This document shows, piece after piece, positions 1 through 64,000 of a stretch of 64,000 bases of DNA; position 1 is the first letter of the stretch; every line of letters begins with the position of its first letter. The stretch is taken from positions 213,132-277,131 of IMG/VR virus record IMGVR_UViG_3300001782_000005; one strand, given 5' to 3'. The translations under genes were made by a program, and so were the position numbers. The notes under the pieces were generated by a model that made no database searches, was not told the DNA's origin, and saw only the letters and a program-made list of their open reading frames with translations.

Positions 1-39
1 AGATCAGCAGGTATTTCAAATTATATTATTGATATTCCT

Positions 40-879
40 GTGGTAATTCAAAGACCTGGCGAGAAAAAAAGAACACAGTCATTTCCATACTCTCTCAATT
101 ATAAACCAGACCCTCTTGACATGAGAGATTATAGAATTTCTAAACTTATTGATAAACCACTCTCTTATTCTCTATCCGTAGATCACACAAGTAAAATGTC
201 TCCAGTAAAAGATCAAGGTCAAAAAGGTTCTTGCGTTGGTTTTGCAGTTGTTGCGATGAAAGAATGGCAAGAACAAAAAGAACATATTAATGAAATAATA
301 AAGGGAAAGGTATATAGAAGGAAAGCTAAACACTACGATTTATCAGAGCAATGGTTATATCATAAGACAAAAGAAATTGATGCTTGGCCAAACCAAGAGG
401 GTACAAGTTTTAGATATGCTCTTAAGATTCTTCAAAAAATGGGAGTTCCGCCTGAAAAAGCATGGCCATATAGTGATAGAACTTTAGGTAGTCCAAAAAG
501 GTGGGCTAAAATGATTGCCCTTTGGACTATGTGTGGTCACTATTATAGACTAGAAGGCATAAAGCAGATTGAATGGACATTGAGTAATATTGGACCATGT
601 GTTGCTGGGATTGGTTGCTATGAAGAGATATTCTTCGTTGGTAATGATGGATATGTGCCATATCCAGCAAGATCAGATATCCTCTATGGTGGTCATGCCA
701 TATGTCTCGTTGGTTATGATTCTAAAAAGAAATTAGTTAAATTTAAGAATTCATGGGGAACAAATTGGGGAGAAAAGGGTTACGGTTATCTCTCTTATGA
801 TTATATCAATGATTTCTGTTGGGATGCTTGGGCGGTAAAAGATATTAATGTTACAAAGGAGATGCTTAAAAGCAAATAA
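40..879 (+). CDS. Papain-like (C1A) cysteine peptidase
   Basis: Motifs VKDQGQKGSC (Gln/Cys), GGHAI (His) and FKNSWG (Asn), plus WGEKGYG. Confidence 0.9.
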   Translation: MVIQRPGEKKRTQSFPYSLNYKPDPLDMRDYRISKLIDKPLSYSLSVDHTSKMSPVKDQGQKGSCVGFAVVAMKEWQEQKEHINEIIKGKVYRRKAKHYDLSEQWLYHKTKEIDAWPNQEGTSFRYALKILQKMGVPPEKAWPYSDRTLGSPKRWAKMIALWTMCGHYYRLEGIKQIEWTLSNIGPCVAGIGCYEEIFFVGNDGYVPYPARSDILYGGHAICLVGYDSKKKLVKFKNSWGTNWGEKGYGYLSYDYINDFCWDAWAVKDINVTKEMLKSK

Positions 880-890
880 GAGGTGCTGCT

Positions 891-1559
891 ATGTCACACT
901 TTTTTATTGAAAGTGCAATTATGCAAGAAGCTAAGTTAATGAGAGAAGAACCGGGTAAAGCAATATTTCGTATGGTTCTTCAAACTGCCGATCAAGTCAA
1001 CCAGAATAAGAGGTTATATCCACAAGCTGTCCTAGCTGAGGGAATGAAAGAAGTTGAGAATCGTATGAGTCGACGCGCATTTTTGGGCGAGTTAGATCAC
1101 CCGGTTCCTACAGGAAATCAGTTTGATGAAGTCAGACAAACAACAGTTATGCTAAAAGAGGTATCTCATCTAATTCGTGATTATGATTGGAGGGGGAAGC
1201 AACTAATAGGAGAATTAGAGACGACCAATACTCCCAACGGAGCAATCCTTTTAGGTCTATTAAAAGATCGTTCTGGTATTGGAATGAGTATGAGGGGAAT
1301 GGCATCCTTAAAAAGGATGAGAGAATATAATGAGGTTGAAGGTCCGTTAATGATCATTACTTATGACTCCGTATCCCTACCTAGTCATTCATCTGCAGTA
1401 GTTGACTTTAAAGAGATGAAGTTTGAGAATAAATCTTTGTTAATTGAAAACTGTGATTGTGAAACTGTCTGTACAGCAGACGGTACTTGTTATTTAGCAA
1501 ATTATTTTGATAAATTAGTTGAGACTCGAATGATTCAATTCTTCAAGACTTGGGTATAA
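891..1559 (+). CDS. Prohead (head maturation) protease, T4 gp21-like
   Basis: NQNKRLYP, FLGELDHP, VSH, NTPNG and GMSMRG motifs; lies upstream of the capsid gene. Confidence 0.85.
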   Translation: MSHFFIESAIMQEAKLMREEPGKAIFRMVLQTADQVNQNKRLYPQAVLAEGMKEVENRMSRRAFLGELDHPVPTGNQFDEVRQTTVMLKEVSHLIRDYDWRGKQLIGELETTNTPNGAILLGLLKDRSGIGMSMRGMASLKRMREYNEVEGPLMIITYDSVSLPSHSSAVVDFKEMKFENKSLLIENCDCETVCTADGTCYLANYFDKLVETRMIQFFKTWV

Positions 1560-1611
1560 GATTCTATCTTCCTACTGTTTTCCGCTTAGATAGAATCTGG
1601 GGATTTAGCTT

Positions 1612-1926
1612 ATGCAAATTAAAAAAACTAGTTTAGGTAAAAAGTTAGAACAAAACAAAAATCCATCCTCCGAGAACTTTATCTCGGAAGTCGTAGACAG
1701 AATTTTCCTAATTTGTATGAATGATGAAAATTTTCAAGCACGGGAAAAACTGCAGTCAGTTGAAAACCAAGTTGAAATTCAACAAAAGAAGGTTACTAAA
1801 CAAGAGAACCTTCTAAAAGAAGCAACGAAAATTAGAACCGAAGTAACTGAAAAAATATCTAATATCGAAGAAGAGACGATGAGTCTCAGAGAAATGCTTC
1901 TCGAATCTTTAGGAAGTGAACTATGA
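1612..1926 (+). CDS. Coiled-coil protein, possible scaffold component (true start may be 1717)
   Basis: Charged heptad pattern between protease and capsid genes; a promoter-like motif at 1647 favours the later ATG. Confidence 0.45.
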   Translation: MQIKKTSLGKKLEQNKNPSSENFISEVVDRIFLICMNDENFQAREKLQSVENQVEIQQKKVTKQENLLKEATKIRTEVTEKISNIEEETMSLREMLLESLGSEL

Positions 1927-2339
1927 AAATAGTTGAAACTTCAATTCCTGACGTTGATCTAAAAAACATCAATAAATCGAAATTACATCTTGCTGAAAAA
2001 ATAGTTGAGGGCGTTCATCCTTTACTCGACGATATTTATCGAGAAAAGGCAAATCAACTTGAGGAATTGAAGGAGCGTTATAAAAACCTCAGAAAAAGAA
2101 TTTATAAAGAAAAAGAAGAACTAGAACAATTAATGAAGGAGCACAAGAGAAAGAAGAAGGTGAAAACTCTAGTTGAAAGAATTGCAAAATTGGTTTCAAC
2201 TGGGTTAGTTCATGAAGGGGCTATGAGGAACCAGATGGTGGTTCTTTTAAAAATAGTCGATAATTTATCAGAGGAAAAGTTAAATCATCAGTTGAGAGAA
2301 ATAACAAATATGGTAAGTAAGAGATTTTCAAGAGTGTAG
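1923..2339 (+). CDS. Coiled-coil protein, possible scaffold/core
   Basis: ATGA overlap with the upstream ORF, coiled-coil character, head-module position. Confidence 0.5.
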   Translation: MKIVETSIPDVDLKNINKSKLHLAEKIVEGVHPLLDDIYREKANQLEELKERYKNLRKRIYKEKEELEQLMKEHKRKKKVKTLVERIAKLVSTGLVHEGAMRNQMVVLLKIVDNLSEEKLNHQLREITNMVSKRFSRV

Positions 2340-2369
2340 GACTACATTAATGAGACAAGGAGGTAGTAT

Positions 2370-3824
2370 ATGAAAGAACTCTTAATGGAATGCTACAGGA
2401 CTACGAAGAAGATTTCCGGTATTGATCCATCAAAACCTGGAAATCTGAAGGCCGTACTTGTAGATGATTCCGCGTTTGAGGCTTATGTTACAAGTCTTGC
2501 TGAGTCCATTGAGGATAAGAAAGACCGCAAGAACTTCCTACAATTGGCTGAGAACACCAGGATCAACCTCCTGGAAAATTCAATGTTTCAGATCAACCCA
2601 TATGAAACTTTGACTCTGCCAATTCTGCGCGTGTTTTATCCGAAGCTGATCGCTAAGGAACTTATCACTGTTTCGCCGATGGACAAACCGGAAACAATCA
2701 AGGCCTTCTTGACCGCCACCTTTTACAGACATGGTGACGCAACTGGGTACCCAGCACCCGCGCAGGCCACTGATATTTCGCAGGGTCCAGCTGTTGGTAC
2801 TCCTGTGGCAGCCACGATGCCTGTTCCAAGTAAGGCATACGATGTCCTGGCATTGATCGGTCTAACCAGCACAGAAGTTCACATTGAACGTGACTTCGAA
2901 ATCACCGCTGTTAGCGCGGATGGTACTGCTTGGACCGAAGTTTCAATCATCCCTGCCGTTGAGGGTCACTTCTCTGGCGGAGTAACAGTCACTGGTGTTG
3001 GTGATGACGTAATCTCCGGTAAAGTTGACTATCTCAATGGTACTGTTGACATTTCCAGTGCTACTGGAGTTGTCACCGTTATCAGGTTTACCTGCACTAC
3101 TTCACTTGAAGAGAATAGGGTAAATCCATACGTCAAGCTGAATGTTGACAAGGTACGCCTCTATGCTAGGGATCGCCAGATCTCTGCAAACTGGACGATT
3201 AATATGGAGCAGGACATGAGAGCTCTGTTTGATCTGTCCATGCAGGCTGAAATCGTCAATATCCTTGGTCAACAGATCGCCCTTGACATTGATAGGGAGA
3301 TTATCAATGCCTTGATTACGGGCAACACAAGGCTGAACCCAGCAACTCACCAGGATACCTTCAACCGTACTCCACCTGTAGGATATACTTGGGGTACTAA
3401 GTATTGGCATGAGAATATTATTCCAGTTCTGAATGTGCTGTCTGCCCAGATCTACACAGACACTAATATTGAAGCAGGTAACACCATTGCGGCCAACCCG
3501 CTTGATGTTGCTATTCTGGAAGATATTCAGACTTTCAATTACACTGGAACCTCAACTGTTGACGGTGACTTCGGCTATCGCTCTGCTACTGTTGCAGGTG
3601 GCAAGTGGCGAGTTCTAACCAGTGCCGTTGTTCCACAAGGTACCATGGTCATCGTTTACAAACCAGTGGAAGAACTGAAGGTTGTCTACTACTACTGTCC
3701 ATACGTTCCTGCCGTGTTGCATCCATACCCACTTGGATATACTCCATCTCTGACCATCTTGAGTCGTTATGCGACTTCGTTGGTCAGGCCACTGGGTATT
3801 GCTACACTGACAATTGGAGCGTAA
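2370..3824 (+). CDS. Major capsid protein, T4 gp23-like
   Basis: 484 aa, strong RBS AAGGAGGT, gp23-like motifs (RQISANWTINMEQD, IALDIDREII, YYYCPYVP, SRYA), followed by a terminator. Confidence 0.85.
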   Translation: MKELLMECYRTTKKISGIDPSKPGNLKAVLVDDSAFEAYVTSLAESIEDKKDRKNFLQLAENTRINLLENSMFQINPYETLTLPILRVFYPKLIAKELITVSPMDKPETIKAFLTATFYRHGDATGYPAPAQATDISQGPAVGTPVAATMPVPSKAYDVLALIGLTSTEVHIERDFEITAVSADGTAWTEVSIIPAVEGHFSGGVTVTGVGDDVISGKVDYLNGTVDISSATGVVTVIRFTCTTSLEENRVNPYVKLNVDKVRLYARDRQISANWTINMEQDMRALFDLSMQAEIVNILGQQIALDIDREIINALITGNTRLNPATHQDTFNRTPPVGYTWGTKYWHENIIPVLNVLSAQIYTDTNIEAGNTIAANPLDVAILEDIQTFNYTGTSTVDGDFGYRSATVAGGKWRVLTSAVVPQGTMVIVYKPVEELKVVYYYCPYVPAVLHPYPLGYTPSLTILSRYATSLVRPLGIATLTIGA

Positions 3825-3844
3825 TTCGACAAAAAAATAACAAC

Positions 3845-3886
3845 AAAAATAACCCTCGGGTGATTCACACTCGGGGGTTATTTTTT
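3845..3886. terminator. Bidirectional intrinsic terminator
   Basis: AAAAATAACCCTCGGGTG-loop-CACTCGGGGGTTATTTTTT between convergent genes. Confidence 0.85.
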
Positions 3887-3892
3887 CGTTTT

Positions 3893-4072
3893 TTAGTCTT
3901 TCCATGTTCCTCCCTGTCTCCTCCAAGGAATCATACTCTCTTTAATGAAGGCGACTTTAGGGGAAATTGGTTTTTCCTCAACCTCTTCCTTTTTCTCCTC
4001 TGTAGAAAACCAGGCCAATAGAAAGCAGCACACCATTAATATTAAAGGAAGATAAACTGCAAGATACTTCAT
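3893..4072 (-). CDS. Small membrane protein
   Basis: MKYLAVYLPLILMVCCFLLAWF hydrophobic N-terminus; RBS AAAGGAGG. Confidence 0.55.
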   Translation of the reverse strand: MKYLAVYLPLILMVCCFLLAWFSTEEKKEEVEEKPISPKVAFIKESMIPWRRQGGTWKD

Positions 4073-4212
4073 TAGATCCTCCTTTCTATTTCTGAAATTT
4101 CGATTTCTGGGGGACTTGCATCCCAAAACCAGGTTATTAATCTAAAACCCAAGATGATAAGGATAAGGAGGAGGGAAACCAAAGTGGCAATTAATCCCTT
4201 TAATGTTTTCAT
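4072..4212 (-). CDS. Small membrane protein (46 aa, not in ORF track)
   Basis: Translated by hand as MKTLKGLIATLVSLLLILIILGFRLITWFW...; coupled to neighbours by stop/start overlaps. Confidence 0.5.
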   Translation of the reverse strand: MKTLKGLIATLVSLLLILIILGFRLITWFWDASPPEIEISEIERRI

Positions 4213-4562
4213 TTGATATCCCTCCATCTGATAACACCGGTCTCCTTATCGGGTTTGACGTTTTTCCATTCAATTTTTGATTTCTTGTTATCCTCGGGTA
4301 AGAGATCGAAGATTTCTCTAAAACTTAGAGTCTTTACACCGCTGTCTGAAAAGTAATATAGGACCACCTTATCTAGAGTTCCTCCACGAGTTGCTGCATG
4401 CTTCTTTGCTTCATCGCTTTTAATTAAATTGAGGTACTCCATAGCAACAGCGAGTTTTGACGATAAATATACATGCTCATCTGTTAAGTCCTCAGGTCCC
4501 ATTCTTTTATTGAGACAGAATTCACCAACGACTGCCAAAGCGGCTTCTTTTTTTGTAAGCAT
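4209..4562 (-). CDS. Hypothetical protein
   Basis: ORF with RBS AAGGAGG in a minus-strand operon. Confidence 0.6.
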   Translation of the reverse strand: MLTKKEAALAVVGEFCLNKRMGPEDLTDEHVYLSSKLAVAMEYLNLIKSDEAKKHAATRGGTLDKVVLYYFSDSGVKTLSFREIFDLLPEDNKKSKIEWKNVKPDKETGVIRWRDIK

Positions 4563-4565
4563 AGG

Positions 4566-4868
4566 TTACCCCTCCTTTTTCCCTAACCCACGACAGCAAA
4601 GATCGTGGTAGTTACAATCATCTCTTCCACACACCTCGACAGCTCGTTTGAAGCAATCTTCGAATCCGTTCTTTATCTGCTTTGCTCGTACATAGTCAGT
4701 GATACATTGATCACAGAGACCTCCTGATAGATGGTGGTTATTATTGCCTTTGGTAAAAATCTTATTTATCCATTTTTCTTGCAGATTAAGAAGGAATATT
4801 TTGACGAGGCTATGATTCTCAACGTTAACCGACCAAGTATATTTACATTTTACACATACGTACTTCAT
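4566..4868 (-). CDS. Cys-rich putative zinc-binding protein
   Basis: CxxC pairs; start MKYVCVKC after AAAGGAGG. Confidence 0.6.
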   Translation of the reverse strand: MKYVCVKCKYTWSVNVENHSLVKIFLLNLQEKWINKIFTKGNNNHHLSGGLCDQCITDYVRAKQIKNGFEDCFKRAVEVCGRDDCNYHDLCCRGLGKKEG

Positions 4869-4941
4869 AAATAATAACCTCCTTTCCAAAATGTTTTATC
4901 TTAATAAGTTATATATATAGCAGGAGGTTTTTTATATAACC

Positions 4942-4982
4942 AAAAAAAAGACCTCAAGTATATTAATAACTTGGGGTCTTTA
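4942..4982 (-). terminator. Intrinsic terminator downstream of the tas-like gene
   Basis: AAAAAAAAGACCTCAAGT...ACTTGGGGTCTTT hairpin with a T-tract on the minus strand. Confidence 0.75.
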
Positions 4983-5003
4983 AGGAAAGTGAGAAATGGT
5001 GAC

Positions 5004-6167
5004 TCACCTAGAATGTACGATACCCAATTTTTCTTCTTCATATGGAGCGGATATCGGTAGTCCTTCTAACTCCCTCCACTTCCTCCAGAAGTCAAGAAGA
5101 AATATTTTGAGCATATAGCGAATACTCATATTCTTTATATGGTTATCGCTTATGATATTACTCAAGACAAACTTCTTTGCTTCTTTTAGAGTTGGTTGTT
5201 TTTTCTGTTTTGCCAACCATTTCTTACATAACTCATATTTCTCAGAGTTAATGGTCAGGGTTCCCTCAGAATCATGGGGGTCTTTTTTATAGAGGATTTG
5301 TTTTTGCCTTAGAGCTCTTATGAAGAACTCCCTTCTTCCCTGCATTCTAGTTCTGTAATCATAGAAAATAGGTGAATAAATATTATCTTGCTTACGAAGG
5401 AAACTGGTTGCCAGGACATGGAGTTTTGTTTTTAGGTATGGGGAATATGTTATACTCTTCTTTGTTTTGGTTTTACCAGACTTATCTGTATATTCCCTAT
5501 CGACTAAGTGGTGAGATTTCTTACTTCTACCTTCTCCTCTGACAACCTCTTCACCTTCGATCTCATCTAGAGTCCATACCACGTCAAGACCAGCATAACT
5601 CCAAAATGCGGTGACATGGTTTGCCCTATGAGGATCAAGTTCGCTCACAAGAACGCCGCCCATTGTAGGACCAACTCCTTCAAGTCCTTTCAGGAATTCT
5701 GTCCAGATTGGAAACTCATCAAGAAATTTCTCAATTTGCTTATTGATCTTGTACTCCTGTTTGACAAGAGATATATAGGTGTCAACAAATATAAACATAA
5801 TTTCACCAGAGATTATACCAGGGTGTGCATCCTTCATAATCTTAGGAATCTCTTTCATGTTTATCACAACACCGTCAGTGATTCTCTTGTATTCTCTAGA
5901 GATAAGTCCCATTAACTCTTTTGGGAGACCATAAAGACCTTCTTTCTTTTCTCCCGGTTTTAGTCCAAAGCGACGATATAGATTACCAAGAATCCTATTT
6001 CCCATCCTGATCCTATCCCTCTGAATATCGTCATATCCTCTAATTAATCCTCTCAATTCAATCTTTGGACTCCACAACTCAGGTACAGGTTGCACAGGTA
6101 TGCTAAAACCTCTGCCCTTGAAAACATCTGCGATTGATTTTATAGGTTCTAAAACTTCCTTAGCCAT
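5004..6167 (-). CDS. TIGR-associated (Tas)-like IS110/Nop-fold RNA-binding protein without a recognisable nuclease domain (TasA-like)
   Basis: Coiled coil LRGLIRGYDDIQRDRIRMGNR and IS110/IS116-type core LKGLEGVGPTMGGVLVSELD...FWSYAGL. No N-terminal DEDD RuvC domain and no HNH motif. Directly downstream of the dual-spacer array. Confidence 0.85.
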   Translation of the reverse strand: MAKEVLEPIKSIADVFKGRGFSIPVQPVPELWSPKIELRGLIRGYDDIQRDRIRMGNRILGNLYRRFGLKPGEKKEGLYGLPKELMGLISREYKRITDGVVINMKEIPKIMKDAHPGIISGEIMFIFVDTYISLVKQEYKINKQIEKFLDEFPIWTEFLKGLEGVGPTMGGVLVSELDPHRANHVTAFWSYAGLDVVWTLDEIEGEEVVRGEGRSKKSHHLVDREYTDKSGKTKTKKSITYSPYLKTKLHVLATSFLRKQDNIYSPIFYDYRTRMQGRREFFIRALRQKQILYKKDPHDSEGTLTINSEKYELCKKWLAKQKKQPTLKEAKKFVLSNIISDNHIKNMSIRYMLKIFLLDFWRKWRELEGLPISAPYEEEKLGIVHSR

Positions 6168-6179
6168 AACACTTCTCCT

Positions 6180-7706
6180 TGGTTCACTATATATATATGG
6201 GATTCTTTAATTCGATGGTTCACTCTACGTGCCGGTACGTCTCGATTCTTTGGAATCGGAAACACGCTTCTCTTGGTACACTACAATTTATTGATTTTTC
6301 TTATTCCTTGGTACACTTTTTCTTCTAGATTTTTTAAGAGATATAGGTTCACTCATGTTCGTTGGATACTGCGGACTTCTGGTTCACTCCGGATGTTTGA
6401 ATTTTATCAAATGATGGTTCACTGCCAACAAATGGTTTTTCCTTGCCAATACGGTTCACTTTTGAGTTCTGATTTTTTTGTGCTTGAAGGTCCACTTTAT
6501 AGAAATGGGTTGCTGTAATTACATGGTTTACTAACACCCACAGGATTTCTCCCAATTCTAGGTTCACTTTTTTCTTCGGAATATTCTCCCCCACCTGGTT
6601 CACTTATCGTCTTAGGTTGTTTATCCATTCCGGGTTCACTCGGCAATTGGGTTTTTACTACGTAACTTGGTCCACTCCAACGCGCTGGGTTTCTGCGAGA
6701 GGACGGTTCACTCTTTTTTCAGGTTAATCTCCCCCACTTGGTTCACTCAAATTTTTGGGTTTCTGACATTTTATGGTCCACTCCGTGTCGCTGGATTCCT
6801 CTGCTCCCTGTTGGTTCACTATTCAAAAATTGGTTTTTTTCCTTAGATTGGTTCACTCCGGCGCACTGGGTTTCTGTTGCTGGGTGGTTCACTTGGTGAA
6901 TGTGAATTATTACAGGGGAATGGTCCACTTTATCATATTAGATTTTTTTCGTCGTTGGTTCACTTTGAAAAATGGGTTTGCATGACTTTTTGGGTTCACT
7001 CAGTCATCATGAATAACTGCCTTCAACTGGTTCACTGCAGCTCCCAGGTTTTCTCCGGGCTTATTGGTTCACTGGACTATAATGGTTTAGCTGTAGACTT
7101 TGGTTCACTTTCATGTACGGGATTTTCTAGCCAACGTAGGTACACTCCTTGCATCGGTTACCTGATATGCTATGGTTCACTTAACAATGATGATTTTTTG
7201 TGTCTTTATCTGGTTCACTTTCCAACGATGGGTTACTTCGCCAAAACGGTCCACTCAAAAATCCTGGTCTTCTGGCCTCGCTTGGTTCACACTAATTTCG
7301 GATTGGTACACTCTAAGGTGCCCTGCACCGACTGGTTTTTTACACTTTCCTTGAATGGTTTTCTCGCCCAGACCGGTTCATTCCCGTTTTCTGGTTATTA
7401 TCCTCACTTCTGATTCACTCGCCACGTCTGAGTTTTTTGATCACTACTGGTTCACTTTCGTCATTTGATTTCTGCTCAATTTTGGTTCACTTAAGATTCT
7501 TAGATACTTCTTTATCTTGGTTCACTAGACTGATTGGATTAATTGTACCACAGGTTCACTCGGCGGGTATGAATTTTTCTGGATGCATGGTTCACTCATT
7601 CTGTTTAGATACTGATAAAGTTAGGTTCACTGAGGTTAGGAGGGTTCCTATTTCTCTCCTTTGGTTCACTCTCTCGCTCAGGTAATCTGTTTCACGATGG
7701 TTCACT
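6180..7706 (-). repeat. TIGR-like tandem interspaced guide-RNA array (~42 units, ~36-nt period)
   Basis: About 43 copies of TGGTTCACT (minus strand AGTGAACCA; variants GGTCCACT, GGTACACT), almost all 34-39 nt apart (6181, 6217, 6275, 6310, 6346, 6381 ... 7663, 7699). Each unit is 9-nt spacer + degenerate second repeat (minus strand e.g. AGAAACCCA, AGAATCCCA) + 9-nt spacer. Confidence 0.9.
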
Positions 7707-7723
7707 TTGCAGAATAAATTACT

Positions 7724-7756
7724 AAAAAAAAGTACTCATAACGAGTACCTTTTTTT
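7724..7756. terminator. Bidirectional terminator-like hairpin between the tRNA-like RNA and the array
   Basis: A-tract-GTACTC-ATAAC-GAGTAC-T-tract. Confidence 0.65.
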
Positions 7757-7762
7757 CTAAAG

Positions 7763-7907
7763 GGTGGTAGGGGGTGGGAATCGAACCCAAAGACGGTATT
7801 GGCAGTTGAAAGGAGGAAAGACCGCCAACTTTGGAAAAGAGTCCTCCCGACCGTCTTGGATGGTGGTAGAACAACCATCCAGCATTCCGGTTGCCATTCC
7901 CCCTACC
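7763..7907 (-). ncRNA. tRNA-like structured RNA (~145 nt) with an enlarged variable region
   Basis: 9-bp acceptor stem GGTAGGGGG/CCCCCTACC + ACC; T-arm TGGG-TTCGATT-CCCA; D-like arm; 8-bp stem TGGATGGT/ACCATCCA; AGACGGT/ACCGTCT stem enclosing an anti-SD hairpin. Confidence 0.7.
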
Positions 7908-7945
7908 ATTAGAGTTTCCTGTGTATCTCTCATATGCGCCTCTCT

Positions 7946-8254
7946 CTAATTATAGGAAGAACGGCCTTCGGATTTGCTGTCTATTAGTCCGATATCCGAA
8001 AGTTCCAAATCAATCTCTGCTTCGATTCTTAATAATTCTAACTTATTATGGTACTTTATGTACACTTTTGTGGAAACAATTATTAGTGATATTCCACATA
8101 ATATCGAAATGACTGTAATACTATACCAATAGTATCCCAGTCTACTTACATGGATAAGGAGACCAATGACTGAACCAACAAACATTGATAACAGTCCAGT
8201 TATCCATGCGGCAACAGCTACTGCTGTGAGCACCACGTGTCTAAGTTTAAACAT
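7946..8254 (-). CDS. Membrane protein (2 TM)
   Basis: Hydrophobic segments; purine-rich RBS. Confidence 0.6.
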   Translation of the reverse strand: MFKLRHVVLTAVAVAAWITGLLSMFVGSVIGLLIHVSRLGYYWYSITVISILCGISLIIVSTKVYIKYHNKLELLRIEAEIDLELSDIGLIDSKSEGRSSYN

Positions 8255-8271
8255 AACATCCTCTCCCCTCC

Positions 8272-8445
8272 CTAGAAAACGGAGAAGCCCCCGTCTGTCT
8301 CCTTAGTTATTGTAAAAGTACCATGGTCTCTGGTACCGACTAACCAACTGTTAGAGGTCTTGAGATCAATTTTAATTACTTCAACTTTCTCGTTAAGATG
8401 TCTCCCTATCACATCTTCAAAGACTTTTCTCATGTTAATTAGCAT
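8272..8445 (-). CDS. Small hypothetical protein (57 aa, not in ORF track)
   Basis: Translated by hand as MLINMRKVFEDVIGRHLNEKVEV...; RBS GAGG; fills the operon gap. Confidence 0.45.
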   Translation of the reverse strand: MLINMRKVFEDVIGRHLNEKVEVIKIDLKTSNSWLVGTRDHGTFTITKETDGGFSVF

Positions 8446-8461
8446 ATTATTCCTCTACAAA

Positions 8462-8830
8462 TTAGATGTTGACTCTTGCTTCTCTGATCTTCTTTGACAA
8501 ATATTCCTTATTATTTGTTCTAAAGAAGATATCGAACCATTCATTGTCCAAATTTAAATTACTATAAAAATGACAGACAGTAAGGTTGTTTTGTCTTGCT
8601 CTCATGAGAAATCCACCAAGACTTGTAAGCAACCCTGAGGTTCCAAATGCTTTAGCAGCTTCTTCATCTGTAGTAGGCCACATTTCATTCTTTAATGCCT
8701 CTATTGTAAGTCTGACATTCTCAACATCATCTTCTGTATAGGTAAATACAGAATCAACATGATAAATCAATTCTCCTGTTTCAAGACTTTTACGTTCGTT
8801 AACTCGTAAACCAATTAGGTAGTGATACAT
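8462..8830 (-). CDS. Hypothetical protein
   Basis: ORF with GGAG RBS. Confidence 0.6.
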
Positions 8831-8840
8831 AGCTAACTCC

Positions 8841-8856
8841 AGAACAAAATATAAAT
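8841..8856 (+). promoter_or_regulatory. Putative phage late promoter RGAACAWA-N4-AAAT (representative copy)
   Basis: Copies at 1647, 8841, 9592, 15421, 15474, 29851, 38093 and 49820, mostly 35-70 nt upstream of plus-strand genes. Confidence 0.6.
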
Positions 8857-8882
8857 GCTCAAATCGAGAAAGGAGAAACTCA

Positions 8883-9587
8883 ATGAAATATCCCGAATTT
8901 AGCGAGAAGGGTGAAGTAATTTGTCAAGAGTGTGGAGGAGCCTACAAAGTATTAACTGGATCCCACACTCGGAGAAAACACAACATGTCTATTGATGAAT
9001 ATAAGGCGAAATATCCTGATGCACCAACTTCTGGAAAGATGTTCTCCTTAACAATGTCACAGGTACAATCTAAACCTGAGATTTTCAAAGAGAAACCTGT
9101 TGAAGTTGATTTAAACCAAACCGGTGAAGACGACGTAATTACTGACGACGAAGTATTAGATGATGAGCATGCCCCGACAATTGAAGAAATTCAAGAAAAA
9201 CTTCAAGATACAGATCTAAGCGATCTCTTCCAAAGTGATGAAGTTAAGGATCCTGAACCATATAATGTTGAGGATGAAGATGTTCGAAGTCCAAGAGATA
9301 AAATTCAAATTCTCAAATTTTTGAGACAGAAGTATCCCTTTATTCAGAACAACTATCTGATAAAGAAATTCCTCATGACAAATCATCTTGAATATGAATT
9401 TATCACAGATATGGCTGACCCTATAAATAAGATCGACTTTGAATTCCCAAATGCCTTTTGGCACAACAGGATGGCCTTTGAAGATCCTCGTAGAAATGAA
9501 AAATTGAAACGAGATGGTTGGAAGATTATCACTGTCAACTCAAGGGTTCCAAAGGTTAGTGAGGTTCAGAAACTAATTTCCAAATAA
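8883..9587 (+). CDS. Zinc-finger protein with a C-terminal Vsr/DUF559-like PD-(D/E)xK fold
   Basis: N-terminal CQEC...H...H finger, acidic linker, then [14 protein letters not shown]...[15 protein letters not shown]. Confidence 0.55.
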
Positions 9588-9667
9588 GTGTAGAACAAAT
9601 AACAAATTACTATCTCACTTAACGAGAAGAATTTACCACTCAGTTACGGGGTGATGCTAAAAGGGCG

Positions 9668-10243
9668 TCACCCCAATTTTTTCGTTATCACGTTGTTAGC
9701 TTTAGTATGTTTTAATTTCTTATGACTCTCAATGGCAGAGTCTATACATGCCTCTTTTGTTTCCTTATCTATAAGTTCAAGAACCTCTGTTTCCTTCAAT
9801 ATGAGTTCATCCGAATTAGAAGCTGTATTTACAGAATAAACCATTGAGAGGTTCTGAATCGTTATATACCTTGCTACCTCAGGATCTTGTTCTACTTCCC
9901 TGCAATAAATGTATGCCCAGTAAGAGTCCGTTATATACTTTCTTACCTCTGGGCGATTTTCGATCTCTTTACAATAATAGTATGCATCCTCTGGTTCGGT
10001 TATATATTTTCGTATGGTTGGATAATCCACACAGAACCTACAATAGAAATAGGCATATTCGGAGGCAGTTATTCGACGCCTGATTCTAATATCATCTTTA
10101 ACCCACCTACAGTATTCATATGCCCACTTTGGAGATGTAATTAAATTAGCGACTTCAAATAGGTTCTTTACATCTCTGCAATATTCATATGCCCACTTAG
10201 AAATCTGTTCTTCTTCTAACCAAAGGTTCATAATGTCGTCCAT
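9668..10243 (-). CDS. Tandem ~23-aa helical repeat protein
   Basis: Five repeats of (W/Y)AYxYCxxV/IxxxxxxRxxIT. Confidence 0.7.
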   Translation of the reverse strand: MDDIMNLWLEEEQISKWAYEYCRDVKNLFEVANLITSPKWAYEYCRWVKDDIRIRRRITASEYAYFYCRFCVDYPTIRKYITEPEDAYYYCKEIENRPEVRKYITDSYWAYIYCREVEQDPEVARYITIQNLSMVYSVNTASNSDELILKETEVLELIDKETKEACIDSAIESHKKLKHTKANNVITKKLG

Positions 10244-10317
10244 AAAAAAAATTAAAGTTGCCCTACTGACGAGCAGAGAAGACTCGTCAGTAGGGGTTAA
10301 TTGTCATATGAAGCTGG

Positions 10318-11100
10318 TTACTCCGCTAAAGGCTTCAGAGCAAACATTTGAATCCAGGGTTTACTCCTATATCCAGCCTCACCGCCGGAGAATCCGAAAC
10401 CACCGGAACCAACACCACCACTGTTCTGATTGTTTTTGGCAGTCTCAATCCATGCCTGAGTGTAGCTAAAACCAACGCCCCACCCGAAGGCCTTGATTAC
10501 ACGAGAATAACCTTCTGCAGTCAGAAACAACGTTTTGGCTCCCATGTCTAGAGCGGAAAGAGCAGCAGCCGCCAATACCTCCATTGAGGTTGAGTCTACA
10601 TTCTTGCTTGATACATAAATAAGACCAACCTGCTGAACGGGGTATGAAGGTCGCTTAATTATAATCTCAATGGTATCCTCAGCAGCTTTCTCGTCCTTCT
10701 TCTTTATAGGAACTAAGGATTTCGCATTGATCTTGATCCTACCGCCTGCCATGGCCTCCAGTTCAGCACGAGTCCACACCTTCTTGAAGAGCAACATAAC
10801 GCCTGCTTTCTGGAAGTTGTAGTCCTCTGTGGGCTGACCGAAGTACTGTGGATATCCGGGGTAATTAACATCGCCCGGTACCGGGAAGCTTCTGGGAATC
10901 TCCGAACCATACGTAGTGATGGTTGCACTAGGACTCCCACCTATCTGAAGTTGCGACTGCTCATTGTTGCTAAGGTTCTGGTTATCAACTTCATTAGCGT
11001 TGGAGTTGTCACCATTTGCAATAGCATCAGCGAAAACAGCAGGCGCACTCAGCACCAAGCAGGAAAGTAGTGCGACCAGAATGAATAGCTTACGCCTCAT
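10318..11100 (-). CDS. Secreted protein with signal peptide (real start MRRKLF at 11100)
   Basis: RBS GAAAGGAGG before 11100; signal peptide ending VFA-D; N/Q-rich N-terminus and Gly-rich C-terminus. Confidence 0.7.
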   Translation of the reverse strand: MRRKLFILVALLSCLVLSAPAVFADAIANGDNSNANEVDNQNLSNNEQSQLQIGGSPSATITTYGSEIPRSFPVPGDVNYPGYPQYFGQPTEDYNFQKAGVMLLFKKVWTRAELEAMAGGRIKINAKSLVPIKKKDEKAAEDTIEIIIKRPSYPVQQVGLIYVSSKNVDSTSMEVLAAAALSALDMGAKTLFLTAEGYSRVIKAFGWGVGFSYTQAWIETAKNNQNSGGVGSGGFGFSGGEAGYRSKPWIQMFALKPLAE

Positions 11101-11122
11101 AGGGTCTTTCCTCCTTTCCTGC

Positions 11123-11989
11123 TTAGAGACCGCCGAGTCCCTCATTATAGGTGATGGACCCGTCCAATACCGGGACCGATCCTGCGCTGTTGATGGTGAG
11201 TTTGGTATATGACTGAGATGCCTGTTGCTGGACTCCAGAAGCTCCAACAAGGACACCTTCGCCATCAAACACTGGCCGCTGTACCTGCTCTTGTATGAAC
11301 ACATTGTTCGCTTCAAGATCAAGATCAGCATCACCAACCATGCTTACTGCAGCGCCGACACATGACTCATGACCACCACTCTGCTGCATGGCCAAGAGAA
11401 CAACATTTTCCATCAACAGTTCGCCAGCTATTCCATAAGTTGGCATCCAGTCAATGTCAATGTCTATGTCAGTGTCAGAATCGAAGTCAGCCTCGACCTC
11501 GGTTTCTGATTCTGCTTCTGCTTCAGAATCGGACATAGCAAGGGCACCAGCGCCAGCAACGGCTCCTGAACCGCTCAGGGCACCAGCACCAGCTATTTCA
11601 ATAGCTTCGCCCTCTCCGCTAGTATTTGCATTAGCGGTTGCATCACTGTCTCCAGTAGCGTTTGCATTTGCATCCGCATCCGAATCAGAAGTTGCGGTAG
11701 AGTCTGCAGTGGCATCGCTGCTAGCACTGTAACTCTCGTCGATGTTGATGTCTACAATCAACTGATCATTGAACACAGGATTCCAGCTGAGACTGAGACT
11801 CTCAATTGAGAGATCAATCATGGACTGTTCGGCACAACAGGTTTCATGGTTGTTCCAAACAATACCATCAACTCCACTGGGTTGACCAATTGTCAGAGAT
11901 GCATCGAGATCCTTGGGCGGATCAGCGAGAGACGGTACCGCAAAGGAGACCAGTGCAACAGCCAACAGTATAGCTAAGACTTTCTTCAT
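11123..11989 (-). CDS. Secreted acidic Ala/Ser/Asp repeat protein
   Basis: Signal peptide (SLA-D); repeats such as SDATADSTATSDSDADANANATGDSDATANAN. Confidence 0.75.
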   Translation of the reverse strand: MKKVLAILLAVALVSFAVPSLADPPKDLDASLTIGQPSGVDGIVWNNHETCCAEQSMIDLSIESLSLSWNPVFNDQLIVDINIDESYSASSDATADSTATSDSDADANANATGDSDATANANTSGEGEAIEIAGAGALSGSGAVAGAGALAMSDSEAEAESETEVEADFDSDTDIDIDIDWMPTYGIAGELLMENVVLLAMQQSGGHESCVGAAVSMVGDADLDLEANNVFIQEQVQRPVFDGEGVLVGASGVQQQASQSYTKLTINSAGSVPVLDGSITYNEGLGGL

Positions 11990-12019
11990 GTCTTTTGCCT
12001 CCTTAATGTTTATGTAGGG

Positions 12020-12472
12020 TTAGTTAGTTGACGTTGATACAACTGAACTGGTGGATGTTTGTGTACTAGTTCCCGTTTGAACTCCGATATATCCGTTAGC
12101 TGCAAGACCAACTTGATTCTGCACATTGGTCTGATAAGCGTTAGCACCACCGGATGTAAACACACGAGTCTTATCTGTACAGTTGAGATCAGTTGTTGAT
12201 TGGATTACCTGAATGACTTCCTGATCGGAAATCTGACTCATTTCTGCATCAGCGGGCATGGCCCAATACTTAGCATCATAATCCAAACCGACATCTTCAG
12301 CTGTTACCGTAAGACCCTGAGCACGATTTTCAAGACGTGTGCTCTGATCGTACTCTTGATATATGACCTGCTTAGCATCCGTATTGGCATTGGTGGCACC
12401 ATCGTCCGCATAGACGGAACTAGTGAGTACGAAGACCAACACGAGAACTAGAAAGACTATTGTCTTCCTCAT
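12020..12472 (-). CDS. Secreted Gln/Thr-rich protein
   Basis: Signal peptide (VYA-D); RBS AAAGGAG. Confidence 0.75.
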   Translation of the reverse strand: MRKTIVFLVLVLVFVLTSSVYADDGATNANTDAKQVIYQEYDQSTRLENRAQGLTVTAEDVGLDYDAKYWAMPADAEMSQISDQEVIQVIQSTTDLNCTDKTRVFTSGGANAYQTNVQNQVGLAANGYIGVQTGTSTQTSTSSVVSTSTN

Positions 12473-12504
12473 GTGGTCACTCCTTTCTCAGTGATCGGAG
12501 GTTC

Positions 12505-13491
12505 TTATCGAGGGACGTTACATTCTAACACACCAGCTGCAGTGAAACTGCTAACTGACCCTGCTTGGTAACCGCCTTGAACCTGGCCAGCCACAACACC
12601 GTCTCCAGCCCAACTAAGGGTGGTACCACGGTGAGTTTCGAAAGAGCAGTTTTCAGCATAGGATCCGCTCATGGCCAAGGTTTCTGACTTAGTCTTGGTC
12701 TCATCCTTGGTCTCGGTCACACTCTTGTCCCAGCTCTCTGACTTATCTTTGGTCTCAGTTACACTTTTATCCCAAGATTCAGATGAGCTACCGGAACCTG
12801 AGAGATCGCCGGAGAAGGTGTGAGTATCTGTCTCGGTGACTGACTCTGACTTATTATAGTCACAGTCAGGGCAGTCAGAGTCTTCCTGAGTGTCGTTGTC
12901 AGTGAATGTCCCAGTTGAGGTTTCTGTCACAGTTTCCTCATCCGTACACTCTGCATTCGCAGCGATTTCAAATGAACCCTCACTGGAGGAGTCCTCATCG
13001 ACTACTTTGGTCTCAGTCTTTGACTCGACGTAATCTTCATCGACAACCTTGGTCTTTTCCTTGGACTCGGTCTTCGTTTCATCATACTGCTTGTCGAACG
13101 ACCAAGTACCATCTTTGGAACTTTCCATGGTGAAGTATTTGTCAATGTTGATTGAACCCTCACCCAAAGTGGCAAGTTGACCTTGACCATCAAACTGCAT
13201 GGCCTCACCCTGAGCGCTCTGCATGGTGAAACCACCCACAACAGCATCTTCACAGTCTTCACAGTCGATGGTTGCGGAGGTATCAGCCTCAAGCAGCATC
13301 TCTTTCTTGGATGATTGGAGCATTTCTCCACCGATAGTATCTCCACCCTCATTCTGAATGGCCTGGGCACCCTGGAATTGCTCATCAGTCATGCCCTGGT
13401 AGAGTTCGGCCGAACCACTGATATCTGCCAGCGCCGGGCCGGCAAAAATCAGCAGAACGATGGAAAGTAATACAATAACTTTCGTCTTCAT
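12505..13491 (-). CDS. Secreted acidic Ser/Thr/Glu repeat protein
   Basis: Signal peptide (ALA-D); 14-aa repeats SESWDKSVTETKD(K/E) and KTETKVVDED. Confidence 0.75.
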   Translation of the reverse strand: MKTKVIVLLSIVLLIFAGPALADISGSAELYQGMTDEQFQGAQAIQNEGGDTIGGEMLQSSKKEMLLEADTSATIDCEDCEDAVVGGFTMQSAQGEAMQFDGQGQLATLGEGSINIDKYFTMESSKDGTWSFDKQYDETKTESKEKTKVVDEDYVESKTETKVVDEDSSSEGSFEIAANAECTDEETVTETSTGTFTDNDTQEDSDCPDCDYNKSESVTETDTHTFSGDLSGSGSSSESWDKSVTETKDKSESWDKSVTETKDETKTKSETLAMSGSYAENCSFETHRGTTLSWAGDGVVAGQVQGGYQAGSVSSFTAAGVLECNVPR

Positions 13492-13604
13492 GTCTTTGTT
13501 CCTCCTTTCAAAGGGGAATTTAATTAGTTTGAAAAGTAAATACCTCTACCTCTAAAACCTACTTATGACCACCCCCTTCCATGTTTAGATTTGATCGCTG
13601 TTGA

Positions 13605-14147
13605 TCATTGAGAGAAGGATTGTTCCTTCTTGGGTTGTCTTACTTTATAATATGCATCACCAATAGCAACTAAAGGAAGCCCTTGGTTATCATAAAGGAT
13701 GGCTCTCAATTTTACAGTAGAACCAGGATCAACAGGACCATAGATGGTGACATAATTATTAAGTTTGCTAGTGGGTCCACTAACATACTCAACCTTCCTG
13801 GTGCGCCCCTTAAAGGGTTTAGACACGTCTAGCCACGATTGAACTTTATACTCAATGTTTTTCGGATTTTTGATCCAGGCATTGAGTGTTACGCCCTTGA
13901 CATTCTCAGGAAGATACATTTTTTCGTTGACCTTGAAATAGATTGGATATGGTTCTAACTCCTCTCCTCCAAGATCTTTCATTATCCACCCTGCAGCATA
14001 ATACTGAACCCTTATATCTACCTCTGGATCCGGGACCCTTAGATATTCTTGCTCATTACTCATAGGGTATCCGTCGACCAAAACAGTCATATTTGGCGCA
14101 CAGGAGACAGCAACAAAAATAAGTAACACATACATCTTACGCCACAT
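13605..14147 (-). CDS. Putative lipoprotein
   Basis: Lipobox-like FVAVS-C after a short signal. Confidence 0.6.
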   Translation of the reverse strand: MWRKMYVLLIFVAVSCAPNMTVLVDGYPMSNEQEYLRVPDPEVDIRVQYYAAGWIMKDLGGEELEPYPIYFKVNEKMYLPENVKGVTLNAWIKNPKNIEYKVQSWLDVSKPFKGRTRKVEYVSGPTSKLNNYVTIYGPVDPGSTVKLRAILYDNQGLPLVAIGDAYYKVRQPKKEQSFSQ

Positions 14148-14171
14148 AGGCGTCCTCCTTCCATTTTTTTG

Positions 14172-14801
14172 CTATCTCGGTTGTACTTCGTTTCTTGGAC
14201 TACCCGTTGATGGTGAGGATGCATAAGAACCGTTGCTGCCCTGGTTTGGTTGAGATGAACTATTTACAGATTGACCATTAGATGGTCCACTACCCGGGTA
14301 ACCTTTTGGGCAACCTGGACATACTACTTGTACTTGTGGGCAACAGGTAGTATGGCGTTCAAGCCAAATTTTGGTTATTCCTCCAACCTCTTGATGATCG
14401 GTTTTGGGATATTGAAGAGAAAACAGTTCATCCCTTGATTCTTCAACCTCGTCGTCATCTTCGGATTTTGGTTGATCTATGCATCTCGCTCGCATTGCTT
14501 GATCATATTGAGAGAGTGCAACCCCAGCCTTTTCTTTCTTGTCAATCGCTGCGAAGACTTGATCGCAGGTTGGAGTATTGTCAACGACAATCTTAGTGTC
14601 GATATCCGGGTCTTTGGTGTCATATTTGCCTGGTGGCAAACTTATGTTCTCGCCCGGATTGTCCATGGTAGGACTGTCTGCTTTCAATGGCAACTCAATC
14701 AACTCTATACCTGGGTCATGTACATTGTCTTCGGCTAAGGTAAAAGTTGATATTAATGCAATTGAAAGAATGATAAAAAATACTAGTAAGATTCTCCTCA
14801 T
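14172..14801 (-). CDS. Secreted protein
   Basis: Signal peptide (TLA-E); Cys cluster and Ser/Gly/Pro-rich tail. Confidence 0.7.
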   Translation of the reverse strand: MRRILLVFFIILSIALISTFTLAEDNVHDPGIELIELPLKADSPTMDNPGENISLPPGKYDTKDPDIDTKIVVDNTPTCDQVFAAIDKKEKAGVALSQYDQAMRARCIDQPKSEDDDEVEESRDELFSLQYPKTDHQEVGGITKIWLERHTTCCPQVQVVCPGCPKGYPGSGPSNGQSVNSSSQPNQGSNGSYASSPSTGSPRNEVQPR

Positions 14802-14916
14802 ACACTACCTCCTTTCATTTGTGGAAAAACTATATAAAAAATTGGGTGGGGTAACTCCAATGGCGCGGTGCCGGAATTAATGGTTATGAATCGGGGAGCC
14901 CCCACCAATTTTTTCG

Positions 14917-15108
14917 CTACTTACAAGCGTCTTTTACAGCCTGGTTGATGATGTCTGTTGGTGTCATAAAAGACATCGTTGTGATAGGTTTCTCGATACC
15001 TGGGCTGTAGAACTCAATACATTCCCTTTCAAAATTTACTTTGATTAAATCATTTGATTTAATCATCTCAATGATCTCAGGATCAAGATCTTGAATGTAT
15101 GGTGACAT
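14917..15108 (-). CDS. Small hypothetical protein
   Basis: RBS AGAGGT; promoter-like motif upstream. Confidence 0.55.
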   Translation of the reverse strand: MSPYIQDLDPEIIEMIKSNDLIKVNFERECIEFYSPGIEKPITTMSFMTPTDIINQAVKDACK

Positions 15109-15246
15109 CGTATAACCTCTCTTTTTACGGTTTTTAAAGAAAACATCAACCCTGGTCTAATTATTAGTAATTAATATATATAAGGATTAATTTAATAATA
15201 AAAAGAGAAGGTAGGCGAAGAGAGTAAAAACTAGTCCCTCTTCGCC

Positions 15247-15385
15247 TTTAGTTTGTGTGGAACTCTGGAGGCCACGACTCCCCCGCCGAATGCCCATTAT
15301 GGCGGGCGCACCACTTCCCAGCGGCAGGTTCCTCCCACCGATTATGTGCATCCTACTGCACCACCTCCAGAGACACTAAAAAAAC
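15247..15385 (-). ncRNA. Candidate structured small RNA
   Basis: GC-rich; closing stem CTCTGGAGG/CCTCCAGAG; internal hairpins CCCGCC/GGCGGG and GTGCA/TGCAC; promoter-like motif at ~15410 and terminator hairpin at 15213-15247 on the minus strand. Confidence 0.5.
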
Positions 15386-15408
15386 GAAACAAACCCACTA
15401 CTCTAGAA

Positions 15409-15422
15409 ATTAATATATATAG
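15409..15422 (-). promoter_or_regulatory. Putative promoter motif CTATATATAT(TA) on the minus strand (representative copy)
   Basis: Copies at ~4911, ~15172, ~15411, ~41877 and ~42228, mostly upstream of minus-strand transcription units. Confidence 0.45.
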
Positions 15423-15528
15423 AACATATACTAAATACAAAAAATTAGATTATGCTGACAATAGATATTAATTAGAACAAATTTTAAAACCACAATAGAC
15501 TTTATCCTAAGAGGGGAGATTAGGTAAG

Positions 15529-16776
15529 ATGGGTAATCCGACTCCAAGTCAAGAGAGAATAGTTGACCCTTATGCATCTTATCATAGCAATGTTGTAAAC
15601 AGACTAACCCGGATGATAACTACCGGACTCAATTGTTTATTTGGTACACATTCAATTGAAGTCACACAATTATCAACCACGGAAGTCGAATGCTCAGAGG
15701 GTCAATGTTTTAAGGATGACGTACTGATTCAAACGACTGCTACCCTAACAGTTGATTTTGAAGATGAGGATTTTTATGTTGATCCATCTGGAGGGTGGTG
15801 GAACGAAATAGGATATTACTATGTTGTCCTTGATTATGTTTATACAAAATCTAGACCCGCCCCAGAAGCTACCATCAAAATTATCCTACCAAGTCAAACT
15901 GCAACATTATTTAATTCTGATAGATATTTATTTCTAAAAGCAGTTGAAGTATCATGGAGCGGATCCGCATTTGAAATTGATGATGTGTGGGATTTTGACC
16001 CAGCAACTCCAACAAATAGACGAGTCTATGCTCCTCTCTTTGCAGGTGTTCAAGATACAGTTCCGGCATTTGATCAGGATGAACATGAGGCTAGAATTAT
16101 CTACGTAAGGTCGACTGACAGATTATATTGGGGCACGTCTGCTCGTTGGGAAACATTTAATGCAATTAGAGATAATATTGATACAATTGGAATGACTGTT
16201 GGTCAATTAGGTTATGTTGATGCAGGTGGTGCTATGCAACCTGCTATTGCCGATTCTATTGACCATCAAGCAGACGCAGTTATTATTCAAGTTGGTTATG
16301 AGGCCGATGGCAGCGGTAAAGTTAGAATGGCCGGTCGTGCTGATGACGTACCAGTTGAAACTGGAGTTACAGTTGCTATTGGTGATACTCTTTATTTATC
16401 TACAACCGAAGCAGGTACAGTCACAAATGTTGTACCGCCTGCTTTTCGCCAGACAGTTGGAACAGCAATAAGTGCAGCAACAGGTCCAAGTACAATTAGT
16501 ATATGGTTTTTCCCTGGTAATATGTATTTCGTTGCTGGTGCAAGTATTGTTAGAGATAACATTACTGCACCAGGTGATTGGACCCTAAGCGCTGGGAATT
16601 ATTATTATGATGTTGATATTTCTTCCCTTGGAGGTCTACAGGTAACTAGTGCATTTTTTGATGGGGTTGACAAAATCTATCCCATGCATGAAGAACTCAT
16701 CACTGTCCCGCCTTATAAACTCAGAGTATGGATGCCAGTGAATACCGTATCTCTCGACGCTATCATAATAGGTTAA
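15529..16776 (+). CDS. Virion structural protein
   Basis: First gene of the structural cluster; beta-rich; GDTLYLSTTEAG segment typical of virion decoration proteins. Confidence 0.6.
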   Translation: MGNPTPSQERIVDPYASYHSNVVNRLTRMITTGLNCLFGTHSIEVTQLSTTEVECSEGQCFKDDVLIQTTATLTVDFEDEDFYVDPSGGWWNEIGYYYVVLDYVYTKSRPAPEATIKIILPSQTATLFNSDRYLFLKAVEVSWSGSAFEIDDVWDFDPATPTNRRVYAPLFAGVQDTVPAFDQDEHEARIIYVRSTDRLYWGTSARWETFNAIRDNIDTIGMTVGQLGYVDAGGAMQPAIADSIDHQADAVIIQVGYEADGSGKVRMAGRADDVPVETGVTVAIGDTLYLSTTEAGTVTNVVPPAFRQTVGTAISAATGPSTISIWFFPGNMYFVAGASIVRDNITAPGDWTLSAGNYYYDVDISSLGGLQVTSAFFDGVDKIYPMHEELITVPPYKLRVWMPVNTVSLDAIIIG

Positions 16777-16789
16777 CGGAGGATTCTAA

Positions 16790-17992
16790 ATGAGTAAAAA
16801 TTATGGAACCCAGATGGAAGGTCCGTTTATTGGACAACGAGTACCAACTCTTCCAGTATGGACTCCAGCAGATGAAGGAAGAGAAATCTATACAGAAGAT
16901 ACTAGATTAAGATACTACGGTACTGATACAGGTTGGAGAGAGTACGGTGCAGGTGGAGGCGGCGGTTCTGAGTTTGATATGTACGCCGATATGCTTGGTC
17001 GGTCGATATATCTTAATTGTGGTTGGGATGGGTTTCTTGATGAATCATTTGTTGACCTTTTAAACTCTACAATGACATATGATGCCACAGACAATAAGTA
17101 TACTTTTACTCCTGGTCAAGTATTACAGAGTTTAAATTTCTATGATCCTTTACTAGGAATAACAATAACAGAATGTATGGTTTATATTGATTATGACGAC
17201 ACAGTATCTCCTACAATAGAAGTTACAGCAGATGGTGGAGCAAATTGGGAAACTACTGCTAATGGAGGAGTTCATATATTTTCAAACACTGGAACAGATC
17301 TAAGAATGCGAATTACTGGGGGCGGAAATGGAGAGGTTAGGAGTTGGGGTGTATTCTATAATCCAGACCCAACAGCAAACCAATTACTTAATGTAGTCCC
17401 CTCTGGTACAGTTACGATGTTTGCTGGAATCGCCGCTCCTCCTGGTTGGTTATTATGTGATGGCAGTCCATATCTTGTAGCAGATTATCCGGAGCTACAC
17501 TCAGCCATAGGTTATATTTGGGGTGGGGCGGGAGCAACCTTTAATGTACCCGATCTTCGCCAAAGAGGTCCATATGGTCCTGGTGGTGGTCGAGCTGTAG
17601 GTGATACAGGCGGCAGCGAAACAAAAGATGTATCACATACTCATTCCTTCGATGATGGTGGTCATACACACACAATTGCGAGTGACGGCGATCATACACA
17701 TGACGTTACTGTTTACGCAAGTGATAAAACTGGAGTTATTGTTCCTCATAAACCTGAGCCTCTAACAGTATTTCAGGATAGTATTAGCGTTGATCAAGAT
17801 TGGGCTGGTTTGTCAAAACCTGGTGTTTTTTCTGGAGTAGGAAAGATTGAAACAAGCGACGTAGACGGTGATCATGATCACGGCGGATCAACAGGATCAG
17901 CAAATGCTTCTGGAACAACCGATTCAGGTGGATCTGCAAGTCAAGATGTCTTAAACCCGATTGCAGTTGTTAATTTTATTATTAAGTTCTAA
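16790..17992 (+). CDS. Tail fibre protein with phage tail-collar domain
   Basis: PSGTVTMFAG..APPGWLLCDGS...YPELHSAIG...FNVPDLR; HTH/HDH His repeats; terminal VNFIIK. Confidence 0.85.
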   Translation: MSKNYGTQMEGPFIGQRVPTLPVWTPADEGREIYTEDTRLRYYGTDTGWREYGAGGGGGSEFDMYADMLGRSIYLNCGWDGFLDESFVDLLNSTMTYDATDNKYTFTPGQVLQSLNFYDPLLGITITECMVYIDYDDTVSPTIEVTADGGANWETTANGGVHIFSNTGTDLRMRITGGGNGEVRSWGVFYNPDPTANQLLNVVPSGTVTMFAGIAAPPGWLLCDGSPYLVADYPELHSAIGYIWGGAGATFNVPDLRQRGPYGPGGGRAVGDTGGSETKDVSHTHSFDDGGHTHTIASDGDHTHDVTVYASDKTGVIVPHKPEPLTVFQDSISVDQDWAGLSKPGVFSGVGKIETSDVDGDHDHGGSTGSANASGTTDSGGSASQDVLNPIAVVNFIIKF

Positions 17993-18010
17993 TATGAGGG
18001 AGTATACCAA

Positions 18011-18832
18011 ATGTCAATTGTCAAAGAAACGTCTAGTGGAGAGCACTATTTAGAGAAAATTACGACGGAAGGAGATGCACCTTATATCTCTGGTCTTCAA
18101 TTGTATCAGAGAAATGTAGGTTCTGATGGAGCATCTGGTAATACTGTCTTTACTCTCACTAAACCTTATTCTCCAGGATCAAATACTCTTTTTGTCTATT
18201 TAAATGGTCAGAAATGTACTTTGGAAGCAGCTCCAAGTCTTCCAAATGAGTATGAAGAAACTGATCCAGTTACAGTTACATTTGGTGCTTCCCTTCTTGC
18301 AAGTGACATTATTGAGTTTATTGTAGTTGGTGCTTATGTACTTGACGAAACTGAGGCAGAAAATATTCTTGGTATTGTAACAGGAACTAAAATGTATTTT
18401 TATCAGGCTGCTGCTCCAACTGGTTGGACAATTGACGCTACCCTTGGAGATGCAGTATTGGCAGTTCATGGTTCTTCAAGTTATGCTGGTTCAGGTAGTG
18501 GTGGAGTGCAAGCAGGCACATGGACCCAACCGAATCATAACCATTCAATCACTGGTGAATCTGACCATACTCACGATGTTACAATCTATGCAAGTGATAA
18601 AACTGGAACTATTGTCACTCATAAAGCAGAATCAGTAACAGCTATTATAACTGACGCGGTTGATGTTGCTTGGATCTCTACCTCAGGTCCAGCTAGTTAT
18701 ACTGGAGCAGGTAAAATTGAAACGAGTGAGGCGGAAGGTGCACATGATCATGGTGGAGTAACAGGAAATGCAGCAACAACAAGTACCTGGCGCCCATTTG
18801 CTAATGTAGGTATTATAGCAACCAGAAATTAG
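18011..18832 (+). CDS. Tail-fibre-like protein
   Basis: GTKMYFYQAAAPTGWT collar-like segment and His-x-His motifs shared with neighbours. Confidence 0.7.
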   Translation: MSIVKETSSGEHYLEKITTEGDAPYISGLQLYQRNVGSDGASGNTVFTLTKPYSPGSNTLFVYLNGQKCTLEAAPSLPNEYEETDPVTVTFGASLLASDIIEFIVVGAYVLDETEAENILGIVTGTKMYFYQAAAPTGWTIDATLGDAVLAVHGSSSYAGSGSGGVQAGTWTQPNHNHSITGESDHTHDVTIYASDKTGTIVTHKAESVTAIITDAVDVAWISTSGPASYTGAGKIETSEAEGAHDHGGVTGNAATTSTWRPFANVGIIATRN

Positions 18833-18842
18833 GAGAATCTAG

Positions 18843-19175
18843 ATGACTGTTTATTATAAGGTTTTTGATGAAGAAGGAAACTTTTCCCACTTCTCAAAAT
18901 TTCCTACAAAAAAAGGGGATGAACCATATGCTTCTGATCACCCTGAAGTTATAACTGAGAGAAAGAGATCTATCAAAGATACTCTAAATCCTGATGAGAA
19001 TTTATTTACTCACAGGGAGAAGAGGGGACCTGAATATCCTAATCATAAAGATCAATTAGATTATATTATGAAAGGGTTTAAATATCTGTATGACCAAGGG
19101 ATTGATGTCGGGCCAGATATTAAAGAGTGGCTCAATAAGTGTTTGGCAGTAAAGGAGAAATATCCAAAGGAGTAA
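18843..19175 (+). CDS. Tail fibre assembly/chaperone-like protein
   Basis: EYP...DQLD...W...AVKEKYPK pattern following fibre genes. Confidence 0.6.
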   Translation: MTVYYKVFDEEGNFSHFSKFPTKKGDEPYASDHPEVITERKRSIKDTLNPDENLFTHREKRGPEYPNHKDQLDYIMKGFKYLYDQGIDVGPDIKEWLNKCLAVKEKYPKE

Positions 19176-19179
19176 AAGG

Positions 19180-19524
19180 ATGTACTGCGATGGAGTCTGT
19201 GAAAAGGATGGGAAGAAATGTGGTCATTATATAACCCTTACTATGCATGATACTCAGACCACGAAGACAAGTGTTATTGATCTATGTAGATTTCAAGCTA
19301 TACTTGATTCTCTTCTTAGGATGGAAAAAAATCACTTAGGTATTCAGCAAGCGGTTGAGAGTCAAAGAAATGAAGAAGTCAAAACCGGTGACAAACTTGC
19401 ACAAGCAATGGATACTGGATTTAGACGAGTTGCAAAAGCAACAAAAGATTCTATAGTTTCGTTAAAACCAGAGAAGAAAAAAGTTAGCCAAAAATTACTA
19501 AGTTTTTTAAAGGGAGATAGTTAA
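19180..19524 (+). CDS. Hypothetical protein
   Basis: Coupled ORF in the tail cluster; Cys-rich N-terminus. Confidence 0.55.
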   Translation: MYCDGVCEKDGKKCGHYITLTMHDTQTTKTSVIDLCRFQAILDSLLRMEKNHLGIQQAVESQRNEEVKTGDKLAQAMDTGFRRVAKATKDSIVSLKPEKKKVSQKLLSFLKGDS

Positions 19525-19946
19525 TGGCTGATCTAAGTTCATCAAATTTTCCACCCGAAGTAGTTCAATTTGCATCTGGTGTAAAGCAATACTTTTATCA
19601 GGCTGCTGCTCCAACTGGTTGGACAATTGACGCTACTCTTGGAGATGCTGTACTAGCTGTCCATGGTTCGTCAAGTTATGACGGTTCGGGTAGTGGTGGG
19701 GAACAGAGAGGAACATGGACCCAACCAAATCATACTCACCCTTTCAATGCCGGAACTCACGTTCATACAGGTGTGACCTCGTCAGAACTTGGCCTTGGTC
19801 CGAATTTAAAGAGTAGTGGTGATGATAGTCACTATCACACATTTACTACTGACCCCACGGGCGTTTCTGGTACGACTTCTGGTGGAGCAACTGCAAGTTC
19901 TTGGCGTCCATTCGCCAATGTAGGTATTATAGCAACAAAGGACTAA
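19524..19946 (+). CDS. Short tail-fibre-like paralogue of 18011-18832
   Basis: Near-identical YFYQAAAPTGWTIDATLGDAVLAVHGSSSY and WRPFANVGIIAT segments. Confidence 0.7.
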   Translation: MADLSSSNFPPEVVQFASGVKQYFYQAAAPTGWTIDATLGDAVLAVHGSSSYDGSGSGGEQRGTWTQPNHTHPFNAGTHVHTGVTSSELGLGPNLKSSGDDSHYHTFTTDPTGVSGTTSGGATASSWRPFANVGIIATKD

Positions 19947-19948
19947 TT

Positions 19949-20206
19949 ATGCCCATACCAGATATAAGGATCGCTATTAAAATATTAAAGGATTTTCAGA
20001 TTGGCGTAAGTGATCCTAAAGTTTTAGAAAATGCAGCATCAATTATTTATGCAAATGATATTAAACCTATGTATGTAGTAAATGCAATTAGAAATCTGAT
20101 TGACCCACCAGAAGAGGGTGGTTATGCTTATGCACAAGAATATATTGATCAGCAAATTGAAGATATAGTAAGAAGTTTACACAGACGAAAAACAGGAGTC
20201 TATTGA
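19949..20206 (+). CDS. Hypothetical protein, tandem paralogue 1 (start MPIPD at 19949)
   Basis: Similar to the next ORF (AASI.ANDI.P...AQEYIDQ.I.D). Confidence 0.6.
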   Translation: MPIPDIRIAIKILKDFQIGVSDPKVLENAASIIYANDIKPMYVVNAIRNLIDPPEEGGYAYAQEYIDQQIEDIVRSLHRRKTGVY

Positions 20207-20460
20207 TGCCAGTTCCCAACCTTGAAGATGCTATTAATATCTTAAAAACTTTTAATGTTGAGACATCACCAATTACTTTGCTGCAACAAGCAGCATCTAT
20301 TGTCATGGCCAACGATATTAGACCTGTTGATATTATAAGGGCAATTCGGATCCTTAATGTCTCTGAAGATGAAGATGATGAAGATGATGCACAAGAATAT
20401 ATTGATCAAGCAATTCAGGATTTAGAAAGAATAAGGGATGAGAGGCAAGGGTCTAGTTGA
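20203..20460 (+). CDS. Hypothetical protein, tandem paralogue 2
   Basis: Paralogue of the previous ORF. Confidence 0.6.
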   Translation: MMPVPNLEDAINILKTFNVETSPITLLQQAASIVMANDIRPVDIIRAIRILNVSEDEDDEDDAQEYIDQAIQDLERIRDERQGSS

Positions 20461-20791
20461 TATAAATAAAACTTATTTTCGGGAGAGGTTAATGGAAAAG
20501 ACAGGGAAAATGGCTCACAAGTTTCTTCAACAACTAACTTCTGAAGATTCCAGGGAAATGTTTGAGGGTCTTGCGGATCTTGTGGAGGTATTAGAAAACA
20601 AAAATGACCCAGAACAAACCGAGATGTATCTAGTTCAAAATATCTATCATTTTTTCGAGAAATTGAAAGCTCTTGAAAATAACTTACATAGTTATGTAAG
20701 AGAGTCGGCAGGAGAACTCCCTGGAAATAAGTTGGATATGTTGTATGATGAGACTAAAAGTACTGGGTCTAGTATCCTCTATGAAGATTAA
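20438..20791 (+). CDS. Hypothetical protein
   Basis: ORF within the operon; start uncertain. Confidence 0.5.
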   Translation: MRGKGLVDINKTYFRERLMEKTGKMAHKFLQQLTSEDSREMFEGLADLVEVLENKNDPEQTEMYLVQNIYHFFEKLKALENNLHSYVRESAGELPGNKLDMLYDETKSTGSSILYED

Positions 20792-20805
20792 ACAAAAGGA
20801 TCGAA

Positions 20806-21258
20806 ATGTTACGAGATACATTTGTTGGACCCGGAGCCCAATTTAGGCAGGACAATGGTTTATTATTATTCTATGACCTCTTTAGGTTGAAATGGATAAG
20901 TGCTGCCAGAGAAAATGTGGCTTTTGGAATCGACCATCGAAACATATCAAGTGATAGATGGATGTCCCTTATCTCTAGTATATATTCAAATGTTGTAGGT
21001 TATCGAATTCCTCGAAACGCAACAATCACTGCCGTGACCATCCAAACACAAAATCTAACTACCTGTACATTTAGAATCCGAAAGAACAACTCACCGGCGA
21101 ACATTATGAGTATAAATTTAGCAGCAGAATCAGGAAAATCGAATGACGATCTTGATATTGATCTATCTGAAAATGACTTCTTACAATGTTATTTAGAGAA
21201 TATAACAGGAAATGTTGATTATCCTACTTTATTATTAGAATTGGCATGGAGAGAATAA
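20806..21258 (+). CDS. Virion protein, beta-sandwich family (paralogue of the C-termini of 21275 and 23243)
   Basis: Shared GYRIPRNATI...ELAWRE domain. Confidence 0.6.
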   Translation: MLRDTFVGPGAQFRQDNGLLLFYDLFRLKWISAARENVAFGIDHRNISSDRWMSLISSIYSNVVGYRIPRNATITAVTIQTQNLTTCTFRIRKNNSPANIMSINLAAESGKSNDDLDIDLSENDFLQCYLENITGNVDYPTLLLELAWRE

Positions 21259-21274
21259 ATAGGAGGTATTAACT

Positions 21275-22549
21275 ATGGCAGAAATGTGGACATTACAAAT
21301 TAGAAATGACTCCACTGCCGATGTGTTTATCGAAGACCTTGGCATAAATGTTCCTGCTGGGGACACAATACCTTTTGCTGATCAATTTACATATCCAGAA
21401 ATTGCAGCATCTGACGATCTTCGAACAGCAGTAGGAGGGGGTGAATTAGTTCTCTATGGTTATGATGGAGACTTATCTGCTGCAGATGGACAAGAATATC
21501 TTGAGATGGTTCATATTTATTATCTCAAAGATAACTATTATTCTAAAACTGAATTGCAAACGTCTGGTCAAGCTGAAGTTCATTGGGACAATCTTACTAA
21601 TGTTCCACCATTTGGTTTCTTTACATGGACGGAACCAGTTCAAGCTAGAGTTCTTGTAATTCAAGCAACCCCTCCAGCAAATCCAGATACAGGTGATTTC
21701 TATGTAGATACTGATAATGATTACCTATATAAATGGGATGGTACTGCATGGATTGATATGAAGCACCTGACTGAGGGTGATAGAGTAATCAACCTTGATT
21801 CAACTTCTGAGAACATCTTTGAACTCACAACTGGAACATGGACTGATCTTGGTCAACCAGCAGATAATACTGCAGTCATTGTAAACTTTGATTACAATGA
21901 TTTGCCAGCACTATGGGTTTATGATGACGAGATCTTGCTTGGTTGGATAAGAATAGCTGACTCTGAAATGTTTACCGGCAATACACTAGACCAAGCATAT
22001 GATCAAGGTGGACCTGGAGCAGGTAGAACCATCTATGTCGACTCTGGTGCAGTTCAATTAAGTGCTTCTGGTGGTTATGCTCCTCTTGAATTAACTGATC
22101 TAGCTTCTGCTCCAACTACTGGACTTGCTGATGGTCAATTGGCAGTGATTAATGGTCTGCTCTATGAGTATGACGATGTTCGGACAAAGTGGTTGAGTGT
22201 CCAAAAAATAAGTCTTTTCTTTGGTCGAAGTGGTAATACAAAGAATCAATACCTTAGTTTCGGCGTTGGTACTCTAGCATCAAATAATTCAGGTTTCCGT
22301 ATTCCACGTAACGCAACTATAGTTTCACTTTCTGGACAACTAGATGCATCTGGAACTTGTGATATGAGAATAAGAAAGAATGGTACAGCAACGAATATAG
22401 CCACACTATCAATTGCCGCTGCTCAAGGTGCCCACGATAATACAATAAACGTTGACCTGTCTGCTGGAGATTTTCTCCATTCTTATCTTGATGCTGTTGC
22501 TGGTGTTCCTGATCCAGTACTTATTGTTGAGATCGCTTGGAGAGAATAG
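21275..22549 (+). CDS. Virion structural protein
   Basis: RBS AGGAGGT; GDFYVDT...YKWDGTAW segment; C-terminal GFRIPRNATI...EIAWRE. Confidence 0.65.
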   Translation: MAEMWTLQIRNDSTADVFIEDLGINVPAGDTIPFADQFTYPEIAASDDLRTAVGGGELVLYGYDGDLSAADGQEYLEMVHIYYLKDNYYSKTELQTSGQAEVHWDNLTNVPPFGFFTWTEPVQARVLVIQATPPANPDTGDFYVDTDNDYLYKWDGTAWIDMKHLTEGDRVINLDSTSENIFELTTGTWTDLGQPADNTAVIVNFDYNDLPALWVYDDEILLGWIRIADSEMFTGNTLDQAYDQGGPGAGRTIYVDSGAVQLSASGGYAPLELTDLASAPTTGLADGQLAVINGLLYEYDDVRTKWLSVQKISLFFGRSGNTKNQYLSFGVGTLASNNSGFRIPRNATIVSLSGQLDASGTCDMRIRKNGTATNIATLSIAAAQGAHDNTINVDLSAGDFLHSYLDAVAGVPDPVLIVEIAWRE

Positions 22550-22556
22550 GTGAATA

Positions 22557-23243
22557 ATGACAACATGGAAAGATATAATTGCGATCAACGATACAACGAG
22601 CGATATATTCCTGGAGGACCTGGGAGTAACTATCCCAGCGTCCTCCCAAGTTTCGCTACATGAGCAGTTCGAGTTTTCAGAAATAGCGAATGCTGATCCA
22701 TTAAAAGTTGAAGTAGCAGCAGGAAATATAATCATAAATAATGGTACCTCAAATCTTTCAATATCAGATGCTTTATACTATATAGACTATTGGGGTAAAT
22801 ATGAGTATAACTCTGAACAAGCATTTATTGAGGGTTATGTTTATGCGACTCAAACTTTAGTAGCGGATGATACTTATAAGGATTTAGAAATATCAAGTTT
22901 ATCAGTTACACCCAAGAATGCTGAATTAAATAGTAATACAGAAGTTAAGGCATTAATAGGAGGAATCTATTCGATAAGTTATAAAGTTGCTTTCCTCTAT
23001 ACTGGTAATGCTGCAATTATTCAATATACTACAATCGCCTCTAAGAATGCAGTTGATATATCTAGGTCAAGAAGAAATGACTGGTCTCAATACTCTAATA
23101 CTCGGGTTACTCTTGATTCAGGGAGGTTTTTGACAAGACTTAATGCAGATGATTTAGTAAAGATCAGAGCGAAGGTTAGTTGGAAATATGATAACGTAAC
23201 TATTGAATATGCTAGCTTATTACTACAAAGGTTATATGAATAA
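22557..23243 (+). CDS. Virion structural protein with a C1q/BclA-C-like C-terminus
   Basis: N-terminus paralogous to 21275 (DIFLEDLG...FxxxEIA); GIYSISYKV...LNADDLVKI. Confidence 0.55.
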   Translation: MTTWKDIIAINDTTSDIFLEDLGVTIPASSQVSLHEQFEFSEIANADPLKVEVAAGNIIINNGTSNLSISDALYYIDYWGKYEYNSEQAFIEGYVYATQTLVADDTYKDLEISSLSVTPKNAELNSNTEVKALIGGIYSISYKVAFLYTGNAAIIQYTTIASKNAVDISRSRRNDWSQYSNTRVTLDSGRFLTRLNADDLVKIRAKVSWKYDNVTIEYASLLLQRLYE

Positions 23244-24055
23244 TGGCAGTATACTACTACAATATAACGAATAATACTAGTAATCCAATTAGGTTGCCTA
23301 GTAATCAAGTAGTAGATGCCACTTCTACAGTTAGTTTAACTTTACTTGAGTTTAGAACTTATTGTGAACAAGATGATGAATTTTTGGAGTATGTATATAA
23401 TGGAGATATAAGTGTAAGTTTTGGTCCTGGATATCAATCAGTCCATATACCAATACCTTCAGATGGAATTCATGAAGTATTGAGAAATACTGATAAGATA
23501 AAAGGAATTGAAGTTGATGATTCTGGTATAAACCCTAGTTATTTCTTAACCTATAGAAGTGGTAGTGGGAAAATAGAATATCAACCCGTTGCTCAGTCAT
23601 CCCTAACAACTCCTGACACAACAGCGGTTCTTTGGATTGATACTTTAAATTCTCTCATATGCTTTTGGGATGAGGCAAGAGGTAAATGGTTAGCAACAGT
23701 CAAGAACGTTTTTGCATTTGGTAAAGCTTCTCTATCAAGAAATACTTATTTGAATGTATCTGGTATTGCACCCAGTTCAGCAAATGTGGGTTATTTTGTA
23801 TTTAGGTACGCAACTATAACAGGAGTATGGTGCAAAGTAGCGAGTATGACTGGCGCTTCAGATCCCTATATGGAAATAAGGACTATATTAGATGGAACGT
23901 TGTTCACTTTTGAAATACCAGACCCAGGTCTTGTATATTATAATAATGAGTTGAATATTGATATAGATAAAGGGAGGGTTCTTCAATGTTGGGTTAGAGA
24001 TAGGTTTGTAGACCCTGTTGTTCAAGTTGAAATGTCGTGGAGATGTGGAATATGA
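23243..24055 (+). CDS. Virion structural protein
   Basis: C-terminal domain paralogous to 20806 and 21275. Confidence 0.55.
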   Translation: MAVYYYNITNNTSNPIRLPSNQVVDATSTVSLTLLEFRTYCEQDDEFLEYVYNGDISVSFGPGYQSVHIPIPSDGIHEVLRNTDKIKGIEVDDSGINPSYFLTYRSGSGKIEYQPVAQSSLTTPDTTAVLWIDTLNSLICFWDEARGKWLATVKNVFAFGKASLSRNTYLNVSGIAPSSANVGYFVFRYATITGVWCKVASMTGASDPYMEIRTILDGTLFTFEIPDPGLVYYNNELNIDIDKGRVLQCWVRDRFVDPVVQVEMSWRCGI

Positions 24056-25788
24056 GGAAATTCTTAAAAAATCCGGGAGCATCTGATTTCTTGATAGATG
24101 ATATGGGTCAAGCGCTTCCTCCTGGAGATGAACTTGAGATTCTTCAACACCAACTTCATGCATATTTAAATAGTGAAGATTTAATACAAGCAATTAGAAA
24201 TGGAGATATATTAGCTGGAGATGGTTGGACATACTATACAAACCCAGTAGAGGGTGAGTTATATTTTAGAACTAGATTCGATGATGATACTTATATTGTA
24301 GATGGCACATCAGTTACACAAATTACTCCTGCAGTTGTTCAAGATCAAACAACTGGAAAAAAGGGTACAACTCTTTATATGAATCTCATAGGCATTATGA
24401 GGGAATTATATAATGCCCCTGAGAATCCTATATACGATCCTGACTTTCAGAAGTTTATTGGTCCTGGTGGAAGAGAAGTTGAGCATCTAGCACGAACTCT
24501 GAACCTTGAAGAAATACATGATAAAACTGGGTTTCATTGGATAGAATTACATAAAGGTGGTTATTATAAACCATTTGATCTATTAACGTATTATGGATGG
24601 TTGAATTCCTTTAACTATTCGGATAATAGCTGGAATAACGAAAGTGTTGCAAAAGATATGGCCAGATATAATTTGATTATATTTGGTGACGGTATACAAG
24701 ATCCTGGTCATGGAGATTATTCAAATACTGAGATTATAATACCAAGGGTAAAAGCATTAAATCCGTGCGCTCTTATCTTTGGATATGTAACTGCAAATCA
24801 ATCTCAAGCAAATTTTGAAACCAAAGTTGATCAATGGAATGATCTTGAGGTACATGGGATCTTCATGGATGAGTGTGGTTATGATTATGGAATAGATCGT
24901 TCCGAATTTAATACTTTAGTTGACTACATTCATTCACAGACTAGTGCAAATTTAGTTATGACAAATGCTTGGACCACGGATCATATTATTGGTACGGCTA
25001 ATGATCCTTCATATCCAAATTCAACTTATAATCCAGGTTTGGTTGAATCTCATCTAACAGCAGATGATTGGATACACCTTGAAAGTTTTCCAATCAATAC
25101 AACTGAATATTCAGGAAATAACGGTTATGAATCTAGAACTGAATGGGCGAGTAGAGGTGTAAAAGCAATAGGACATAGAGATACATACGGTATTAATTTA
25201 GTTGCAGGTGGAATAATTAATAACGATAATTCGAATGGACAAGACTTATTTGATTTTGGTTTTATCTCTGCCTGTATGTTTGCTTTAGATGGATATGGAA
25301 CTTCAGATACAGGTTATGGAGCAAGTTCAGCAACTGTTGAATTCTGGAATCGACCAGATGTCAAAGGAGCTGGAAGAGTATGGGCCCCTGCTCCATCTGT
25401 TCAGAATGATATTAGTGATAACCAGATCTACTGGAGATATACCGATTTTGCTAAATTTATGTTAGATTTCTCTAGTGGAGCAGAAGATAGTTCAATAACT
25501 ATTTTTGGTCAAGTGACTGCTACAGCACCTCCTGGTAGCGGTCCAACTATGAAAACAGGAACAACTACAACTAATAATCAAGGAGATGGATCGGTTACCT
25601 TTAATACCGCATTTCCGGATATGAATTATTCTATTGTGATGTCTGCACAATATCCAAACGATGTTGCTGTTTGTATGTGGCAAAATAAGACAGCTGGTGG
25701 TTTTGATATAAGAACTGAGAATGATCAAGGGAATAATGAACCAAATGTTACTGTCGACTGGGCTGCTACTGCTCATTATGATCCTTAA
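24052..25788 (+). CDS. Virion protein with a glycoside-hydrolase-like TIM barrel and a C-terminal lectin-like domain
   Basis: IFGYV...HGIFMDECGYDYG (spherulin-4/GH135-like pattern); C-terminal VTFNTAF..NYSI...GGFDI; ATGA coupling at 24052. Confidence 0.55.
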   Translation: MRKFLKNPGASDFLIDDMGQALPPGDELEILQHQLHAYLNSEDLIQAIRNGDILAGDGWTYYTNPVEGELYFRTRFDDDTYIVDGTSVTQITPAVVQDQTTGKKGTTLYMNLIGIMRELYNAPENPIYDPDFQKFIGPGGREVEHLARTLNLEEIHDKTGFHWIELHKGGYYKPFDLLTYYGWLNSFNYSDNSWNNESVAKDMARYNLIIFGDGIQDPGHGDYSNTEIIIPRVKALNPCALIFGYVTANQSQANFETKVDQWNDLEVHGIFMDECGYDYGIDRSEFNTLVDYIHSQTSANLVMTNAWTTDHIIGTANDPSYPNSTYNPGLVESHLTADDWIHLESFPINTTEYSGNNGYESRTEWASRGVKAIGHRDTYGINLVAGGIINNDNSNGQDLFDFGFISACMFALDGYGTSDTGYGASSATVEFWNRPDVKGAGRVWAPAPSVQNDISDNQIYWRYTDFAKFMLDFSSGAEDSSITIFGQVTATAPPGSGPTMKTGTTTTNNQGDGSVTFNTAFPDMNYSIVMSAQYPNDVAVCMWQNKTAGGFDIRTENDQGNNEPNVTVDWAATAHYDP

Positions 25789-25805
25789 TTCTACCGGAGG
25801 ATAAT

Positions 25806-26891
25806 ATGCCAAAAAAACCAAAACCGACAGAACCACCACCACAAACAACTACTAGCACGACGACATCAACTGTAACAACTAGTACTTTGACAACTACTAT
25901 ACACGCTGATTTATTTACAACCACAACTTACTTTTTTGAGGAGGAAGAAGATATGTACTTTCGACCGAAAAACCTTTTGATTTATTATGGTTGGTTGAAT
26001 GCTTTTAATTCTGCCCAGAATAGTTGGGATAATGAGAAGGTTGCTAAAGACCTTGCTAAATATAATTTGATTGTATTTGGAGATGGAGTACAAGATCCAG
26101 GTCATGGTGATTTTGCCAATACACAAGTAATCATTCCTCGAGTGAAAGAATTGAATGCTGATGCCCTCATCTTTGGTTATGTAACTGTAAATCAGGATTA
26201 TTCTGTTTTTACTACAAAAGCAAGTCAATGGAATAGTCTTGCTGTCCATGGAATCTTTATGGACGAAGCAGGATATGACTATGGGAAAAATAGACAAGAG
26301 TTTAATCAAAGAGTAGATTTTGTTCATAATCAATCAGAAGCGAATGTTTGTTTTGCAAATGCATGGAATATTGATCATGTCCTTGGAACTGATGAAGATG
26401 CTTCTTATCCAAACTCAACTTATAATCCAGGTTTAGTCGAATCTAACCTAGATGAGAATGACTGGTACTTGATGGAGAGTTTTCCAATCAATACAGATGC
26501 ATATACGGGTGGTTATGAACCACGAGCAGATTGGAAAGTTAGAGGCGAGAAAGCAGTTGATAAGAGAAATCAGTGCCTTATAAACCTAGCTGCTTGTGGA
26601 ATTATAAATGATGATAATGTTAACGGTCAAGTAATGTTTGAGTTTGGTTTTACTTCTGCCTGTATGTTTGCTCTTGAGGCATTTGGAACTTCAGATTCAT
26701 TTTATGGAGCGAGTTCTGCAAAATCTCAGTTCTGGGCAAGACCACCTACCCTTGGTATAGGAATAATCTCAAAATATGACATAACAATTGCAGATGATAC
26801 TGGAGATGTCTATTGGAGATATGTCGAATTTGGAAAGTTTATGCTTGACTTTACAAGTGGAGCCGAATCAAGTAGCATAACAAAATGGTAG
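25806..26891 (+). CDS. Paralogous glycoside-hydrolase-like protein with a Thr-rich N-terminus
   Basis: Extensive identity with the central domain of 24052 (YYGWLN, FGDG.QDPGHGD, HGIFMDE). Confidence 0.6.
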   Translation: MPKKPKPTEPPPQTTTSTTTSTVTTSTLTTTIHADLFTTTTYFFEEEEDMYFRPKNLLIYYGWLNAFNSAQNSWDNEKVAKDLAKYNLIVFGDGVQDPGHGDFANTQVIIPRVKELNADALIFGYVTVNQDYSVFTTKASQWNSLAVHGIFMDEAGYDYGKNRQEFNQRVDFVHNQSEANVCFANAWNIDHVLGTDEDASYPNSTYNPGLVESNLDENDWYLMESFPINTDAYTGGYEPRADWKVRGEKAVDKRNQCLINLAACGIINDDNVNGQVMFEFGFTSACMFALEAFGTSDSFYGASSAKSQFWARPPTLGIGIISKYDITIADDTGDVYWRYVEFGKFMLDFTSGAESSSITKW

Positions 26892-26915
26892 AGTGTGGAT
26901 CAAGGGGAATAATAA

Positions 26916-28031
26916 ATGCAGATTGGTCGTGTGGGAGATGTTATTCATGAAGATTTCACGGTTACTGATACTGCTGGTAATCGAATCCCCGGAATTGATT
27001 CCACTGCGTTTACATATCATATATTCGATGATACGGGGGCCGAAGTAAGTGCAACGGTCCCTGTATCTTTTACGGAATTAGGGTTTGGAAATTATAGATC
27101 TAGCTTTATCCCAAACGCAACTGGTGATTGGTATCTTATTGCTTATCATGATACCTATTTCCCTTGGGGTAAAGCGGATACTATTCAAGTGTTTGAGAAT
27201 ACATTTGATACTTTGGTACCTTTGCTTCAGAGGATTCTTGGCCTTGTTCAGGAAAACTTTTATATTGATCAGACGACATTCAACGAATTTGGATGTATGA
27301 TAACTGGCCGAATTAGAATCTATGACGATGCTGGAGATGTTGGAACTGATATTGGGGTAATTGAGACATATTGTATTACAGCAACTTATGATGCCGAGGG
27401 AAGACTGGAAACATATGAGGTTGTAACTTGTGGAAATCCCGGAAATCCAGGAAACCCTCATGGAATGCCGGTTCCACCAACTATAACTACAGTAACAACT
27501 ACTACTGCTCCACCAGTAACTACAAGCACGTCAACTACAACAAGTACAACGACTACAACCACAACAACCTCAACAGCAACTACAACGAGTCCAGACTGGA
27601 GACTTTCAAAATCAATTCTTTTAAGTTCAGGAACTATTAATTCTGGAACAATTGTTAATACCTATACTGAAAATAATACATACCTTATATTAAACGAGAT
27701 AGCCGGAAATCCTGGATTTGATTTTAGATTTGATTTTAATGATGTACCAACATCTAATATTGATATTTGTCTTGCTGGTTACTATCAAGGAAACCCAGCA
27801 CATAATGTTAAAATTAGAGCATGGAACTTTAATACTTCTGTCTTTGACGACTTAACTGCTGCTACCACTGATTTTCCAAGTATAGTGGTGAAGAGTAGCT
27901 ATAAATTTACAATTCAAAATGCTAATTATGTAAGTGGAGTTGGGCAAGCAATTATACAGATTATTCATACATCGAATGGGTCAGCGGGTCACTTGTTCCA
28001 TATTGATCATCTCTATTTGTGTGACCCATAA
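26916..28031 (+). CDS. Virion protein with a Thr-rich linker
   Basis: Two beta domains joined by GNPGNPGNP and a poly-Thr tract. Confidence 0.6.
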   Translation: MQIGRVGDVIHEDFTVTDTAGNRIPGIDSTAFTYHIFDDTGAEVSATVPVSFTELGFGNYRSSFIPNATGDWYLIAYHDTYFPWGKADTIQVFENTFDTLVPLLQRILGLVQENFYIDQTTFNEFGCMITGRIRIYDDAGDVGTDIGVIETYCITATYDAEGRLETYEVVTCGNPGNPGNPHGMPVPPTITTVTTTTAPPVTTSTSTTTSTTTTTTTTSTATTTSPDWRLSKSILLSSGTINSGTIVNTYTENNTYLILNEIAGNPGFDFRFDFNDVPTSNIDICLAGYYQGNPAHNVKIRAWNFNTSVFDDLTAATTDFPSIVVKSSYKFTIQNANYVSGVGQAIIQIIHTSNGSAGHLFHIDHLYLCDP

Positions 28032-28048
28032 GTTGAGGGAACAAATAT

Positions 28049-28267
28049 ATGAATGCTACTAGTGTTGCTACAAAGGGGATAATTTGTTGTCCCTGTCCTG
28101 GTCTTATTCCCCCAGTAGGCGGCGCGGAAGTTTTGCGTATTGAAGAAGAAGAGATTAAAAGACCTTTGGTCATGGTTAAGAAAGTTGAATTAGAAGAAAC
28201 TAAAGAAAGGGAAGACCTTACAGTAATTGAAGTGACCAAAGTAAAGTTTGATAATAATAATGATTAA
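28049..28267 (+). CDS. Small hypothetical protein
   Basis: ORF with RBS GAGG. Confidence 0.5.
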   Translation: MNATSVATKGIICCPCPGLIPPVGGAEVLRIEEEEIKRPLVMVKKVELEETKEREDLTVIEVTKVKFDNNND

Positions 28268-28284
28268 TTAGAGAGGATATTGCT

Positions 28285-29064
28285 ATGGCACTTAAATTAA
28301 AAGTCAATGAGAAAAGAACCCTTCAATTTGAAGTTCAAATTGGCGGCATTGATTATAAGGAACTGGTCGGGACACTTCGAGTTGTAGTAGATGATATTGA
28401 ATATGGATTTCCGGCCGAAGTGCGTAGTGAATCTATCTCTGTTGACTTGCCAGCATTAAATAGAGTCGTCAAGAGATCTCTAAAAGACGATGAACTGCTA
28501 ATGACTAAATTAGAGATCATAGGAAATGGTTTTTATATGGATCCTTGGAGAAGTGAATTTAGGGTAGTGAACCCTGTAAAAATAGAAGCAAAGGTTATTA
28601 CCGAAGAAGATGAAGAAATCAAGAAAGAGAAAAAAGAGGTTAGTGTTAAATTAATAGAAGATGAAACTGTTATCCCTAAGAAGGGAGATAAGAGAAAGAT
28701 TATAATTGACGACGATGAAGATGAAGCAAGTAAGATGGTTGAGCAAAGACTAAAAAGAATGCAAAATGCTGTTGATCGCTTTCTGACTGAAGGATTTCCT
28801 TCACCAAAAAAGAGACCTGTGAAAAAGAAGAGGACTTTAAAGAAAGAAGCCAAAACGCATATTCGGCCGGATCAAATTACTGAACAAGAAGTTTATAATT
28901 TAATGGAAGAAAAGGGTATGAAGAATTCTAAAGCACAGGAGGCTCTACTTGAGAGAGCAAAAGCAATGTGTCTCAGAGAAGATATGACATCTGAACCAGA
29001 TCCCTCAGATGTCTATGAGGTTATAGAGAAGATGCTCTCTCCGAGGGATATAATAGATGGATAA
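28285..29064 (+). CDS. Hypothetical protein
   Basis: ORF with RBS GAGGA. Confidence 0.65.
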   Translation: MALKLKVNEKRTLQFEVQIGGIDYKELVGTLRVVVDDIEYGFPAEVRSESISVDLPALNRVVKRSLKDDELLMTKLEIIGNGFYMDPWRSEFRVVNPVKIEAKVITEEDEEIKKEKKEVSVKLIEDETVIPKKGDKRKIIIDDDEDEASKMVEQRLKRMQNAVDRFLTEGFPSPKKRPVKKKRTLKKEAKTHIRPDQITEQEVYNLMEEKGMKNSKAQEALLERAKAMCLREDMTSEPDPSDVYEVIEKMLSPRDIIDG

Positions 29065-29476
29065 ATTCACGTTCTATGACTTTCTGCACGTGATTATTGC
29101 AGCGATTGCTACAGGTAGTATTGCATTACTGATATGGTTGGTTCAAGACTATTTCAAATTTAAATTTAATTATGCAAAAGAATCTCTTACAATAGAAAGG
29201 TGGGAAGAACTTTGTAAGCAGTATAGAATTACTTGTGATGCAAGAATTTGTAGAAAGTTAGAAAATTTAGTCAAGACAATGGATGGGTGTTCAATTACTT
29301 TATCTGACCTCACTCGAGAAGTGTCTATAGTTCAAACTAAAATGGAACCACAAGCAGAGAAAATAAAGGAGATAGATGCTTTAAAAGTAAATTTAGTCCG
29401 CTTAGAAACTGAATTTGAGAGATATAAGCGTGAGGTTAATAATGCTAAGAAAAATATTAGAGGTGCTGAAACCTAG
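29057..29476 (+). CDS. Membrane-anchored coiled-coil protein
   Basis: N-terminal TM segment plus heptad repeats. Confidence 0.55.
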   Translation: MDKFTFYDFLHVIIAAIATGSIALLIWLVQDYFKFKFNYAKESLTIERWEELCKQYRITCDARICRKLENLVKTMDGCSITLSDLTREVSIVQTKMEPQAEKIKEIDALKVNLVRLETEFERYKREVNNAKKNIRGAET

Positions 29477-29831
29477 TAAACAGAAAACTATTTTTAGCGG
29501 AGGGAAATCTCTCATAGGAGAAATTCTAGTAATGAGAGACAAGTGTACGAATGAGCAAGTTTTGGAAGCATTGGAGCAACAGAGAATAGAAGGTGCAGGA
29601 AGGAGAATAGGAAATTTGTTGTTACTAACTTGTAACCTTAGTCAAGATGATATTAGAGAGGCCCTTGAGATTCAGTCATATCTCCGAGAAGAAGTTTGTG
29701 CAAATAAATCTATGAAGAAACTTGAAGAGGCCACAAAGAACTTCATAATGCAGAAAGAGATTTTTCTAGAATCTCTACAAAATGTTCATAATACTCTCGA
29801 TGAAGCAAATGGTACATTGGACAATATATAA
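29442..29831 (+). CDS. MshEN-like (c-di-GMP-binding motif) protein
   Basis: Tandem motifs LIGEILV...EQVLEALEQQ and RIGNLLL...DDIREALEIQ. Confidence 0.6.
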   Translation: MLRKILEVLKPSKQKTIFSGGKSLIGEILVMRDKCTNEQVLEALEQQRIEGAGRRIGNLLLLTCNLSQDDIREALEIQSYLREEVCANKSMKKLEEATKNFIMQKEIFLESLQNVHNTLDEANGTLDNI

Positions 29832-29885
29832 GTGATTTTATTGTTCAAACAGAACATATTATAAATTAAGATAGGAGTACAGATA

Positions 29886-30254
29886 ATGAAACTTGACAAG
29901 TATCTAAATCAGCTCAATGAGCAAAAGGTAAAGATTCCGGTTGAGCACCCTGGTATTCTTGAAGTTCCTGAGGGAAAGAATGTTGAAGATCTTCCAATGT
30001 CCCATTTTCAGGATCTAATTAAGAAAAAAGGATGGGTAGAAATTTCAAAAGCTCTTATTAACTTGAAAGTCTGGAATCGTGAAAGAGATAAACCCCTTTC
30101 TAGCTGGGCTGATGGCATGCAAGAGAAACTTGCAAAGTGGGTTGAGAGTCAGAGAGAAAAGGGAGAGATGAAAGAAGATGTTAAGCTTTCAACCTTCTCA
30201 TATGTTAACTTGCTTAAAGAGCAAGCTAAGAGACAATTAAAACGTCCTCGCTAA
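29886..30254 (+). CDS. Putative internal head protein
   Basis: N-terminal KYLNQLNE motif; late-promoter-like motif at 29851. Confidence 0.5.
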   Translation: MKLDKYLNQLNEQKVKIPVEHPGILEVPEGKNVEDLPMSHFQDLIKKKGWVEISKALINLKVWNRERDKPLSSWADGMQEKLAKWVESQREKGEMKEDVKLSTFSYVNLLKEQAKRQLKRPR

Positions 30255-30265
30255 CGGAATCAGAT

Positions 30266-30550
30266 ATGAATCCGATAGTCGAAAGGTATTTGAAAATAAT
30301 ACAAAGATTGCCCTCCACATACAATCGCTTGAAGGAGATTGAGAAGGATGTAAGTGGTAGGATAGTTAGAAGTTTGACTAATCCTCAATTAATTGAGTTA
30401 CATAGAAAATGTCATATGCTTTATGGAGCATGGACAAAGAAGGGAAATGTGAAGAGAGAAGCATTTGAATTTCTTTTCAATGTACATGAAAAAATAGTAG
30501 AAGAAATGCTTCGTCGAAAAATAAATCACAATACTCCGCTGGAGATTTAA
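30266..30550 (+). CDS. Hypothetical protein
   Basis: ORF preceding the tRNA. Confidence 0.55.
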   Translation: MNPIVERYLKIIQRLPSTYNRLKEIEKDVSGRIVRSLTNPQLIELHRKCHMLYGAWTKKGNVKREAFEFLFNVHEKIVEEMLRRKINHNTPLEI

Positions 30551-30562
30551 AAATGAATACAC

Positions 30563-30630
30563 GCGGAGGCCGGGTGGCCGGGATGGACCTTCCAAGTCCA
30601 GAAGGGGTTCGACTCCTCTCCCCCGCTCCA
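30563..30630 (+). tRNA. tRNA-Gly(TCC), atypically short (68 nt, reduced D arm)
   Basis: Acceptor GCGGAGG/CCCCCGC, T73 discriminator + CCA, anticodon arm TGGAC-CTTCCAA-GTCCA, T arm AGGGG-TTCGACT-CCTCT. Confidence 0.8.
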
Positions 30631-30640
30631 AAAAATCTCT

Positions 30641-31030
30641 CCACTATGCTACAAAAATCCCTCCGATCTCAGCATAGTGGTTGGTGCGAGTCCAGCCCAT
30701 GCCGTCTGCGAATCTGCGGCCCTAGACACAGTTCGCACCAGAAAATCCTGACTGTGACTAGCCGACTCCGAGGGAAGATGTGGTTTGAGGAGCCCACCCC
30801 TTTTTAACAAGATTCGCATCTCCTCGATGCTATTGCCGCTGCCTTTACCTCTGATCTGCCGGGGGTTTGTGTGGTGTTTTGAGTCATGTCAATTCGTGTC
30901 TGCGGCCCTGCACGTGGTAGAGTTCGGTCCACACTAGAAAAAGGCCGCTGAACTCGTCCTCCTTTGGGATAGATGTGGCTGAGGGGGTCCACTCCTTTTT
31001 TAAAAGGGTCGCAACCCCCTCAATTTTTTT
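30641..31030. ncRNA. Candidate large structured ncRNA next to the tRNA
   Basis: GC-rich, no credible ORF; stems CCACTATGCT/AGCATAGTGG, TGGTGCGA/TCGCACCA, GCGGCC/GGCCGC and TGAGGGGG/CCCCCTCA + T-tract. Confidence 0.45.
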
Positions 31031-31048
31031 CGTTTATAGAAGGAGTGA

Positions 31049-31477
31049 ATGATGAATAAAATTGATGAGTTGAAAAAATGGTTCGAAGAAATTGCTAGAT
31101 ACTGTCGAGTTGATAGGTTTCTAGAAGTCGTTGAAGATGAGGGAGAAGGAGATGGGAAAGGTTATGAGCATCGACTACGAGTTAGGTTATATACAAATGA
31201 TCATAAATATGCCATAGTTGCTCATGACCGCAGTAAGGACAAAGGTTACCTTGGTTGTGTAGTATCCACAAGAAAACCAAGAGCTGGAGAAGACTGGACT
31301 CGTGGTAACGATTTAGCGGATGGCCCTTTTGAGAAGGAGACGTGGGAAAGAATTAAGAATGATATTATTGCTTATGAATTGGTTCCTATTACACTAAAAG
31401 TTGAAGCTAAGGCAGATATTCCAGTAGAGGGGCCTTCAATTGAACCAGGAAATGAGGTTCAGGATGTTGGATGCTGA
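31049..31477 (+). CDS. Hypothetical protein
   Basis: RBS AAGGAG. Confidence 0.65.
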   Translation: MMNKIDELKKWFEEIARYCRVDRFLEVVEDEGEGDGKGYEHRLRVRLYTNDHKYAIVAHDRSKDKGYLGCVVSTRKPRAGEDWTRGNDLADGPFEKETWERIKNDIIAYELVPITLKVEAKADIPVEGPSIEPGNEVQDVGC

Positions 31478-32123
31478 AACGTGGGTAAAATTCTGTGAGA
31501 AACTTTTTCCAGGATATAGGAATCTTACGAAAGAGGAAGCAGAGACCCACCATAACTTTCTATACAATTTCTTTGAGGAACAGAAAGATCCTGATCCAGA
31601 AATTCAGGAGGTTATCAATAATCATTTTTGGGAATTATTTGAGGATTAACAAATGAAAATTGTAAGGTGTTTATTTCGACATAGGTTTGTTAGCCTCAAT
31701 ATGTGTGAGAGAGAAATAGCAACCTGTAGATACCGTGGATCAAGAGTATGGGGAACTATATATGAGTTGTCTGGGCAATTGTCAAAGAATCCTAGTGAAG
31801 TAGATGTTATCAAACCAATGAAATGTAGAAACTTTATAAAACTAGAGGGTTATAAGAGGAATAGAAATGACAGGAACTATGATCTTAGGCACGTGCGCAA
31901 AATGTGATGACCATGAAGTAAGGAGCGATCGGAGTTATTGTAAAAAAGAAAGTTGTTACTCTGAGATCTCGAAGTGTATTACAGTTGAGGCATTGAGGTT
32001 ATTTTTAAAACAAGACAGAATTCTATCGGTACATATAATCAATGAAATCAAAAAAGGCAAAAAATATATACCAAAACAAGGCATTGCTCAAGTCGATTAG
32101 AAAAGGTCGGAGGCAAATGCGAA

Positions 32124-33098
32124 ATGGCGAAAAGTGGAGAACTCACAAACAAGTCTTTGGCAAAAAGAATTGATAAATTTATAGATAACCGAATTTTAGT
32201 TGTTGGTGATATAATAGTAGATGAATTTATATGGGGTCATGTCAAAAGAGTTTCCCCCGAAGCTCCAGTCCCAATAGTTAATGTTGAAAGGCGATCCATG
32301 ATGCTCGGAGGCGCCGGAAACGTAGTACATAACATTATTTCTTTGGGGGGAAATGCTACAATCTGTGGAGTAATCGGGAGTGATTCTACAGGATGGAAGT
32401 TACGAGAAATGCTTATAAGCATAAGCAGCCCTACCGACTATATTATAATAGATGAAGGAAGACCAACTACTGTAAAAACTAGAGTAGTAGCTCACTCTCA
32501 GCAAGTTGTTCGAGTCGACCTGGAAGATACAAAACCTATTAGCTCAGAATATACCAAGAAAATTCTAGATGCAATTACTGACCAATTACCAATACTACAC
32601 GCTATTATAATTGCTGATTATGGAAAGGGTGTTGTTACTCAAGAGCTTATGGACGGAATTCGCTCAATTATACCTAATGATCTTATTTTAGCAGTAGATC
32701 CTAAGGTACAGAATATAGAATTATATAAAGGGGCCACACTAATTACTCCTAATTCTTATGAAGCTAAACTTATGGCAAATACAGATACTATAGATGAAGC
32801 TGGTCGATTACTACTCGATAAACTTAATTGTAAGACAGTATTAATAACACGTGGGGAAAAGGGAATGACCCTTTTTGAAGATAATCAAATTATCCAAATA
32901 CCTACAATAGCAAGAAAGGTTTTTGATGTATCTGGAGCGGGTGATACTGTAATTAGTACCTTTACTCTATCGTTAGTCTCTGGACTAAACTCAAAGCAGG
33001 CAGCAATACTTGCAAATGCTGCAGCCGGTTTGGTGGTTGCAGAGGTTGGTACTGCTGCTATATCAGCAACTAGATTAAAACAATTTTTATTGGAGTAA
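32124..33098 (+). CDS. rfaE1: D-glycero-beta-D-manno-heptose-7-phosphate kinase (HldE kinase domain)
   Basis: ILVVGDIIVDEF, RVSPEAPVP, GGAGNV, DYGKG, ITPN, VFDVSGAGDTV. Confidence 0.92.
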   Translation: MAKSGELTNKSLAKRIDKFIDNRILVVGDIIVDEFIWGHVKRVSPEAPVPIVNVERRSMMLGGAGNVVHNIISLGGNATICGVIGSDSTGWKLREMLISISSPTDYIIIDEGRPTTVKTRVVAHSQQVVRVDLEDTKPISSEYTKKILDAITDQLPILHAIIIADYGKGVVTQELMDGIRSIIPNDLILAVDPKVQNIELYKGATLITPNSYEAKLMANTDTIDEAGRLLLDKLNCKTVLITRGEKGMTLFEDNQIIQIPTIARKVFDVSGAGDTVISTFTLSLVSGLNSKQAAILANAAAGLVVAEVGTAAISATRLKQFLLE

Positions 33099-33141
33099 GA
33101 GATGGATTATTATGAGACAATAATTGAAAAAGGATTAGAGA

Positions 33142-33642
33142 ATGCTGAACGATCAAGAAAAGAGAAGTCCGAAGATGGTGATAATGTGCGGACTACCGAA
33201 GAGCGGGAAATCGACAATAGTGGACCGAGAATTGCGGGAGTACCAAGTCATTTGTGGTGATGATATTAGACTTGCACTTGGAGTTGAATTTGATCCAAGA
33301 CTAGAAGAATTTGTGTGGGGTACATTTAATACAATGGTAAGAGCTAGTCTAATTAGAGGATTAGATGTAGTTCTTGATGGAACACATACAACAAGATTTA
33401 GAAGAGAAAGAGTTATTAATTTAGGGAAAGAATATGGAGCAGATATAACAATCATCCATGTAAAAACTCCATATGAAACTTGTATCAAAAGAGCAATCGA
33501 ATCAGACTTTCCACTAGCTGTCATGGAAAGGATGCGAGCTAATCTAGAGCTTGAACCTCCATCGGAAGAAGAAGGTGTAGAAGTAGTTGAGAAGAGTGTT
33601 GAAATTATTCACGGAGCTGTTGTAATAACTGGATACAATTAA
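33142..33642 (+). CDS. P-loop kinase (AAA_33 / polynucleotide-kinase-like)
   Basis: CGLPKSGKST, DDIR, VVLDGT. Confidence 0.8.
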   Translation: MLNDQEKRSPKMVIMCGLPKSGKSTIVDRELREYQVICGDDIRLALGVEFDPRLEEFVWGTFNTMVRASLIRGLDVVLDGTHTTRFRRERVINLGKEYGADITIIHVKTPYETCIKRAIESDFPLAVMERMRANLELEPPSEEEGVEVVEKSVEIIHGAVVITGYN

Positions 33643-33659
33643 TTAATTAGAGGATTATA

Positions 33660-33995
33660 ATGGTATATTGGATTACAGGTAGATCTGGGGCTGGTAAAAC
33701 AACTTTAGCAAAGCGTATTGCAAAACAAACAAATGGAATTATTTTAGATGGAGATAAAATAAGGGAATATTTTCCCTCTGATTTTACAGACGAGGGAAGA
33801 GAAAACAATATAATGCTTATAGCAAAATTTGCTACGTTATTAGAGGAACAGGGGTTTACAGTTGTAGTCGCTTGTGTTAGCCCAAAAAGAGAATGGAGGA
33901 GGAAGGCACAATCATTACTTAACGAATGTCTTGAAATTTGCCTTCCCTTTGGAGAATTATGGGAAGGAACTGACTATGAAGAACCAGAATATTAA
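33660..33995 (+). CDS. cysC: Adenylylsulfate (APS) kinase, short form
   Basis: WITGRSGAGKTTLA, LDGDKIR, F...R..N, YEEP. Confidence 0.8.
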   Translation: MVYWITGRSGAGKTTLAKRIAKQTNGIILDGDKIREYFPSDFTDEGRENNIMLIAKFATLLEEQGFTVVVACVSPKREWRRKAQSLLNECLEICLPFGELWEGTDYEEPEY

Positions 33996-34647
33996 AGTAG
34001 TAATTGCACCGTGGGGTGGTCATGCGACATCCCATATCCGTAGATTCATGGATGCGTATATGCGACCTGATGTGGTTCTTGGTGCTAATGGTGACATATG
34101 TCATATGCCAAAACCGACCATGCAAAAAGCATGGAAACATCGTACAGGAACCGATCTTGATATGAGTATCACTCTTAATGACAATTTAGTAAGATTTATT
34201 CATAACTCAAAAAAGCCAATTTTATTGAGTGGCGGAGTTTCCAAATTTAGTCCGTTTCTAACAATAAACTCAGTTAAAGCAATGTGTATTGTACGCAACC
34301 CTGTATATGCTTATTGTTCAATGTATAGTCGAAGGCATCCAGAAAAAGCTGAACCTTTTGGGGGAATAGATACAAAAGAATTAGCTATTTGGTATACAAC
34401 TAGATGGAATAATATCGTGTATGACTTTCTTGAATCAGGAAATCCTATTATCAGGTTTGAGCATTGGACTGATGATATGAAGCGCCAAGACGTTGGCCAA
34501 TTTAGAAAACTAATAAATTCTATAGATCATAGGAGAGCATCTACTAAAAAACCAATAAGTAAAGAAATAGAAGATTTAGTTATTAAAAGAACCAGAGAAT
34601 TATATGGAGAAATTAATAAATTTCATAAGCGCCTAAGAGGGAGATAA
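33976..34647 (+). CDS. Sulfotransferase-like protein
   Basis: IVRNPVYAYCS (3'-PB-like motif) and IIRFE; neighbours are cysC and sulfotransferases. Confidence 0.5.
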   Translation: MKNQNIKVVIAPWGGHATSHIRRFMDAYMRPDVVLGANGDICHMPKPTMQKAWKHRTGTDLDMSITLNDNLVRFIHNSKKPILLSGGVSKFSPFLTINSVKAMCIVRNPVYAYCSMYSRRHPEKAEPFGGIDTKELAIWYTTRWNNIVYDFLESGNPIIRFEHWTDDMKRQDVGQFRKLINSIDHRRASTKKPISKEIEDLVIKRTRELYGEINKFHKRLRGR

Positions 34648-34649
34648 TA

Positions 34650-35345
34650 TTGGGAGTAAAGATATTAGTAGTTGGTTTTCCAAGGAGTGGAACTACCCTT
34701 ACATACAGAGTTTGTAAGAAACATCCCCAAGTGGCGGGCATGTTTAATGAAGAACATATTCTAAGAAGTAGATCTTTACCGGGATTTCGATTTGTGAATA
34801 AGCAGTATTTATATAATAGGTACCCGAAATTCAAACTTAATTATGGAGAAAAACTAATTTATGAGAAAGGAGTTTTGGGTAAAAGGCATATATCAAATGT
34901 TACTGTAGTTGACTATTGTAAACAGTGGAATAAAACATTTGGAAAAGATTCAAGAATAATTCAAATAGTGAGACACCCCTTTGATTCTTGGAATTCAATT
35001 ATAAGGTTTAAATATAGGAGTCGAAGAATAGAGAAAGAAATACCAAGAATGTTTGATCAGTATCTTAAATGTATACCTAATTATACACAAGAAATTTCAG
35101 AATTGAAGACATGCTTAACTATCAAGTACGAGAATTTAGTTTTAAATTTTAAAGAGATCACTGCAAATATATATAAGCACTGTAATCTAGATCCCTTTAA
35201 TTATAGCGAAGTTGTAAGGACAGGAAGAGCCTTTAACTACAAGAGAAATGGTTTTGGACTAAAGGTTGATTCAAGACTTAATAAAGTTATTGATGTATTC
35301 AATAGATTCGATGGACCAAAATATGAGTTAGGAGATTCATCTTGA
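34650..35345 (+). CDS. Sulfotransferase
   Basis: VVGFPRSGTT, IVRHPFDSWNS, IKYENL. Confidence 0.85.
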   Translation: MGVKILVVGFPRSGTTLTYRVCKKHPQVAGMFNEEHILRSRSLPGFRFVNKQYLYNRYPKFKLNYGEKLIYEKGVLGKRHISNVTVVDYCKQWNKTFGKDSRIIQIVRHPFDSWNSIIRFKYRSRRIEKEIPRMFDQYLKCIPNYTQEISELKTCLTIKYENLVLNFKEITANIYKHCNLDPFNYSEVVRTGRAFNYKRNGFGLKVDSRLNKVIDVFNRFDGPKYELGDSS

Positions 35346-36130
35346 AATTTCCAGACTTTATAATAGCAGGTTTTATGAAATGTGGAACAACACAACTATT
35401 TCTAAATTTAAATAAACACCCTGACGTAACAATGTGCAAACCAGCAGGGCCAATAAGACCAGGAGTCAGTGGTGGTACAGAAATGAGATTCTGGGGTTTA
35501 AATAATTGGAAGAGAGGAGTCGACTGGTATAAAAGTAGATTTCAGGGTGATATTTGTGGTGAGAAAAGTCCAGATTATGCAGGTTATAAAAAGTGTATGA
35601 GACTTATGTCTCAACATTCTCCAGACACTAAGCTATTAATAGGTATTAGAAACCCAATTGATCGAGCATATTCACATTATCAGATGAATCTCCAGCAGAG
35701 AAAATTAAGTTGGCCATTTAGTCTTGATAATTGTAAAAGTCAACCTAGGGGAAAACTCTATTTACAGTTGGGTATGTATCATAAGCTACTTACAAATAAT
35801 GTTCTATTATTTTTCCCAAGAGAACAGATTTATATATACATTTGTGAGAGGATGAAAGTTAATTTAACTGAGGAGATGAAAAAGATATATAATTTTATTG
35901 GAGCTAAACTAATTGAATTGCCAACTGAGAGAATACCTACGTCTAAGAGGTATAATAAAAAGACAGATGATATGTACGAGGATAGTCAGGAAAAAGTATA
36001 TAAAGTTTGGTCAAGAAAATATGAACCTATAAAGAAAAAGGATAAAAGAGAGTTTAATGATTTTTATAAAGAACATAATGAAAAGTTATTTGACCTTCTA
36101 GGATACAGAATAGAGGAATGGGAGAATTAA
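35342..36130 (+). CDS. Sulfotransferase
   Basis: PDFIIAGFMKCGTT, GEKSPDY, RNPIDRAYSHY. Confidence 0.88.
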   Translation: MKFPDFIIAGFMKCGTTQLFLNLNKHPDVTMCKPAGPIRPGVSGGTEMRFWGLNNWKRGVDWYKSRFQGDICGEKSPDYAGYKKCMRLMSQHSPDTKLLIGIRNPIDRAYSHYQMNLQQRKLSWPFSLDNCKSQPRGKLYLQLGMYHKLLTNNVLLFFPREQIYIYICERMKVNLTEEMKKIYNFIGAKLIELPTERIPTSKRYNKKTDDMYEDSQEKVYKVWSRKYEPIKKKDKREFNDFYKEHNEKLFDLLGYRIEEWEN

Positions 36131-36131
36131 T

Positions 36132-36503
36132 ATGGAAACAATGGCTAAAATTATGACCTTTATAAAAGATTTTGGGATTGTCATACTAGCAGTCATCATA
36201 GGTATTATATTCTTCAGCATGAGAACTGAAACGTCAGAAATGTTAAGAAATCAATTCGAATATAATATGAGGCAACAGGAGAATATATATAAGCTAGTTG
36301 ACAGTCTACAAAATTTGGCTAAAGCACAGCAAGATTTTGTGACCAAATTCGAACAAAGAAAAGAAGTGGTACAAGAAATAAAAGTTGACTTAGGTAGATC
36401 AATACGAACGCTTAACAGAAGTGTTAAGGAGCTAAAAAATGTTCAAGATCCTAAAGAATCCTATACTCTTCTTGCTAATTCTTGGAGTTGGAGTCCTAAC
36501 TAG
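36132..36503 (+). CDS. Membrane-anchored coiled-coil protein (i-spanin-like)
   Basis: N-terminal TM plus coiled coil; overlaps a lipoprotein gene. Confidence 0.45.
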   Translation: METMAKIMTFIKDFGIVILAVIIGIIFFSMRTETSEMLRNQFEYNMRQQENIYKLVDSLQNLAKAQQDFVTKFEQRKEVVQEIKVDLGRSIRTLNRSVKELKNVQDPKESYTLLANSWSWSPN

Positions 36504-37026
36504 TTGTGCAGGAGCACAAAAATTCGAACCTCCTGATGAATTTAAACCAATTGAAGTAGAGGAAAGATTTACTAAACCATTTAAACTTAGAATAGACAAA
36601 TTAGCTGAAATTTTGGAGAAGGTTCACAAGATGGATAAACCTGTTCCAATCTATCTTGTGAGAAAGGGGAATACTAGTGACTTTGATTGGGAAGGGGAAA
36701 TTCCCGATGATGCTCAGATAATCGGTTACCTTGTGAAAGAGCATAATAAGATAGTTGCTAAAATAGAGCAAGGTAAGATGATGACTGAGATTGCTGACCT
36801 TCTTGTACAAAGAGTTCAAGTTGAAGTAGAACTTTATAACTCAATGCTAGAACTAGTCAAACTCCAAGATGTTACCGTTCAACGATATAGAACTTTATGG
36901 ATAAATGCAGAGAATAGAGTCTTACAATTGGAGTATGAATTGAAGCAACAAAGAATAGAACATAAGGTTACACTTGGAGTTGTGGGAACTGTAGCGGTGG
37001 CAATAGCAGTAATATTAGCGTTATAG
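36439..37026 (+). CDS. Lipoprotein with a C-terminal hydrophobic segment (spanin-like)
   Basis: Lipobox VLTS-C; terminal VTLGVVGTVAVAIAVILAL. Confidence 0.5.
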   Translation: MFKILKNPILFLLILGVGVLTSCAGAQKFEPPDEFKPIEVEERFTKPFKLRIDKLAEILEKVHKMDKPVPIYLVRKGNTSDFDWEGEIPDDAQIIGYLVKEHNKIVAKIEQGKMMTEIADLLVQRVQVEVELYNSMLELVKLQDVTVQRYRTLWINAENRVLQLEYELKQQRIEHKVTLGVVGTVAVAIAVILAL

Positions 37027-37035
37027 GAGAATATA

Positions 37036-37764
37036 GTGAGTTATAATTTTATCTTTATTGTTGGTTGCTCTGGTTCAGGCACAACTATGATGCTTAGAAT
37101 TATGAGTACTCCCGGCAATGTATTAACTCTTGGAGGAAATTACAAACCAATAAAAGACCCTTTAATTAATGAGTTTAACGAGTTAACAAAACTAATGTGG
37201 GATCGTTTTGGTGATATAAAGCAGTATAAAGGAGCAAAGAAGCAGATAATTCCAACTTTAGATATGTTACTCAAAAAATATAATAGAAAACAATTTCTAT
37301 TATATAAGAGGTCTGCTCCTTTTGGAAAGGGAGATCGTTATACGCCAGACTTAAAGGATATGATTGAATTATTTGACAATTTGAAAATAGTTATAATGAC
37401 TAGAGATCCTATGATGTCTACATTATCATCTTTCCGAAGAAATTTTGGGACTAACCTTAGAAATACAGCCATTATCTGTAATGAGCAACTAACACTTTTA
37501 AATAATCAAGTATCAAATCTTGATCCGAAAATATATAGGGTTATACGATATGAAGATTATTGTTCAACTCCAAAGAAGCAAGGAATAGAAATAGCCAAGT
37601 TCACTGGATTACCTCAAGGTTGTATACTTACAGGAAATGTTAGACATAATGTTAAATTAGATACAGGTAATAGTGTGAATTTAACAGATGAGCAAAGAGA
37701 TTGGATAACCGAATTCTTTTCAAATAAAGAAGAAAGGTGGCCACTACTTATGAGGAGTATATAA
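37036..37764 (+). CDS. Sulfotransferase
   Basis: FIVGCSGSGTT, MTRDP...S, IRYED. Confidence 0.8.
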   Translation: MSYNFIFIVGCSGSGTTMMLRIMSTPGNVLTLGGNYKPIKDPLINEFNELTKLMWDRFGDIKQYKGAKKQIIPTLDMLLKKYNRKQFLLYKRSAPFGKGDRYTPDLKDMIELFDNLKIVIMTRDPMMSTLSSFRRNFGTNLRNTAIICNEQLTLLNNQVSNLDPKIYRVIRYEDYCSTPKKQGIEIAKFTGLPQGCILTGNVRHNVKLDTGNSVNLTDEQRDWITEFFSNKEERWPLLMRSI

Positions 37765-38036
37765 TGGCTCTAAAATTCCTATGGAGTGTAAGTAATCAGT
37801 CATCGAAGACAGCTTTCTTTGCTACTATTCTTACCGGAATGATTGTTGGAATGTTCCCCTTTGTTTGGTGGTTTCAAAAGCCTTACCCTGCAATGACCCC
37901 TGAACTCCTAGCAATTCTATGGGGAACATATATTGGTTCAAACAAAGTTGAGAGATGGGTTGGAGCTGCGAGAAAAGATAAACCTCCAGTACCCACAACT
38001 CCCCCACCAGGAGCAGACCAAGTTCCTAAACCATAG
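37764..38036 (+). CDS. Small 2-TM protein (holin-like)
   Basis: Two hydrophobic helices; near spanin-like genes. Confidence 0.4.
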   Translation: MALKFLWSVSNQSSKTAFFATILTGMIVGMFPFVWWFQKPYPAMTPELLAILWGTYIGSNKVERWVGAARKDKPPVPTTPPPGADQVPKP

Positions 38037-38138
38037 AGAAACACTTCCTTTAATTATTTTTAATGCTTTGTTGGTTATTATTCCTATATTCCGGAACAAA
38101 TATAAAATAAACTGGTAAAATAAGTTTAGGAGAAGATT

Positions 38139-38462
38139 ATGAAATTACTCAATGAATACTTAACTTATCTACAAGAAGCCGGTTTTAAAGCATACCCGAG
38201 AGGATGGACAAGGGACAGTGTTAGAAGATTTGGACTAACTCTATCAAAGAGAGTTAAGGGCGGACCCAAATCTCCTGGATTTTTCAAACTGTGTGTCGAA
38301 AAGATGAAAGGGAAGGTTAGCGATCCTAACGCGTTTTGTGCAGCTGTTAAAGACGAAGTTCATGCATCAACCTATTGGAGAGGTAAAGGAAAATCTCCGT
38401 CACAAGTCCAGAAATCAATCAAATCACATCCGAAAGTTCCGGAGAAACCGAAGGGAAAGTAA
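38139..38462 (+). CDS. Basic putative internal head protein
   Basis: MKLLNEYLTYLQE; late-promoter-like motif at 38093. Confidence 0.5.
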   Translation: MKLLNEYLTYLQEAGFKAYPRGWTRDSVRRFGLTLSKRVKGGPKSPGFFKLCVEKMKGKVSDPNAFCAAVKDEVHASTYWRGKGKSPSQVQKSIKSHPKVPEKPKGK

Positions 38463-40733
38463 AAAATGAAGTTTAATTTGTCTACCTATGAACCCATCAT
38501 CTATACCATTGTAGGAATCATAATCGGCAGGCACCTAGACTCAATGTTGAAGCGTTTAGTAGACATATTTAGTGGAGGTTCTAGTGAACAAATTAGGTCC
38601 CCCGATAGAAAAGATAGATGTTGAGTGTAAATGTCCAATATGTGGAGAAAATCATTTTGCTAGAATGGAGTGGACAGGTCGTGGTACTCCTATAAAGTAC
38701 TGCACAACTTGTAAGAAGTCTATAGCAAGCATAGATTACTTACAACTCATAGTAAATAAAGAAGCTATTAGAAAGTCTGCTTTGAGACCACCTTATGAAT
38801 AAAGAAGTTAGTAAAATAATATGTGAGCATTGTATAGTTAAAGCGGTTTGCGATGATCCTTGTGTTCTATATTCTGAAGTATTTAACCCTCTATATAAGG
38901 AAATGAAAATAATAGAGAAGAAGATAGGAAGGCGGCTACATCCAAGTGAGGTATGGCAATTAGCGGTTAATAGTGCAAAGAGGATGAAAGAGGATGAGCG
39001 AAACAAAGTTTAAATTTCCAACTATGAAACTATGGATTGTGGGAAGGTTAAATCTTGATAAAGGAATTAAAGATTATCCGTTTGTGTGGGAAATCATGGG
39101 CGTGTTCTCAGATGAAAATCTAGCTAGACAAGCATGTACAAAACCAGTAGATTTCGTTGGACCCATAAACATGAATGAAAAACTTCCTGAAGAAACTCAG
39201 GAGTGGCCCAGTTTATATTATCCCTTAGATCCTCTAGCTACGGAGTAGGGAATGAGTCTAAAAGATAAGATAGATGAATGGATTGGTAAGAAGTGGAGGA
39301 AAAGACTTGATCAATTATTTCATTTAGCTTGGGCGCTTATTGCATTATACCCTGTTGCTAGTGATCCCAACTGGTACATGGGCGGAATAAGTGGTTTCTT
39401 ATTGGGACTACCAAGAGAGACAGTTGATCAATGGCCCGTAAATAATTGGGAAGATACGGCCTTAGATCTTTTATTTTTCACAATTGGTGGTATTATTGTT
39501 GGGACATATGTACAAGTGAAGATACGTTAATAGCGTATCAGTCGAAACGTATAGAAATATCCGTGAATAATGAAGGAGGAAAAAATGACTGAATGGTGTA
39601 TGGATTGTGGTAGAGCACATATAGGTCCCTGTAGGTCTATATTTGGAGGTGTGGTTCCAGATTTCATCATACAAGAAAGAAGAAGGAAGAGAGCAAAAAA
39701 GTATTCTTCAACAGAAGTTGTCTTAATTAGTGATGAAAATTCAAAGAGTAATAAAGTACATATACAAAGGAAATGGAATCAAACTCGTTGTGGTATTAAA
39801 CTATCTTCTGCTCGTCAGGTGTGGTCTGGAGATGAGATAGCCTTTGAGAATCTAAAAGAAGAGTATAATGTTTGTGGAAGATGTGCAAGTGCATTGAAGA
39901 GGAAAATTGCGAGAGATAAGAGATGAAAGAACATATGCGTATGTACCATGAGAATAAGAAAGCTATTAAAGATATAGTATGTAAAGAGTGTATAGTCAAA
40001 GCAACTTGTGAGGATTATTGTGAGAATATGGATTATCTAATTATCATGTGTGCGGATGTTAGACACCATACAAATCCCTCTAAAAGAAAAGCTGAGTTGA
40101 TAACAATCGCAAAAAGCATAAGTGAGTAGGGAGGAAATTATAATGGGTAATTTCATATTTGGTGCATTGGTGGGTTTAGTGATAGGTTGGAATTTTCTCA
40201 AACAACCAGTATGGGCAAAAGAATTAGTTGATAAACTTATTGCCTGGATTAAGTCATTGTTTAACAAAGATGCCAAAGGTTAAGCAAAAATATCCTAAAC
40301 CATTTGAGAGATATTATAGAGAGCTTCCTTGGTGGGGTAAGATATTTCATTGGATCAAAGTTGTATTAGCTCTAGTTGCTATAGTTGTAATGTTTCTTGG
40401 ATTTGCCTACCTTATATTAATAATCTTTGGTCTATATGGTTTTATATTGAAAGTAAGGGATTTCATTCTACTTGATATAATGCATTGGATATTTGGGTGA
40501 AGAAATGAGGCTGAAAGAAGGCGAACATTTGTGTAGCAAATGTGATGGTCTTGGACTTGTTGTGTTGGTTAGAGATAGCCAACCAAAAACGACTATCTGT
40601 GACCGCTGTGATGGTAGAGGCAAGTATGACTGGATTGAACGTGCAACTGGTCAAGTAGGTGAGAATCGTCCTTATACAAAAGAAGCAGAGAATTGGTTTC
40701 TTAGAGATATGATGGAATTCATAAGAGAAAAAG

Positions 40734-41378
40734 ATGAATAGAGAAAGAATCCTTGCAATCGGAGGTCATGTAATAAAAACTGCCAAATTAGATTTGGGGG
40801 AAGTTATCAAACGCGGAAATGTCGAGATGTTGATTCATAATGGTGGTTCAATATTTCATGACTTTCAATTATCAACTGATTTTGAACTTAATATTATTGG
40901 AAAACATTCTTATGACTTAGATAAACTAATTGTGGATCCAGGTATTAATCGAGTTGCTAGTTCAGTTGTATGGAATTGGATCAAAGATAAAGAAGAGTCA
41001 CCAAATGGTTCTATAACAAAACTATGTGAAGACTTAGGAATACCAGTGCTTCTATTTACTGCACCAGGTTGTGATTTTTGGCATTTGTTTGAGGGTGAGG
41101 AATATTGGATTGAACTTGCTAAAAGGATGTATAGAGATTTTGGAGATCTCAGACTTAGACTAAAATTTCCTTTTCATTATGTTTGTATGGGATCTGCTGT
41201 TATCCATCCAGAGGTTTTTACTAAAGCAATATCTGGTATCAGAAAACCGGAATTTAGAGCTGATGTTGTTGATTTCCTTGATATGTATAGACCTAGGACT
41301 AGAGTGGCAAAGTATGGTAAATATTATAAAATGGAACATAAGGAGTATTTACAAAGATGGATCATGGGAAAGTTGTAG
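40734..41378 (+). CDS. Deoxyhypusine-synthase-like fold protein (resembles the GSU2086 family)
   Basis: GGHVIK, HNGGSIFHDF, GSAVIHPEVFTKA and YRP motifs; family recognised from memory only. Confidence 0.5.
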   Translation: MNRERILAIGGHVIKTAKLDLGEVIKRGNVEMLIHNGGSIFHDFQLSTDFELNIIGKHSYDLDKLIVDPGINRVASSVVWNWIKDKEESPNGSITKLCEDLGIPVLLFTAPGCDFWHLFEGEEYWIELAKRMYRDFGDLRLRLKFPFHYVCMGSAVIHPEVFTKAISGIRKPEFRADVVDFLDMYRPRTRVAKYGKYYKMEHKEYLQRWIMGKL

Positions 41379-41897
41379 ATTACGGTGGTAGATATGGATC
41401 AAGCTGAAAGACTGGCGAATTTAATTTTAACTTCATGTCGAGGGTGTCTAGTGTATACTGTATGTAGTATGCCCTGCGTAGATCTCTATAAAATGCTACG
41501 GCAGCATGGAGTTTCAATACCCCCAAATCTTCCAAACCCCGTAGGGTTAGGGCACACTGTTCATCGAATTGTCAAGGAGTGGAGAGAGAATGGTCGAGAA
41601 AGGTTGGGAATGGAAACCAGGGTGGGGTAGACATACCCTAGCTGCTATAACAAGAGTAGTATGTGATGAGTGTTTAGTTAAATCAGTTTGTATGCGTGTG
41701 TGTCGCAACTATCATTTAATTCACGGTGTAATACTAAAATGGTATCAGAAGTACGAATATAATAGTTCAGAAGATGACTTCATGACAGAACTTAGAGACA
41801 TAACACAACAATTCATGCAATAAAAAAAGTTGGGAGACCTTCATCTCTCAACACTTGACTACACAAGTTAGTTAGTAATATATATAGTTAACAAGGC

Positions 41898-41929
41898 AAA
41901 AAAAGGAGTCGTGATGACCTCCTTTTTTT
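41898..41929. terminator. Bidirectional intrinsic terminator
   Basis: AAAAAAAGGAG-TCGTGATGAC-CTCCTTTTTTT. Confidence 0.75.
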
Positions 41930-41932
41930 GTT

Positions 41933-42076
41933 TTACTCACTGCTCGTGAGTTCGTCGATAATGACTTCTATTAGCCTGATCATCTTATGTTTAAGACGAT
42001 CGTCTAGAGTCATACGCGCTTCGTAGCGGTATTGACTCAAGTCATTAGCGGCACGGTCATCATAGTCTTCTGACAT
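41933..42076 (-). CDS. 47-aa protein with a structured leader (not in ORF track)
   Basis: MSEDYDDRAANDLSQYRYEARMTLDDRLKHKMIRLIEVIIDELTSSE; extended RBS AAAGGAGGTGATC; terminator directly downstream. Confidence 0.7.
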   Translation of the reverse strand: MSEDYDDRAANDLSQYRYEARMTLDDRLKHKMIRLIEVIIDELTSSE

Positions 42077-42972
42077 ATGATCACCTCCTTTCCCCTTAGA
42101 TCACAATGGGGCTACTCACGAGCAAAACGGAGTACTGGCGTGGAGGGTTTAAACTTCCGGAACCCTCCGTGTAGACCAGGACAACATCAACCTGATCTAC
42201 CGCCAAATACATTCTCCACAAAATAACATATATAGTAAAGGTTTTTTAAAATGAATGACTGGTGCCAATTCGAGAACATATGGGTAGATGATAATACTCG
42301 AAAATACAGGTGCCCGGAGTGCAACAAACGTCTCACCCCAATGGAGATTAACGACAGGTTTACAGGTGAGTTCATAGGTTTTAAATTACCCCCACATAAG
42401 ACGAAAGGTTACAAGATCAAACGTCTCAAATCTAGGTCCTCGAAGAGAAGGTCTAAATAACAGATAATCTTAGAGAGGAGGAAACTAATGCCAAAAGACA
42501 ATAAGAAAAGTAAATTACTATCTCATCTAGTGGTTATCATCATAGCATTAATTATAGGTTTCTTCATTGGCCGTTCATTCACTTGTCCACCCCAAAAAGA
42601 CTGCCCCGAACTAAGTAGAAGCGATTGGATACATGAACATGACTTAAGAACCGTACTAGACAACAGGAATAGTAATGGATAAAAAGTTAGAGTCCGCCGG
42701 CCCCCTATGGGTTTCCCTCGGAGAATATAAATCAGGTGGAGACATAAGACTAAAGATGATAGGTCTAGACTATATGTTTGAGTGTGGTCTGTCAGCAAAA
42801 GAGGTTCTAATAAACGTATCAAAGACTATATGTACTGGTTGCCTTATAAATCCTACGTGTGGAGTGGTGTGTCCAGGATTCTTATTCACATACAGAGAAA
42901 TAGTAGAGTGGTTGAATAAGAATGAAGATAGACAAGTGAATGGTTTAGAAGTATTAGAGGTATTGATGGAAA

Positions 42973-43401
42973 TTGCAGGAGATAAGAAACTTGAATGACG
43001 AAAGAATATTTGTTTTCACAAATGGTTGTTTTGACATATTACATTGTGGTCATTTGAGGGTATTTCAGTATGCAAGAACCCTAGGTGACTATGTAATAGT
43101 CGGCCTCAATAGCGACCAGTCCGTCAGGGAGTTGAAAGGTCCAGGTCGTCCCATTATACCCCAAGACGAGAGAAAAGAGATGTTAGAGTCTATTAGGTTC
43201 GTTGATAAAGTCATCATATTTGATGAACTAACCCCACTGAAGTTGATAGAGGCCATACGACCTAACATTATAGTCAAGGGTGAAGATTGGAAGGATCGAG
43301 AAGTCGTGGGATCTCACATTGCAAAGGTTAAGTTTGTACCCATATTGAAGAGGTACTCCACAACGGAGATTGTAGAGAGGATTAGAGGAGTTGAAAAATA
43401 A
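42973..43401 (+). CDS. rfaE2: Heptose-1-phosphate adenylyltransferase (HldE transferase domain)
   Basis: VFTNGCFDILHCGH, VGLNSDQSVRELKGPGRP, VKGEDW, STTEI. Confidence 0.9.
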   Translation: MQEIRNLNDERIFVFTNGCFDILHCGHLRVFQYARTLGDYVIVGLNSDQSVRELKGPGRPIIPQDERKEMLESIRFVDKVIIFDELTPLKLIEAIRPNIIVKGEDWKDREVVGSHIAKVKFVPILKRYSTTEIVERIRGVEK

Positions 43402-44453
43402 TGCATGGCAGGCATGATGAAGATAATGAGTATATAACTGTAAGTATGTTCTGTCAACAGTGCGATTTTGAGAGCGAACCCTTTGAATGTATCAATACTG
43501 AAGATGAGAGGTTAAACCTAACCTGTCCCATTGAGGCGTGTGTGAATTATGGCGGGAGAATGTTACCAAGATTATACAGGGATGTCCCTGTGGAGCAACT
43601 TGGTCCTAAAATCCTCACCCTTGATGATAAATGGGTAGAGTTTATAATGGATGAATTGAAAAGGGAAGATATTGAAGTTGGGACTAGAAGGTTCTCTGAA
43701 TTAGTGAGAGACCGAGATATACTGAAGATTATATGGAGAATAGTTAGGAGATGGAGGATTTCAGAGTATATAGACTGGGATACCTAATGCCTTATAGGGG
43801 TGAAAATTTAGTTCTATAAATTTTTGAGGATATTTGGATATGAAAAAACGGATATTACCCCGACTAAGGGATCCCTGTGCGAAATGCTTAGTAATAACTA
43901 TATGTGGGGTTAGATGTGAGATAAAGGAGGGGTATGAGAAAAGGAAGCAATTAATGGGGGATTGGTGGGATATGGTTAAGTTAACTGGTTCATTTGCTTG
44001 TTTAATATGTATGCTCCCATTCGTTGCTTTTGCCTTTATGCTTACGAATCTCTTATATAGGGTAAAAATTGGGAACCCATAAGATTGCCCTTGCTCAGAA
44101 TGAGTAAAAATCTCGGACGTAAAAAAAAGATAGAAAAGGCGAGTAATAGATGATCCACGAAATGAAAGAAAAATTTTCTCAGAAATCAGTAAAATCCGGT
44201 GAAATAGTCGTTTCCGTCAAAAATGACTCAGATCCAATAAATGACCTAATTTGTTCAAAATGTCTACTCTATACTAATTGTTCAGCAGCTTGTGAGCACT
44301 TAGATGAGGTTTATTCGCATATTGGCCATGAATTCTACAATAAAGATTACATATACCAACCAAAACTCATGAGAGCCAAGGGAAAACGGGATGAAATACG
44401 TAGAATAGTTACTAATATAGTTAATGAATACCTAAAAGAAAAGGAGATACATA

Positions 44454-44778
44454 ATGGCGGAGAAACAGATACTTAACATATTGAACGCTATTGAACCGCG
44501 TCTATGGTGGTTCTTGCTGCAAACTGTTATCGCATTTGGGATTGCTTTGGCCGCTAAGAATTATATAGATAGTTTAGTATCTTACTTTTACTTTATGGTT
44601 AATAAGAGACTGAACATAAACGTCAAAGTAGAGGTGAGGGGGGAAGCAAGGAGTCATAACTGGATATAACCGAAGATGGATCTTTATACGAACTGACGAC
44701 AATTGTGATGTATTGGTGAATATGAAACGGTGGGAATTCGAGCAGTGGGTGATAGTTGACCCATATAAGATGACATAA
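44454..44778 (+). pseudogene. MscS-like mini membrane protein, frameshifted at a G6 run (44638-44643)
   Basis: TM N-terminus; removing one G continues VRGKQGVITGYNRRWIFIRTDDNCDVLV..., an MscS beta-domain-like pattern, to TAA at 44778. Confidence 0.5.
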
Positions 44779-44882
44779 CGGCGTATATGGCGCGTTATAT
44801 GGCGGCATATATACGCGTATATATCGCGATATGGGACTCTGAATACCTGTTGCCATAGGCTTTTCTTAGAAATTTTTCAAAA

Positions 44883-45893
44883 ATGGAGGGTAGGATGCAA
44901 TCTGTGAATTATGAAATCTTGTTGAATGATTTGTTGAGAGAGAATATGTCAGAGGATGGTTTCAAACTATGGACTGCAATGCTGACCAAAATAACTGCGA
45001 TATGGAATCGTCCAACTTCGTCTACTGGGAAATACCATAATAAAGATGATGGGAGAGTTCCCACAGTTGCTGAGCATACATATGAGATGTTATATGCAGC
45101 AACAAAAGTTATGAGAATGTATGGAGCAGAACCAAAATCAGTTGATGCAGACATCATATGTCTTGGAATTGCGTTGCATGATGCTTGGAAATATGGTGAA
45201 AATCCAAAATTGAGAGATCATACAGCAAATGCTCACGACATGATCGCAGCAGATATGATTAGGAAGAACAAAGATGTCATCCTCCAACTATATTCTGAAG
45301 AAAAATTCGATCTTCTAGAAGAAATTATACGCTTCCACCAGGGAAGATGGTCTACAAACGTCAAATATGAACCCGATTTTGATTGGTCCACATATCATCC
45401 CTATACTCACTTCATACATGCCCTTGATATGCTCTCTGCAAACAACTGTCTCCACTCAAACAATCAAACAAAAGAAACAAAACTCCACCCCATACCAGAT
45501 GACAAATCATATACCTCACTAGCTACCATAATAACAGGTCTCCGAGTTAAAATAGACGAGACCATATATGACTCCGCACAACAACCCATCCTGCTCATCT
45601 TAACCGATCAAGACAAGTTGAACATCACAAATATGTCACCTGAGGCAACCAAGTACTGCGTATATCCCAAAGACCTTAGTCCAGACTCTATAAAAGAGTG
45701 GATGAAGGATGAGGGTTATTTACCCCCCAGTATGGTTAAGCATACAAAGGACATTGAGCATATTGAGAGAATTGATAATAAGGGTCAGAATATCCCAGAT
45801 GAAGAACTAAACAATGATAATGATACTGAAGAAGACTCTAGTATACACTTACCTAAAATGACTGAATATGACCTTGATGACGTCTCTATATAG
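44883..45893 (+). CDS. HD-domain phosphohydrolase
   Basis: KYH...EHT, ALHDAWKYG, H...FHQGRW, HALD. Confidence 0.8.
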   Translation: MEGRMQSVNYEILLNDLLRENMSEDGFKLWTAMLTKITAIWNRPTSSTGKYHNKDDGRVPTVAEHTYEMLYAATKVMRMYGAEPKSVDADIICLGIALHDAWKYGENPKLRDHTANAHDMIAADMIRKNKDVILQLYSEEKFDLLEEIIRFHQGRWSTNVKYEPDFDWSTYHPYTHFIHALDMLSANNCLHSNNQTKETKLHPIPDDKSYTSLATIITGLRVKIDETIYDSAQQPILLILTDQDKLNITNMSPEATKYCVYPKDLSPDSIKEWMKDEGYLPPSMVKHTKDIEHIERIDNKGQNIPDEELNNDNDTEEDSSIHLPKMTEYDLDDVSI

Positions 45894-46318
45894 GGGGATA
45901 GCATATTGTCAGACAGCGATATATCCAGGATGATTGACAATGAGTTGAATAGGGACTATGAGGTCAACTGTAATAGGTGTGGGAAAAGACTGAAGACATG
46001 GTTTAAGTGTCCCCATTGTCAGTTGATACATTTCTGCGACTGTTACCAAGGACCCTCATGTGATTGTGTTAGTAGTCCCAATGATATACGAAGTATTATT
46101 GAGGATATGAAGCAACTGTGCAGGAGTTATATATGAACCCCATAGACTACCTATCAAGGTTTTGGGAGAGTATATTATTCCCAACTGATAAACTTAAAAT
46201 AGGACCGCCTCCTGTATCTGCTGAAGTTATGGCATGGATAACTCTCATAGGTGGCATTATAGGTTTCATTATGTTCGTAGACTGGTTGTGGGATAAGGTT
46301 AAACCTAAATAGGAGTCA

Positions 46319-46642
46319 ATGAATATGTCAGTAAAAGACTTCAGGTGGGAGTTTCAGGCATTAATCAAGAAGGTTGTCACTACAACTAAATATGACGTTG
46401 AAGTGGACTTGGGATTTAGGATAAAACATAAGATGAGGATTTCGTTGTTAGGTTGGTCTGAGATATCAAATGATGCAGTCGATTATGTTAGGGATAAGGT
46501 TGAGGGTAAGATTGTCATACTGAGACCAAGACATGCTGAAGTAGATGAGCAATATGTTGCAGATATAATACTCCTTGATGGTCGTGATCTAAAACTATTA
46601 ATTAGGGGTTGGGAGACTGGATATGATAAGGTTGGTACATAG
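46319..46642 (+). CDS. Thermonuclease (SNase)-like fold protein, probably degenerate
   Basis: VEVDLGF...RISLLG...YVADI pattern; canonical DGDT absent. Confidence 0.45.
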   Translation: MNMSVKDFRWEFQALIKKVVTTTKYDVEVDLGFRIKHKMRISLLGWSEISNDAVDYVRDKVEGKIVILRPRHAEVDEQYVADIILLDGRDLKLLIRGWETGYDKVGT

Positions 46643-47600
46643 GATTATATTGACTGAACTATGTAATCAATCGTGCCCCCATTGCTTCAATGCAGACTTC
46701 CGGACTAAGGGTGTTATGGATGCAGATATGTGGATCAAGTTTATACAGGATAACACCGACTATATACGAGGTCATGAACTAAAGGTAATGGGTGGGGAGC
46801 CTACTCTGCATCCTAGATTTCTTGAGGTCGTTGAGGAATCACTTAATCACTATAGGACTATCTCTATATTCACTAATGGTTCTACGATGCATAAATATGC
46901 TTCTAATAGAATGCTGATGAAGAATCACTTTAGGGGTAGAGTAGACTATAAGATAAATGGTTACGTATTTGATCCTAATAAGTTCGAGGAGTATAAGGAA
47001 TATGTACACCAGATAGGTCTACACTGTGTTGTTCCTCTAGGAGATTCTGATCTATTTGTTAATAAGGTACTTGAATTTACATATTTGCACCCACAGGTTA
47101 TGATATTGCTCTCTCCCGATACTCAGGTTAATATATTTGACGAGTCTATACTAAAGGAATATAGAGAAGTATGGATTAATGTTATTACAGACATTGTGCC
47201 TGAACTTAGAAGGATGAATATACCCTTTGGTTATGACCATGTATTTCCTATATGCTTCTATACTCAAGAGATGATAGATATTCTACATACCTTTGATATG
47301 GATAGTCTATATAGAGAGAAGATATGTTGTTGTGGGGATTTGAATTTAGGGTTGATTGACTATAACTTTGATCTATACTATTGTAATCAGACAAGGATTA
47401 AGTTAGGATCTATTCTCAAAGATGATAATACTTTTAAGACGATGGACGAAATATTCAATATGATTCAATGTGCATCATCTATGAAAACTGAGTCTATCCT
47501 TGAGTTATCGGATAAGTGTAGATCATGTCATGTTGTAGCATCTTGTAAGACTGGTTGTTTTTATAACTCTCTTGTGGGGGGGTTAATGTGTCAAAGATAA
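46623..47600 (+). CDS. Radical SAM/SPASM protein
   Basis: CNQSCPHC, MGGEPTLHP, IFTNG, C-terminal CRSC...CKTGC. Confidence 0.88.
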   Translation: MIRLVHRIILTELCNQSCPHCFNADFRTKGVMDADMWIKFIQDNTDYIRGHELKVMGGEPTLHPRFLEVVEESLNHYRTISIFTNGSTMHKYASNRMLMKNHFRGRVDYKINGYVFDPNKFEEYKEYVHQIGLHCVVPLGDSDLFVNKVLEFTYLHPQVMILLSPDTQVNIFDESILKEYREVWINVITDIVPELRRMNIPFGYDHVFPICFYTQEMIDILHTFDMDSLYREKICCCGDLNLGLIDYNFDLYYCNQTRIKLGSILKDDNTFKTMDEIFNMIQCASSMKTESILELSDKCRSCHVVASCKTGCFYNSLVGGLMCQR

Positions 47601-48168
47601 GTAAGTGGTTATATCCAAGGTTTAAGTTTCCTATTGATCCTCAGTGGCCATTGAAGAGTAATTTCATAAATAGGTTGGCAGCTAGGATTACAGCTAGGAT
47701 GATATTCCATGCGTTAGGGGAGTCTTATCAGTTTGGTGGATATACAGGAATGTTAATGGAACAATATGAAATGGTAGATGCAGATAAATTTCAATTGATG
47801 CATTGGATATTGAGGGAGGCTGGATATAATTGCTGTCCTGCAGATGTAATGGAGGCATGTGGTGTGGACCCAGATACTAGGAAGGCAACTGTAGGACCTA
47901 AGTCAATGGGTGATCACATAGCAATTGGTAAATGGGTAAGGAGACACGTAAGGGGGGATTTGACACTTGATTAGAAGGAGGGTGAATATGTGGTGGCATA
48001 GACATTATTGGGGTAATGGATTTGTTCCTGTACAGAATAGTAAAGGGGAACTTGAGTTGGTACCTAGTCGGTATTGTTGGGATCAAAACTGTAGAAAACA
48101 CCAGGTATGGATAAAACCTAGGTGGTTTGACTATCCGCCTAACTTTGAGATGAAGGGATTCTATTTTC

Positions 48169-48615
48169 ATGCGCAATACATCTAATGGAATAACTAAATA
48201 TGTGGTTGGTTTTGCTTTCGATGAATGTAAGAAGAAGGTGATTCTTATCCGTAAATTAAGACCGGAATGGCAAAAAGGTGCACTCAATGGACCTGGTGGA
48301 GTCATTGAGGATGATGAGAGTGAGTATGAAGCAATGGCTAGGGAATTTTCTGAGGAAACGGGAGTTATTACTCTATCTGATTGGTGGAGGTGTAAAGTTG
48401 TTCTAGAGGGTGATGGTTGGAGAGTTTATTTCTTTTCAATTATATTAGATAATAAGGTATTCAATTCTGCTAAGACAGTAACTGATGAAAAAGTACAGGT
48501 TGTACCTACCAATAGGTTATTTGATTATTCAATGATAAATAATTTGACTTGGTTGATTCCCTTTTGTATGTACGAACCAGATATACCTGAGAGAGTATAT
48601 TTTATAGGAGCTTAA
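48169..48615 (+). CDS. Nudix hydrolase
   Basis: GGVIEDDESEYEAMAREFSEETG Nudix box. Confidence 0.88.
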   Translation: MRNTSNGITKYVVGFAFDECKKKVILIRKLRPEWQKGALNGPGGVIEDDESEYEAMAREFSEETGVITLSDWWRCKVVLEGDGWRVYFFSIILDNKVFNSAKTVTDEKVQVVPTNRLFDYSMINNLTWLIPFCMYEPDIPERVYFIGA

Positions 48616-48616
48616 T

Positions 48617-49195
48617 ATGGGACTATCACAGTCATATACTGGTATTGAGGTACCCAAATTAAAAGCGGGTGATATAATTCTCACTCGTGCTAAGAAGAAT
48701 TGGTTTACTGACCTGTTCCTCAAACTTATTCAATATGGTGGGGGCGGGGACCCTGCTAGATTTACTCATGTATCTTGTATGGTAGCCCCTAACATGCTAA
48801 TAGAGGCACAGATGAAAGTTGTTAAACGAGATATGCTTCAGGTTAAGAAGTATATGTCAAAGAGAGCATACAGGATTGTGAGGAAGAATGATTTGAGTGA
48901 TGGGGATGCTGCCGGTATTGCTGAGAGACTCCATTGGGAATTAGGTAGGAAGTTCAGTCTAGCTACTATATTCTGGCAACTCTGTGATAACCTGTTTAGA
49001 ACTAATTGGTTTACAGGTACCTTGAATAGATCAAGTGGTATCGTATGTTCCTCTCTTGTAGCCAAGGCATGGCAGGACCAAGTAGGTCTTAGATTTAACG
49101 GAAGAGATTGGTTTTCAGTAGAACCAGATGATGTTGATGATGAAACACAGAAATCTGGTTGGACTGCCCTATCTGAGAAAGTAGAAGGTGTGTAA
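48617..49195 (+). CDS. Permuted papain-like (YiiX/YaeF, NlpC/P60) enzyme
   Basis: GDIILT...FTHV...IEA...VCSSLVAKAW. Confidence 0.75.
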   Translation: MGLSQSYTGIEVPKLKAGDIILTRAKKNWFTDLFLKLIQYGGGGDPARFTHVSCMVAPNMLIEAQMKVVKRDMLQVKKYMSKRAYRIVRKNDLSDGDAAGIAERLHWELGRKFSLATIFWQLCDNLFRTNWFTGTLNRSSGIVCSSLVAKAWQDQVGLRFNGRDWFSVEPDDVDDETQKSGWTALSEKVEGV

Positions 49196-49860
49196 TATGA
49201 ATGGTGAGTTATTTGATAGTATAGAAAAACCGCCAGAGGGTTTATCAAAAGATGAATTAAAAAAGTGGATGAGAAAACACCGTGATTACCCGGAGATGAC
49301 TTTGGCTGAATATATGATCTTACCCACAAGAGAAGAGTACCATGAGATTATATACTCAGTACCTAGAAATCACAGAGAGGGAGACAAATATAGACTTGGT
49401 GAGGATCCTAAGGTTGGCGATCTTGCTGTGTATATGGAGTTTATGGATATTGATAATAAGTTGAGAAAATCAGAACTTGCACCTGCCATGGACCCTGTAG
49501 ATGTGCATGGTAATGTGCCGCTAACTACTATTACTTTACAACTAAGATTATGTTGGATTGTATAGGAGGATATTGTGAGTAGTAAGGTTGAGGAATATCT
49601 GCTATATCTTGAAGAAAGAGATCGTCTATTAGAACAGTATCGTGCCTGTCGTGAGTATTGTAATAAATTGCCTGGAGATAAACAACTAGATTGCTTCAAA
49701 AGATGTGAATCTAAAGTTGTAGATCAGATGGAAAAATTAAAAACTAATATAGTTGTATTTGGTCGAGATTACCATGCTGAAGTGGGAGCATAATTTGCTG
49801 ATAATGACTACTTGTAATGGGAACAAATTCAAAATATGACCTACGCGTTGGGAGGATAAT

Positions 49861-50466
49861 ATGAATGAGTTAGTAGAAAATTATCTACAGCTCCTACAAG
49901 AAGATGAAATAATAACTGAGGATATAAGGTCTTTCCTAGGCCGTCTTTCAGATAGAAAACTTAATAACTTTAGGTATTTTTTATCTAAAGCTTTTAAGAG
50001 AAAAGATAAGGAAGGTATTAAACGAATATTATCAACTGTTCCTGTTATTTCAGATGATAAATTGAAATATGTTGCTAAGAAATTCTCTCCAAATTTTAAC
50101 TTACCTTATAGACTGACCTTCTCATATATCAAACGTAAATATCCTAATGTTCCAGATACAATTGCTTCATATTTAGCTATTGCAGTTGGAGTAATGACTG
50201 GTCGTGAAGATAAACCTGAGGAGAAGACAAAAGACCTCTTATTGAAGTTTGATAAGAATTTGAAGAAAGCTCTTAGGGGTCAACTGAGGGAGCAAGATCC
50301 AGATGACCCTAGAACAGTCTTCTCTGGAGGTTTTGCATGGGGATTTTTTAGTTCAGCGCTTGTTACACTTCTTCTTGCATGGTTGTCTGCAGCAGGAACT
50401 CCTATGATAGCTGCTGGTATAGTTATATTAGTATTTGGTGCAATAATGGTAAAAGGATCAATTTAG
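49861..50466 (+). CDS. Putative virion/ejection protein with C-terminal TM segments
   Basis: N-terminal ENYLQLLQE motif; late-promoter-like motif at 49820; hydrophobic C-terminus. Confidence 0.5.
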   Translation: MNELVENYLQLLQEDEIITEDIRSFLGRLSDRKLNNFRYFLSKAFKRKDKEGIKRILSTVPVISDDKLKYVAKKFSPNFNLPYRLTFSYIKRKYPNVPDTIASYLAIAVGVMTGREDKPEEKTKDLLLKFDKNLKKALRGQLREQDPDDPRTVFSGGFAWGFFSSALVTLLLAWLSAAGTPMIAAGIVILVFGAIMVKGSI

Positions 50467-50475
50467 GAGGAAGTT

Positions 50476-50826
50476 ATGAGCAAGATGGTTGATGAATACC
50501 TTCAAGTTTTACAGGATGATAATATATCTGAAGCAGCAATTTCTCCAACTACTGCTCTTTTTATTGTTCCGACAGCAATTAGTTTAGCTGCTAAAGCATA
50601 TAAGGCCTTTATTGATAAGGCGGAGAAGACCTGTAGGGATTATACTGGCCTTGAAAAGACTAAGTGTCTAAAGAGATTTAGAGCTCAAGCAGTTAAAGCT
50701 AAAATAGCTACTCTGAATAAAGCTAAGGGAATGTGTGCTAAGGATAAGAACCCTGAGAAGTGCCGTGAGAAACTAGCGGGGCAGGTTTCTAAATTAAATG
50801 CTAAATTGAAGATGATTCAATTTTAG
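50476..50826 (+). CDS. Putative internal head protein
   Basis: DEYLQVLQD...SE N-terminus; four Cys. Confidence 0.5.
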   Translation: MSKMVDEYLQVLQDDNISEAAISPTTALFIVPTAISLAAKAYKAFIDKAEKTCRDYTGLEKTKCLKRFRAQAVKAKIATLNKAKGMCAKDKNPEKCREKLAGQVSKLNAKLKMIQF

Positions 50827-50835
50827 GAGGATGAT

Positions 50836-51066
50836 ATGAAAAGACCAACTGATAAATTAGAGGAATTGTACACCGGAGAAAAGAGACAACTGTTGCAGGA
50901 GCAGATAACAGTTGAAATGTTTGGCCCTCCTTTTGAGGATGAGGAAGATGAAAGTGTTGAAGAACCTCTTCCACCCGGAGAAGCAGCTGGTGCTCCTGAA
51001 AAGAACCCTATGACTGGTGAAGATATGGAAGAAGAGGGAGAGGAAGAAGAAGAAGGTTTACTCTAA
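50836..51066 (+). CDS. Acidic small protein
   Basis: RBS AGGAGG; Glu-rich. Confidence 0.55.
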   Translation: MKRPTDKLEELYTGEKRQLLQEQITVEMFGPPFEDEEDESVEEPLPPGEAAGAPEKNPMTGEDMEEEGEEEEEGLL

Positions 51067-51080
51067 CGAAGGAGTAAATA

Positions 51081-52193
51081 ATGAGTAACATAATGACGGC
51101 AAAAAATGCTCTAGACGAGAATAAGAGTAATCTCCTTAAAAAGGCTAATGTAGTAGCAGTGGGGGTTGGACTCAAAACTGTAGCTGGAGTAACTACAGAT
51201 GAAATATGTGTGATTGTGTCAGTTAAAGAGAAACTTCCAATTGAGAAACTCTCTGCTGCTGATGTGATTCCACAATCTTTTGGTGCTATAAAAACAGACG
51301 TTATCGAGACAGGAGAAATTGTTGCGTTAAAAGAACGAAGTGACTGGTGGAGGCCATATCCTGCTGGTGTCTCTGCTGGTCATAAAGATATAACCGCAGG
51401 AACCCTTGGTGCGTTTGTTAAGCGTGGAGATACTATACTCCTGTTAAGTAATAACCATGTTTTTGCAAACTCCAATGAAGCTAGTGTAGGCGATGCCATA
51501 TTTCAACCAGGCAGAGTTGATGGTGGTCGAGAGGAAGATACAATAGCTAATCTCTTAGATTATGTACCTATTTCTTTCTCTGGAGATACTGCACCTATAT
51601 GTCCTATAGCCAAGAAGGTCGAGAAGATTATCAATAGTATAGGGAGATTGCTAAAATCCAGTCATAAATTTTCCTTATCAAAGGCAGCTGAACCTGGAGA
51701 TCCTAATAAGGTAGATTGTGCTATAGCTACTCCTATTAATCCGGAGGATATGGAGCTGGTGATTCTTGAGATTGGTCATGTTAAGGGTGTAGCAGAAGCG
51801 ACTCTAGGGACAGCAGTTCAGAAGAGCGGGAGGACGACAGCATATACACAGGATACTGTGATTCAGATCCACGTGACTGCACAGGTTAATTACGGTGGAC
51901 CTATTGCTATATTTGAAGATCAGATAATGGCAGGCGCTATGAGTCAAGGTGGAGACTCTGGATCATTAGTATTAGATATGTTTAATAATGCTGTAGGTCT
52001 TCTATTTGCGGGTTCAGATAGTGTTACACTAATGAACCCTATTCGATATGTTCTGGATGGACTTGGAATTGAATTTGTGACTGAGTTAGACTCGAAGCAA
52101 CATGAGGTTGAAGTTATAGTAGATGAGAAAGAGGAGGACGAATCTGGGTTTAAAGTATATACTCCGATGCATCCATGGTATCCACTACCTTAG
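51081..52193 (+). CDS. Trypsin-like serine protease (Nal1-like)
   Basis: Triad SNNHV / VDCAIA / GGDSGS; GTLG and KSGRTT. Confidence 0.85.
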   Translation: MSNIMTAKNALDENKSNLLKKANVVAVGVGLKTVAGVTTDEICVIVSVKEKLPIEKLSAADVIPQSFGAIKTDVIETGEIVALKERSDWWRPYPAGVSAGHKDITAGTLGAFVKRGDTILLLSNNHVFANSNEASVGDAIFQPGRVDGGREEDTIANLLDYVPISFSGDTAPICPIAKKVEKIINSIGRLLKSSHKFSLSKAAEPGDPNKVDCAIATPINPEDMELVILEIGHVKGVAEATLGTAVQKSGRTTAYTQDTVIQIHVTAQVNYGGPIAIFEDQIMAGAMSQGGDSGSLVLDMFNNAVGLLFAGSDSVTLMNPIRYVLDGLGIEFVTELDSKQHEVEVIVDEKEEDESGFKVYTPMHPWYPLP

Positions 52194-52202
52194 GAGGATA
52201 AT

Positions 52203-52700
52203 ATGATGGAGAGTTATCTTAAATTCTTATCTGAAAAGGGAAAGTGCCCTCCCGGGATGAGATGGTGACCTGTCCGGAAAAAGTGTATCCGTGAGATGCA
52301 GTATGAACAAGCTATTTATAATGCTAATGACGGATTTGTGACTAATATTGAAAAAGATACAGTTGAAAATGATAATTTTCGAAAGGTTCTATATACTCCA
52401 AGGAATCTTCAATTAGTATTGATGAGTATTCCTCCTGGCGGAGAAGTTGGTGAGGAGATCCATCCTGCTGTTGATCAATTCTTTAGGATTGATGCTGGTG
52501 AAGGTAAAGTAATTTTGAATGGGAGAGAAATCCCAATTGAAGATGGTTTTGCTTTTATTGTTCCCGAAGGAACAAAGCATAATATTGTAAATACTTCGGC
52601 TAAAGATGACTTGAAACTCTATAGTATTTACTCTCCGCCTAATCACCCACCTGGGGTAATTCAGGCAACTAAAGCTGAGGCAGACGCCGAAGAAGAGTGA
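52203..52700 (+). CDS. Cupin protein with an N-terminal extension containing an in-frame TGA (candidate selenoprotein); track start is 52296
   Basis: Cupin motifs EIHP..DQFF...GEG and VPEGTKHN; RBS AGGAGG precedes 52203, which is in frame with 52296. Confidence 0.7.
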
Positions 52701-52707
52701 GGATAAT

Positions 52708-53136
52708 ATGAAAGATAAAAGACATCTCAGTGAACTTAAGCAGGTAGTATCTAGAAATATAGGTTATCTTAAGGAACAAGATGAGACCCATAAAGATATT
52801 AGGATGAGGATACTTGATTTCTTTAAAGAGAATCCAAGACCTACAGATAATGAAGTTCATGGCCTTGCAGATGAACTTGGTATAAATGAGCATGATTTTG
52901 AAGAGCACATTTATGCAATCCTTGGAGATATCTTTGCTTATGGAAGGGCCAATGAAAAAGGTTTTACTGAAGATAATGCTGATCCTGAGCAATTGAGGAT
53001 GGGAATAAAAGTTGAGATGGAGCATACTCGATGTCCTCAGATATCTAAAAGAATTGCATTAGATCATTTGGCTGAATTAGGGGACTATTATACTCGCTTA
53101 GCAAAGATGGAAGAAGAAGGTGGAGTAGAAGATTAA
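52708..53136 (+). CDS. Phage protein with a DUF5661-like C-terminus
   Basis: LRMGIKVEMEHT...IALDHLAE..DYYTRL. Confidence 0.6.
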   Translation: MKDKRHLSELKQVVSRNIGYLKEQDETHKDIRMRILDFFKENPRPTDNEVHGLADELGINEHDFEEHIYAILGDIFAYGRANEKGFTEDNADPEQLRMGIKVEMEHTRCPQISKRIALDHLAELGDYYTRLAKMEEEGGVED

Positions 53137-53765
53137 TGACACTACCATTCTCTACGAATCTAGTACAGGAGTTACAACATTGGTTTAGTAGAGCGGTTCT
53201 TCTCCGGGATCTTAACAAGGATAAGATACCTTATCCCGTTGATATACCAGTGATCTATTTAAAACCGAAATCATTTATTGAACTCCTGTTTAATGAATCG
53301 TATCCATATACTGAATACGAATATTTTTTTCAAGATGTGGCCAGTAAGTCATCATGGCCATCTTTAGTTAGAGATAGGATTACTATTTATCCATCTTCTA
53401 GAGTTTATGAGGTTTGTGATAGTACCGCTGCATTTAATCTGTTTCAACTTAAACCTCATGATCTGACTCTATTGAATGCTCTGTTAGCATATCGAATTGA
53501 TTCAACAAGTGTTACGATGATTGATTCAACATCAGTAACCTTAGTTGATTCAACTGCCGGAATAACTCTATATGCTTCATTGGATTTCTTAGATACTAGT
53601 TTATCTAAATTGATATATGTATATTTAAAATTGAAGATTGATGGGGATGCTTCAGGTTATGATAATGTAAATCTTTTCTCTCGACCATATGAGGTTTTGG
53701 AGAGTTGTTATGAGGCCTTTGTTATTGAGCAATTCTTTGAATTTATAGCTGCCAGAGGTACGTAA
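53136..53765 (+). CDS. Hypothetical (likely virion) protein
   Basis: Coupled ORF; DSTSVT repeats. Confidence 0.5.
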   Translation: MTLPFSTNLVQELQHWFSRAVLLRDLNKDKIPYPVDIPVIYLKPKSFIELLFNESYPYTEYEYFFQDVASKSSWPSLVRDRITIYPSSRVYEVCDSTAAFNLFQLKPHDLTLLNALLAYRIDSTSVTMIDSTSVTLVDSTAGITLYASLDFLDTSLSKLIYVYLKLKIDGDASGYDNVNLFSRPYEVLESCYEAFVIEQFFEFIAARGT

Positions 53766-53767
53766 GT

Positions 53768-54730
53768 ATGGGATTTAAAATTGAAGACTATTGGACAATA
53801 TGGGGTTATCTGTACCAAAGGAGATTAGACCCTACCTACGATACGATTGACCTCGACAATAATACGAAAAATATAGCTGAATCTGAAAGGGGTGTTTCTG
53901 AGCAAGTTTTTGAGAGCACTCTTGATCAATCTGTCTTTAATTCAAATGATTATAAGATGTTAAGAACTTTTCTTATAGACTGGTATGCTACACTTAGGAC
54001 TGTTGGCACAACTGGAGCAACTGTATCTCAAGTATTCTCTATGCCGGATACTCACGTTCAGGAGTTGATTCAGTCGTTCGGATATGATGTACCAGTAGAT
54101 ATATTGACTTTTACAACTAAAGTAAATTTCTTTCTTGACCTTGTTAATCTGTATAAGGTTAAGGGAACCCCCAATGCTCTCTATCAAGTTTTAGCATATT
54201 ATGGTTTGAGTAACCTTGATATTGTTGAGTATGATGTGCAATATACTGAACCAGGGGATGCTCTAGGACCGGGTGAACTAGTTTTTAGAGGTAAATCTAC
54301 AAGGCAATTGGGGCCAGGTGAAATGCCCATACCATGGCCAGATGTTCCTTTTGATGAAATGATTTATCCAGATCCACATTGGTTATTGACTAAAGAAGAC
54401 GTTGAATATGCCCACCGAACTCAAGATATAAACCTTCCTTCAAGAAGTCCTTATTTTGGCATAAGACCAAGATTCTATATGTCTGAACTTTTCTTTATGA
54501 TAGCTGTCCTTGTAAGAATGGTTGAAAATCAGTATGACCTATGGGTTGCTACGGGTAGCGTTGAAGTAACTGACCCAATGTTCTCTCATATCTATGATGC
54601 TGCAGTCGAAAAATATGAGATGACCCTTCTGAATTATAATGTGTCTTTATTAGAATTGTATCTATCTTGTATATATGCCTTTAATAGGAGATACGGTCGA
54701 AGTGCTATCTATCCACCAACATGGCCATAA
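53768..54730 (+). CDS. Baseplate-wedge-like protein
   Basis: LVNLYKVKGTPNAL motif resembles P2 gpI / T4 wedge-type proteins. Confidence 0.45.
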   Translation: MGFKIEDYWTIWGYLYQRRLDPTYDTIDLDNNTKNIAESERGVSEQVFESTLDQSVFNSNDYKMLRTFLIDWYATLRTVGTTGATVSQVFSMPDTHVQELIQSFGYDVPVDILTFTTKVNFFLDLVNLYKVKGTPNALYQVLAYYGLSNLDIVEYDVQYTEPGDALGPGELVFRGKSTRQLGPGEMPIPWPDVPFDEMIYPDPHWLLTKEDVEYAHRTQDINLPSRSPYFGIRPRFYMSELFFMIAVLVRMVENQYDLWVATGSVEVTDPMFSHIYDAAVEKYEMTLLNYNVSLLELYLSCIYAFNRRYGRSAIYPPTWP

Positions 54731-56087
54731 TCAGTATTCTAATCTATGGGGAGAAGATGGAGAACAGTGGAGTCCTCAAAGTTACCTACCTGATTTTTCT
54801 TATGCTGGTTACCACCATGGAGAAGAACCTCTACCAAAAATAAATCAGTGTGTAAGTATAGTGGATGATTTTGGAGCGAAAGGTGATGGTCGTGATAGTT
54901 CACAAGCATTTCTCGATGCTATAGAAGTAAATAGACCTATCTATATTCCTTCTGGTCGTTATAAGATTACTAAGATTATTGAAAGTAAAGTATCACTCAT
55001 AGGAGAGGACCCAGACAAGACGGTTTTATATTTCCCCAACCACCTGACTGATATTAAACCAGATTGGAAAATTACTCCTGAAATGAGAATTTCTAATTAC
55101 TCATGGTCTGGAGGTTTTATCTGGATTAAGGGAAATTTTGAAAAGAGATTTCTTACATCTATTATTGCAGAAGCTAAGCGTGGAGAGGACTCTTTAATAG
55201 TTTCTTCAGCAGATGAGTTAAGGGTTGGCCAAAGGATTGAAATAAAATTTAGAAGAAAAAGTAATTCTTTAGTACAATATCTATACTCAGGCGATTCTGG
55301 TGATACTGATAATTGGAAAGATATAAAAGTCTCGTTAGTTTGTAGAATTACTGAGGTTAAAGGTAACCTAATTATATTTGATCGCCCCCTACGTTTCGAT
55401 GTAAAATTGGAATGGTTACCTGAAGTTTATCAATTTAATTCAAGTGTGACCAAAATTAGTATAGAGAATCTATGTTTTGAATTTCCAAATACGTTGTACG
55501 ATGGTCATTTTTCTGAACTTGGTTATAATGCTTTAGCTTTAAGTAATGTCTCAGACTGTTGGGTAAGAAATATAAAGATTGTGAATGCTGATAGTGGAAT
55601 ATTTATTGATAGAAGTAAATTCTGTACTATCCAAAATATTATTTTTGAATCAAACCGGAAAGGTAGAGATAATTGTGTTGGTCATCATGGTATATATCTA
55701 CAGGGAGATGATAATCTTTTTACTAATTTTGAATTTAAAGTTCAATTTATACATGATATCTCAGTAAGTAATTGCTCAGGTAATGTCTGTTGTGATGGTA
55801 GAGGTATAAACTTGTGTTTTGATCATCATAAAAAAGCTCCTTATGAGAACCTGTTTACTAATATTGATGCTGGATTAGGAAGTCGTATGTGGATATCTGG
55901 TGGAGGAGAAAAACTCGGGAGACACTGTGGAGCACGAGGTACCTTCTGGAATATACGATCTAAAAATCCTCAGAAATATCCTATAGATTTTGGTCCCAAT
56001 TCAGTAAATCTAGTAGCCATAAAATCCGAAAGTATTTATCCACAGAATATTTATAGGTCTCAATTAGCTAGAAGATTAAGGAGATAA
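54675..56087 (+). CDS. Pectin-lyase-like beta-helix protein (putative depolymerase)
   Basis: LPDFSYAGY, DFGAKGDG.DSSQAF..AI, IPSGRY, CWVRNI, NLFTN; start uncertain. Confidence 0.75.
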   Translation: MPLIGDTVEVLSIHQHGHNQYSNLWGEDGEQWSPQSYLPDFSYAGYHHGEEPLPKINQCVSIVDDFGAKGDGRDSSQAFLDAIEVNRPIYIPSGRYKITKIIESKVSLIGEDPDKTVLYFPNHLTDIKPDWKITPEMRISNYSWSGGFIWIKGNFEKRFLTSIIAEAKRGEDSLIVSSADELRVGQRIEIKFRRKSNSLVQYLYSGDSGDTDNWKDIKVSLVCRITEVKGNLIIFDRPLRFDVKLEWLPEVYQFNSSVTKISIENLCFEFPNTLYDGHFSELGYNALALSNVSDCWVRNIKIVNADSGIFIDRSKFCTIQNIIFESNRKGRDNCVGHHGIYLQGDDNLFTNFEFKVQFIHDISVSNCSGNVCCDGRGINLCFDHHKKAPYENLFTNIDAGLGSRMWISGGGEKLGRHCGARGTFWNIRSKNPQKYPIDFGPNSVNLVAIKSESIYPQNIYRSQLARRLRR

Positions 56088-56089
56088 AT

Positions 56090-57007
56090 TTGTGGGGTTT
56101 GACTTCATTCTTTAATCCTATTGGATATAAGAACAAGGTTAAGAATTATAGGAAGTTTAGGTTATCTAGTCAAAAGCAAGGGTTGAAACTTTTATGTGTT
56201 GAGTTATCATTCGGAGGTAGGGAACCTGAGTTAACTAAAGATGATGCTGATATTTTGATCCAACTAAGATCTAATACGATATTATGGCAAAAAGAGCGTT
56301 TACTAAATATTGGTCTAAGAAATCTTCCGGATGATTGTACTAAGATTATCTGGATTGACTGTGACATTATTTTTCAGAATGATAATTGGGTTGAGGAAGT
56401 ATATAAATCTTTGGATAAGTATTTTGTTATTCAACCTTTTTCATTCGTTATTAGATTACCAAAGGATGGAATAATAAGTTCTGAGGATTTGCCTTTTGGA
56501 TTAGAAGAGGGTCAAAAAATTCATAGTATGGGTTACGGTATGCGAGATTCTGATAGGGAAAAGCTCTTTGATTTTTTTATACATGGTCATTCTGGGTTTG
56601 CCTGGGCTGCCAGAAGAGAGATTTTTAATAAGCACGGTTTTTATGATAGGTTAATTCTTGGTTCTGGTGACTTGATGATGGCCCATACTTTCTACGGTCA
56701 TAAATTTAATTATATTAGGAGTTTGTCTTCTGAACCAATGCAATTAGATCAAGATGTGTGGTTTGAGGAAATTTATAATATAGTTAAAAGCAATGTTTAT
56801 TTTGTTCCTGGTCTAATTTTTCATCTATGGCATGGAGATAAAATTAATAAGCTTCATGATGAGAGATTTGAGATTCTTGTCTCGGAGAATTTTGACCCCA
56901 GAAAAGACATTAAACTAGATAGTAATGATTGCTGGACTTGGGCAACTAACAAACCAAAATTGCACCAATGGTGTGAGAAATATTTTAGTTTTAGAAAAGA
57001 AGAGTAA
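56090..57007 (+). CDS. Glycosyltransferase-like (GT-A) protein
   Basis: LWQKERLLN, WIDCD (DxD), GFAWA, HLWHG. Confidence 0.6.
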   Translation: MWGLTSFFNPIGYKNKVKNYRKFRLSSQKQGLKLLCVELSFGGREPELTKDDADILIQLRSNTILWQKERLLNIGLRNLPDDCTKIIWIDCDIIFQNDNWVEEVYKSLDKYFVIQPFSFVIRLPKDGIISSEDLPFGLEEGQKIHSMGYGMRDSDREKLFDFFIHGHSGFAWAARREIFNKHGFYDRLILGSGDLMMAHTFYGHKFNYIRSLSSEPMQLDQDVWFEEIYNIVKSNVYFVPGLIFHLWHGDKINKLHDERFEILVSENFDPRKDIKLDSNDCWTWATNKPKLHQWCEKYFSFRKEE

Positions 57008-57930
57008 TGAAATCTATTCGATTAGAAGCTACAACAATTTGTCAACTAAAGTGTCCCTCTTGTCCGACATCTTCAGGAGATGTGAGTAGGTATCTTGGAT
57101 CTGGACATCTTCGAATTGAGGATTTTAAAAATCTCGTTGATAGTAACTCTTGGATTTCGAATATTGAACTTTCTAATTGGGGGGAGATTTTTCTCAACCC
57201 GGACTTGATACCTATTTTTTACCACGCTTATAAGAGAGATGTAGGTTTGAGTGCTGATAATGGTGTAAATCTAAATACTGTTAGTCGAGATATTCTTGAA
57301 GCAATGATTGTATATAAATTTCGAAGTATGAAATGTTCTATTGATGGAGCTACACCAGGGACTTATAGTATCTATCGACGCAGAGGAGATTTTAATGCTG
57401 TGATAGAGAATATTCAAACTATCAATTATTTTAAGAAGCAGTACAATTCTAGATATCCACAGTTAACTTGGCAATTTATAATGTTTGATCATAATATACA
57501 CGAACTTGAAAGTGCAGGGGAAATGGCTAAAAAGTTAGGTATGAGTTTTTTCCCTAAACTTTCTTGGGAAAATTTTTATGTTAAAGATTCTATAGCTAAA
57601 CCTGAGAGAGCTCCTACACGAGAAGAATTTAAGAACAGATTTGGTAAGCATTATATTCGAAACCTCTGTACTCAACTATGGACAAAACCTCAAATTAATT
57701 ATGATGGAAAAGTCCTTGGTTGCTGTGTTCAGTATTGGGGAGATTTTGGTAATGCTTTTAAAGAAGGTCTCAGAGAGAGTTTGAATAATGAGAAGATTGA
57801 ATATGCTCGTCAGATGCTCTTGGGAGAAGAAGATAGCCGTCAAGACATTGCTTGTAGTTCCTGTGAGGTTTACCTGGAGATGAAAGAATCTCAGAATTGG
57901 ATAAAGATGAGTGAGGTCCATGAAATTTAA
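57007..57930 (+). CDS. Radical SAM/twitch protein
   Basis: CQLKCPSC, NWGE, SIDG, C-terminal C...GCC...CSSC. Confidence 0.85.
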   Translation: MKSIRLEATTICQLKCPSCPTSSGDVSRYLGSGHLRIEDFKNLVDSNSWISNIELSNWGEIFLNPDLIPIFYHAYKRDVGLSADNGVNLNTVSRDILEAMIVYKFRSMKCSIDGATPGTYSIYRRRGDFNAVIENIQTINYFKKQYNSRYPQLTWQFIMFDHNIHELESAGEMAKKLGMSFFPKLSWENFYVKDSIAKPERAPTREEFKNRFGKHYIRNLCTQLWTKPQINYDGKVLGCCVQYWGDFGNAFKEGLRESLNNEKIEYARQMLLGEEDSRQDIACSSCEVYLEMKESQNWIKMSEVHEI

Positions 57931-58948
57931 ACTTTGTGTTTGGTATAATGGAATAGCTTTAGCTACACATACTCCAATTGCTAGGGCTATAAATGAGTTA
58001 AAGGATTATGGTTATCAATTCTCTAATAACGATTACGATATATTGATAATAAATTTTGCTTTTATTCCAAAAGATGTTCACTATCATACTTATTCAAAAA
58101 GGATCAACGACGAGTCTAGTCCGATAATAATATTTAATGAGCAAGTTTCTACAGGTAAATTGAATTTCTGGCATCTTGAACAAGAGCGAGTCATTGGTTG
58201 TACAAAGATGTGTCTCTTTAAGGACCTACACCTATATAGGTTTAAACTACCATATTACCACTATCATTTAATAAGTCCTATATACGAGATACCTCAGGTA
58301 TACACTCCTAGGAATAAGTGGAATCCTGACCTCCTTTCAAAAATATATCTTGGTTGGAATTTAGGTCTATACGATTTCTTTACGAGGCATGCACCAGATT
58401 TTAGTGTTGAGAGACCAATTGATATTCACTTTAGTATTGGTCTAGAACCATTCTATGAGGGCGATGAGCACTATCAACTTCACAGAAATCATTTTGTTAG
58501 TGAGGTTAAAAAGTTATGTGAGGAGTATAAATTTACCACTTCCGGAAAATGTGGGGAACTTAGAAGATTCCCTGTTCAGAAAAGTAGAGAAGATAAAAAA
58601 TATCACTTTTTAATGAGACACTCAAAAGTCTGTATTAGTCCGCTTGGAGATGGGGAATTATGTTGGAGAGATTTTGAAGCAATAGTTCATGGAGCAATAT
58701 TGATTAAACCAGAGATAACACATATAGAAACATGGCCAGATATTTACAAACCTATGGAAACTTATATACCCGTCAAATTAGATCTATCAGATTTTAGAGA
58801 AACTGTCTTTCAAGTCATAAAAAATTATTCTAAGTACAAATATATAACAATTAATGCGTATAACGCGCTAAAAGAAGTTCTAGACAATAATGTTTTTGCA
58901 GAAAGATTTGATAAGGTGATAGGAAAGATTATTGAAAAGGAGAATTAA
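57920..58948 (+). CDS. GT-B glycosyltransferase-like protein
   Basis: SKVCISPLGDGELCWRDFEA..GAILIKP. Confidence 0.7.
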   Translation: MKFKLCVWYNGIALATHTPIARAINELKDYGYQFSNNDYDILIINFAFIPKDVHYHTYSKRINDESSPIIIFNEQVSTGKLNFWHLEQERVIGCTKMCLFKDLHLYRFKLPYYHYHLISPIYEIPQVYTPRNKWNPDLLSKIYLGWNLGLYDFFTRHAPDFSVERPIDIHFSIGLEPFYEGDEHYQLHRNHFVSEVKKLCEEYKFTTSGKCGELRRFPVQKSREDKKYHFLMRHSKVCISPLGDGELCWRDFEAIVHGAILIKPEITHIETWPDIYKPMETYIPVKLDLSDFRETVFQVIKNYSKYKYITINAYNALKEVLDNNVFAERFDKVIGKIIEKEN

Positions 58949-58950
58949 AT

Positions 58951-60381
58951 ATGGGTGAAGTTATTGATATGGAACAGAAGGAAGATGGAATCGTTGAGAT
59001 GAAGGAAAAGCAACCTGAATCCGGTTTTACAATTCAGGATAAAAGGAAACTTGCTCCGCACCCTCAACCTGAACCCCCTAAACAGTTTAAGCAAAAGAGT
59101 GTAGGGAAGGGTAAGAAAGAGAAGATTTGTATTGTCACAAACTTCATGGAGTTTAATCCTCGCTACTCATTAACTGGAATTGTTAAAGACCACATTCAAG
59201 CACTCACGAAAAATGGGCACAAAGTTGGCCTTATTGTCAACGAAAAATATAGGGATCAGGATTTTAAGGGTGTTGAGATGCTCAAAGTCCTTCCTTTTGC
59301 CCATTTAAAAGATTACCACAATATAAATGACCTAAAAGAAGAACACAAAGTTACGATTGATAAGACAGAACAGGTACTTAAAAAAGTGTTTACTAATACA
59401 GATGGAGATGGAGATGTTTATGAATTAGCTTTCTGCCATGATATAAATTTCCAAGGTTGGTTCCTACCTTACAAATTAGGTCTCGAAAAAGCATCTTTTC
59501 AACTTCCCCATGTTAGATGGCTTCATTGGGTTCATAGTATTCCAAGTGGTATGCGCGAATATTGGAAAATTCCAAGCAAGAAGCATAAGATCATATTTCC
59601 TAATGAAACTGATAGACTACGAGTTGCTGAACAATTTAGAGGGGAGTTGGATGATGTTCGAATTGTTCACCATATAAAGGATATGAGAACCTTTATGGAT
59701 TTTGATCCAATTGCTTGTAGGATGATAGATCAATATGACTTAATGAATGCTTCTATTATTCAAGTATATCCGGCTTCAGTTGATCGTCTTCATGCTAAAG
59801 GTGTTGATTATGTTATAAGAATCTTCTCTAACCTAAAGAAGCAGGGAGAAAGTGTTAGACTTATTATTCTAAACCAGTGGTGTAATGTTGACAAACATCG
59901 TCAAACCGTTGAGCAATATTGCCAGACTGCTAGGGGTCTTGGTTTAGAACCAGATAAAGAATTAATATTTAGTTCACGTTTTGAAACTCCCCGCTTTGAA
60001 ACAGGTGTTGATGCTAATATTGTGAAAGATTTATTTTCTCTTTCGAACCTCTTTATTTTTCCAACGAGAGAAGAAGCATTTGGACTTGTTCTTCCTGAGG
60101 CTGCTTTAAGTGGTGGAGTGCTATTAGTATTGAATAGATCTCTACAAATGCAGTCAGAGGTTGCAGGTTTAAATGCCCTGTACTTTGATTTTGGAAGTTT
60201 TACCCATAATTTTTCAATACCGGGTGATAAATATTACGAAGATATAGCAACTATTATTAGAGGTAGAATGAGACAAGAATACTCACTTATGGCAAAGACA
60301 TTTATGAGACGGATGTATAATATGGATAGAATTTATAAGGAGGAGATGTTGCCCATTATTGGGGAGAGCAGAAATTGGTAG
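58951..60381 (+). CDS. GT4-like glycosyltransferase
   Basis: KGVD...LFIFPTREEAFGLVLPEA. Confidence 0.8.
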   Translation: MGEVIDMEQKEDGIVEMKEKQPESGFTIQDKRKLAPHPQPEPPKQFKQKSVGKGKKEKICIVTNFMEFNPRYSLTGIVKDHIQALTKNGHKVGLIVNEKYRDQDFKGVEMLKVLPFAHLKDYHNINDLKEEHKVTIDKTEQVLKKVFTNTDGDGDVYELAFCHDINFQGWFLPYKLGLEKASFQLPHVRWLHWVHSIPSGMREYWKIPSKKHKIIFPNETDRLRVAEQFRGELDDVRIVHHIKDMRTFMDFDPIACRMIDQYDLMNASIIQVYPASVDRLHAKGVDYVIRIFSNLKKQGESVRLIILNQWCNVDKHRQTVEQYCQTARGLGLEPDKELIFSSRFETPRFETGVDANIVKDLFSLSNLFIFPTREEAFGLVLPEAALSGGVLLVLNRSLQMQSEVAGLNALYFDFGSFTHNFSIPGDKYYEDIATIIRGRMRQEYSLMAKTFMRRMYNMDRIYKEEMLPIIGESRNW

Positions 60382-61175
60382 ATATAGTAATAAAATCATT
60401 TAATGGTATAGGTGATTGTCTATTTATGACTCCTACTCTGAGAAAAATTAAGGAGGCATATCCAGATAGGAAGATAATTGTAAATACTAATTATCCTCTC
60501 TTATTAGAGAATAATCCTTTTATTGATGAAGTTAATACAAGAGGTAAAGAGGGAGTTTTTCTGGGTTATGATGATCCTATTCATAGAAAGTGGCCCAGAA
60601 AACATCACATACTAAGAGATTGGGAAATAGTTTGTCAGCAATATGGAATTCAGACTGAAATACCTATTTTGAAACCTGAGATCTATTTTAAATTTAAGCA
60701 TGGAGATAGAAAGGGTAATATTGGAGTTCAGGTTATACATAAGAATCACTGGCATGGAAAGAAGAATTGGGGGAAATTTTCTGAGTTATCTGAGGAATCT
60801 GGGTTTCAACCTATTCCAAAAGTTGGAGGAGTACGGGAAATTGTTGAATTTCTTACTTCGTGTAGGGCTATTATATGTGCAGAAGGCGGAATATCTCATT
60901 TATGTAGGGCATTAGATATTCCGTGTGTTGTAGTTTATGGAGGTTTTGCTGACCCGGAGTGGAATGGTTATAAAGAACAAATTAATATAACAAATAGGAA
61001 ATACTGCTCCTATTGCTATAATCCTGGTCCGTGTATTAATCCCGTTGAGAAAGAGTGTATGCAGGAAATTAAAATCACTACTGTAAAGAAAGCTGTTATG
61101 CTAGCCTATTACCACTTAAAGTCTATTCAGAGCGATACTGGGGTGGTTTTAAATATCCATCATTCACTTGTATAG
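60375..61175 (+). CDS. GT9 (ADP-heptose heptosyltransferase-like) glycosyltransferase
   Basis: GIGDCLFMTPTLRKIKEAYPD, NNPFIDEV, EGGISHL..AL..P.VV.YG. Confidence 0.8.
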   Translation: MVDIVIKSFNGIGDCLFMTPTLRKIKEAYPDRKIIVNTNYPLLLENNPFIDEVNTRGKEGVFLGYDDPIHRKWPRKHHILRDWEIVCQQYGIQTEIPILKPEIYFKFKHGDRKGNIGVQVIHKNHWHGKKNWGKFSELSEESGFQPIPKVGGVREIVEFLTSCRAIICAEGGISHLCRALDIPCVVVYGGFADPEWNGYKEQINITNRKYCSYCYNPGPCINPVEKECMQEIKITTVKKAVMLAYYHLKSIQSDTGVVLNIHHSLV

Positions 61176-61206
61176 GTGATTTAAGAACTCACAGCAGGGA
61201 AGCAAA

Positions 61207-61794
61207 ATGCGGCAAAATTTAACCGATTTTATATCAGAAGAGAATATTTTTGAAACTATTAAGGAAAGGTTTGGTAGCAAAATTAATAATGAGGCTACCG
61301 CAATTGACAAAATTGAGATTAGTCGGATACTAAAAGACTTCATTGAGATAGTAAAACCAAAGAAGATTCTGGAGATTGGAACTTATCAAGGATTATCTGC
61401 AGCCTACTTAAGTTTATTTGCGGAAGTAATAACTGTAGATTTGCATTTTCAACCCATTTCGAAAGAGATATGGGATTATCTAGGGGTTTCTGAAAGAATT
61501 AGATTTTTCGTTTCTCCAGAGCTAGATCGAATAAAGAAATTTGTTGAGAATCTCGATTTTGATTGTGCTTTTATTGATGGTGAACATACATATAAAGCAG
61601 TATCTCATGATTATGAACTTGTTAGGAAATGTGGGAATGTGATTTTTCACGACTATGCATGGCATTTAATAAAGGAGAATAAGGAGGATAGTTTTCCAGG
61701 TGTAACAAAATTTGTGAATTCTTTACCTGAAGATGAAGTTTTGAAATCTCCGCCTTTTGCTTTATGGAGGGATGAAAATGCCAGAAGAGAATAA
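61207..61794 (+). CDS. Class I SAM methyltransferase (Methyltransf_24-like)
   Basis: ILEIGTYQGLS, FIDGEHTY, IFHDY. Confidence 0.85.
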   Translation: MRQNLTDFISEENIFETIKERFGSKINNEATAIDKIEISRILKDFIEIVKPKKILEIGTYQGLSAAYLSLFAEVITVDLHFQPISKEIWDYLGVSERIRFFVSPELDRIKKFVENLDFDCAFIDGEHTYKAVSHDYELVRKCGNVIFHDYAWHLIKENKEDSFPGVTKFVNSLPEDEVLKSPPFALWRDENARRE

Positions 61795-62212
61795 TAATAA
61801 AAAAGTTTGTCTTATTGATAACGTCAAAAAGAAATGTGTTGAACTTTGGAAATTAATTGTTGGAATTGGTGTTATAATAGGTTTGATAGCTGGTTTTTAT
61901 GGTCTTGATGCTGTGGTTGCAACAGAAAAGGATTTAGATATCCACAAAAAGGATATTATTGGTAAACTTGAGAACCTTGAGACAGAGGTTATATCTAGTT
62001 TACAGCAGTTTCAGAAACAGCAAGATTTACAGTTCTGGAACCAGAGGTATCAAGAATATTTGGATAGGGAAACAGATTTCAGATATAAATTGAAAAGAGA
62101 TCCAAATAATCAGGATTTGAAAGCTCAATATGAATATTGGAAGCAGAAAAGAATTGAAGCGCAAAAGAAGATTGATGAGTTGACGAAACCGACACCACCA
62201 ACTGGAGGGTAA
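61778..62212 (+). CDS. Membrane-anchored coiled-coil protein
   Basis: Single TM plus heptad repeats. Confidence 0.55.
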   Translation: MPEENNNKKVCLIDNVKKKCVELWKLIVGIGVIIGLIAGFYGLDAVVATEKDLDIHKKDIIGKLENLETEVISSLQQFQKQQDLQFWNQRYQEYLDRETDFRYKLKRDPNNQDLKAQYEYWKQKRIEAQKKIDELTKPTPPTGG

Positions 62213-62213
62213 T

Positions 62214-62747
62214 TTGAAGTTGAATCTTGGTAGTGGTATAATGTTGAAGAAAGAATTTGTTAATTATGATATGAAGATACGTAAACCTGAAATGGATGTA
62301 CCTAGAGTGGTTGGAATGATTGAGTATTTACCGTTCAAAGAAAATAGTTTTGATGAAGTATTGAGTTCTCATGTAATCGAACATTTTCAACCTGAGCAAA
62401 GTATACAAATGCTTAAAGATATATACTATGTTCTTAAACCCGGAGGAATTTTAATAATTGAAGGTCCAGATATCTTAGGTGCTTATTGGTATTATGTTGG
62501 TTGTGACTGTGGTAATAGATGGGGTGGCCGGAAAGAACCAGATGTTAAGAGCTTAATTGATTGTATCTTTGCAAACGTTCACAGGTATACTCGTGGAGAA
62601 GAGTGGACACATAAATCTGGTTGGACTGGGTGTATGGTTGCTCAACATATGGCTGAGATTGGATTCTATATTAGGCATGTTGGAAAAGGTTGGACACATG
62701 GAATGGGCCGTAGAGATTTTAGAGTAGAAGGGATTAAAAGTGGTTGA
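62214..62747 (+). CDS. Class I SAM methyltransferase
   Basis: LNLGSG, LPFKENSFDEV.SSHVIEH, VLKPGG. Confidence 0.85.
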   Translation: MKLNLGSGIMLKKEFVNYDMKIRKPEMDVPRVVGMIEYLPFKENSFDEVLSSHVIEHFQPEQSIQMLKDIYYVLKPGGILIIEGPDILGAYWYYVGCDCGNRWGGRKEPDVKSLIDCIFANVHRYTRGEEWTHKSGWTGCMVAQHMAEIGFYIRHVGKGWTHGMGRRDFRVEGIKSG

Positions 62748-63669
62748 TCTAGCTGGGAAATTAATTGTTGGAACTTATGGAGCGTATTTGATTCTGGATC
62801 CAGAAACTGGAGATTATGATATCTTTAAGAGGCACCACCAACTTTATCATTGGGGAATAACTTGGAGTGATAGATTTCTCGTTACTTGTGTTTGGTTGGG
62901 TATTTCAACAACTTTCCTTTTTTATGATCGTAATTTTAAAAGGATAGAAACTATTAAACCTCCAGAACATCGTTCAATTATTGCTCCTCATCAGATTCTT
63001 TGGTTTGATGATAAACTCTGGATTGCTAATACTCAATATGATTATGCAAATATTTATGATTTTGATAATAAGAGTTGGGAAATTTGGAGGATGTTTAACG
63101 AAAAAACCTATAGGGGGCCAGAGAAGAGGGGTGGAGATATTTATCATATGAATGGCGTTTGGTTTTATGATGGTCATGTTTTTGTTTGTGCTCATAATAA
63201 ACAGAGGCCAAGTTTTATTTCAATTTTTGAGTATCCCAGTTTGAAGTATATAGAAACTCTAGATGTTGGCAGAATGATCCATAATATATGGTGTGAAAAT
63301 GGTGAGTTTTTTACCTGCTCTTCTGGAGATGGGAAGATAATTACAACTACAGGGAAAGAAGTAGTTCGGACTGGTGGTTTCCCTAGAGGGGTTTCCATTA
63401 CTGATAAATATAATTGTATTGGAATTTCTCCTCATCATTTTCATGGTTGTAAGAAAAGAAATGAAGTTGATGGTGAGATTCAAATATATGATAAGAACTG
63501 GAATTTAATTAGAGTTTTTGTAACTAGAGGTTTTGGTCAAGTTTACGAAATGAGAATGTTTGGTAAGAGAGATATTACACACTGGGCAGGTTCTGAGAAT
63601 GTTAAATTTAATTATCCTGATTTGAGGCGAAAACCCCCTGCAGATTGCTATAGACTCTCACTTGATTAG
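62740..63669 (+). CDS. Beta-propeller protein (DUF4915-like)
   Basis: PHQI, HMNG, HN and GFPRG repeats. Confidence 0.55.
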   Translation: MVDLAGKLIVGTYGAYLILDPETGDYDIFKRHHQLYHWGITWSDRFLVTCVWLGISTTFLFYDRNFKRIETIKPPEHRSIIAPHQILWFDDKLWIANTQYDYANIYDFDNKSWEIWRMFNEKTYRGPEKRGGDIYHMNGVWFYDGHVFVCAHNKQRPSFISIFEYPSLKYIETLDVGRMIHNIWCENGEFFTCSSGDGKIITTTGKEVVRTGGFPRGVSITDKYNCIGISPHHFHGCKKRNEVDGEIQIYDKNWNLIRVFVTRGFGQVYEMRMFGKRDITHWAGSENVKFNYPDLRRKPPADCYRLSLD

Positions 63670-63678
63670 AGGTAGAGA

Positions 63679-64000
63679 ATGCCGGAATTATCAATTGTCA
63701 TTCCCTTTGTAAATGAGTATCCCCAAAATGTATTTACTATTCAAAATGTGATGTGTGAATTGGAGGGACGACTTGACTATGAAATAATTGCAGTCAACAA
63801 TTGGATTCCTAATTCCTCTTGTGGTAAAGAGCAAGACAAAGGTTTCAAATTTCTAAATAACGTCGCAAGAGGTCATGGTCCAAGGTTGAGGGTTTTACAC
63901 TATGATAAAAAGCTGTCTCATTGGAATGCTAAAAATTTTGGTATCATTCATTCAAAGTCTCCCTATCTATTCTTTTGTGATGCTCATTGTATTATTGGTA
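63679..64000 (+). CDS. GT2 glycosyltransferase (runs off the window end)
   Basis: MPELSIVIPFVNE...YEIIAVNN...NAKNFG...LFFCDAH. Confidence 0.8.
   Translation, partial: MPELSIVIPFVNEYPQNVFTIQNVMCELEGRLDYEIIAVNNWIPNSSCGKEQDKGFKFLNNVARGHGPRLRVLHYDKKLSHWNAKNFGIIHSKSPYLFFCDAHCIIG

Follow-up and report, generated by a model that had tools for sequence, protein, structure and literature searches.

Two in-frame UGA codons in a phage genome, one in a cupin gene and one in a dCMP deaminase gene, are evidently translated, most likely as selenocysteine, with the caveat that selenium cannot be demonstrated in silico. The cupin gene lies within the window, by which we mean the whole 64,000-nucleotide stretch that was analyzed (positions 213,132 to 277,131 of IMG/VR record IMGVR_UViG_3300001782_000005). 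Translation there runs on in frame past UGA 52266, and the locus is likely a single 165-codon frame (52203-52700) rather than a 21-codon leader followed by a 134-codon cupin. Host-dependent selenocysteine insertion at this codon is the likely reading, the identity of the inserted residue being inferred in the absence of any selenium data, and its main rival is leaky readthrough. In the deaminase, alignment shows that UGA stands in place of a near-invariant Cys.

Organization of the cupin locus

The frame that opens at ATG 52203 is split by the TGA at 52266-52268, and the same frame continues beyond it into a Cupin_2 gene (Table 1). The original prediction, made from the sequence alone, had placed AGGAGG before ATG 52203 and an open frame through TGA 52266 into the cupin, and these coordinates held. 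Its further claims were likewise borne out: that the annotated start at 52296 lacks a good ribosome-binding site (there is no spaced Shine-Dalgarno, with CGTGAG immediately 5' of the ATG), that the N-terminus carries a YLxxLxE tag (similar tags, of the (D/E)YLxxLQ(E/D) type, are found at the N-termini of at least seven other proteins of this genome, 72-201 aa long), that the TGA sits in a C-P-P-G-x-x-W-[U]-x5-C context (a module found widely), and that TGA is elsewhere an ordinary stop, making the recoding site-specific. Lineages B (L002) and C (L004, L013) of the cupin have AGGAGG or AGGAG at the equivalent site before this start, and there too a trypsin-like protease gene adjoins the cupin.

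As called from ATG 52296, a possible reinitiation start, the cupin is 134 aa long and ends at TGA 52698-52700; it matches the Cupin_2 profile (PF07883) at 54.7 bits against a gathering cut-off of 27.2, and the family match is therefore met. No BLAST match to the cupin region was found among GenBank phages, and a search of the N-terminal 46-60 residues against Pfam with E-values up to 10 returned only noise (FF, CBM_14, DUF4810). A "2-cysteine adaptor domain" may share the spacing of the module.

Table 1 Features of the cupin locus and of the second recoded gene (window coordinates unless prefixed by G000, which denotes this phage genome)
Feature	Position	Strand	Description
Upstream neighbor, trypsin-like protease	51081..52193	+	phrog_20754, E = 9.7e-71
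Shine-Dalgarno AGGAGG	52193..52198	+	4 nt upstream of ATG 52203
First 21 codons, MMESYLKFLSEKGKCPPGMRW	52203..52265	+	Tag MMESYLKFLSE, then first half of the module, C15-P-P-G-M-R-W21
Module C-P-P-G-M-R-W-[TGA]-P-V-R-K-K-C (codons 15-28)	52245..52286	+	From pattern scans with the eighth codon free
In-frame TGA, candidate selenocysteine codon (codon 22)	52266..52268	+	Next base is C
Nine codons PVRKKCIRE, from TGA to annotated ATG	52269..52295	+	Coding-type evolution
Bacterial-SECIS-type hairpin TGTATC-CGTGA-GATGCA	52284..52300	+	Arms 52284-52289 and 52295-52300; loop CGTGA 52290-52294
Annotated cupin start ATG, Met32 of the long protein	52296..52298	+	In 3' arm of the hairpin; kept in lineages A, B, and C
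Cupin_2 domain, at residues 73-143 of the full read-through product (165 residues)	52419..52631	+	PF07883, E = 8.3e-15; phrog_13536
True gene end, TGA followed in frame by GGA TAA	52698..52706	+	Ordinary stop, with back-up stop two codons on
Downstream neighbor, DUF5661 protein	52708..53136	+	Pfam PF18905
dCMP deaminase	G000:192441-192909		Outside the window; in-frame TGA at G000:192516-18, residue 26

Conservation and selection around TGA 52266

The TGA occupies the same codon in lineages A, B, and C of the cupin (64-73% identity between the cupins), and codons beside it vary at third positions across these lineages (CCT/CCG/CCC, GTC/ATC/ATT, TGT/TGC). It is present in Logan contigs from two runs of different studies, with 0 differences over 1001 bases, as well as in IMG/VR contigs from other samples, and lineages B and C, which keep it, were assembled from further samples. 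One of the two Logan runs may be the window's own source, and these data consist of contigs only, without within-population variation. TGT, TGC, or TGG at this site, which would have counted against the prediction, was not seen in these contigs. A sequencing or assembly artefact as the source of the TGA is all but excluded.

Selection on the flanking codons points the same way. The nine codons between the TGA and the annotated start have a pN/pS of 0.10-0.15 in all three lineage pairs, below the 0.22-0.32 of the cupin body, and the first 21 codons reach 0.27-0.43 between lineages. The nine-codon spacer is therefore translated in this frame.

A second in-frame TGA in the dCMP deaminase

The deaminase TGA of the same genome aligns with a Cys in solved dCMP deaminases (2hvv, 1vq2, 4p9c), and Cys is found at this position in 15 of 15 full-length aligned homologues. 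A 90%-identical relative keeps the TGA. Across the 129 codons that follow it, where purifying selection is strong, pS is 0.56 and pN 0.033 (pN/pS 0.058), compared with a pN/pS of 0.45 for the codons that precede it, and the sole start codon in the post-TGA frame lies about 18 codons before the end. The hairpin downstream of the TGA persists through four synonymous substitutions. In another relative (P0128), the deaminase, 87% identical, was called from an internal Met.

A recurrent 14-residue module

Pattern scans in which the eighth codon was left free recovered the module C-P-P-G-x-x-W-[?]-P-x-x-K-K-C from numerous contigs of phage or metagenome origin. Five unrelated protein contexts, the cupin and four other proteins, have TGA as the eighth codon, and P-x-x-K/x-K-C is kept after the TGA in each of them, many synonymous differences notwithstanding; three of the five have no downstream protein, merely 9-35 further codons. 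In orthologues of the DUF5661 protein from other phages (L044, L053, P0250), the module is C-terminal and contains the TGA, with 16 post-TGA codons common to two lineages and differing synonymously. The third of these proteins (P0250), as called, stops exactly at the module, ending CPPGQKY. DUF5661 orthologues with the module and a sense codon at the TGA site were searched for and none was found, and no paralogue of the module was detected within this phage genome.

The expectation that Cys would stand at the TGA position was not clearly met for the module. Alignment of homologues showed UGA kept within the lineages and no Trp copy: among the 16 other module copies, the eighth residue is mostly Asp or Asn, with Cys (L024), Ser, and His once each. 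A scan of IMG/VR for TGG, TGT, or TGC at this position returned only chance matches, with no Cys or Trp copy. Such a spectrum, mostly Asp/Asn and Cys once, is unusual for a selenocysteine site.

SECIS-type hairpins downstream of the recoded codons

The hairpin first proposed after TGA 52266, CGGA pairing with TCCG, exists as an inverted repeat (52275-78/52288-91) of 4 bp only, is absent in lineage C, and is not conserved. The more general claim that a SECIS-like hairpin follows the TGA held for a different, conserved hairpin at 52284-52300. This has a 6-bp stem and a loop starting 21 nt past the TGA, is the minimum free energy hairpin in lineages A, B, and C, and keeps its pairing at both variable stem positions (U-G/C-G and G-C/G-U). 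[quoted passage not shown]

This published geometry was met by all 10 sequences from six independent TGA contexts, against a background in this genome of 7.8% among 1200 Cys/Trp codons and 9.0% among the 89 ordinary TGA stops, and against 1 of 16 module copies without TGA (Fisher p = 9e-5). The hairpins had been inspected before the published criteria were applied. Among the ordinary TGA stops, eight pass the test, and the extensions behind them are short and unremarkable.

Predicted stabilities are less distinctive. The window copy is weak (-5.6 kcal/mol), lineage B reaches -6.5 and lineage C -11.7 kcal/mol, the latter with a second hairpin included, and three of the six TGA contexts attain -7.5 kcal/mol, a cut-off that is a search heuristic of the SECIS consensus model. 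Compared with shuffled sequences, the 60-70 nt after the TGA folded no better overall (z-scores of +0.7 to -2.4), nor did they exceed module copies without TGA; stability alone is therefore no evidence, and only the geometry and loop test discriminates. An Rfam search of 52150-52420 recovered no SECIS and no other family. It remains possible that the 52284-52300 hairpin, which contains the conserved AUG, serves reinitiation instead.

Alternative explanations

The alternative that survives best, and one we consider unlikely, is programmed leaky termination, in which a near-cognate tRNA, that for Trp or perhaps for Cys or Arg, would decode UGA-C at low frequency, giving a minor full-length and a major truncated product without selenium. 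Several observations favor it. All recoded sites are UGA-C, the weakest termination context in E. coli. Of the genes ending in TGA, 44% have a second in-frame stop within 3 codons, compared with 18-23% of those ending in TAA or TAG (Fisher p = 7.5e-4 for a within-5-codon cut; Mann-Whitney p = 5e-6), and early back-up stops of this kind are what a leaky UGA in this host would lead one to expect. The phage also encodes adjacent tRNA-Cys(GCA) and tRNA-Trp(CCA) genes with ordinary anticodons, and the module position tolerates D, N, S, H, and C. However, Trp at the near-invariant Cys of a dCMP deaminase is unlikely to be tolerated, and leaky termination leaves unexplained the SECIS-geometry hairpins in 6 of 6 contexts (background about 8%). 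Nor is there a TGG or TGY variant of the module among phage contigs, and the phage tRNA-Trp carries C11:G24 where the Hirsh suppressor of UGA, also a tRNA-Trp, has U11:A24.

Very unlikely, in our view, is that the TGA is a real stop ending a 21-residue leader, with the cupin translated from ATG 52296 by termination-reinitiation and the hairpin gating that start. This ATG, 27 nt past the stop, is kept in three lineages within the 3' arm of the conserved hairpin, gene callers start the cupin there, and reinitiation may well occur in addition to recoding. As a sole explanation, however, it is countered by purifying selection on the amino acids of the TGA-ATG spacer, by the retention of P-x-x-K-K-C in contexts that include three with no downstream protein to couple, by the N-terminal tag, which elsewhere belongs to full-size proteins, and by the deaminase, which offers no start codon after its TGA until near its end.

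A non-standard genetic code, whether of the whole phage or of its late genes, with TGA read as Trp (code 4) or Gly (code 25), is all but excluded. In its favor are the in-frame TGAs in two genes and a related contig (G003) that carries a tmRNA as well as an amber-suppressor-like tRNA with a CTA anticodon, so that recoding exists in this phage neighborhood. Against it, a greedy gene set under code 11 covers 94.5% of the 277-kb genome, TGA ends 89 of its 379 genes, the longest ORFs (up to 2782 aa) are free of TGA, and large ORFs are not lengthened when TGA is read as sense. Trp encoded by TGG alone makes up a normal 1.5% of residues. ARAGORN detected only Pro, His, Cys, and Trp tRNAs in this genome, without a UCA anticodon, and no UCA anticodon in three related records (G001-G003). 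Comparison with G001, G002, and G006, limited to the comparable parts of the genome, revealed no conserved in-frame TGA, TAA, or TAG beyond the two reported here; other apparent in-frame stops were rejected as ATGA overlaps, adjacent same-frame genes, or non-coding frames.

Finally, a nonsense mutation or assembly error, leaving a dead N-terminal remnant and a deaminase pseudogene, would need only one change from TGT or TGC, and either case alone resembles a broken gene, but this too is all but excluded by the same TGA in independent assemblies and samples, by purifying selection flanking both TGAs at a synonymous divergence of about 0.5-0.8, and by the recurrence of TGA at one module position in five proteins.

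Proposed mechanism and host dependence

The core of the original prediction, a candidate selenoprotein, is supported by conservation, selection, the recurrent module TGA, the deaminase TGA, and the hairpins. In the selenocysteine model, ribosomes would initiate at ATG 52203 downstream of the strong Shine-Dalgarno, and at UGA 52266 host SelB with Sec-tRNA(Sec) would compete with RF2, the SelB complex being held by the small hairpin whose CGUGA loop lies 21 nt after the UGA. Selenocysteine would be inserted, and the predicted product would consist of the YLxxLxE N-terminal tag, a 14-residue Cys-x6-Sec-x5-Cys loop, and the Cupin_2 domain. Ribosomes that terminate at the UGA may possibly restart at AUG 52296, which would yield a tagless cupin; this is an inference, as is any chemical role of the Sec residue. 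The same device would operate in the phage dCMP deaminase, with UGA for the near-invariant Cys. In related sediment phages, the 14-residue module with its UGA is found on four or more further proteins.

Supply of selA, selB, selC, and selD by the host is inferred. A check for this machinery in the phage and three relatives turned up neither selB nor selD, and no bona fide tRNA-Sec: sub-threshold tRNA-Sec matches were ordinary tRNAs plus one odd tRNA-like element, which was rejected at 29.8 bits against a 47-bit threshold and for want of a UCA anticodon. Since the host is unknown, the availability of Sec machinery is assumed. The source samples are marine sediment, and marine-sediment, Desulfobacterota-type settings are known to be rich in Sec-using bacteria. 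The closest cellular homologues of the deaminase come from Desulfobacterota-type MAGs (60-65% identity); a Desulfobacterota-like host is possible, these homologies being merely a hint.

A bolder reading, towards which the evidence in our judgment tips by a small margin, is that large phages of one clade, found in anoxic marine or estuarine sediments, encode selenoproteins of their own and make them through host SelB and tRNA-Sec. These would comprise a deaminase with Sec for Cys and, as part of the same joint reading, a portable Cys-x6-Sec-x5-Cys module that, together with its SECIS-type hairpin, would have been joined to the N- or C-terminal ends of five or more phage proteins unrelated to one another. 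In the window, the module would link the N-terminal tag with the cupin. Were this so, the output of full-length protein would hinge on the host's selenium status.

Implications

Bacterial selenocysteine insertion is well understood, and the literature that we searched contained no phage gene for which selenocysteine had been demonstrated or argued, only predicted tRNA-Sec genes in huge phages. A 2026 review of the prokaryotic selenoproteome (PMC13188914) lists neither a module-bearing cupin nor a dCMP deaminase, and the terms "deaminase", "phage", and "viral" have 0 occurrences in it. If confirmed, our reading would add phages to the owners of selenoproteins and two new families to the selenoproteome, namely dCMP deaminase and a cupin bearing a small Cys-Sec-Cys module. 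It would also reveal a very small portable Sec module with a SECIS-type hairpin after each copy, and would make the synthesis of phage proteins dependent on the host's Sec machinery and supply of selenium, narrowing host range to Sec-using bacteria. Gene callers report the cupin as 134 aa instead of 165, leave the deaminase uncalled or shortened, and cut DUF5661 proteins at the module; because TGA-containing genes are split or truncated in this way, phage annotation pipelines systematically miss them.

Comparison with known recoding systems

Huge phages have predicted tRNA-Sec genes, which are predictions only and come with no target gene (PMC10747093); they resemble our case in suggesting that large phages may handle selenocysteine, whereas the phage described here has target genes and no convincing tRNA-Sec. 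Stop-codon-recoded phages, for which code 15 is covered in PMC9523058, likewise read a stop codon as sense in some genes. TAG is known to be read as Gln in crAss-like and Lak phages and TGA as Trp in some jumbo phages, the reassignment there affecting numerous codons in a large number of late genes and being accompanied by a suppressor tRNA of the phage. Here, in contrast, there are two sites only, TGA is a frequent true stop, and no suppressor tRNA is present. In phage Q-beta, the coat protein is extended to A1 by low-frequency UGA read-through with near-cognate tRNA-Trp. That case is similar in that a phage UGA extends a protein and in that terminated and read-through products may both matter, but unlike this phage it involves neither a SECIS-type hairpin nor the replacement of a conserved Cys.

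Viral selenoprotein genes are known from eukaryotes in the glutathione peroxidases of molluscum contagiosum virus and fowlpox virus, where a viral UGA is likewise decoded as Sec by host machinery, as would be the case here. These genes use a 3'-UTR SECIS and represent a captured host selenoprotein family, whereas the element of this phage is of the bacterial type and sits within the coding sequence, and the two protein families concerned are not known to include selenoproteins. Bacterial genes with a coding-region SECIS (e.g., E. coli fdhF; bSECISearch model, PMC13188914) differ in that this phage carries no Sec machinery of its own, in that homologues of its module mostly have Asp or Asn, and in that its hairpins are short, some of them weaker than the usual energy cut-off. 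With these bacterial genes it nevertheless shares an in-frame UGA where UGA otherwise stops, the UGA-C context, a hairpin at a fixed short distance with a small (N)G[G/U] loop, and, at the deaminase site, homologues with Cys.

A conserved in-frame TGA ahead of the phage cupin

The original prediction, of a candidate phage selenoprotein, described an AGGAGG and an ATG whose frame runs through a TGA into the cupin, with TGA an ordinary stop elsewhere. The description of the sequence held throughout (see table), and the ATG at the cupin start lacks a properly spaced Shine-Dalgarno sequence. The claim of site specificity also held, from the code and stop counts of the source record, of which bases 213132-277131 form the window, a 277,131-bp phage genome with direct terminal repeats (IMG/VR virus record; 36.7% G+C) from marine sediment metagenomes, with no similar sequence among GenBank phages. 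Read with code 11, it has TGA-free ORFs of up to 2782 aa, its large ORFs are not lengthened when TGA is read as sense, and a greedy non-overlapping gene set covering 94.5% of the genome ends in 184 TAA, 106 TAG, and 89 TGA. None of its four tRNAs (Pro-TGG, His-GTG, Cys-GCA, and Trp-CCA) has a UCA anticodon. The standard code fits this genome, which makes the in-frame TGA a question of this particular site. Separately, a second in-frame stop follows within three codons in 44% of TGA-ending genes vs. 23% for TAA and 18% for TAG (Mann-Whitney p = 5e-6), with weaker trends in the same direction in three related phage contigs (G001–G003). These early back-up stops could reflect leaky UGA termination in the host, with gene-overlap geometry not excluded as a confounder.

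A search of proteins for the read-through sequence returned the 134-aa protein called in the window itself and, at 73% and 64% identity, two close relatives. Both relatives lie on contigs with a strong Shine-Dalgarno sequence, an ATG, a short N-terminal stretch to C-P-P-G-x-R-W, the TGA, P-[V/I]-[R/K]-K-K-C-I-R-E-M, and the cupin. Across the three lineages (A, the window; B, stretches L002 and L003; C, stretch L004 and the 113-kb IMG/VR contig behind L013/L028), codons flanking the TGA vary, mostly synonymously (CCT/CCG/CCC, GTC/ATC/ATT, CGG/AAG, AAG/AAA, TGT/TGC). Nei-Gojobori counting between lineage pairs yielded pN/pS of 0.10–0.15 for the nine codons from TGA to ATG, 0.22–0.32 for the cupin body, and 0.27–0.43 for the pre-TGA segment. 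The post-TGA codons evolve as coding sequence and are therefore translated in this frame. An assembly artefact was ruled out by independent contigs and samples: two public runs, each of a different study, have contigs in which the stretch shows no difference (one perhaps the window's source), and nearly identical IMG/VR contigs of other samples carry the same TGA.

The motif (D/E)YLxxLQ(E/D) of the N-terminal tag opens at least seven other proteins of 72–201 aa in the full genome. The tag marks the beginning of real proteins rather than of a 21-residue peptide. The broader pattern M-x(2-6)-(D/E/S)-Y-L-x-x-L-(Q/N/R/S)-(E/D) occurs on at least eight proteins in all, several clustering beside a trypsin-like protease gene. 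Prohead proteases cut short N-terminal targeting or propeptide sequences from phage head proteins, which the tag resembles, by likeness only. In lineages B and C, the cupin C-terminus is fused to the first part of a DUF5661-type neighbour (FF(K/R)xNPxPSD...HIY) that is a separate gene in the window, and in lineage B the neighbour's N-terminal peptide DKxHLxELK stands ahead of the module; such small terminal pieces have evidently been shuffled among these phages. The protease-cupin cluster is flanked by PHROG matches to two radical SAM proteins, a glycosyltransferase, and a methyltransferase; whether these enzymes might modify the nearby small Cys/Sec-containing proteins is raised only as a question.

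A second in-frame TGA in a dCMP deaminase gene

A genome-wide listing of all single TGAs between two long open stretches, with no other gene covering them, included one within a dCMP deaminase gene. Both catalytic motifs of this enzyme, HAE and PCxxC, are preserved, and the first start codon among the 129 post-TGA codons lies only about 18 codons before the end. Opposite the TGA, the solved enzymes of Streptococcus mutans, phage T4, and cyanophage S-TIM5 have Cys (Asp in the human enzyme), as do 15/15 full-length homologues (RSTCLRR) and a further five phage homologues of greater distance. The TGA persists in near-identical strains and in L093, a 90%-identical relative found in a different sample; against L093, the post-TGA part shows pS 0.56 and pN 0.033 (ratio 0.058). 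As inferred from sequence alone, the deaminase cannot work unless this TGA is decoded, with cysteine the residue replaced; TGA at an otherwise-Cys position is what classically marks a selenocysteine codon, the reading we consider probable. Apart from the cupin and deaminase cases, no conserved in-frame stop (TGA, TAA, or TAG) emerged from comparison with the related contigs G001, G002, and G006.

Gene callers miss or truncate this gene. In an 87%-identical relative (P0128; ENA ERZ23498361, 13,443-bp contig), the called deaminase begins at an internal Met and has just 115 aa. The true-start position is occupied by a 57-codon ORF, with spacing 151 nt longer and differing frames, suggesting an insertion or other interruption near the TGA site.

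The 14-residue module in other proteins

We scanned metagenome, genome, and viral contigs with a degenerate DNA pattern (C-P-P-G-x-x-W-NNN-P-x-x-[KR]-[KR]-C, eighth codon free) and two TGA-fixed relaxations, setting aside GC-rich chance matches. Many phage proteins contain the module, a small, widespread unit with two cysteines that is unnamed and has no Pfam match. In 16 independent non-TGA copies, position eight is usually Asp or Asn; Ser, His, and Cys each occur in a single copy (for Cys, L024, CPPGYFWCPVDKKC). In five protein contexts unrelated to one another, TGA stands at the eighth codon, and P-x-x-K/x-K-C follows in 5/5, through different synonymous codons. The DUF5661 pair shares 16 post-TGA codons, differing by GTG/GTA, GGT/GGA, and AGA/CGA; a third DUF5661 database protein terminates exactly at CPPGQKY. 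Scanning IMG/VR for TGT, TGC, or TGG at this codon returned chance matches only, so TGA is the sole TGN codon at the site in phage copies.

Asp/Asn modules also occur twice, tandem-like (CPPGMEWDPKAKKC ... CPP(D/N)xLFDYxRRKC), inside large conserved phage proteins of about 770–990 aa, and three in a row in a Proteobacteria MAG (L039). The contig carrying the fifth TGA context (G003, IMGVR_UViG_3300037308_000440) encodes 19 tRNAs and a tmRNA; one tRNA has a CTA anticodon, of amber-suppressor type and named 'Pyl' by ARAGORN, and this phage could conceivably read TAG as sense.

SECIS-type hairpins follow the in-frame TGA codons

The 4-bp CGGA/TCCG hairpin of the original prediction is present in the window, missing in lineage C, and failed as a conserved element; the proposed Cys-like position of the cupin holds Cys in only one module copy elsewhere. 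The fold conserved in lineages A, B, and C is TG[T/C]ATC-CGTGA-GATG[C/T]A, in which two variable stem positions still pair and twelve bases (ATCCGTGAGATG) are invariant. Stability z-scores against shuffles overlap with those of non-TGA module copies. Since plain folding stability is not convincing evidence, we applied the published bacterial SECIS geometry (PMC13188914): apical loop of 3–9 nt, upper stem of 4–16 bp, a G among the first two loop nucleotides (mostly G then G or U), and UGA-to-loop distance of 16–37 nt.

With one script for all sets, requiring this geometry and a G[G/U] loop, 10/10 sequences of six independent TGA contexts passed, compared to 7.8% of 1200 Cys/Trp codons inside genes of the same genome, 9.0% of 89 ordinary TGA stops, 6.6% of 290 TAA/TAG stops, and 1/16 non-TGA module copies (6/6 contexts vs. 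1/16, Fisher p = 9e-5). Loops were CGUGA, GGU, CGGGUA/CGGGAC, GUU, GUU, and AGUUA, with start positions from +25 to +33, and the deaminase helix (+22 to +43) survives four synonymous substitutions. The consensus energy cut-off of −7.5 kcal/mol was met in 3/6 contexts (window copy only −5.6), and the hairpins had already been seen before these criteria were applied.

Coordinates of features (window positions unless a genome or stretch is named; G000, full 277-kb genome)
Feature	Location	Strand	Basis or remark
Shine-Dalgarno AGGAGG	52193-52198	+	sequence inspection
Start ATG, then 21 codons MMESYLKFLSEKGKCPPGMRW	52203	+	
In-frame TGA	52266-52268	+	
Nine in-frame codons PVRKKCIRE	TGA 52266-52268 to ATG 52296	+	
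SECIS-type hairpin	52284-52300 (loop 52290-52294)	+	
Cupin_2 ORF, 134 codons	start ATG 52296	+	Pfam PF07883, E = 8e-15
Cupin terminator TGA	52698-52700	+	then GGA TAA in frame
DUF5661-type neighbour	52708-53136		
Cupin-DUF5661 fusions	L002:376-1095, L004:96-785		lineages B, C
Trypsin-like protease	51081-52193		
Tagged proteins, window	49575-49793, 49861-50466, 50476-50826, 38139-38462, 29886-30254, 52203		
Tagged proteins, outside window	G000:135779-136309, 138081-138575		
Radical SAM, glycosyltransferase, methyltransferase genes	46623-47600, 57007-57930; also 58951-60381, 61207-61794		PHROG
dCMP deaminase	G000:C1:192441-192909 = L086:1941-2409	+	~20.6 kb upstream of window
Deaminase in-frame TGA	G000:192516-192518	+	codon 26
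tRNA-like element	G000:C1:80243-80349 = L072:11241-11349	-	1.4 kb from tRNA-Cys/Trp pair
TGA context 1, cupin N-terminus	window		
TGA context 2, C-terminus of 99-codon protein	L020, L042, L045, L048		
TGA context 3, C-terminus of DUF5661 proteins	L027 = L044, and L053		
TGA context 4, C-terminus of 120-codon protein	L029		
TGA context 5, N-terminus of 101-codon protein	L051		
Paired Asp/Asn modules, large phage proteins	L043, L046, L049, L050, L021, L022		
CTA-anticodon tRNA and tmRNA	G003:14299-14376 and 2980-3340		

Selenocysteine machinery and host

Neither the phage nor three relatives encode selB, selD, or tRNA-Sec above threshold; the host would have to supply the machinery. The best cellular deaminase homologues (60–65% identity) come from MAGs of Dissulfurimicrobium, Desulfofervidaceae, Desulfatiglandaceae, Geobacteraceae, and similar, which, with the sediment origin, is compatible with Sec-using hosts without proving them, the host being unidentified. 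One odd tRNA-like element has the stems, variable arm, and discriminator of bacterial tRNA-Sec architecture (8-bp acceptor stem, 5-bp T stem, loop UUCGACU, long variable arm, G discriminator), with abnormal D and anticodon regions and no UCA anticodon; it scored 29.8 bits against RF01852 (threshold 47) and received no ARAGORN call.

Proposed mechanism and alternatives

Ordinary bacterial Sec insertion, exploited by the phage, is the most likely account, with Sec and host machinery both inferred. Translation would start at the tagged ATG, and SelB-dependent decoding of the UGA, guided by the hairpin, would produce a 165-residue protein in which a Cys-x6-Sec-x5-Cys loop joins the tag to the cupin. 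Terminated ribosomes may restart at the conserved AUG within the hairpin.

The main rival, near-cognate read-through of a leaky UGA-C, draws support from the early second stops after ordinary TGA stops and from the adjoining phage tRNA-Cys and tRNA-Trp genes. We nevertheless consider it unlikely, as it would replace the deaminase's invariant Cys, leaves the SECIS-type hairpins unexplained, and is at odds with the absence of TGG variants at the module position in the IMG/VR scan. Pure termination-reinitiation, with TGA a true stop and the cupin started separately, is still less plausible: coding constraint persists past the stop, three module contexts have nothing downstream to couple to, and the deaminase contradicts it. 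Together, the stop counts and the conservation of the TGA practically eliminate an altered genetic code and a broken gene.

Comparison with known systems

No phage selenoprotein gene was described in the literature searched, and a 2026 review of prokaryotic selenoproteomes (PMC13188914) mentions neither phages nor deaminases. Unlike this phage, stop-codon-recoded phages combine many recoded sites with a suppressor tRNA, and eukaryotic-virus selenoproteins rely on a 3′-UTR SECIS. The phage cupin instead works like a bacterial selenoprotein gene. Two features are not clear-cut, namely Cys in homologues (found for the deaminase, with module copies mostly Asp/Asn) and the energy heuristic (−5.6 against −7.5 kcal/mol). 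The other testable features are present. With the two decisive ones, a Sec-competent host and a selenium-containing product, both inferred, the window gene is likely a selenoprotein gene of the bacterial type.
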